Below, piece by piece: positions 1 through 32,000 of a DNA stretch of 32,000 bases (position 1 is the stretch's first letter; every line of letters begins with the position of its first letter). The notes below the pieces were generated by a model. It worked only from the letters and a program-made list of their open reading frames with translations. It did no database searches and was not told where the DNA came from. The DNA is from Nostoc sp. NMS9. Lineage in GTDB: Bacteria > Cyanobacteriota > Cyanobacteriia > Cyanobacteriales > Nostocaceae. Position numbers and translations under genes: made by a program. The DNA is taken from contig NZ_JABXKL010000029.1 in the NCBI RefSeq assembly GCF_017114995.1, forward strand, positions 18,872-50,871, given 5' to 3'.

Positions 1-71
1 TTTGGGGGTGGAGTTTTTGTACCTTACTCAACCGATAACCTCTATATAAACTTACTCAAGTGGTATCAACT

Positions 72-203
72 CAATACGGTTCGGATAAGATCCCCCCGCC
101 TGCGACGACCCCCTTAAAAAGGGGGTAAAGAGGAGAAAAAGCCCCCCTTTTTAAGGGGTTGGGGGGATCTTCGAGAGACAAATATGTTAACCGAACCGTA
201 TTG
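72..203. mobile_element. MITE-like nested-palindrome dispersed repeat
   Basis: Perfect 13-bp outer inverted repeat caatacggttcgg (72-84) / ccgaaccgtattg (191-203). Perfect 10-bp inner inverted repeat agatcccccc (88-97) / ggggggatct (161-170). Internal hairpins cccccttaaaaaggggg and gcccccctttttaagggg. No coding capacity. Resembles the element at 13699-13785. Confidence 0.5.
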
Positions 204-249
204 GGTATCAAGTACCTATTCCTTACTTTTATTTAAGTAAGTAAAAAAC

Positions 250-275
250 AGAGACTTACACAGATGTAAGTCTCT
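250..275 (-). terminator. Rho-independent terminator of the BON lipoprotein gene
   Basis: Perfect 11-bp stem agagacttaca / tgtaagtctct with a 4-nt loop. On the minus strand it is followed by GTTTTTTAC (reverse complement of 241-249). It lies about 45 nt downstream of the stop at 321. Confidence 0.7.
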
Positions 276-320
276 ATTTGGCTTTCATGCCGATGCTAAC
301 TGAAAGCTTTAGTTATTCTT

Positions 321-779
321 TTATGGCTTTTTTACAGTATCAACTTTTGCTTCGACCTTCACTGTCTTCACACCTTGAACTTCTTTAGCCAAGGTTTCAG
401 CTTTCTTGAGTTCTTCAACAGAAGCGGCTGTACCTTTAAGGATAATTTCACCCTGTTTGTTTTCAACTTGTAACTTGTTGCCTGGTAGGTCTTTATTCAA
501 CTTGGCGCTAACTTCAGTTTTTAAGTCGCCCTTAGCTTTTGTTGATGCCGTTTTTTCAGAATCGGTTTTAACTTTAGTACCTGTACTAGCTGCTAAAGGA
601 GTCGTTTGTGTTTCTGGAACTTTGGCAGTTTGATTTGTCTGCGAAGCTGGTTTTGCTGGTACTTGAGCCGCTTCATTAGTTGTGCTAGGAGTTTCGGAAC
701 CAGTTTTAGAAGAGTCTTGGCAGCCAAAAGTACCAACTACCAAAATGCTACTAACTACTAATAGAATTAGCTTTTTCAT
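321..779 (-). CDS. BON-domain protein with signal peptide (probable lipoprotein)
   Basis: N-terminus MKKLILLVVSSILVVGTFGC is a hydrophobic signal ending in Cys. A low-complexity S/T/A/Q linker follows. The C-terminus GEIILKGTAASVEELKKAETLAKEVQGVKTVKVEAKV fits the BON pattern. GGAGA lies about 8 nt upstream of the ATG. Confidence 0.75.
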   Translation of the reverse strand: MKKLILLVVSSILVVGTFGCQDSSKTGSETPSTTNEAAQVPAKPASQTNQTAKVPETQTTPLAASTGTKVKTDSEKTASTKAKGDLKTEVSAKLNKDLPGNKLQVENKQGEIILKGTAASVEELKKAETLAKEVQGVKTVKVEAKVDTVKKP

Positions 780-1247
780 TATTTATCTCCGAATTTAGTA
801 CTTGAAGCGGTTAATTGAAGTGTGTGTCATGGTGAGGAGCAAATTTAAAAAAAACAATTAAAAGTGAAGTAGCAAAAGTGCTTAAGCAATAGCTCAGGTT
901 ACTGAAAATTGAAATTTGGACGATTTCTTGAAGCTAAAATTTTGCACCCGGTTTTGAGAAATGTCAATTCAATTTTTCTGATGGCTGCTAACCAGGATGG
1001 CTTTACACACAGTCTGTGGCTCTCTATGAATTTAATCTAGATGCACAGTAGCTCTTTCGATGGTAGACTATGCCACTCCACAGTAGTGACTCGATGTTAT
1101 CAGATTTGAGTCAATTTGGCGATGTCTATGATGAATTCCAAACTTCAGCGTTTTTGCAATCCTATGCCAGCAAACTTACCAACAAAATGTTACTTTATAA
1201 AACTATAGCTTACTTACAATGCCTTAAATATCAGGAAATATTAGCCA

Positions 1248-2168
1248 ATGCCCTACCTTACTTCGGCTAGCGAAATTCGTGCCATTGTCGCTGAATATAC
1301 AAACGCTAAAACACTGTGGATAGATACAGAAGTCGCTGACTATAAAAGTCGTAATCCCCGATTATCGCTGATTCAGGTATTAGATAATCCTCAAGATATG
1401 AGTGGCGATCGCGTCTATCTTTTAGATGTCTTAGATCAGCCTACTATTATAGCTGAATTTATTGATAAAATTATGATAAATTCTGCGATTGAAAAAGTTT
1501 TTCACAACGCGAGTTACGATCTAAAATTTCTCGGTAGCAAGAAAGCCAAAAATATTACTTGCACTTTGGAAATGGCCAAAAAAATTCCCTATTATCTTTT
1601 GCCATTACCCAACTACCAACTCAAGACAATAGCTACAGCACTTTGTAGCTTTAATAATATCGATAAACAAGAACAAAAAAGTGATTGGGGAAAACGCCCT
1701 CTGACTGAAGAACAGATAGAGTATGCTTACCTAGACTGCATTTATCTTGCTCAAATTCACCTAAACTTGTTAGGCTTACAAGCCCAAGCCAGCCCCGAAC
1801 CTGCAACGGAAGACTTAATATCACTAAGTACTAGATACTCGCAAGTTGAGCAGCAATGGAAGTTGTTGAATTCCGAATTTGAGCATTTGCAAGAACGTAT
1901 AAAAAAAGCTATGCAGGCTCAGAATATATCAGAAACTTATGATTATAAGCTGACTAGTTATGAACGGACTACAATCAAAGCTGCATTTACAGAATTGGCA
2001 AAGCTAGCACAAACTCAAGGTATTAATTTAGATTTTCCGATCACACTAACTCAGAAACTCCAAAAAGATTTAGGGCAAAATCTAGAACAATTGTCTGTAG
2101 ATATTGACAAAAATACTTCTTGGCGGCTAATTCCCAAAACTCAAGAGAGTGAAGCTGAAGATGAGTAA
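1248..2168 (+). CDS. 3'-5' exonuclease domain protein (RNase D-like, DEDDy type)
   Basis: ExoI WIDTEVAD, ExoII HNASYDLKFL and ExoIII YAYLDCIYL motifs are in the correct order. The C-terminal half is helical and charged. Confidence 0.75.
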   Translation: MPYLTSASEIRAIVAEYTNAKTLWIDTEVADYKSRNPRLSLIQVLDNPQDMSGDRVYLLDVLDQPTIIAEFIDKIMINSAIEKVFHNASYDLKFLGSKKAKNITCTLEMAKKIPYYLLPLPNYQLKTIATALCSFNNIDKQEQKSDWGKRPLTEEQIEYAYLDCIYLAQIHLNLLGLQAQASPEPATEDLISLSTRYSQVEQQWKLLNSEFEHLQERIKKAMQAQNISETYDYKLTSYERTTIKAAFTELAKLAQTQGINLDFPITLTQKLQKDLGQNLEQLSVDIDKNTSWRLIPKTQESEAEDE

Positions 2169-2401
2169 ATTGTTCATCAGGCTACAAATGTCAGAATTTA
2201 TAGAGTTATTGTGAAGAATAAATATTTAAATTTAATAATTCTTTCCTCCTACCTTCTCTGATAAATCTATAAAATATTAGGGAAATTTGTCAATTAACTT
2301 GAAAGTCCTAACAAAAGTTAGAATAGTTATTCAGTTAAAGAATTAAAATCTAGATTTTGGTACTAATTCCGTTCAGGTATTATGGCAGTTTATATTAACT
2401 T

Positions 2402-3244
2402 ATGAGACGGCGTTTATTTGGGCAAAAGCGAACAAGGGTAAATACTTTATTTACCATAGCTATTTTTACTACATTGACTGCAATTAGCAGTGTTTCTTGT
2501 AGTAAGAATGACAATGTATTGGTGACAGAAATAGGAGTTAGTCAACCTAGCCGTCGTTCAGCTACAACTTCCAGAGGTGGGGAATTTTATCTTCAGGGAA
2601 AGAATCAGCATTTAAACGGCGACTTGCAAGCTGCGATCGCTTCTTATAGTAAGGCAATTAGTCAAAATTCTCAGTATGGCGCCACCTACAACGCGCGGGG
2701 ATTAGCCTACTTTGATTTGGGAGACAAGGAAAAAGCGATCGCAGATTACAATCAAGCACTTCGCATCAACTCTAACGATGCCGAAGCCCACAATAACTTG
2801 GGGAATGCCCGCGCCTCACTGGGAAACAACAGAGAAGCAATTAAAGATTACAGTGAAGCGATTCGCCTGAATCCCAACTATGCCGAAGCCTACAATAACC
2901 GGGGAAATGCCCGCGCCACCAATGGAGACAAAAAAGGGGCAATAGACGATCTCGATCAAGCGATTCTCCTTAACCCCAAATATGCGATCGCCTATAATAA
3001 CCGAGGAAATGCCCGTGCTGCCAATGGAGATTTCAAGGGTGCGATCGCAGATTACAATCAAGCCATTCGCCTTAATCCCAACTTTGCCCCTGCCTACAAT
3101 AACCGAGGAAATGCCCGCGCCACCAATGGAGACAAACAGGGAGCGCTTAAGGACTTACAACAAGCAGCAAGTATTTTTCAAAGTCAAGGTAACAACGATT
3201 TATACCAACAAGTCATGGGTAACATCAAAGAACTTGGACAGTAG
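2402..3244 (+). CDS. Exported TPR-repeat protein (possible lipoprotein)
   Basis: Basic N-terminus, hydrophobic stretch, then SVSC. About six 34-aa units of consensus AYNNRGNARxxxGDxxGAIxDYxQAIRLNPxxA. Confidence 0.85.
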   Translation: MRRRLFGQKRTRVNTLFTIAIFTTLTAISSVSCSKNDNVLVTEIGVSQPSRRSATTSRGGEFYLQGKNQHLNGDLQAAIASYSKAISQNSQYGATYNARGLAYFDLGDKEKAIADYNQALRINSNDAEAHNNLGNARASLGNNREAIKDYSEAIRLNPNYAEAYNNRGNARATNGDKKGAIDDLDQAILLNPKYAIAYNNRGNARAANGDFKGAIADYNQAIRLNPNFAPAYNNRGNARATNGDKQGALKDLQQAASIFQSQGNNDLYQQVMGNIKELGQ

Positions 3245-3523
3245 AGAAAAGTAGGGTTTTAGTTATCCAAAGCTAACAGCCTAGCGATTTATCTTGCTAC
3301 TGGGACTTAAATTCTAGCCGAGTTTTTAGGTGAGCTAATTTTTGTCTTTCAATGAGTTATCCAAAAGCCAGGGGATGAGAGAGGTGACAATTGCTGTCAC
3401 GCTTGAGATGATAACGGTTACTGTATCACTGGGTAAACGTCCACTGAGCCAGGTGCTGGTGAAAACTATCTATGGGGACGTAAAAAGCAAGAGAGACTAG
3501 GCCCCAATGTTGGTTTTGGGTTT

Positions 3524-3877
3524 GTGCAAGAGTACCAAGATGATCTCAGTTCTGCGGCAATCTCTGGCCCCACCATGACTGCAATCCACGTTGCAAGTAA
3601 GTATCTGCGCGCCCAGCAGTTAGATAACGACGAAATCGCTGGCTCTCTAATTCCTGTTCGTTCTCAGTATGATGATTGGGGTACTTGGGAAGGTGATGAC
3701 GATCCAGAGCGAGGTAGGACAGGTGTTGGTTTCACCAACTATAGAACCAACTTAGGAGAAGTAACCTCTCGCTATGACTTAAAACAAAACCGCAAAGCAG
3801 GATTTGGTGAAGTGCAACTAACTATTGAAGCTGGTGGTTACCCTCGCAGAGATATCCTTGTGCGCGTTCATTTTTAA
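3524..3877 (+). CDS. Hypothetical protein (start uncertain)
   Basis: Open frame from 3437, GTG start at 3524, first in-frame ATG at 3575. No recognisable motif. May be the 3' part of a disrupted gene (see noticed_but_rejected). Confidence 0.35.
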   Translation: MQEYQDDLSSAAISGPTMTAIHVASKYLRAQQLDNDEIAGSLIPVRSQYDDWGTWEGDDDPERGRTGVGFTNYRTNLGEVTSRYDLKQNRKAGFGEVQLTIEAGGYPRRDILVRVHF

Positions 3878-3951
3878 CGCAATATGGGCACGATATAACT
3901 AAGTTCTTCTTTACAAAAACACATATTTCAGAATACATTAAGTGCGTCACT

Positions 3952-4494
3952 ATGAAGCTAAAGCAAGCAATTATTTCCTTGTCAATTCCTTTAATGATGT
4001 GGACTGTTGATAGTCTGCACTTAAAGGCTCTAGCAAACACTGTTTCACTAATGTCTAGGGACTGTGTAGATACAGGTGGAAGACACTGGAACAAAATCAG
4101 TCAAGATGTTTCTGTTGGTAGAGAGCTTTATACAGCGATGCTGTATATGAGCAGTCATTATATTGATGGTTTTCCAAATTTCACTTCTGCATTCACCTGC
4201 AAGATTAGAAATGCGGGTAAAGGCCCAACACCAAAAACACTAAAACTTGTGTTTGGAAGAAGTGATGCTGATAAAGCTCCTGCTGATCCAATAGTCTCCG
4301 TATTTCTTAAGGGTAATAAGGCTGGTCAAATCATTGTTCCTGCTGGAGAAGTGAAAACAGTTATTCTTGACGTTGCTAATGTGAATAGTGTCGCTCTTGA
4401 GACAGCATGTTCCAGTGCCAGTGAGAACTGTCCTACTGTCTACTTCCTTGAGGCTAGTCTAGATATGGGTTCCCGCAACCCTGGCAGTAGATAA
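3952..4494 (+). CDS. Secreted hypothetical protein, Cys-containing, beta-rich C-terminal half
   Basis: Signal-like N-terminus MKLKQAIISLSIPLMMWTVDSLHLKALA and four Cys. The C-terminal pattern KLVFGRSDA...VSVFLKGNKAGQIIVPAGEVKTVILDVANVNSVALE suggests a beta-sandwich, but the family is not identified. Confidence 0.55.
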   Translation: MKLKQAIISLSIPLMMWTVDSLHLKALANTVSLMSRDCVDTGGRHWNKISQDVSVGRELYTAMLYMSSHYIDGFPNFTSAFTCKIRNAGKGPTPKTLKLVFGRSDADKAPADPIVSVFLKGNKAGQIIVPAGEVKTVILDVANVNSVALETACSSASENCPTVYFLEASLDMGSRNPGSR

Positions 4495-4499
4495 TCAGC

Positions 4500-6068
4500 T
4501 TACAACTCACGCTTGGCTTTTTCCAATTGTATTAGCGCTTTTTCGTAATCATCAATCAGTTCTTGTTCCAGAAAAAGATTAGCTGCTTGCTGAAAATCCT
4601 TGATAGCAGCTTCTCTATTTCTAAGTTTGGCATAAGCCGCACCACGATTTCCGTAGGCTTTGGCATAATCTGGCTTGTAGGTAATAGCAAGTGTGTAATC
4701 TGCGATCGCTCCTTCAAAGTCTTTGAGCCTATAGTGAGCTAATCCTCGGTTTAGGTAGGTATTGGGGCGTTTTGGCTCAAACTTCAAAGCTTGATTGAAA
4801 TCCAAGATCGCTTCTTGTTGTTGACCTGAAAAACTCAGCAAGCGACCTCGGTTATTGAGCGCTGAAGCTGGCCCTGGTTCTAGATTAATAACCTGCGAAT
4901 AGTCTGCGATCGCCCCATCCGAATCTCCGATTTCAGCACGGATAATAGCGCGGTTGTAATAAGCATTTGCATATTTAGGATTGATTTTGATCGCATGGGT
5001 ATAGTCTGCGATCGCACCCTTCAAATCTCCCATTTCATGCTGAATCAGTCCTCTTTGGAAATAGGCATCAGCATTTTCAGAATTTGCTTTGAGTGCTTGG
5101 TTGTAGGCTATTACTGCACCTTGGCGATCGCCAGCCTCATACTTAACTAGCCCCTGGGAATAAGGATCGATGGATATTGCTTCGGGAGTTTCTATGACCG
5201 AATTATCTAACTGCAAATCAGCTTTCTTCAGAGCAATTTTAGGTAATTGCTCAAGAAAGGTAGTGATGGGAATAGCTGAATTAAACCCTGTTTTGATGAG
5301 ATTATCCTCAGAACTATCACTTTTTGAGGAAGTTGTGGTTTTGACCATGCCTACATTAGTGTCGCCTCCCTGTCCATGAATGCCTACAACTCGACCTGAA
5401 ACGTCAAAAACAGGGCCGCCGCTCATCCCTTTCCAAGTAGGGGCAGTGTAGTGAATAGCATACCCTTGTGAACGGGCTGGATTGAAGCTAGACACATCGC
5501 CCCGCGAAAATTCTGCTGTTCTATTAGTCGGGTCTTCAAAGGCAGGAAAGCCACAGACAAAAATCATAGAAGGCACTGTGATTTGAGGGATATTTGCCAG
5601 GGTCGCCACTGTATAGTTCTTTGGGCTGCGAAATTTGACAATAGCTAGATCGGGATAATTGGCATCAGTTTGCAAACGATTAACTTCCTCAACAGGATAG
5701 TTTTCGTCTTTGTTTATTTTAACTCTGTAGCTACGATCGGTGTCTCGAACTACATGATTTGCAGTTAGAACGGTGTAAATATCCCCTTGTTTGGCAATAA
5801 TTACTCCAGAACCACCCTCATCTTCAGCAGCATTGACCTGAACTGTCACTTGATCCGCAAGATTTTTAATCCGAGTGTCAGTTTGGATTACAGCAGCTTG
5901 AGTATACATTGCAATCACACCGGTAATGCTAAGTACTCCAGTAAATAGTAGATAATAACTGTACTTAATTAGATGTTGCATTGTGTAAGGATTTAGTGTA
6001 TAAAAAACAACATCCAATTGGGCATTCCACCAGTATAACCACTGCCCATTACACTTATCTAGCGACAT
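4500..6068 (-). CDS. Membrane-anchored trypsin-like (S1/Trypsin_2) serine protease fused to C-terminal TPR repeats
   Basis: Full triad context: TANHVV (His), DLAIVKF (Asp), GMSGGPVFD (Ser). The C-terminal half has about six TPR units (AIADYxxAIxxNPxxAxAYxNRG). The more likely start is Met30 (ATG at 5981-5979), directly before the hydrophobic anchor YYLLFTGVLSITGVIAMY. Confidence 0.85.
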   Translation of the reverse strand: MSLDKCNGQWLYWWNAQLDVVFYTLNPYTMQHLIKYSYYLLFTGVLSITGVIAMYTQAAVIQTDTRIKNLADQVTVQVNAAEDEGGSGVIIAKQGDIYTVLTANHVVRDTDRSYRVKINKDENYPVEEVNRLQTDANYPDLAIVKFRSPKNYTVATLANIPQITVPSMIFVCGFPAFEDPTNRTAEFSRGDVSSFNPARSQGYAIHYTAPTWKGMSGGPVFDVSGRVVGIHGQGGDTNVGMVKTTTSSKSDSSEDNLIKTGFNSAIPITTFLEQLPKIALKKADLQLDNSVIETPEAISIDPYSQGLVKYEAGDRQGAVIAYNQALKANSENADAYFQRGLIQHEMGDLKGAIADYTHAIKINPKYANAYYNRAIIRAEIGDSDGAIADYSQVINLEPGPASALNNRGRLLSFSGQQQEAILDFNQALKFEPKRPNTYLNRGLAHYRLKDFEGAIADYTLAITYKPDYAKAYGNRGAAYAKLRNREAAIKDFQQAANLFLEQELIDDYEKALIQLEKAKREL

Positions 6069-6480
6069 CGTAGTTTAACCCTGTTTTGTAACTCCGGGAA
6101 AACAATAATTGAAGCCAAATTCTCAGACTTTGATTTAATGAGAATTAAACAAAAAAGATTCTATCGCTCCCCTTATGCTAAAGTGACTTACGCTATTATT
6201 AAATACCAAGTTGTAAAACTGCAAAACCCTTTCTACATAAGGATAACAGGTTGAAAAAGTATGGATTTAATATTTAGTAACCATAAAAATAGCGATAGAG
6301 CTAGAAAACTTTGAACACTTTTACTGAAGCTAATAACGCCTTTAGAACAGCTATGTCTTTTCGATTTTTCGATTGTTTGACCGTTCATCGTGACGTATTT
6401 GCTGCTTATAAAGCTAGTTTGGGTTACACTTGGGCTTAATTTTTGTTTAAGCCCCGCCACGCATTTTCACTCTAGTTCTG

Positions 6481-6499
6481 AGCGGCGAAAGCCGCCGCT
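6481..6499. terminator. GC-rich hairpin between actP 3' end and a 450-bp non-coding gap
   Basis: Stem agcggcg / cgccgct (7 bp) with a 5-nt loop, 25 nt beyond the actP stop. The T-rich tail (tataattgtttgtgctttc) is on the plus strand, not the actP strand, so the terminated strand is ambiguous. Confidence 0.35.
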
Positions 6500-6524
6500 T
6501 ATAATTGTTTGTGCTTTCACAAAA

Positions 6525-8093
6525 TCACATCTCAGAACCAATGTGAATGCGATCCTCTACTTCCGCAAATTTTTCCTGTGCCTGTTGTTCAGTACTCAAT
6601 AGTGAAACGACAATCGCCACAATAAACGCCAGTGGGATACTGATTAATCCAGGATTTTTTAGCGGAAAGGGTGCAGAAGCGTGCTTGAGAATTGTAACTT
6701 GAATAGTAGGTGACAAATAAATCAGCACCAAAGATGAGACAGTACCTACTAACATACTCGCAACCGCACCGTTGGTAGTGAAGCGTCGCCAAAGCATTGA
6801 TAAGAGCAACGCTGGAAAATTTGCACTCGCAGCGATCGCAAATGCTAAACCTACCATATAGGCTACATTTTGTCCTTTAAACAAGATGCCCAGGAATATC
6901 GCTACTAACCCCAAAAGCATTGTCGCACCGCGAGCCACCTTCAGCTGTTCTGACTCGTCGGCATGGCCAGAGCGCACCACATTCACCCACAAATCGTGGG
7001 ACAATGCAGCTGCACCTGAGAGTGTCAACCCTGCGACAACTGCCAAAATCGTCGCAAAGGAAACAGCAGCAATAAAGCCTAAGAAAGCATCACCACCGAG
7101 AAATTCTGCCAACATCGGCGCAGCCATATTACCACCAGTACCAATTTGCTTGATGGCATCTTGACCTACTAGCACCATCGCTCCAAAACCCAGAATGAAG
7201 GTAAGGAGATAAAAAACGCCAATAATAGCTGTGGCATAAGTAACAGAGAGCCGCGCTGCTTTAGCGTCGGGTACTGTGTAGAAACGCATTAGGATGTGGG
7301 GTAATCCAGCAGTGCCGAACATCAACGACATCCCTAAAGAGATAGCATCAAAGGGATCGGAAACCAGTTTGCCTGGAGCTAATACACCTGTATACTTCTG
7401 GGATGCAGCAGCGAAAAGAGCGATCGGGTTAAAGCCAAATCGTGCCAGTACCAAGATAGCTAGTAAGACAGTTCCGCCAAGCAACAAAACTGCTTTGATA
7501 ATTTGTACCCAAGTGGTGGCAATCATCCCGCCAAAAATCACATAAGCCATCATCACACAACCGACGATGACCACAGCTAATTCATAATCAAAACCAAACA
7601 GTAGTTTGATTAGCTCACCAGCACCTACCATCTGGGCAATTAAGTAAAAGCTAATTACTACCAGCGTTCCAATCGCAGAGGCGATACGTACAGGTTTTTG
7701 CTGCAAGCGATAAGCCACTACATCGGCAAAGGTGTATTTACCTAAGTTACGTAATGGTTCGGCAATTAGAAACATAACAATCGGCCAGCCCACCAGAAAG
7801 CCGATAGAATAAATTAAGCCATCAAAGCCGTTGAGTGCCACCAGCCCAGCTATACCTAAAAAGCTAGCTGCACTCATAAAGTCTCCTGCTAGGGCCAGCC
7901 CATTTTGGAAACCGCTGATCTTACCGCCAGCTGTATAGAACTGTGCAGTATTTTTGGTGAGCTTTGCCGCCCAATAGGTAATGCCTAGAGAACTTACAAC
8001 AAACAGAAAGAAGAAAGCGATCGCTAACGGGTTAAACTTACCAAGACTAGTAATATCCGCCGCTAGTGGCAGATCGAACCACACACTATTCAT
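6525..8093 (-). CDS. actP: Cation/acetate symporter ActP (sodium:solute symporter family)
   Basis: 522 aa with about 13-14 hydrophobic helices. The N-terminal region [33 protein letters not shown] is typical of ActP/SSF. It lies immediately downstream of a DUF485/YjcH gene, as in the enterobacterial yjcH-actP arrangement. Confidence 0.9.
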
Positions 8094-8140
8094 GCTTTTT
8101 TGGTTTAGGATTTTGGATTTGGGACTAGAAATTGCTAATA

Positions 8141-8282
8141 GCTATTGGGCATGGGGCATGGGGCATTGGCCATTGGGAAAGAGGAGGCAGGAGGCAGAAG
8201 GCAGAAGGCAGGAGTTCTTTAATTTTGAATTTTGAATTTTAAATTTTGAATTGATTTCTCCCCCTCATCCCCCATTCCCAAT
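8141..8282. repeat. Compound short-tandem-repeat / imperfect palindrome element in the yjcH-actP spacer
   Basis: Heptamer run gggcatggggcatggggcat. Heptamer run ggaggcaggaggcagaaggcagaaggcagg. Octamer run aattttgaattttgaattttaaattttgaatt. C-rich arm ccccctcatcccccattcccaat is roughly complementary to the G-rich arm. Confidence 0.6.
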
Positions 8283-8284
8283 TT

Positions 8285-8560
8285 TCATTTGCGTGTCAGC
8301 CTTGCGATTTGGTCGTCGTAACTGCTATTTGCCCAACGCACGTAGATAAAAATTAATACCCATGCTGAGACAATTACCAGCGCCCCCAGTAAAATTCCCA
8401 GGCTGAGACCAGGAACTACTAATGACCCCAGCAGGGGCTTATTGAACGCGATTAATAGGATAAAGCCAAAGTAAATAAACATCATGGCTCCAGTCAGAAT
8501 CAAGGATACCCGCCAACGTTCAGCGGCGAGAGCCTGGAGAGCCTTTGTGCGATCGTTCAT
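8285..8560 (-). CDS. yjcH: DUF485 (YjcH-family) small inner-membrane protein
   Basis: 91 aa with two hydrophobic helices and the C-terminal motif YVRWANSSYD. Sits directly upstream of actP on the same strand. Confidence 0.85.
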   Translation of the reverse strand: MNDRTKALQALAAERWRVSLILTGAMMFIYFGFILLIAFNKPLLGSLVVPGLSLGILLGALVIVSAWVLIFIYVRWANSSYDDQIARLTRK

Positions 8561-9087
8561 GTCTTCCTTTAGGTTGAGAAGATTAGGTCAGATTGTCTCA
8601 TTGAAGCTGATTTCTGCGTAATTTTCTTAAAGATTGTTAGTAAATCTATTACTATATCAGGTAATAAAATTAACTTTGCAAAGTGATATACCCAAATAAC
8701 AAGACAATAGCGACTCTGTTTTGAGTCAAGAAACATAAAACTATAGATGCGGTTAGACACAAATAAAGCCGATCTATTCAGTGATATGTTATTTTCTAGG
8801 CTTTAAGTAACTTTTTATACCTTTAACTAAAGCATTAACTCAGGAATTAAATTTTTATATACTAAAAAATAAAATAAATACGTAGTCCCTACCAGGCTTT
8901 AAAATCCTTCAAGTGTTATGAAATATTTTTTGAAGTTATTAAATCAACTGAGATTAATAAAAATAGTAAATTTTGATTTATAAAATATACCAAAAATCAC
9001 CCTGGCAGATTAAGTAAATATTTTAATAGCATTTATATCAATAGCTTGTTATTCCACAGATGAAGCATTACCAAAATTTAGTAAAGT

Positions 9088-9696
9088 ATGTTTATCGAAA
9101 CACTCATCACAGAGCCGATTCATTTTTTTAGAATCGTTGCCATTGTCATATTTTCGATCACTTTGCATGAACTTGCTCACGGCTGGGCTGCGATGAGTCA
9201 GGGAGATAACACTCCACAACAGACTGGTCATCTGACGCTGAATCCTGTAGTTCACATGGGCAAAGAATCAATCATCTTTCTCTGTCTTATGGGTATAGCT
9301 TGGGGACAAATGCCCGTCAACCCATCTAAGTTTCGCTCTGGTAAGCTAGGCAACATTTTGGTATCGGCAGCCGGGCCATTATCAAATCTGACTTTAGGCG
9401 TTCTATTTATTATGGTGCTGAAATTTCTTTCTAATCTAAGTCTTTCAGAAATTTTGAGTGAGGATTTTTTTTATTTAGCAGCTCGGATTAATTTGACATT
9501 ATTTCTGTTTAATCTCTTGCCAATTCCACCACTTGATGGATTTCATATTTTCAGTGAAATTTTTCCTCAGCTAAAGCCACTGCAATATAGCCAATTTGGA
9601 CTCTTTGCCATGATGCTTATATTCATAATTCCAGAATTTGGGATGGGACTTGGTAGCATTGCTGAATTATTTATCCAGTCAGCATTGAGGATGTAA
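9088..9696 (+). CDS. M50 (site-2 protease family) membrane metalloprotease
   Basis: HELAHG (HExxH) lies in the first helix and NLLPIPPLDGFH (LDG motif) in a later helix. Polytopic membrane profile. Confidence 0.8.
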   Translation: MFIETLITEPIHFFRIVAIVIFSITLHELAHGWAAMSQGDNTPQQTGHLTLNPVVHMGKESIIFLCLMGIAWGQMPVNPSKFRSGKLGNILVSAAGPLSNLTLGVLFIMVLKFLSNLSLSEILSEDFFYLAARINLTLFLFNLLPIPPLDGFHIFSEIFPQLKPLQYSQFGLFAMMLIFIIPEFGMGLGSIAELFIQSALRM

Positions 9697-10050
9697 ACAG
9701 CAATTTTTAGAAAAATACAAAAGCTTTGTAGGAATTGCAGGTTATTCTTACTTTGTAAAGCGCTACTTTCAAATCATTATTAATGATTTGAAAATTATTT
9801 ACTACAGTATTATTTTGTTATTGTCTTTATAGATTATAAATAGTGTTATTGTTTTAATATCTTCACCCACAAGTCCTATTTATTCTGCAATTCGTCCAAG
9901 CTTTAGCTGTATTTTAGGTAACTGCTAATGATAGGCAGTTGCCGCACATGTTTTTTTAAGTAAAAGTACTGAAGAATAGTGGATAGGAATTACTTCAGTA
10001 ATCTTAACATTGAAGTTAGTGGATATGCTTAGTTACCTTAAAGGCACAAT

Positions 10051-11700
10051 TTGAGTGACAAGATTACTGTGTTTAATCTGGAAGATTTTTTTAACCTTTC
10101 ATCTGACCTATTCTGTATCATCGGACAAGATGGTTTTTATGAGCAAGTGAATCCAGCATGGGAACAAGTGTTGGGATGGAAAGCGGAAAACTTAATCGGG
10201 TATCCGTGGCTGGGATTAGTGCATCCAGAGGATATCACAATCTGTCACTTGCCAACGGAACCACAGCAACAGTTGCACTGGGACAGCCGTTATCTTCATA
10301 AAGATGGTAGTTATAGGTGGTTGTGTTGGAGTTTATCAACTTCTGAAAAGGGACTCATTTATGCAGTAGGTAAAGACATCAGCCAACAACTACGGCGAAT
10401 AGAAGCGCTGCAAACTGAACGCGAAAGCCTTTATAACCTACTCAATCAGTTACCAGCTTTTCTCTATCTGCAACCCAAGGATTACGGGGTGGGATTTTAT
10501 AACCAACGCTTCCGCGACGTATTTGGAGATCCTACAGGGAAACGTTGTTACGAAGCGATCGCCGGCTTAAAGCAACCTTGTCCTGAATGTCCCACCTTTC
10601 ACGTTTTTGACAGTAATGCTCCGCAACTCTGGGAATGGGTAGATAGTAAAACAGGCCGGGTATATCAGATTTACGATTATCCGTTCAAGGATATGAATGG
10701 TGAGCCGATGGTTGTGGAAATGGGTTTAGATATTACTGCTGTCAAAAAAGCAGAGGCTGCTTTGCGACAGCGAGAGCAAGAATTAACTCTAAAAAACCAA
10801 CAACTTCAAGAAACCCTTGAACAATTACAAAAGACCCAAGCACAACTAATTCAAACAGAAAAAATGTCTTCTTTGGGACAATTAGTCGCGGGTGTAGCTC
10901 ACGAAATTAATAATCCTATTAATTTTATCAATGGCAATATTACTCCTGCTAAAGAATACATTCAACAATTGCTAGAAATACTGCAACTTTACCAAAAAGA
11001 ATATCCTCATCCAACACCAGTTATTCAGGAAGGAATAGAAGCGATCGAGTTAGATTTTGTCATTCAAGACCTACAAAAATTACTAGATTCCATGAAAATG
11101 GGCAGCGATCGCATTCGTAACATTGTACTGTCGTTGCGGAACTTCTCACGACTGGATGAAGCAGAAATGAAAGCAGTCGATATCCATAGCGGTATTGATA
11201 GTACGCTAATGATTCTGCAAAACCGCCTCAAAGCCAAGCCTGACAGTTCCCAAATCCAAATTATTAAAGAGTATGCTCAACTTCCTCTAATAGAGTGTTA
11301 CGTCGGTCAACTTAACCAGGTATTTATGAATATCATCACTAACGCGATCGATGCTTTGGAAGAGTTATATGTCAATAACCAGGAGTTAAGTTGCAATCCG
11401 CAAATCACTATTAGTACTGGGTTACTCAACTCAGATTGGGTTGCTATTGAGATTGCTGACAATGGAGTGGGAATGTCACAAGAAGTTCAACAACGTCTAT
11501 TCGATCCCTTCTTTACAACTAAAGTAGTAGGTAAGGGAACTGGTTTAGGGATGTCAATTAGTTATCAAATTGTCACAGAAAAACATCAGGGTCAACTGCG
11601 ATGTATTTCATCTCTAGGAGAAGGAGCAACGTTTATAATTGAGATTCCTATTCGACAAAATAAATCCATACAGCCAAATTTACTGGCTGACAATAAATAA
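10051..11700 (+). CDS. PAS-domain sensor histidine kinase (orphan, no adjacent response regulator)
   Basis: N-terminal PAS, then a second PAS-like region with a Cys cluster, then a coiled coil. H-box AGVAHEINNPINF, N-box NIITNAIDA, G1 DNGVGM, G2 GKGTGLGMSIS. The start is TTG, with no in-frame ATG before the PAS core. Confidence 0.9.
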   Translation: MSDKITVFNLEDFFNLSSDLFCIIGQDGFYEQVNPAWEQVLGWKAENLIGYPWLGLVHPEDITICHLPTEPQQQLHWDSRYLHKDGSYRWLCWSLSTSEKGLIYAVGKDISQQLRRIEALQTERESLYNLLNQLPAFLYLQPKDYGVGFYNQRFRDVFGDPTGKRCYEAIAGLKQPCPECPTFHVFDSNAPQLWEWVDSKTGRVYQIYDYPFKDMNGEPMVVEMGLDITAVKKAEAALRQREQELTLKNQQLQETLEQLQKTQAQLIQTEKMSSLGQLVAGVAHEINNPINFINGNITPAKEYIQQLLEILQLYQKEYPHPTPVIQEGIEAIELDFVIQDLQKLLDSMKMGSDRIRNIVLSLRNFSRLDEAEMKAVDIHSGIDSTLMILQNRLKAKPDSSQIQIIKEYAQLPLIECYVGQLNQVFMNIITNAIDALEELYVNNQELSCNPQITISTGLLNSDWVAIEIADNGVGMSQEVQQRLFDPFFTTKVVGKGTGLGMSISYQIVTEKHQGQLRCISSLGEGATFIIEIPIRQNKSIQPNLLADNK

Positions 11701-11849
11701 ATGCAACAATACTAAAAATCCATAATTTTTTGGGATTTTACATAAGGTTTTCCAGCAGTTATAAACTAGAATCATAATATATGTTTGTAGTGACACAACT
11801 ATTTGTACCACTACTGTGTAATCAGCAAAAATTATAATTGCTATATAAT

Positions 11850-13256
11850 CTAATTATCTATACTGGCAGAAAGAATTTTACTGTAATATTCAGTTTTTGC
11901 ATAGATGCTAATAATACTATCACTAACTGCAAAAAAAGTACCTTTTTGCTCATTTTTAGAAAATTGCAAATTTGGGTATTTCGCAGCAGCTTCGTCAGCG
12001 GTCATGGCTTTGGCTTCGATTTCATCTGGTAATAATCCAGTAGAACCAATGTAAAAGACTAAAGGAGATATTTTATCTTGGTAGATATTTTCTGCATATT
12101 CTTCTAACTTGTTATTTGCCACCGTTAAAGCTGCAACCATTTCTTCTTTGCCGATCTGCTTCCCATTTTGTTTATCCTGTAATAACTGCGCCAAACTATC
12201 AGCAGTAACTTTCTTAAGAATACCTCCAACAATGCCATTTTGCTCAAGCCCAAGAAAATTATCAAAAATTGGTTTCATCAACTCGTCAACTTTTGTAATC
12301 TTGATACGTGATGACAATAACCTGTGCCTAACAGCGAGATTCTCATGAAATACCATATCAAAACTCGGCTTCATGATAATTTCTCCAGTTTCTTTGTCAT
12401 AAAGGCGATACATTTTATTGAAAAACTTGTTAGCAGAAGGGAACTTACTCAGGTTCAGAATATCTTGACTGCCAATATCGATTTTATAGCTCAATTTTGA
12501 GTCAATAGTACCATTGACTAAAGCTTGGTTGATGTCAGTGTATTCGTTAGTTGTAGGAAAGTTGATGTAAATATTTTTAGACAGATAGTGCTTTTTAAAC
12601 TCATCTAATTGTGTCTCGATAAATACATCTGACTCTTTTTTCAAGTGAGCGCAAATAATACTAGTCAGTACTTTAATTTCTGCTAGTTCATTAAATAGTC
12701 CATCAATACTGCTGTAACTACTATTAGCAGCTACAAGTGGCAAATTATCTAACTGAATCGTATGTTCTAACTGGAAATCAAATTTTTCTGCATCCAGTAT
12801 GCCTTTTTCTTTGAGTAAATCAAAGACTTTTTTACTGCTAATTTTGACTTGTAATGACTTTACGTTGATTATGCCGTCACTTACAATTGTGTAATTATTA
12901 AAGGTGTTGAGGTCATTTACTAATAACCCTGCTACTTCAATGGTAGGAGTTTGGTCTTCAAATTTAGCAAGTTTAACTCTACGTTTGACAAGCATATTGA
13001 TAGTAGCAGTATTGCGGTTAAACTGAAACTCGCCCATACCAACATAGTCAGGATCATCTATATATTCTGTTATCAACCAAGGTTGGAGCAGTTCTCCATT
13101 TTCGTTTCTAACACCTCTAATACGTTTAATACCTGTTCTTTGATAAGATTCTTGTAGGTGCTTAATATTGATAATAATATTATTACGGTATTGTGCAAAA
13201 ATTTGGATTAGTTCTACTAGAAAAATCTGATTATTTGTCATATTGCCACCTTCCAT
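11850..13256 (-). CDS. Orphan hypothetical protein, 463-468 aa, no recognisable domain
   Basis: Long uninterrupted ORF. AAGGTGG precedes the second Met (ATG at 13241), which is the probable true start. No Walker, nuclease, HKD or transmembrane motifs were found by eye. No GCGATCGC anywhere in the gene. Confidence 0.7.
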   Translation of the reverse strand: MEGGNMTNNQIFLVELIQIFAQYRNNIIINIKHLQESYQRTGIKRIRGVRNENGELLQPWLITEYIDDPDYVGMGEFQFNRNTATINMLVKRRVKLAKFEDQTPTIEVAGLLVNDLNTFNNYTIVSDGIINVKSLQVKISSKKVFDLLKEKGILDAEKFDFQLEHTIQLDNLPLVAANSSYSSIDGLFNELAEIKVLTSIICAHLKKESDVFIETQLDEFKKHYLSKNIYINFPTTNEYTDINQALVNGTIDSKLSYKIDIGSQDILNLSKFPSANKFFNKMYRLYDKETGEIIMKPSFDMVFHENLAVRHRLLSSRIKITKVDELMKPIFDNFLGLEQNGIVGGILKKVTADSLAQLLQDKQNGKQIGKEEMVAALTVANNKLEEYAENIYQDKISPLVFYIGSTGLLPDEIEAKAMTADEAAAKYPNLQFSKNEQKGTFFAVSDSIISIYAKTEYYSKILSASIDN

Positions 13257-13388
13257 ATAAAGGTCAAGAATCTTTTATAGCTACGGTTATTGAAGTTTAT
13301 TAATATTCCAAAATAAGCTATTATAACCGTACTAATTTAAAGTAAAAATACACAATTATTTGATTACCAAACTTTGTACACAGTTTGG

Positions 13389-13514
13389 TAAGTTCGTGGA
13401 TAATTGAGGGTTTAAGTTTAAACGCATAGGCGCTTCGCCTTCCCGTAGGGTAGGAGCGCAAAGTATAGCACAGAGGAGCGCAAAGTTTGTTTGAGTTTAT
13501 TCGCTACGAACTTA
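13389..13514. repeat. Inverted-repeat-flanked dispersed element
   Basis: taagttcgt (13389-13397) pairs with acgaactta (13506-13514). The internal direct repeat ggagcgcaaagt occurs twice (13453 and 13476). Confidence 0.45.
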
Positions 13515-13698
13515 GGCAAAGCTGTACTTCGCATTGCATACTTATCAGACATTCATACTTTTATAGTACAATTGTATCATACAAATACCAAGTTGTGTCG
13601 GCATAGCCCCTAGTAGATATCGTTGTGCAATGAGGTGTTATGGTATAAAGCAATTCGGTCAAAATCATTGCGAATTTTTTGAGTCCACATTTATTTTT

Positions 13699-13785
13699 AC
13701 CCCACCCTAACCCTCTCCTTGGAAAGGGGAGGGAACCAGATTTTTCTTGTTTCCCCCCTTGTAAAGGGGGGATTAAGGGGGGTGA
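13699..13785. repeat. Nested-hairpin dispersed repeat (same style as 72-203)
   Basis: Hairpins ccctctccttggaaaggggaggg (13711-13733) and ccccccttgtaaagggggg (13753-13771), with flanking ccccaccctaa / ttaaggggggtg arms. It generates the spurious ORF 13679..13870. Confidence 0.5.
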
Positions 13786-13828
13786 TAATGTGATTAAAAT
13801 TACAGCTAACTACTTTTCAAACAACCTC

Positions 13829-15499
13829 TTAGGCTCCGGGTTTGAAATAATCGAAGAGGCGATCGCCTGAATCTGCGCGAATCAATGCTACAACTACATC
13901 TGGTAAGGTGGCTAAACTGGGGTAAACCAAATAACGCGGTTCCCAACGAGGGCGGAATTTGTCTTTGTAGGCGTGCAGTCCCTTGAAGTTGTAAAAGCGA
14001 TTCAAATGGTCGTAAAGATAGTGCAATACTTTTTCCAAGCGGCGCGATTCGGGGTTGTCTCCAACTCCAGCAAGCGCAGAAAGACCAAAATTAAAGCTGT
14101 CGTAACCACACTCTTTAAAATGCTGGAGTAGGGAAATAAATAGAAAGTCCATTGTGCCATTTTCAAGAGATGAGCGATGTCGCATCATATCAATAGTCGC
14201 TTCGTTAAGTTGATACTCCTGGATAATGTTGGCAAAGGCGCTAATCTGACCTTCGGGATTATACACCACAGCAATCTCGCACTCTCGCAGGTAAGCTTCG
14301 TCAAACCAACCCAAAGAAAATTGTTTTTCTGAACCTTGTACCATTTTCAACCATTCATCACTTATAGGTTTGAGGAGGTGCAATAAATCATTGGTGATGG
14401 GTGGTTGGTAAAAGTCGATTTGGTATCCTAGCTTAGTTAAACGACTAATTGATGGTCTAAAGTTTTTACCGGCTTTACCTTGTAACGTAAAACTTTTTAA
14501 GTCAACGATCGCTTCTTCTCCAATCTTGAGTACCTTAAACCCCAACGATTTGTAAAGCTCAACATCATCGGGCATAGTTTGGTAAAAGCCAGGATACCAG
14601 TCGTTACGCTGACAAAACTGCCAGAAAGCAACAATTGTCTCTTTGCGGTCTTCAATGGGGCCGATGGGATCTCCCAAGGCGATCGCACCCCGTCCTTTGG
14701 GAACATAAGCAATTACACTATTACCCGAAGGACTAAAATAATAACTTTTATCATTTAAGAGTGTAAGCGCTGCTAAAGAAGAACATCCATATTGCTCGAC
14801 AATTTCTTTAGCTCTTTGTCGCTCATTTGTAGTTGCTATATTCCGCCAAAACACAGGTTGCAAGAGCATTACTATTGCATAAGTAATAGTACCTGCGGCA
14901 ATAATATAGATAGAATTAGCAAAAAATTCTCCAAATCGACTCTTTGGTTGCAGTCCCCAATTATCCTCGGTGAAGAACATCGCTAAAGTCTGAACTATCG
15001 CTTCACGCCAATTAAAATTCTCTGAAAATTTGCCGTCTAACAAGTAAAATCCAATAGTTCCGTATGCCAGGGTAAATAATAAAGCGCCTATCAGCACTCT
15101 AACTCCCCGTGCAATGGAAGGACGGTCTGATTGCGCCGTGAAAAAATGGCGCATCAAGATTAATTGCACTAGCAAAACTCCAGAGAGTAGACTTTCTTCA
15201 TAGTCCAGTCCCTTCAGCAAGTGGCTGCAAATGGAAATTATTAGTAGAGCAATGGTTAGTAACCAGGCTATTCTTTTCCGGCGTAATAAATTAGTAGCAA
15301 GTGTTAATAAAACAAACCCAGTCAATGCTGCAAATATATGACCACTGGCACGAATTTCAAATGGTAAAAATTCCTTTAACCAGTGAGTCCGCCCATACAG
15401 GTTAGGTGTCACTGCTGATAATAAATTTACTACTCCGACTAAACCTGTTAGGAAAGCTGCACTCCAAAGTCCAATCTGAGTTTTTAAATTATTTGTCAT
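13829..15499 (-). CDS. MprF-like aminoacyl-phosphatidylglycerol synthase (TM region plus DUF2156/LPG_synthase_C domain)
   Basis: About six N-terminal TM helices. The cytoplasmic C-terminal domain ends with FYNFKGLHAYKDKFRPRWEPRYLVYP, the characteristic C-terminal signature of MprF/LysPG synthase catalytic domains. Confidence 0.8.
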   Translation of the reverse strand: MTNNLKTQIGLWSAAFLTGLVGVVNLLSAVTPNLYGRTHWLKEFLPFEIRASGHIFAALTGFVLLTLATNLLRRKRIAWLLTIALLIISICSHLLKGLDYEESLLSGVLLVQLILMRHFFTAQSDRPSIARGVRVLIGALLFTLAYGTIGFYLLDGKFSENFNWREAIVQTLAMFFTEDNWGLQPKSRFGEFFANSIYIIAAGTITYAIVMLLQPVFWRNIATTNERQRAKEIVEQYGCSSLAALTLLNDKSYYFSPSGNSVIAYVPKGRGAIALGDPIGPIEDRKETIVAFWQFCQRNDWYPGFYQTMPDDVELYKSLGFKVLKIGEEAIVDLKSFTLQGKAGKNFRPSISRLTKLGYQIDFYQPPITNDLLHLLKPISDEWLKMVQGSEKQFSLGWFDEAYLRECEIAVVYNPEGQISAFANIIQEYQLNEATIDMMRHRSSLENGTMDFLFISLLQHFKECGYDSFNFGLSALAGVGDNPESRRLEKVLHYLYDHLNRFYNFKGLHAYKDKFRPRWEPRYLVYPSLATLPDVVVALIRADSGDRLFDYFKPGA

Positions 15500-15510
15500 T
15501 TTTCATTAGT

Positions 15511-15577
15511 AGTTAGGAGTGAGGAGTTAGAAGTTAGGAGTTTTCAATTTTTAACTCTTAACTCCTAACTCCTAACT
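15511..15577. repeat. Heptamer-repeat hairpin (AGTTAGG-type arms) between the esterase and synthase genes
   Basis: Left arm agttaggagtgaggagttagaagttaggagtt, right arm aactcttaactcctaactcctaact, about 10-nt loop. The right arm supplies the last five codons (LGVRS) and the stop of the upstream esterase. Confidence 0.6.
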
Positions 15578-16466
15578 TTTTAAACTGTTCTCCGACATAG
15601 GTGAGTGAATCTTTTAGATGTTTGTGAAAGTAGTTCCAACCTACATTTGCACCAGACAAACCATGACCTCCAGGAAATGCATAAAATACGTGAGTAATGC
15701 CTAACTTATTTAAGGTTTCGTTGAAGGTTTTGGTAGAGGCTAGCAAATTAGTATCGTTCAAACCCGCATCTAGATAAACACGCAATCGCTTCCTATCTTG
15801 AACTGGTAGCTGTTGCACAATTTGTTGAGGACTATTTTGTGAACCGCTGTCATCAGTAAAGTAACCGCTATGGCTAAACAAAATCTGAAAGTTGTTGAGA
15901 TAGCGTAATCCGATATTAAATGCACCCCATCCTCCAGAAGATAGACCTCCTAGCGCCCAAAATTGGGGTTCTTCCAAAGTGCGGTAGCGCGACTTGACAA
16001 CTTGTACTAATTCTGAACCAATCAAAGTCCCCACTTTGCCATTCGGCCCATCAAAGTAATCGGGGTCGTATAAAGGACTAGAACCGCGATTATCATTACC
16101 ATCAGGTGTAATCACAATCGATGGCGGTAATTTTCCACTTTGATAAAGTTCATGCAATACGTCTAAGAGTGCATATTTATCAGCATAAGCACGAGCATCA
16201 TCATGACCACCGTGTAGTAAGAATATCACAGGGTAGCGCTTTTGTGGATTTTTGCTATAACTAGGGGGCAAAATCACGCCGTAGTTACGGACTGCACCCA
16301 TCGCTTGGGAGTTGAAGGTTGCTAATTGAAACTTTAGTCCAATATTTGCCTCTTTTTTGGGTGGGTCTAGTTGTGGCGCACCTAAGATGAATACATAATA
16401 ATAACCAGCAGTAGTAAGAAGTGCGATCGCTCCTACCAAGCTAATTAACAATTTATAAATCTTCAT
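15558..16466 (-). CDS. Membrane-anchored alpha/beta-hydrolase of the 'putative esterase' (esterase D / enterochelin-esterase-like) type
   Basis: N-terminal anchor LLISLVGAIALLTTAGYYYVFIL. Oxyanion-region FLLHGGH and nucleophile elbow GGLSSGGWGA (GxSxG). Roughly 60% identical by eye to the next gene over the core. Confidence 0.8.
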   Translation of the reverse strand: MKIYKLLISLVGAIALLTTAGYYYVFILGAPQLDPPKKEANIGLKFQLATFNSQAMGAVRNYGVILPPSYSKNPQKRYPVIFLLHGGHDDARAYADKYALLDVLHELYQSGKLPPSIVITPDGNDNRGSSPLYDPDYFDGPNGKVGTLIGSELVQVVKSRYRTLEEPQFWALGGLSSGGWGAFNIGLRYLNNFQILFSHSGYFTDDSGSQNSPQQIVQQLPVQDRKRLRVYLDAGLNDTNLLASTKTFNETLNKLGITHVFYAFPGGHGLSGANVGWNYFHKHLKDSLTYVGEQFKKLGVRS

Positions 16467-16644
16467 ATTCTTTATATTCTTTTAACTTTAAAAAAAATCA
16501 CCTCCATTAGAACTTACTATAATGAATCTTTTGAAAAATGGCAGTATAGTTTTTCACCTTGAATTTTAAGTATCAACTGCTCGGCAAAATAGTATTATTT
16601 CTACTCTTAGTCTGTCAAGTTTAAATTCATGGGTAAGCAAGTTC

Positions 16645-16694
16645 GTAGTAAGGACTTCACTCCTTAATTTTCTAAGCACTAAAGTGCTTACTAC
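16645..16694. repeat. gtagtaag...cttactac hairpin repeat (family also at 28495-28542)
   Basis: Outer arms gtagtaag / cttactac enclose two small hairpins (aagga...tcctt and taagcac...gtgctta). Confidence 0.5.
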
Positions 16695-16734
16695 AAATTT
16701 TTTATTACTAGCTTAGACATTGCGCTATGGATTT

Positions 16735-17715
16735 TTAATTCTTTTGAGCATTTTTTTTATGATTAATACTTAAATTTTTCTCAGCCATATTTGCTGTTTC
16801 GGAAGCTCGAAATTGTTCGCCGACAAATGTCAATGAATTTGCTAAATGTTTCCGCCAGTATTGCCAAGTGTGACTGCCAGGAAACTGACGAAATGAATTA
16901 TAAATTTTCAGTTGTTCTAGTACTTTATTAAATCGCTTTGCTTCGCGGATTTCATCAATATCTGATGTACCCGAATCTAGGTAAATCTTTAACCTTTTTT
17001 GAGCTTGTTGGGGAATGGTTTTAATATAAAATATTGGGCTATTTGCTGGCCCACTTTTATCATTGAAATAACCACTATGACTAAATAAAATCGAGAAACG
17101 ATCTACGTTGTGTAATCCCACATTGATTGCTCCCCAACCACCAGAAGATAAACCACCTATCGCCCAAAAATCTGGATTATTTATTGTACGATAACGGCTT
17201 TGCACGACTTTTACTAACTCATCGCCTACGGCTGTAGAGACTTTACCGTTAGGGCCATCGATATATTCGGGATCTCGGTAAGGACTAGAGCCACGCTTGT
17301 CGTTGCCATCTGGTGTAATGATGATGCTGGGTGGCAACTTACCTGTAGTATAAAGTTGTTCTACAGTCTTGAGAGCTTGTCCCTTATTCTGAATAAACCA
17401 ATCAGTGGGATTACCATGTCCACCGTGGAGGAGAAAGATTACAGGATACCTTTGTTTTGAGTTTTGCTCATAGCCAGGAGGTAAAGAAACGCCATAAGTG
17501 CGACTTGCACCCATTGCTTGACTATCGTAGGTTTCAATTTTATAGGTTAGGAGAGTCGCTGAGTTGCTAGTATTGCGCTGGGTTGGAAGAACGGAAGGCG
17601 TTGTTTGTAAATCTTGCTGTTGCGGTGGTTTTGCGACGACACCTTGAGAGAAATTACAGCCAACTAGGGTTAATACTGAAAATAGCAAGAAAATTTTAGA
17701 TTGTTTGTAGTTCAT
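16735..17715 (-). CDS. Lipoprotein paralog of the 'putative esterase' alpha/beta-hydrolase
   Basis: Lipobox LTLVGC. FLLHGGH and GGLSSGGWGA are conserved with the 15558..16466 product. It has a unique Lys-rich C-terminal tail. Confidence 0.8.
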   Translation of the reverse strand: MNYKQSKIFLLFSVLTLVGCNFSQGVVAKPPQQQDLQTTPSVLPTQRNTSNSATLLTYKIETYDSQAMGASRTYGVSLPPGYEQNSKQRYPVIFLLHGGHGNPTDWFIQNKGQALKTVEQLYTTGKLPPSIIITPDGNDKRGSSPYRDPEYIDGPNGKVSTAVGDELVKVVQSRYRTINNPDFWAIGGLSSGGWGAINVGLHNVDRFSILFSHSGYFNDKSGPANSPIFYIKTIPQQAQKRLKIYLDSGTSDIDEIREAKRFNKVLEQLKIYNSFRQFPGSHTWQYWRKHLANSLTFVGEQFRASETANMAEKNLSINHKKNAQKN

Positions 17716-17869
17716 CTTTGAAGGACATTGGTTAAACAGAGCATTATTGGGTAGAGTCGATGCTTGCCTTCAAAAGCTTATGCAAATGATATGTCGATGC
17801 TGTGTCAACAGGATGGAAACTTTGCGACTGGTTGTAAATTAAAAGTCAAGAGTTAGGATAAGTTTCTTC

Positions 17870-18805
17870 ATGATGCTTAAAAAGCTGCGACTCAATTTCA
17901 GTTCTTTGTTTGGCTTGTTGCTGCTGGTGCTTTCCCTGTTGGCGATCGCTAACGAATTACGTGAGTATAATTATCGTGACATCCTCCACTCTCTAGCTGC
18001 TATCCCCAAAAGCCGCTTAAGCTGGGCAATTTGGCTGACAGCTTTGGGCTATTTAGTGATGATTGGGTACGATATCTTAGGTTTTAACTACATTAATCGT
18101 TCTTTAAGTTGGAATAAGATAGCTTTCACTAACTTTATTAGCTCTGCATTTAGTAATACCATCGGTTTTGCTTTGCTGACTGGCAGTGCTATCCGTTATC
18201 GATTTTACTCAAGTTGGGGAGTGTCAGCAGTAGCGATCGCTCAAGTAATTGCTTTCGCCAATTTCACTTTTTGGTTGGGGATGTTTGCTGTTGCAGGTTT
18301 CTTGTTCCTCATCAACCCCCTGAAGATTCCTACTCAATTACATTTACCTTTTGCTACTGTGCGTCCCATCGGCGTAATTTTTCTACTATTAGTTGCGGCT
18401 TATTTATTAGGAAGTATTTTTATTAAACAACCATTAATAATTCGTGGGCATGAATTTCGATTTCCTTCTTTTAAAATATCTCTGCTTCAAATAGCAATTT
18501 CTAGTTTTGACTGGATTCTTGCGGCGGCAGTTCTTTATGCTTTACTTCCTAGCAATATATCTTTGTCATATCTAAACTTTTTGGGAATCTATTTACTAGC
18601 GATGTTTGCAGGTGTAGTTAGTAATGTACCCGGTGGTTTAGGAGTATTTGAAACTATAATTTTGCTGATTCTCTCCTCAAAGGTTTCGGCAGCGGCAGTT
18701 TTGGGTTCAATGTTAGCTTATCGGGGAGTCTACTATTTCTTACCTTTGCTAGTAGCAGCAGGTTTGCTAGGAATTTATGAAATTAGATTTAGATCGGGGA
18801 ATTAA
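17870..18805 (+). CDS. LPG_synthase_TM / UPF0104 membrane protein (MprF flippase-like domain as a stand-alone gene)
   Basis: About eight TM helices. The signature SNVPGGLGVFE lies near the C-terminus, as in the N-terminal (flippase) half of MprF. Divergently transcribed from the esterase-esterase-synthase genes. Confidence 0.8.
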   Translation: MMLKKLRLNFSSLFGLLLLVLSLLAIANELREYNYRDILHSLAAIPKSRLSWAIWLTALGYLVMIGYDILGFNYINRSLSWNKIAFTNFISSAFSNTIGFALLTGSAIRYRFYSSWGVSAVAIAQVIAFANFTFWLGMFAVAGFLFLINPLKIPTQLHLPFATVRPIGVIFLLLVAAYLLGSIFIKQPLIIRGHEFRFPSFKISLLQIAISSFDWILAAAVLYALLPSNISLSYLNFLGIYLLAMFAGVVSNVPGGLGVFETIILLILSSKVSAAAVLGSMLAYRGVYYFLPLLVAAGLLGIYEIRFRSGN

Positions 18806-18825
18806 ACGATAGACCTCTTGCATGA

Positions 18826-18936
18826 ATCAAAAGCCCTCATCCCCCAACCCCTTCTCCCTAAGTTGGGAGAAGGGGAGCAAATTTCAAAGTCCCTCTCCCA
18901 AGCTTGGGAGAGGGATTTAGGGTGAGGGCTTTTGAT
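18826..18936. mobile_element. MITE-like nested palindrome (family shared with 26114-26160)
   Basis: Perfect 14-bp outer inverted repeat atcaaaagccctca (18826-18839) / tgagggcttttgat (18923-18936). Inner hairpins cttctccctaagttgggagaagg and ccctctcccaagcttgggagaggg. Confidence 0.6.
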
Positions 18937-19153
18937 GTCAAATTTGTAAAATCAGTAACTACTGTTATTTTTAAATGCGGAATCCTGCGGTGCTATCTTC
19001 ACATTCGGCGGCAGAAATTCCTAATTTTTGCTGAGGCGCTCGCTAAACAAATCTCACAAAAATAGTAACAGTTAGTTGTAAATTTTGAAGTAGATTTCCA
19101 TAAATCATCATCAAAATTCAGTTTTACTTTACTGTTTAAGGATAGAAATAATC

Positions 19154-19543
19154 ATGAAAAACAAAGTATTGTTTGGCGCTATATTCATGGCAACTTGGGT
19201 AGGAACATTAATTCCTAGCGCTTTTGCTGCCTCACCCTGTTCTGTGGGACAAAAGGCTGAGGTTCTTTGGAAAGAAGCATGGTATCCAGCTACGGTACTT
19301 AAGGTTAATGATGAGAAGTGCTATATTACCTACGATGGTTATGATAGTTCCTGGAATGAATGGGTTGGCACTACACGCTTTCGGGCATCATTTCAAACTG
19401 GAGATGCAGTAAGAATTTTGTGGAAGGGAAAATGGTATCCAGGGCAGGTTTTAGAAGTTAGTAACGATCTTTATAAAATTACTTATGATGGCTACGATAG
19501 CTCTTGGGATGAGTGGGTTGAACCTGCAAGGGTAAGTAGATAG
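19154..19543 (+). CDS. Exported protein with two tandem Tudor/Agenet-like (SH3-fold) repeats
   Basis: Signal peptide MKNKVLFGAIFMATWVGTLIPSAFA. Two about 47-aa repeats: GQKAEVLWKEAWYPATVLKVNDEKCYITYDGYDSSWNEWV and GDAVRILWKGKWYPGQVLEVSNDLYKITYDGYDSSWDEWV. Confidence 0.7.
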   Translation: MKNKVLFGAIFMATWVGTLIPSAFAASPCSVGQKAEVLWKEAWYPATVLKVNDEKCYITYDGYDSSWNEWVGTTRFRASFQTGDAVRILWKGKWYPGQVLEVSNDLYKITYDGYDSSWDEWVEPARVSR

Positions 19544-19568
19544 GGAATATTTCATTTTTATAATTTGG

Positions 19569-19601
19569 AAGGGACGATTTCACTTGTTGGAGTCGTCCCT
19601 T
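19569..19601 (+). terminator. Rho-independent terminator after the Tudor-like gene
   Basis: Stem aagggacga / tcgtccctt (9 bp), 15-nt loop, followed by the T-rich stretch aaattgttttataattt. Confidence 0.6.
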
Positions 19602-19685
19602 AAATTGTTTTATAATTTATTCTGTTATTTGCTCTCCATTACGTGTTTAGGGGCTGTTAGACTGAGAGCCATTAAGTAAAATCTC

Positions 19686-20078
19686 GTGTATTTTGGCAAA
19701 CTTATGGAGCCAGTATCACTCACCGCAGCTGCGATCGCCACTTTGGTAATCACCAAAGCCTTTGAAAAAACTGGTGAAATCATCGGCGAAAAGGCTTGGG
19801 ATGAAGGCGAAAAATTGTTAGTTCTGCTCAAACGCAAGGAACCTAGCACGGCGAAGGTTATCGAACAGGCTAAAACACAACCTTTAGATTATGGTCAAGC
19901 TTATCTTATTGGGCAGCAGGTAGAGGAAGCGGCAAAGAAAGATGATGAAATTGCTCAAGCTGTCGCAGCATTGGCTAAAGAAGCTCAACCGCAATTGACT
20001 CAAACTATTGAAAACTATAAAGGGATAATCATTAAAGGCGGAACTAATACTGTTTCTGGCAATACCTTTAACTTCTGA
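19686..20078 (+). CDS. Helical N-terminal (effector-like) domain, in frame with the downstream NB-ARC gene
   Basis: The track start is GTG 19686, but ATG 19704 is more likely. Hydrophobic first helix EPVSLTAAAIATLVITKAF, then charged helices, then a G/N/T-rich tail GIIIKGGTNTVSGNTFNF. It ends at TGA 20076-20078, which is in the same frame as ORF 20139..22736. Confidence 0.6.
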   Translation: MYFGKLMEPVSLTAAAIATLVITKAFEKTGEIIGEKAWDEGEKLLVLLKRKEPSTAKVIEQAKTQPLDYGQAYLIGQQVEEAAKKDDEIAQAVAALAKEAQPQLTQTIENYKGIIIKGGTNTVSGNTFNF

Positions 20079-20138
20079 CTACAGTCGCCCGAACGGGAAC
20101 GGGTAAAGTCAAATCCCTCTACTGAAATACCGCAAAAT

Positions 20139-22736
20139 TTGCCCCTGAGTGGGGTGGTGGAATTTATTGGACGTGAAGAAGAATTGCAAAATCTTCACCA
20201 ACTTTTGCAGGATAAAAGACAAGTTGCGATCGCAGCTATTTCTGGTATGGGTGGAGTTGGTAAAACAGAACTCGCCCTACAATATGCCATCCAGCAACGC
20301 AAAACATATAACGGTGGGCTTTGCTGGTTGCTACCAAAAACTGGGGATATGGGCATTCAAGTTGTGCAGTTTGCGAGAACGCAGCTTGATTTAAAGCCGC
20401 CAGAAGATTTTGATATACTCGCCCAAGTGCAATTCTGTTGGCGGCGTTGGCGTGAGGGCGAGGTGCTGCTAGTGCTGGATGATGTCAGCGACTACGAGCA
20501 AGTTAAGCCTTATCTACCGTCGTCATCTTCTCGGTTTAAAGTGTTGATGACTACGCGCCAGAAGCTGGGACGCATCGCACAATTATCTTTGGATGTGCTG
20601 CAACCAGAGGCGGCGCTGGAGTTATTAAAGTCTTTACTCAAAGAAACACCGGGGCGAATTGAAAAAGAATTAGCTTTAGCAAATCAGTTGTGTGAATGGC
20701 TGGGATATTTACCTTTGGGTGTGGAATTAGTAGGGCGCTATCTGGCGTGGAAACAGGATTTATCTTTAGCAGAAATGTTGCGGCGGTTGGAGAACAAGCG
20801 ATTAGATGAGCGTTCCCTCTCTAAATCTAAGTCGGAAGCCGATATGACAGCACAACGTGGTGTGTTAGCAGCTTTTGAGTTGAGTTGGCAGGAATTAGAG
20901 GACGACGATAAACAATTGGGCTGTTTATTGAGTTTATTTGCCGCCGCACCCATACCTTGGAAGTTGGTGGAACAGTGTCTACCAGAAGAAGATGCCGAAG
21001 ATTTAGAGGAAATTAGAGATTATAGCCTGCTGAATCTGCATTTACTCCAGCGCAAAGGTGAGGGAATCTATCAACTACATCCACTGTTGCGGGAGTTTTT
21101 TCAATATAAGCTTACAGGTTTAGAACAGGCAGAGGAATTTAAGCGATCGCTTTGTCGGGTAATGGTAGCGATCGCCAAAGATATTTCTGAAACTCCCACC
21201 CTTGAGCAAATCACCATTGTCTCTCCGGTCATACCTCATATAGCTGAGGTAGCGAAGAATCTGATTCAATACGTCAGCGATGATGATTTAATTTGGGCAT
21301 TCGTCGGAAACGCTCGATTTTACGATGGTCGAGGGTTGTATAACCAAGCTTTCCCTTGGTACAAGCAGTGTCTAGAAGTTACCAAAAAACGCTTAGGAGA
21401 GGAACACCCATTTGTTGCAGAAAGCCTCAACAACCTAGCATTACTCTACAACTCCCAGGGCAGATACAGCGAAGCAGAACCCCTTTTAATTCAAGCATTG
21501 GCACTCAGGCGCAAGTTGCTGGGAGAGGAACATCCAGATGTCGCCGTTAGCCTCAACAATCTAGCGGGACTCTACAGATATCAAGGCAGATACAGCGAAG
21601 CCAAACCCCTTTACATCCAAGCTTTAGGACTCTGGCGCAAGCTGCTGGGAGAAGAACATCCATCTGTCGCACGTAGCCTAAACAACCTAGCGGCATTGTA
21701 CGTATCTCAAGGCAGATACAGCGAAGCCGAACCCCTTTACATCCAAGCATTGGCACTCAGGCGCAAACTGCTGGGAGAAGAACATCCAGATGTCGCACTT
21801 AACCTCAACAACCTAGCAAGACTCTACGACTGCCAAGGCAGATACAGCGAAGCCGAACCCCTCTACATCCAAGCATTGGCACTCAGGCGCAAACTGCTGG
21901 GAGAAGAACATCCATCTGTCGCACTTAGCCTCAACAACCTAGCGAGACTCTACGAATCCCAAAGCAGATACAGCGAAGCCGAACCCCTTTTAATCCAAGC
22001 TTTGGCACTTAGGCACCAACTGCTGGGAGCAGAACATCCAGATGTCGCCGTTAGCCTCAACAACCTAGCGTTACTCTACTACTCCCAAGACAGATACAGC
22101 GAAGCCGAACCTCTTTTAATTCAAGCTTTGGCACTCTGGCGCAAGCTGCTGGGAGAAGAACATCCAGATGTCGCTACTAGCCTCAACAACCTAGCGTTAT
22201 TCTACGACTCCCAAGGCAGATACAGCGAAGCTGAACCCTTGTACATCGAAGCTTTGGCACTCAGCCGTCAACTGCTGGGAGAAGAACATCCAGATGTCGC
22301 CTCTAGCCTCAACAACCTAGCGGCATTCTACGACTCCCAAGGCAGATACAGCGAAGCCGAACCCCTTTACATCCAAGCTTTGGCACTCAGGCGTCAACTG
22401 CTGGGAGAAGAACACCCATTTGTTGCAGAAAGCCTCAACAATCTAGCAGTACTCTACTTTTCTCAAGGCAGATACAGCGAAGCCGAAACCCTTTTAATCC
22501 AAGCATTGGCGCTCAGGCGCAAACTGCTGGGAGAAAAACATCCAGATGTCGCCTGTAGCCTCAACAATATGGCAAAACTCTACTACTTACAAGGACGTTA
22601 CACCGAAGTTGAACCGTTGTATTTGCAAGCTTTGGAGATTTTTGAGCAACGATTAGGGGTAAGTCATTCCCGCACTATCAAGTGTTGTGAAAATTTGGCA
22701 AGTCTTCGCGATCGCCTCCCCCAAAATCCAGAATAA
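20139..22736 (+). CDS. STAND NTPase: NB-ARC domain plus TPR (kinesin-light-chain type, 42-aa) repeat sensor
   Basis: FIGREEEL lead-in, Walker A GMGGVGKTELA, Walker B LLVLDDV, helical/winged-helix region, then ten 42-aa TPR units. The only start available is TTG or GTG, and no RBS is seen. Confidence 0.9.
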   Translation: MPLSGVVEFIGREEELQNLHQLLQDKRQVAIAAISGMGGVGKTELALQYAIQQRKTYNGGLCWLLPKTGDMGIQVVQFARTQLDLKPPEDFDILAQVQFCWRRWREGEVLLVLDDVSDYEQVKPYLPSSSSRFKVLMTTRQKLGRIAQLSLDVLQPEAALELLKSLLKETPGRIEKELALANQLCEWLGYLPLGVELVGRYLAWKQDLSLAEMLRRLENKRLDERSLSKSKSEADMTAQRGVLAAFELSWQELEDDDKQLGCLLSLFAAAPIPWKLVEQCLPEEDAEDLEEIRDYSLLNLHLLQRKGEGIYQLHPLLREFFQYKLTGLEQAEEFKRSLCRVMVAIAKDISETPTLEQITIVSPVIPHIAEVAKNLIQYVSDDDLIWAFVGNARFYDGRGLYNQAFPWYKQCLEVTKKRLGEEHPFVAESLNNLALLYNSQGRYSEAEPLLIQALALRRKLLGEEHPDVAVSLNNLAGLYRYQGRYSEAKPLYIQALGLWRKLLGEEHPSVARSLNNLAALYVSQGRYSEAEPLYIQALALRRKLLGEEHPDVALNLNNLARLYDCQGRYSEAEPLYIQALALRRKLLGEEHPSVALSLNNLARLYESQSRYSEAEPLLIQALALRHQLLGAEHPDVAVSLNNLALLYYSQDRYSEAEPLLIQALALWRKLLGEEHPDVATSLNNLALFYDSQGRYSEAEPLYIEALALSRQLLGEEHPDVASSLNNLAAFYDSQGRYSEAEPLYIQALALRRQLLGEEHPFVAESLNNLAVLYFSQGRYSEAETLLIQALALRRKLLGEKHPDVACSLNNMAKLYYLQGRYTEVEPLYLQALEIFEQRLGVSHSRTIKCCENLASLRDRLPQNPE
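21402..22661 (+). repeat. Ten tandem 126-bp coding repeats (TPR units) with very high nucleotide identity
   Basis: gaacacccatttgttgcagaaagcctcaaca occurs at 21402 and 22410, exactly 8 x 126 bp apart. Units 3 and 4 share an 81-nt stretch differing at one base. Confidence 0.9.
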
Positions 22737-22841
22737 GCTAGTTTTGTGCAAAGCCTACCGTGATAAAACTGAAAAGCGCGATCGCCTAGACTAAAATTCA
22801 TATTGAACTAAGTAAAAATGCCATTCGACTTACTCAAAATG

Positions 22842-23098
22842 AGCTTTTACTTTCTCAAAATAAGCTTTTACTTTCTCAAACCCCAGTTTGCTTTCTCATT
22901 TTGGTGTTTTCCGCAAGCAAAATAAGCTTTTACTTATTCAAACTCCAGTTTGCTTACTCATTTTGGTGTTTTCCGCAAGCAAAAGGAGCTTTTACTTACT
23001 CAAACCCCAGTTTGCTTTCTCATTTTGGTGTTTTCCGCAAGCAAAAGGAGCTTTTACTTTCTCAAACTCCAGTTTGCTTTCTCATTTGAGTAATTCAC
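22842..23098. repeat. 62-bp tandem repeat array (about 3.8 units plus a 21-bp partial unit)
   Basis: The unit start agcttttact occurs at 22863, 22925, 22987 and 23049 (period 62), plus a partial unit at 22842. Units differ at only 3-5 positions and there are no unique spacers. Confidence 0.85.
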
Positions 23099-23301
23099 GC
23101 ATTCATTTTGGTATATCATTGAGCCGAAAGCTGGCGATGCTTTAGAAAAGAAGTGTAAATCGACAAGCGATGACTACGACAGCTACGCCTACGCATAGAG
23201 CGTATTGCTAGAGGCGATCGCTTTTCTTTAGATAAAGTTGTAAAAAAAAGCTATATGACCAGGGTTTATCTAGATACCAGTATTTATTTTAGAGGTAGAC
23301 A

Positions 23302-23529
23302 ATGGAAATTAAAGTTATTAACAAACAAGAAAATTTGCAAGAAGTTATGCAGGTTTTGCTCACTCATTTAGAACCATCGAAGGTAATGAAATTTTGGGCA
23401 GCTTGTAAACTAAGTGAAGGTGACTATTTGCAAGTTAAAGAAAAAGTATTTGCTAAAGAAACGGTTGCTAGCTTATATGCCAAAATCAAAGAATATCAAG
23501 ATGGTGATAGTAAGCAATCGCTAGAATGA
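23302..23529 (+). CDS. Small hypothetical protein (75 aa)
   Basis: ATG start. Helical and charged. Ends 30 bp before the Uma2 gene on the same strand. No motif recognised. Confidence 0.5.
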   Translation: MEIKVINKQENLQEVMQVLLTHLEPSKVMKFWAACKLSEGDYLQVKEKVFAKETVASLYAKIKEYQDGDSKQSLE

Positions 23530-23559
23530 AGCTTATATTCCTGAATTAAAGTTTCAACT

Positions 23560-24129
23560 ATGATAGCCTCGCCCCAACAAAACTATCTTACTGCTGAAGA
23601 ATACCTCCAAATGGAGGAACAGAGCGATATCAAGCATGAATATATAGACGGCTATATTTACGCAATGGCTGAGGTGCTTGATGCACATGTAACCATCGCT
23701 GGAAACCTTGCTACCTTCCTCCGTAATCATGTGCGTGGCTCTGGTTGTCGTGTTTACATCGCTGACATGAAAGCCAGAATCGAAACTCTGAACCGCTTTT
23801 ATTATCCCGATGTGATGGTTACTTGCGATCGACGAGATCGAGAAACACCAGGTTATAAAAGATTTCCCTGTTTAATTGTCGAAGTTTTATCTAATTCTAC
23901 CGAAGCCTTTGACTGGGGCGACAAATTCGCCGATTATCAAACACTGGAAAGTCTGCAAGAGTATGTTTTAATTAATACAAAACGTCAGCGAGTTGAGTGT
24001 TTTCGACTTAATGAGCAAGGGTTGTGGGTTTTACAATCCTACACATCAGAGCATCAATCATTTCGACTCAACAGCGTGGATTTTGAGGAAACAATGGCAG
24101 CACTCTACGAAGATGTAGTTTTTGAATAA
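23560..24129 (+). CDS. Uma2-family (DUF820) putative restriction-endonuclease-fold protein
   Basis: Typical N-terminus LTAEEYLQMEEQSDIKHEYIDGYIYAMA, and a PD-(D/E)xK-like core YYPDVMV...LIVEVLS. Confidence 0.85.
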   Translation: MIASPQQNYLTAEEYLQMEEQSDIKHEYIDGYIYAMAEVLDAHVTIAGNLATFLRNHVRGSGCRVYIADMKARIETLNRFYYPDVMVTCDRRDRETPGYKRFPCLIVEVLSNSTEAFDWGDKFADYQTLESLQEYVLINTKRQRVECFRLNEQGLWVLQSYTSEHQSFRLNSVDFEETMAALYEDVVFE

Positions 24130-24249
24130 TCAATTATTATAGGGCATTTGCCGCGATATTTAGTAAACTATATAACTGATAAGCCTTGAAGGCTTCCTAA
24201 CCAGGCGGAAGCGTTGATGAAAGCAGGCACAATTGATTAAAAAAAAGTT

Positions 24250-26106
24250 ATGGCGCTCATAGTTCAGAAATACGGTGGTACATCTGTCGGTTCAGTCGAA
24301 CGTATTCAAGCTGTTGCACAGCGTGTTTATAAAACTGTTAAAGCTGGAAACTCTATTGTCGTAGTGGTTTCGGCAATGGGCAAAACCACCGATGGACTCG
24401 TCAAACTAGCTACTGAAATTTCTCCAAATCCTAATCGCCGGGAAATGGATATGCTGCTTTCTACTGGCGAACAAGTAACTATTGCCTTACTCAGTATGGC
24501 ATTGCAGGAACTCGGACAACCAGCAATTTCCATGACTGGCGCTCAGGTAGGAATTGTTACTGAGGCTGAACACAGCCGCGCTCGGATTTTGCATATTGAA
24601 ACTACTCGCCTAACTCGCCACATCAATGCAGGTAAAGTAGTTGTAGTAGCTGGCTTCCAAGGTATATCCAGCGTCGGAGAGATGGAAATTACGACTTTGG
24701 GTCGTGGTGGTTCCGACACCTCAGCAGTGGCGATCGCAGCCGCATTAAAAGCGAATTTTTGCGAAATTTATACAGACGTTCCAGGGATTCTCACTACAGA
24801 CCCCCGTTTAGTTGCCGAAGCGCAGTTGATGGATGCCATCAGCTGCGATGAAATGTTGGAATTAGCTAGCTTGGGCGCAAAAGTGCTGCATCCCCGTGCT
24901 GTGGAAATTGCTCGTAACTATGGTGTTCCCCTTGTAGTTAGGTCTAGTTGGACGGATCAACCAGGTACTTGGGTGACATCAGCCAAACCTCAAGGGCGAT
25001 CGCTGATTAATTTAGAAATTGCCCGTCCTGTAGATGCTGTAGAATTTGACACTAACCAAGCAAAAGTCGCTTTGTTGCGCGTCCCCGACAAACCAGGTGT
25101 TGCAGCCAGGTTATTTGGTGAAATTTCTCGGCAAAAAGTAGATGTAGATTTGATTATTCAGTCAGTTCATGAAGGTAACAGTAATGACATTGCCTTTACG
25201 GTTACAACACCAATATTAAAACGGGCAGAAGCAGTAGCAACAGCGATCGCCCCAGCCCTGAGAAGTCAATCTAACCCCAAATCTGACGAAGCCGAGGTAA
25301 TGGTAGAACATAACATTGCCAAAGTCAGCATCGCAGGCGCAGGAATGATTGGCCGTCCTGGTGTAGCTGCAAAAATGTTCGCTACCTTAGCTGAAGCAGG
25401 CGTGAATATTCAAATGATTTCCACCAGCGAAGTGAAAGTAAGTTGTGTAGTCAATGCCGCGCAATGCGATCGCGCCGTCACCGCACTCCGCACCGCCTTT
25501 GAGATTGAGGCAGGGGAGCAGGGGAGCAGGGGAGCAGGGGAGAGTGCGTGCATAGATTCCCCTCTGCCCCTCCGCCCCTCCGCCCCTCTGCCCAATTGTC
25601 CTCCCGTTCGCGGTGTTGCCCTCGATTTGAATCAAGCGCGTCTTGCTATTCGCCAATTGCCAGATCGTCCGGGAATGGCGGCGAAGTTGTTTGGATTATT
25701 AGCGCAACATAATATTAGTGTTGATATGATTATCCAATCTCAGCGTTGTCGGGTGATTGATGGTGTTCCCAGACGAGATATTGCCTTTACAGTCTCGCGG
25801 ATAGACGGGGAAAATGCAAAAAAAATGCTTACCCAAGTAGCGGCAGAATTAGGATGGGGTGAAGTTGTTTTAGATAGTGCGATCGCTAAGGTGAGTATTG
25901 TCGGTGCAGGTATGGTAGGACAACCAGGTATTGCCGCTAAAATGTTTGAAGCTTTAGCTCAACAACAAATCAATATTCAAATGATTGCCACCTCTGAAAT
26001 CAAAATTAGTTGTGTTGTGGCACAAGAGCAAGGTGTTAAAGCTTTGCAAGCTATTCATGCAGCCTTTGAACTGGCTGGTAGCGAGAAATTTGTCGTGCCA
26101 GCGTAA
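24250..26106 (+). CDS. lysC: Aspartate kinase, long cyanobacterial form with duplicated ACT-domain pairs
   Basis: MALIVQKYGGTSVG start, VVVSAMGKTTD, GRGGSDTSAVA, two successive ACT-pair regions (KVSIAGAGM... and KVSIVGAGM...). Confidence 0.95.
   Translation: MALIVQKYGGTSVGSVERIQAVAQRVYKTVKAGNSIVVVVSAMGKTTDGLVKLATEISPNPNRREMDMLLSTGEQVTIALLSMALQELGQPAISMTGAQVGIVTEAEHSRARILHIETTRLTRHINAGKVVVVAGFQGISSVGEMEITTLGRGGSDTSAVAIAAALKANFCEIYTDVPGILTTDPRLVAEAQLMDAISCDEMLELASLGAKVLHPRAVEIARNYGVPLVVRSSWTDQPGTWVTSAKPQGRSLINLEIARPVDAVEFDTNQAKVALLRVPDKPGVAARLFGEISRQKVDVDLIIQSVHEGNSNDIAFTVTTPILKRAEAVATAIAPALRSQSNPKSDEAEVMVEHNIAKVSIAGAGMIGRPGVAAKMFATLAEAGVNIQMISTSEVKVSCVVNAAQCDRAVTALRTAFEIEAGEQGSRGAGESACIDSPLPLRPSAPLPNCPPVRGVALDLNQARLAIRQLPDRPGMAAKLFGLLAQHNISVDMIIQSQRCRVIDGVPRRDIAFTVSRIDGENAKKMLTQVAAELGWGEVVLDSAIAKVSIVGAGMVGQPGIAAKMFEALAQQQINIQMIATSEIKISCVVAQEQGVKALQAIHAAFELAGSEKFVVPA
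25511..25593. repeat. Octamer-repeat imperfect palindrome inside lysC
   Basis: Left arm (caggggag)x4 at 25511-25542, 16-nt spacer, right arm cccctctgcccctccgcccctccgcccctctgccc at 25559-25593. Related C-rich octamers occur at 31381-31406. Confidence 0.7.
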
Positions 26107-26113
26107 AATCTGA

Positions 26114-26160
26114 ATCAAAAGCCCTCACCCTAAATCCCTCTCCCAAGCTTGGGAGAGGAA
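26114..26160. mobile_element. Half-copy of the 18826-18936 element, directly after the lysC stop (possible terminator hairpin)
   Basis: atcaaaagccctcaccctaaatccctctcccaagcttgggagagg equals the reverse complement of 18892-18936 base for base over 45 bp. It contains the hairpin cctctccca-agct-tgggagagg. Confidence 0.6.
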
Positions 26161-26296
26161 CTTTGCAATATACACGCAGTAGCAGCCCACGCGTTGATCT
26201 CATTTGAAGTTGCTTAATAAATAAATATTTATATTTTAAAATCAGTAGTAATAACACGTAAGCTATAATCGAACAATTTATCAGACTATATTTATA

Positions 26297-28360
26297 TTGA
26301 TGAATAGTCATTTACTAGATGGACATTATCAAATACTAAAAGTTCTCAATGATGGGGAAAAAGAGAAAACCTATCTAGTTGAAGATATTAATCTGACTGG
26401 TAAACAATTTATAGTAAAGCAGTTATGTCTCCCTAATAGCAATCCTCAAGCTTTAACAATTCTACGTCGCTTGTTTACGAGTAAGGCAGCAACTTTAGAA
26501 AAACTAGGACAGGAACACGACCAAATCCAAAAGCTCATTGCTTCTTTTGAAGAAAATGAAGAATTTTATATAGTCCAAGAATTTATACCTGGTAATCCTT
26601 TAAGTGACGAAATTATCCAGGGCCAACCTTTGAGAGAAGATGAAGTAATTAGTCTTTTGTCAGAGATATTAGAAATTTTGGTCGTTGTACACAGCTATGG
26701 CGTGATTCATCGGAATATTAAACCAGCAAATATTATTCGTCGTGAGTCAGATAAAAAATTAGTTTTGGTTAATTTTGGTACTTTTAATGAAGCAATCGCG
26801 AATACCGTTGATGATATGGAGTATATGCCTATAGAACAAATTAACGGCAACCTCAAATACAACAGTGATATATATGCTTTAGGTATCGTTGCGATCGCAG
26901 CACTGAAAGCTTTACCTACAAACGAAATATCTAATTTACGAAGTCAGAAAAATAAGCTGACAGGTGAAATAGTTTGGCGCGAGAAAAATCTCAAAGTTAA
27001 CATAAAATTAGCAAAAATTATTAATAAAATGGTGCGTTTTGACTATCGTAAGCGCTACCGGTATGCAACCGAAGTTTTAGACGACCTGAAAAAGTTAATA
27101 AATGTTGATGACGATCAACAAAAACAGCATCAGAAAAAATTATTACTAGTTCTAGCGGGGATAGTTGGCTGTATTTCTCTTAGTGTTGCAGCTTGGCAAT
27201 TGAGATCGCCAAAACTTGTAAGTGATGCCCAACAGACATTATACCAAGAGGGAGTAAATAAATATGAGTCAGGAAACTATGAAGGAGCAGTTGAAGATTT
27301 CAATCAGGCTATTAAATTAGATCCGCAAAACGCTTTAGCTTATAATAGGCGAGGTGATGCTTATTATCGATTAGGAGATTACGAGCAAGCACAAGCAGAC
27401 TCTAGCCAAGCTATTTTACTGAATCCTCAAGATGCTAATGCCTATTTTGACCGAGGATTTGCTTTTTCGGAATTAGGCAAATACAAAGAAGCGATCGCAG
27501 ATTATACTCAAGCAATTAAGTTAAATTCTAAAGATGCTTATGCTTACTATGGACGAGGATTAGCTCGTGCTCAATCGAAGGATCATAAAGGCGCAATTGG
27601 AGATTTTAGCAAAGCGATCGCTCTTAAACCTCAGTATACTGAAGCCTACTTGCAACGAGGTATTCTCCACCGTCGCCTCAAACTTAGACTTGAAGCAATC
27701 CAAGATTTTGATAAAGTAATTAAGATTAATCCTAGTGATGCTAAAGCTTATTATCAAAGGGGTTTAACTCAATCTATTAATAAACAAAAAGATGAAGCAA
27801 TTAAAGATTACACAGATGCAATCAACATTAATCCCAAATACATAGAAGCTTATCTGAATCGTGGTGATATTTACAGCGATCTGGGAAATCAAGTAGAAGC
27901 TACTGAAGATTACAACACTATTTTACAGATCGATCCTAAATTTATTGCGGCTTATATTCACAGAGGTATTCACCGCTTTTCTTTTGGAGATTATAAAGGC
28001 GCTATTGAAGATTACACCGCAGCCCTAAAACTAGATACTAATAATGTAGCAGCTTACAATAACCGTGGTAACGCCTATCTCGAGCTGGGAAATAAAAAAG
28101 CTGCAAATCAGGATTATTCACGAGCGATCGCAATTAATGCTAACAACGCCTTAGCCTATTATAACCGGGGTGTGATTCGCACCAAGCAGAAAAATAAATC
28201 GGGTGCGATCGCAGATTTCAAAAAAGCTGCAAAACTATTCCAACAGCAAGGGGAACAAGATAGTTATCAAGATGCACGGCGGGAAATTACAATTTTACAA
28301 AATAAGTCAGCGTCAGCGCCAACTACTCGCCCTAAATCTGGGAAAATAGAAAAAAATTGA
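26297..28360 (+). CDS. Ser/Thr-kinase-like (predicted pseudokinase) - TM helix - TPR repeat protein
   Basis: Hanks-type fold is recognisable (FIVKQL Lys, HRNIKPAN, NFG, YMPIEQ, SDIYALG). One TM helix LLLVLAGIVGCISLSVAAW. About ten 34-aa TPR units. The probable start is ATG 26300, not TTG 26297. Confidence 0.85.
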   Translation: MMNSHLLDGHYQILKVLNDGEKEKTYLVEDINLTGKQFIVKQLCLPNSNPQALTILRRLFTSKAATLEKLGQEHDQIQKLIASFEENEEFYIVQEFIPGNPLSDEIIQGQPLREDEVISLLSEILEILVVVHSYGVIHRNIKPANIIRRESDKKLVLVNFGTFNEAIANTVDDMEYMPIEQINGNLKYNSDIYALGIVAIAALKALPTNEISNLRSQKNKLTGEIVWREKNLKVNIKLAKIINKMVRFDYRKRYRYATEVLDDLKKLINVDDDQQKQHQKKLLLVLAGIVGCISLSVAAWQLRSPKLVSDAQQTLYQEGVNKYESGNYEGAVEDFNQAIKLDPQNALAYNRRGDAYYRLGDYEQAQADSSQAILLNPQDANAYFDRGFAFSELGKYKEAIADYTQAIKLNSKDAYAYYGRGLARAQSKDHKGAIGDFSKAIALKPQYTEAYLQRGILHRRLKLRLEAIQDFDKVIKINPSDAKAYYQRGLTQSINKQKDEAIKDYTDAININPKYIEAYLNRGDIYSDLGNQVEATEDYNTILQIDPKFIAAYIHRGIHRFSFGDYKGAIEDYTAALKLDTNNVAAYNNRGNAYLELGNKKAANQDYSRAIAINANNALAYYNRGVIRTKQKNKSGAIADFKKAAKLFQQQGEQDSYQDARREITILQNKSASAPTTRPKSGKIEKN

Positions 28361-28494
28361 GCTACCACTCAATACAGTGTTAACTATCAATCGTCAAAAC
28401 TCTTAAAGAGTGATTGTATTATTTAAATGTGTCTTACCTTACAATTTTACGACTAGTACTTTATCAAGCTGGTTTTGAAAGTTGGTAGTAAGCA

Positions 28495-28542
28495 CTTTAG
28501 TACTTATCAAATAAAGACTAAAGTCTTACTACATAGCGTTAT
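28495..28542. repeat. gtagtaag...cttactac hairpin repeat (family of 16645-16694)
   Basis: Same 8-bp outer arms and the same internal small-hairpin layout (aagac...gtctt). Confidence 0.5.
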
Positions 28543-28641
28543 AAATTGTAAGCTTTGACATTTTATGTGTCGTTGTAGTCAAATAAATTATCGCTCAATA
28601 TGAGTCCCCGTGTTTTTTCACGACTCAATTAGGATTGCTAT

Positions 28642-29622
28642 ATGCTAATTCTCCTGACTTTTTATCCAGATAACCTGGAAATATTCACCCATAGAGATGT
28701 CGATACGGTACTGAAAAGAATTGATGGTTCTCACAATATTTGGTTACGTTGTGTTCACTTCCGCGATCGCACTGGAACAGCCAGAATTATCAAGCACTTT
28801 GGACTAAATCCATCTCGTGTTAACATGATTTTCAACCATTCCCCTGTAGGAATTGATGAAGATATAGAAGATTGTTTATTTGACAGCTATGAAATCCTAA
28901 GTTCTCAAATAAAAAATAATGAGTTTGAGGTTGTACGTGGCAATATTGTAGTTGGAAATAATTTTATCATAACTTTTGAAATCACTGAACTAAAAATTTT
29001 AAGTATTTTAGCTAATAATCTCCAAAAACGAACTCTAGATATTCAAGAATTGGGAATTGACTATCTTTTTTATCTCATGTTTAAAGATATTTTGAATAAT
29101 TACGAAACTGTATTTACCTATATTTCTAGAAAACTTGATGATTTAGAAGATGAAGTTTTAGACAATTCTGGTGATGAATCAACTTACCAAAAAATTGCCA
29201 CAATGAGGCAATCTACTCGTTCTGGACGCCGTAATTTTCAAAGCATCAAGTTACTTATGGCTATTATGGATAATGAAGATTTCCAATGGATTGGTCAGCC
29301 AGTAAAAGAACTATTCAATCAAGAATTAGTTCATCACGTTGATAAACTCTGGCAAGAATATCAAGCTATAAGAGCGTGGATGTCAGAATTAATGGAAATT
29401 CAACGTGATAATATTGCTAGTAAAACTGGTGAACGAATTAATCGTCTGACTATCTTATCAACGATCTTTTTACCAATCACTTTTATGTCTGGCTTCTATG
29501 GTATGAACTTCAAATATATGCCGGAATTAGAACAACCTTGGGCTTACCCTGCGGTAATCTGTATGATGGCATTAATTGTGATTGGCAGTATTGTCTATGC
29601 CAAAAAACAACGTTGGTTGTAG
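28642..29622 (+). CDS. corA: CorA-family magnesium/cobalt transporter
   Basis: YGMNF (GMN signature) at the end of the first of two C-terminal TM helices. Large N-terminal cytoplasmic domain. Confidence 0.85.
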   Translation: MLILLTFYPDNLEIFTHRDVDTVLKRIDGSHNIWLRCVHFRDRTGTARIIKHFGLNPSRVNMIFNHSPVGIDEDIEDCLFDSYEILSSQIKNNEFEVVRGNIVVGNNFIITFEITELKILSILANNLQKRTLDIQELGIDYLFYLMFKDILNNYETVFTYISRKLDDLEDEVLDNSGDESTYQKIATMRQSTRSGRRNFQSIKLLMAIMDNEDFQWIGQPVKELFNQELVHHVDKLWQEYQAIRAWMSELMEIQRDNIASKTGERINRLTILSTIFLPITFMSGFYGMNFKYMPELEQPWAYPAVICMMALIVIGSIVYAKKQRWL

Positions 29623-29766
29623 TATCTATAAAGTTACGAATAAAACGATTATTGATTTATTAAAAAAGTCGTGGCTCTGCGTCTGTCGGTGCAGAGCAAA
29701 TCAAATCAGATTTATATATATACTTTCATTAAGTAGACTGAATCAACCCTAAATCGGTAAACAAAC

Positions 29767-31251
29767 GTGAATCTCCCATTGATTATTCGTGCTGAAGAAC
29801 ACAACGAGAAAAGAGCAATCACGACAACGGATGGATCATTTACTTATCGGGATTTGCTACACACTTCTAGTCAAATAGCAACAAGTCTTCTTCAAAATAC
29901 AGAAGATTTACAAGAGCAACGAGTTGCCTTTCTTATCCCGCCTGGGTTTGAGTATGTAGCCACTCAATGGGGAATTTGGCGGGCTGGTGGCATAGCTGTA
30001 CCTCTGTGTGTTTCTCATCCACGCCCAGAATTGGAGTATGTAATTACCAATTCTGGAGCATCGATTATTATTGCTCATCCTAATTTTGAGGATATACTGC
30101 GATCGCTCGCCGAAGCACACAATTTGCGATTTATCCTCACCTCAGAAATGCTCCCACATAATATTAGTAACCTCCCAGAGATAGATATCACTAGAGGCGC
30201 CTTAATTCTCTATACCAGCGGTACAACAGGTAAACCAAAAGGTGTAGTTACGACTCATCAAAATATTCAAGCGCAAGTGACTAGCTTAATCACCGCTTGG
30301 GAATGGACATCTAACGATTGCATTTTACATATACTGCCCCTACATCATATTCATGGGATTATTAACGTACTGACTTGTACTTTATGGGCTGGCGCGGAGT
30401 GCCATATATTGAGCAAGTTTGATGCCGAAACCGTTTGGAACCGAATTTGTGACGGTGACTTAAGCTTATTTATGGCAGTACCAACAATTTATGTAAAGCT
30501 AATTACGGCTTGGGAAACTGCCTCTAAGGAACGCCAAAAAAGGATGTCAGAAGGCTGTGCTAAGATGCGCTTGATGATTTCTGGCTCGGCAGCATTACCA
30601 GTTCAAGTTTTAGAAAAGTGGCAGAGCATCAGCGGCCATTTTCTGCTGGAGCGCTATGGTATGACTGAAATCGGCATGGCGCTATCGAACCCTTTACACG
30701 GTGAACGATTGTGTGGATATGTAGGAAAGCCTTTACCTCAAGTTGAAGTGAGATTAGTAGATGAGAACGGAGAGTTAGTTCCAACTGGGACACCAGGAGA
30801 AATCCAAGTTAAAGGCCCAGGAGTGTTTCTAGAATATTGGCAAAACCCCGAAGCAACCGCCAAAGCCTTCCAAGATGGCTGGTTCCGTACTGGAGACACC
30901 GCCGTAGTTGAGAACGGTAACTACCGCATTCTGGGACGGATGAGCGTGGATATCATCAAAACCGGAGGGTATAAAGTTTCAGCTTTAGAAATAGAAGAAG
31001 TATTGCGATCGCATCCAGATATCCAAGAATGTGCTGTGGTTGGGGTTGCCGATTTAGAGTGGGGTGAACGAGTTTGTGCCGCGTTAGTATTGCAAGGTTC
31101 ACAACCTTTAACATTACAAGCTTTCAGGAGTTGGGCAAAAGAGCAATTGGCTGTTTATAAAGTGCCAACCCAAATTCTGATAGTTGAAGAATTACCGCGC
31201 AATGCGATGGGGAAAGTGACTAAGCCGACCGTGGTTGAGCTATTTTGCTGA
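29767..31251 (+). CDS. AMP-dependent acyl-CoA synthetase/ligase (medium-chain or malonyl-CoA-synthetase-like)
   Basis: AMP-binding motif LYTSGTTGKPKGV, YGMTE, GWFRTGD, C-terminal GKVTK. GTG start. Confidence 0.85.
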   Translation: MNLPLIIRAEEHNEKRAITTTDGSFTYRDLLHTSSQIATSLLQNTEDLQEQRVAFLIPPGFEYVATQWGIWRAGGIAVPLCVSHPRPELEYVITNSGASIIIAHPNFEDILRSLAEAHNLRFILTSEMLPHNISNLPEIDITRGALILYTSGTTGKPKGVVTTHQNIQAQVTSLITAWEWTSNDCILHILPLHHIHGIINVLTCTLWAGAECHILSKFDAETVWNRICDGDLSLFMAVPTIYVKLITAWETASKERQKRMSEGCAKMRLMISGSAALPVQVLEKWQSISGHFLLERYGMTEIGMALSNPLHGERLCGYVGKPLPQVEVRLVDENGELVPTGTPGEIQVKGPGVFLEYWQNPEATAKAFQDGWFRTGDTAVVENGNYRILGRMSVDIIKTGGYKVSALEIEEVLRSHPDIQECAVVGVADLEWGERVCAALVLQGSQPLTLQAFRSWAKEQLAVYKVPTQILIVEELPRNAMGKVTKPTVVELFC

Positions 31252-31323
31252 TAGCGATCGTCACAGAATTTTGGATTTTAGATTGAAAAGAGCAATCAAG
31301 TGAAATCGACTTATCGACTTATG

Positions 31324-31446
31324 ATATCATGTCCGGCTAATTAGTTATAATTCCCTTTATCTATGCAGAAAGCCCAAAAACCCATCCCCTCTGCCCCTCT
31401 GCCCCTGGAGCGGTCTTAATGATAAGTCTTTAACCGGACATGATAT
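31324..31446. repeat. 13-bp perfect inverted repeat bracketing a C-rich octamer repeat, overlapping the amidase start codon
   Basis: atatcatgtccgg (31324-31336) pairs with ccggacatgatat (31434-46). The interior contains cccctctgcccctctgcccct. Confidence 0.5.
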
Positions 31447-32000
31447 GAGTGACTTAGTTTTTCTACCCGCTCATCAACTTGCTCAGATGATTCGCGATCG
31501 CCAAGTCTCTGCTATGGAAGTGTTAGATGCTTACCTGGCGCAGATTTCTAAACACAACTCAAAGCTGAATGCGATTTGCACGTTAGACGAAGACAATGCT
31601 CGTACCACAGCCAAGCTTGCAGATGAAGCCCTAGCTAGAGGAGAACACTGGGGCGCTCTGCACGGTGTCCCTGTCACGATCAAAGACATTTTTGAAACAG
31701 TAGGACTTCGTACCACAGCAGGTTACATTCCTCTCAAAGACTACATTCCTCAACAAGATGCCACCGTTGTCGCAAGGCTGCGGGCAGCAGGAGCCGTTAT
31801 CCTTGGAAAAACGAACATGGCGGAACTGGCTGGTGATTTTCAAAGTACAAATTCTCTGTTTCCACGGGTAAATAATCCCTGGAATCTTGACTATACAGCA
31901 GGTGGCAGTTCTGGAGGCAGTGCTGCTGCTGTTGCAGCCGGACTCTCACCATTAGATATAGGCAACGATCTTGCGGGTTCCGTGCGCCAGCCTGCAACTT
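31445..32000 (+). CDS. Amidase-signature family amidase (5' part, continues beyond the window)
   Basis: My own translation from ATG 31445: MSDLVFLPAHQLAQMIRDRQVSAMEVLDAYL...HGVPVTIKD...GGSSGGSAAAVAAG (amidase signature). The frame is open to the window end and is not in the ORF track because it has no stop. Confidence 0.85.
   Translation, partial: MSDLVFLPAHQLAQMIRDRQVSAMEVLDAYLAQISKHNSKLNAICTLDEDNARTTAKLADEALARGEHWGALHGVPVTIKDIFETVGLRTTAGYIPLKDYIPQQDATVVARLRAAGAVILGKTNMAELAGDFQSTNSLFPRVNNPWNLDYTAGGSSGGSAAAVAAGLSPLDIGNDLAGSVRQPAT

Follow-up and report, generated by a model that had tools for sequence, protein, structure and literature searches.

The window, meaning the whole stretch of 32,000 nucleotides of Nostoc sp. 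NMS9 DNA that was analysed, carries on its forward strand a small Bell-type open reading frame (ORF) and, in a common frame with it, a long NB-ARC/TPR ORF (20139..22736); TGA at 20076-20078 is the sole stop between them. As reported in a preliminary description of this DNA, the 60 nt after the TGA are open and encode LQSPERERVKSNPSTEIPQNLPLSG..., continuing into FIGREEEL and the P-loop GMGGVGKT (20244-20267). The small ORF had been placed at 19686..20078; the ORF itself stands, while its start was moved from GTG 19686 to ATG 19704 (MEPVS...), which matches all of the at least 177 homologues. A hairpin with a T-run at 19569..19601 closes the upstream gene (19154-19543) and forms the 5' boundary of the Bell/NLR unit. 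Neighbouring genes encode esterases, LPG_synthase_TM, an Agenet/Tudor protein, Uma2, an aspartate kinase and a Ser/Thr kinase, and Rfam and tRNA scans of the window gave no match. The features of the unit are as follows.

19569..19601, + strand: terminator-like hairpin and T-run (14-pair stem, T-rich tail)
19704..20075, + strand: Bell-BASS7 ORF, 124 codons beginning with ATG 19704, MEPVSLTAAAIATLVITKAF... (homologues, identity to the Bell exemplar)
19704..19994, + strand: Bell helical domain, residues 1-97 (AF2 model, MEPIS-type motif)
20004..20075, + strand: BASS7 amyloid-signalling motif TIENYKGIIIKGGTNTVSGNTFNF, residues 101-124 (bass_07 rows of Dyrka Table S2)
20076..20081, + strand: proposed site of read-through, UGA in frame with CUA as the next codon (UGA-C, a context weak for termination) (conservation)
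20079..20150, + strand: linker codons LQSPERERVKSNPSTEIPQNLPLSG with unusually conserved synonymous sites (pS, third-position identity)
20087..20104, + strand: RNA hairpin, stem GCCCG/CGGGU (20087-20091 with 20100-20104), loop AACGGGAA (covariation)
20139..20159, + strand: candidate internal starts TTG 20139, GTG 20154 and GTG 20157, not conserved (locus comparison)
20079..22733, + strand: in-frame extension of 885 codons comprising linker, NB-ARC and TPR sensor (Pfam, NCBIfam)
about 20175-20849, + strand: NB-ARC, P-loop 20244-20267 (PF00931 2.5e-17)
21423..22567, + strand: TPR array, a 126-bp tandem repeat in 9.1 copies, length hypervariable among orthologues
22734..22736, + strand: stop codon of the NLR ORF (ORF list)

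The small protein is, on homology, a member of the Bell family. In agreement with the earlier proposal of a Bell-type N-terminal piece, it is 90% identical to its L014 homologue RCJ33357.1, the 'Nosto' Bell exemplar in Fig. 1C of Dyrka et al. (2020; bioRxiv 10.1101/2020.01.06.895854). The size and shape typical of Bell proteins (about 120-140 aa, about five helices of which the N-terminal one is hydrophobic, and an acidic residue at position 2-3) were found in this protein of 124 aa beginning MEPVSLTAAAIATLVITKAF, and the best 120 of its 177 homologues are stand-alone proteins of 87-163 aa with a conserved MEP N-terminus. The AF2 model places helices at residues 8-16, 19-23, 29-45, 47-57, 63-79 and 81-97 (pLDDT 70-89), such that an N-terminal hydrophobic helix, in which position 2 is Glu as in the 'MEPIS'-type motif (bioRxiv 10.1101/2024.11.07.622273), precedes a bundle of 5-6 helices. 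A Foldseek search of this model against the PDB, examined for HeLo, MLKL, CC and Babybell structures, gave no match with E below 1 (Rx-CC ranked 24, E = 8.4), a profile search against PDB sequences returned nothing significant, and Pfam and NCBIfam gave no informative match. The G/N/T-rich tail noted earlier is present, and its identity, previously missed, could be assigned: ENYKGIIIKGGTNTVSGNTFNF fits the BASS7 consensus, with bass_07 rows such as ENWQGINIKGGTNTINNNTFNF in Table S2 of Dyrka et al. (2020), and the tail is by this match a BASS7 amyloid-signalling motif. It is disordered in the AF2 model (pLDDT below 50).

The tripartite layout proposed for the joined ORFs, namely an N-terminal helical death-type domain, NB-ARC and TPR, was borne out by Pfam, which identifies NB-ARC (PF00931, 2.5e-17) and about 10 TPR_12/TPR_10 units (TPR_12, 5.5e-167). 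With Walker A GMGGVGKT in the NB-ARC and a C-terminal repeat sensor, the long part has the makeup of an NLR-like STAND NTPase; orthologous in-frame extensions range from 436 to 1053 codons, and the NB-ARC N-terminus shows a dN/dS of 0.14. Other homologues of this N-terminal region bear N-terminal EAD-type domains (PF19954, PF19959), and an NLR beginning at MPLSG would therefore be unusually bare. In addition, the NB-ARC/TPR part scores 379 bits against NCBIfam NF040586, the FxSxx-COOH system TPR protein (cut-off 300). An FxSxx-COOH RiPP system was considered and rejected: there is no radical-SAM/SPASM (FxsB) partner nearby and the C-terminus of the small protein is NTFNF instead of FxSxx; the hit is due to shared NB-ARC/TPR_12 architecture only.

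The junction was compared across 81 loci from many cyanobacterial genera, which are related, so that counts among them are not independent events. A TGA followed by a long in-frame extension, almost always as TGA-CTA, was found at 59 of the 81 loci: the extension contains a P-loop NTPase in 56, two of which have a premature stop in the Bell ORF and 54 do not, and in the remaining three it is a different domain and the junction lacks any start codon. TAA or TAG occurs at 11 of the 81 loci, and in 11 of 11 the next long ORF lies in a different frame; in 10 of these that ORF encodes an NLR which starts at an ATG of its own and repeats the Bell-side motif at its N-terminus. A sense codon at the TGA site was found in 0 of 81 loci, no Bell-NB-ARC fusion occurs among 150 listed family representatives, and a chimeric motif-linker-NB-ARC query for versions with a sense codon at this site retrieved only canonical BASS7-NLR and EAD-NLR N-termini. 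The shared frame is far above chance, since 885 codons are open after the TGA at this locus, whereas the in-frame open stretch behind the stop of ordinary ORFs at the same loci (n = 376) is 8 codons long at the median and 96 at the 99th percentile. The codon following the TGA is CTA in about 55 of the 59 in-frame loci, and the context TT[CT] TGA CTA [CA]AG TCG CC is retained even in Coleofasciculus, Floridaenema, Microseira and Scytonematopsis; among ordinary genes of the same loci, TGA makes up 17% of stops and is followed by C in 8 of 63 cases (13%). By this comparison, the stop context is under selection. Furthermore, the linker measures 84, 78 or 75 nt, with every length difference a multiple of 3 nt, and the reading frame across it is, judging from these alignments, maintained between loci. 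A metagenome scan for the 14-mer TGACTACAGTCGCC gave chance matches among the matches listed, none with an upstream Bell ORF. A few copies of the family are decaying, with a premature TAA in the Bell ORF (L020, L029) or a frameshifted NLR (L026, L042).

Conservation at the nucleotide level is concentrated at the same place. Synonymous-site conservation peaks directly 3' of the TGA over about 70 nt, with a linker pS of 0.13 versus 0.44-0.54 in the flanks and a third-position identity of 0.85-0.92 versus 0.55-0.78 elsewhere. Within this stretch, a 5-bp hairpin set 8 nt from the UGA was paired in 205 of 205 cells of the gapless alignment of one linker type, the only alignment in which it was seen; shuffled alignments paired at 92.5%, with 0 of 500 reaching 100%, and slid controls paired at 5-37%. 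Compensatory changes were observed in 17 cells, with pair types CG/UA at 13-28 and CG/UG/UA/GC at 15-26, and the energy of the hairpin ranges from -5.4 to -9.5 kcal/mol. Within the window, the hairpin competes with a fold of lower energy, and the 16 loci with a 25-codon linker have a different hairpin that is less consistently kept. Single-sequence folds of the junction gave no significant z-scores, and RNAalifold detected no structure in 51 mixed junction sequences. A pseudoknot at the junction is tentatively suggested by pairing of loop positions 20-22 with 40-42, which is 95% paired with 6 cells broken, against a high slid-control background.

Altogether, a TGA in a weak 3' context is kept across divergent homologues and is accompanied by a candidate 3' stimulatory element, the combination expected of recoding. 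Since stop, weak context and hairpin are all conserved in dozens of cyanobacteria, one message probably yields the effector and, by occasional read-through, the receptor as well. Programmed UGA read-through yielding abundant free Bell-BASS7 effector and rare Bell-BASS7-NLR is accordingly regarded, on comparative evidence, as the probable explanation, and of the options raised in the preliminary description it is favoured over a plain two-gene split. The BASS7 tail provides a functional rationale for it. The canonical relatives L067, L069 and P0299 carry a second BASS7 copy on the NLR, the motif being duplicated at the NLR N-terminus in L067 and L069, and no second copy was found after the TGA at the window locus; a receptor encoded here would, judging from its sequence, bear BASS7 only via read-through. 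The hypothetical read-through product aligns with the L067 NLR from residue 2 (E = 1e-26), P0299 reads MINENSQGINVKGGTNTVTGNTFNF-HSSEKP...FVGRE, and the product is in these alignments collinear with canonical BASS7-NLR N-termini.

The main competitor, which appears rather unlikely, is a two-gene operon without recoding, in which termination at the TGA is complete and the NLR is translated from TTG 20139 or GTG 20154/20157, perhaps by termination coupling; the two ORFs would share a frame because a nonsense mutation long ago divided a fused gene, and the conserved 60-70 nt would be the NLR initiation region. Bell and NLR are usually separate, tightly spaced genes, and relatives are annotated in this way by NCBI, which starts P0281 (MPLSGVVEF...) at a TTG within the conserved linker. 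Some TTG or GTG precedes the FxGR motif in 51 of 56 loci, and independent initiation is therefore possible for the window itself. By contrast, this reading leaves unexplained the constant TGA-C, never TAA or TAG, of the in-frame loci and the indels in multiples of 3. The start codons themselves were examined more closely by locus. As stated earlier, no ATG lies between the TGA and the P-loop Met codon, the first in-frame candidates being the TTG and the two GTG codons, and a GGAG-like site is absent from the sequence upstream of the TTG (ACTGAAATACCGCAA). Many cyanobacterial genes lack a Shine-Dalgarno (SD) sequence, which counts in favour of two genes. Among the 56 loci, TTG precedes the FxGR motif in 40, only GTG in 9 and neither in 5, with no SD-like site; TTG is freely swapped for synonymous TTA in at least 9 loci, and a conserved start with ribosome binding site for the NB-ARC part was sought in the orthologues and not found. 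No start precedes the conserved, purifying-selected NB-ARC sequence in L077, L033, L052, L056 and L079, a further point against two genes. L077 has no ATG, GTG, TTG, CTG, ATA or ATC between the TGA and the P-loop Met, and with pS 0.91 and pN 0.22 relative to the window this start-less stretch is, on substitution rates, under purifying selection; in L033, L052 and L056, pN is 0.05-0.12 versus pS 0.36-0.44 upstream of any canonical start. A selected downstream ORF lacking its own initiation site is thus seen in L077, L033, L052 and L056, whereas the window itself has TTG and GTG codons. Separate genes are in turn favoured by the first 20 linker codons, where dN/dS is about 1 and which therefore give no protein-level coding signal themselves, and by L074 and L075, where ATG or GTG directly follows the TGA (in L075, a CHASE2 gene has its own GTG). 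Finally, separate translation does not explain how a motif-less NLR would signal to a BASS7 effector, given that each of the out-of-frame relatives has kept a motif copy of its own.

Decoding of the UGA as selenocysteine, with the downstream hairpin as a bacterial SECIS, would account for a conserved hairpin shortly 3' of an in-frame UGA and for the constrained synonymous sites, which resemble a SECIS layout. Known SECIS loops carry GU and the loop here does not, the stem has only 5 bp, and no Rfam SECIS match was obtained. The site moreover falls in a disordered linker with no redox role, and at this position canonical homologues have His (P0299) or no residue, not Cys. Surveyed selD-carrying cyanobacteria have been reported not to decode Sec (PMC1273633), and with this, the absence of Cys in homologues and the lack of an Rfam match, selenocysteine is highly unlikely. 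Least credible of all is a pseudogene or artefact, i.e. a fused Bell-NLR gene in which a nonsense mutation has recently abolished function, or a sequencing error as raised in the preliminary description: some family copies are plainly decaying (L020, L029, L026, L042), but recent mutation and sequencing error are refuted by the recurrence of this TGA in 59 independent assemblies, which span many genera and Bell identities as low as 40-50%, and the 885-codon extension is intact with its NB-ARC N-terminus at dN/dS 0.14.

Under programmed read-through, the locus would be a version of the Bell/BASS-NLR amyloid-signalling death system that works from a single message. Building on the observed anatomy, the conserved TGA, frame, context and hairpin, and the homology of the parts, we infer the following course for read-through itself, the inserted residue and all downstream signalling. 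Most ribosomes would terminate at UGA 20076, releasing the 124-aa effector with its Bell membrane-targeting helical domain and C-terminal BASS7, and a minority would pass the weak UGA-CUA signal, the UGA probably being decoded by near-cognate tRNA-Trp with the help of the hairpin 8 nt 3'. The predicted product is a Bell-BASS7-linker-NB-ARC-TPR protein of roughly 1010 aa with the junction GGTNTVSGNTFNF-X-LQSPER. By analogy with HET-S/NWD2 and Bab/Agp, a ligand on the TPR sensor would induce NB-ARC oligomerisation, gathering the N-terminal BASS7 segments and nucleating an amyloid fold. This fold would serve as template for the abundant free Bell-BASS7, whose N-terminal helix would be released, leading to membrane damage and cell death.

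Several known systems share parts of this arrangement. Canonical Bell/BASS-NLR pairs (Dyrka et al., 2020) are alike in their Bell family, BASS7, NB-ARC/TPR partner and collinear, adjacent genes. There, the NLR starts at an ATG of its own and bears a separate N-terminal BASS copy, whereas the NLR part here has neither and is joined in frame to the Bell-side motif across a conserved UGA-CUA; RCJ33357.1 is absent from the matched pairs of that study. E. coli ECOR25 Bab/Agp (BASS11; bioRxiv 10.1101/2024.11.07.622273), in which Bell/BASS signalling has been demonstrated experimentally, and fungal HET-S/NWD2 likewise combine a small helical membrane-targeting effector with a C-terminal amyloid motif, and the effector is switched on by templating from a receptor with the same motif, as proposed here. 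The Bab/Agp N-terminus is also of the 'MEPIS' type. Both systems differ in using two separately translated proteins and two motif copies with no recoding. Furthermore, all-in-one NLRs (fungal HeLo-NLRs, plant CC-NLR resistosomes, MEPIS-bearing Avs2 and bNACHT) have the layout of the putative read-through product, i.e. membrane-targeting helical domain, NTPase and repeat sensor, but without a stop codon, a free effector pool or an amyloid motif between domains.

With regard to recoding, leaky stops set a fixed ratio of short to extended product in MuLV gag-pol (UAG, 8-nt spacer, pseudoknot) and phage Q-beta A1 (UGA), and the UGA-C/CUA context found here also occurs as the UGA-CUA(G) motif of eukaryotic genes (PMC9841425). 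A structured element about 8 nt downstream and constrained synonymous sites 3' of the stop are common to these cases and the present locus. The known cases are viral or eukaryotic, with context rules from eukaryotes and E. coli, not cyanobacteria, and the hairpin here is short, with a pseudoknot only tentative. To our knowledge, programmed read-through in bacterial chromosomal genes is rare. Neither a stop codon nor read-through is mentioned in the Bell/BASS papers whose text was searched, and literature searches combining read-through with Bell, BASS or NLR found nothing relevant; the read-through arrangement is thus not described in the literature searched, whereas Bell/BASS-NLR pairs themselves are known.

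If true, this would, as far as the literature searched shows, be the first recoding case in prokaryotic NLR or amyloid signalling, and it would join a very small number of read-through events conserved on bacterial chromosomes. Amyloid signalling needs matching receptor and effector motifs, and a single encoding shared via read-through would ensure the match, fix a high effector:receptor ratio and couple the expression of both. It could also explain some of the many Bell proteins without a matching NLR-side motif, given that only 346 matched pairs were reported versus 1816 Bell C-termini (Dyrka et al., 2020; bioRxiv 10.1101/2020.01.06.895854). A conserved and readily tested bacterial read-through example, with defined context and a small RNA element, would thereby be supplied. 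Annotation calls for caution, as these NLRs would be mis-started, P0281 at its linker TTG being an example. On balance, we lean towards a widespread cyanobacterial NLR class in which UGA-CUA, an 8-nt spacer and a hairpin allow one ORF to give an abundant effector and a rare receptor with the same motif. The same junction also precedes nSTAND1-WD40, a PsbP-like domain, TM proteins and unknown domains of about 125 aa, which suggests a portable 'read-through joint'.

In the window, the small ORF and the long NB-ARC/TPR ORF (the NLR part) lie in the same reading frame, as the preliminary description had it, and the 60 nt between them are stop-free, with the translation LQSPERERVKSNPSTEIPQNLPLSG, which continues into VVEFIGREEEL and then the P-loop. 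The earliest in-frame candidate starts 3' of the TGA are TTG 20139 and GTG 20154/20157. No GGAG-like site was found upstream of these codons and no ATG occurs between the TGA and the P-loop Met codon in the window, also in agreement with that description. Its start for the small ORF at GTG 19686 is replaced by ATG 19704 (MEPVS...) on the basis of family alignments. The open in-frame stretch after the TGA spans 885 codons, compared with a median of 8 and a 99th percentile of 96 codons after the stops of ordinary ORFs in the surveyed loci (n = 376).

Features of the locus in the window
19704-20075, plus strand: Bell ORF, 124 aa
20076-20078, plus strand: TGA stop of the Bell ORF
20087-20091 with 20100-20104, plus strand: hairpin stem, GCCCG paired with CGGGU, 8-nt loop, 8-nt spacer after UGA
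20139-22736, plus strand: long ORF as annotated from TTG
20244-20267, plus strand: P-loop GMGGVGKT
21423-22567, plus strand: TPR array, 126-bp tandem repeat, 9.1 copies, encoding TPR units

The small protein matched nothing in Pfam or NCBIfam. Its proposed nature as a Bell-type domain, a membrane-targeting helical death-effector domain, is borne out by 90% identity to RCJ33357.1 (Nostoc punctiforme NIES-2108, locus L014), whose exact sequence represents Nostoc among the Bell-domain exemplars (Dyrka et al., 2020; bioRxiv 10.1101/2020.01.06.895854). In addition, residue 2 is Glu and the first helix is hydrophobic; together these constitute the 'MEPIS' motif (bioRxiv 10.1101/2024.11.07.622273). 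On the structural side, the AlphaFold model gave a 5-6 helix bundle (residues 8-97), whereas fold searches were uninformative. Residues 100-124 are modelled as a disordered tail, and the tail TIENYKGIIIKGGTNTVSGNTFNF matches the BASS7 class of amyloid-signalling motifs (Dyrka et al., Table S2, e.g. ENWQGINIKGGTNTINNNTFNF). The protein has 177 close homologues, and clustering at 50% gives 473 representatives; nearly all of the relatives listed stand alone and are about 85-175 aa long.

Stop codon and architecture were compared across the window and 80 fetched loci encoding relatives of the small protein, drawn from one-genome-per-species contigs.

Architecture at the Bell stop codon in 81 loci (loci are related to one another, and counts are not independent events)
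TGA with long in-frame extension carrying a P-loop NTPase: 54 loci (2 more have a premature stop within the Bell ORF)
TGA with in-frame extension of another kind: 5 loci
TGA with shorter in-frame extension: 8 loci
TAA or TAG: 11 loci
Truncated Bell ORF: 1 locus

Extensions of another kind comprise a PsbP-like domain (L068), a TM/low-complexity protein (L032, L035), CHASE2 (L075) and L066, which is cut by the contig end; among the shorter ones are two NLRs with frameshifts (L026, L042) and, in L071-73, unknown domains of 124-133 aa. Members of the in-frame TGA class come from Nostoc, Aulosira, Calothrix, Dendronalium, Amazonocrinis and Komarekiella, and from more distant genera, among them Coleofasciculus, Floridaenema, Scytonematopsis and Waterburya, with Bell identity down to 40-50%. 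The orthologue comparison called for at the outset revealed a sense codon at the TGA site in 0 of the 81 loci and no Bell-NB-ARC fusion among the 150 family representatives listed. Judged by this distribution, the TGA stop is old and specific. Since the same TGA persists across many genera and at such low Bell identity, the recent nonsense mutation or sequencing error considered earlier is excluded.

In the TAA/TAG loci, the next long ORF is out of frame in 11 of 11, and in 10 of these it encodes an NLR that starts at an ATG of its own and carries a separate copy of the Bell-side motif at its N-terminus. In L067, for instance, the Bell protein ends in TIENWKGINIKGGNSTINNPNFNF and the NLR begins with MTTENWNGINIKGGNPVINISQSERAKLNPPKHLPYQGVRNFVGRGEEL; L069, L049/L065, L062 and L036-38/L044/L057 are analogous. 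By their sequence arrangement, these are canonical Bell-BASS/BASS-NLR pairs. The NLR part of the TGA class, in contrast, has neither a motif copy of its own nor a conserved start. Reading through the TGA of the window would give a product that is collinear with canonical NLR N-termini (motif, linker, NB-ARC) and aligns with the L067 NLR from residue 2 onwards (E = 1e-26), and the homologous protein P0299 reads MINENSQGINVKGGTNTVTGNTFNF-HSSEKP...FVGRE. Other homologues of the NB-ARC N-terminal region carry EAD-type domains (PF19954, PF19959). Given these N-terminal domains and motifs, an NLR beginning at MPLSG would be unusually bare.

The junction TT[CT] TGA CTA [CA]AG TCG CC is nearly invariant across loci, and CTA directly follows the TGA in about 55 of them, although six Leu codons are possible. 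Among ordinary genes of the same loci, TGA is the rarest stop (63/376) and C the rarest base after it (8/63). UGA-C is reportedly the weakest termination signal in E. coli (Poole et al., 1995). UGA-CUA enhances read-through in eukaryotic systems (PMC9841425). The distance from TGA to the FxGR motif is 28, 26 or 25 codons, so that every change in linker length is a multiple of three. A conserved start and ribosome-binding site for the NB-ARC part was not found among the orthologues. In 40 of 56 loci the TTG (encoding the Leu of NLP) is kept, and some others have a synonymous TTA, CTC or CTT in its place; GTG is the only start available before FxGR in 9/56, and 5/56 have no ATG, GTG or TTG there. 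L077 (Coleofasciculus) contains no ATG, GTG, TTG, CTG, ATA or ATC before the P-loop Met, and its FxGR-to-P-loop stretch compared with the window yields pS 0.91 and pN 0.22. For the 16 codons that precede the first canonical start in L033, L052 and L056, pN is 0.05-0.12 and pS 0.36-0.44. From these substitution patterns, we infer that the start-less segments of the four loci are translated and reachable only through the TGA.

Over the 20 codons after the TGA, pS falls to 0.13, versus 0.44-0.54 in the flanks, with dN/dS about 1, and third-position identity peaks at 0.85-0.92 over 20076-20150; this synonymous-site conservation points to a constraint on the nucleotide sequence rather than on the peptide. 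When 44 junctions, whose sequences are related, are aligned without gaps, columns 12-16 pair with 25-29 as a 5-bp stem. Pairing holds in 100% of 205 cells, compared with 92.5% in shuffles (100% reached in 0/500) and 5-37% in slid controls. Compensatory changes occupy 17 cells, an estimated three or so events; pair 13-28 is CG in 35 sequences and UA in 6, and pair 15-26 is CG in 18, UG in 12, UA in 7 and GC in 4. The substitutions that preserve the stem change the amino acid (Pro to Ser, Arg to Pro or Gln, Val to Thr) and so account for the linker dN/dS. Stem energy ranges from -5.4 to -9.5 kcal/mol, and in the window a competing fold is lower in energy than the hairpin. Loci with 25-codon linkers (n = 16) form another hairpin, which begins about 6 nt 3' of the UGA and is less consistently kept. 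RNAalifold found no structure on the mixed junction alignment. Pairing of the loop with CCC at positions 40-42, which would form a pseudoknot, is tentatively proposed.

Altogether, programmed UGA read-through, yielding abundant free Bell-BASS7 and rare Bell-BASS7-NLR with amyloid signalling downstream, is the probable reading of these sequence comparisons. Most ribosomes would stop at the UGA and release free Bell-BASS7, while a minority, probably using near-cognate tRNA-Trp, would produce Bell-BASS7-linker-NB-ARC-TPR of about 1010 aa, with the junction peptide GGTNTVSGNTFNF-X-LQSPER (X at UGA; Trp expected). The later steps are inferred by analogy with HET-S/NWD2 and Bab/Agp, the latter having experimentally shown amyloid templating and antiphage abortive infection (bioRxiv 10.1101/2024.11.07.622273). 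Recognition by the TPRs would cause the NB-ARC modules to oligomerise, clustering BASS7 segments into an amyloid nucleus; this could convert the pool of free Bell-BASS7 and free the N-terminal helix of the Bell domain to engage the membrane. A plain two-gene operon with internal initiation of the NLR part, for which TTG/GTG codons are available in most loci, the window included, and which fits the current annotation (homologue P0281), is a rather doubtful alternative, as it leaves unexplained the strict TGA-C and kept frame, the loci without any start, and signalling by a motif-less NLR. Selenocysteine at the UGA is very improbable: homologues have His or no residue at the site, the window contains no Rfam SECIS match, and cyanobacteria with selD are reported to be non-Sec-decoding (PMC1273633). 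A pseudogene or artefact, refuted by the conservation of the junction, is the least credible.

Bell/BASS-NLR signalling is already known; the new part is the proposed joining of effector and receptor via a conserved leaky stop, described neither in the Bell/BASS papers searched nor in wider literature searches. RCJ33357.1 is absent from the list of matched pairs, where BASS7 appears only 8 times (Dyrka et al., 2020), and the TGA form may therefore outnumber the canonical BASS7 arrangement in Nostoc. If read-through is true, the motif is encoded once, receptor and effector motifs always match, and their ratio is set. Such joining would be surprising and is directly testable.

Several loci show variants of the junction. 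A TGA-CTA/CTG junction precedes in-frame nSTAND1-WD40 after a Gly/Val-rich stretch IAQVLGGIVVYVSGGQAIFGA (L070:6001-8811), TM plus a PsbP-like domain (L068:6001-7155), a TM plus Pro/Ser-rich protein (L032:6001-7131 and L035), and the unknown 124-133 aa domains of L071-L073. A start codon directly follows the TGA in L074:6451-6459 (TGA ATG ACT..., 99-aa protein) and L075:3840-3848 (TGA GTG GCT..., CHASE2 protein); this arrangement resembles normal stop-start coupling and is perhaps an intermediate stage in evolution. L078:6433-9237 holds a remnant junction, TGA CTA GAG TCT ACT GAA CAG TAA TGA, and, ~330 nt further, an 823-codon ORF that opens with a second Bell-like domain (...AILIFTRYFEKTGENIGE...) and thus represents a fused Bell-X protein adjoining a free Bell gene; P0243 (700 aa, Bell-like plus HEAT-like repeats) resembles it. 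Decaying copies, with premature TAA inside the Bell ORF (L020, L029) or NLR frameshifts (L026, L042), all keep the TGA-C junction, with CTA next in 3/4 and CAG in L042. The Bell protein of L001:6001-6460 is 100% identical to that of the window (19704-20160 compared) at the same syntenic position, with a 25-codon linker (LKSPEGESILSTEIPQNLPLSG) against the 28-codon type of the window. Both types follow near-identical Bell genes elsewhere too (L007 vs L008), so the junction may have undergone recombination or gene conversion.

The NB-ARC and TPR sensor described behind the helical domain were recovered as an NB-ARC STAND NTPase and about ten TPR_12/TPR_10 units. In syntenic orthologues of close Nostoc relatives (L001-L025), NLR extensions vary from 436 to 1053 codons despite 90-95% identical flanks, so TPR repeat number changes quickly. 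An NCBIfam match of the NB-ARC/TPR part to the TPR protein of the FxSxx-COOH system reflects shared architecture only, no radical-SAM partner being present. HIP1-type palindromes (GCGATCGC), typical of cyanobacterial genomes, lie at 19728-19735 (Bell coding sequence) and 20226-20233 (NB-ARC coding sequence). Just 3' of the NLR stop, non-coding tandem repeats at 22828-23087 (62-bp unit, 3.7 copies, 93% matches; second unit 21-bp, 2.5 copies) are partly conserved in the orthologous locus L006, and mechanical ORFs at 22888-23145 are artefacts of them. Upstream, the 129-aa protein encoded at 19154-19543 has an N-terminus resembling a signal peptide and, unusually for bacteria, contains two Agenet/Tudor-like repeats (PF05641, 1.5e-10). 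Downstream, 23302-24129 holds a 75-aa ORF without family match and a Uma2-family putative endonuclease (PF05685, 5e-42), followed by aspartate kinase and a Ser/Thr kinase-TPR protein. On the minus strand, adjacent ORFs at 4500-6068 and 6525-8093, each exactly 522 aa, are possibly tandem paralogues.
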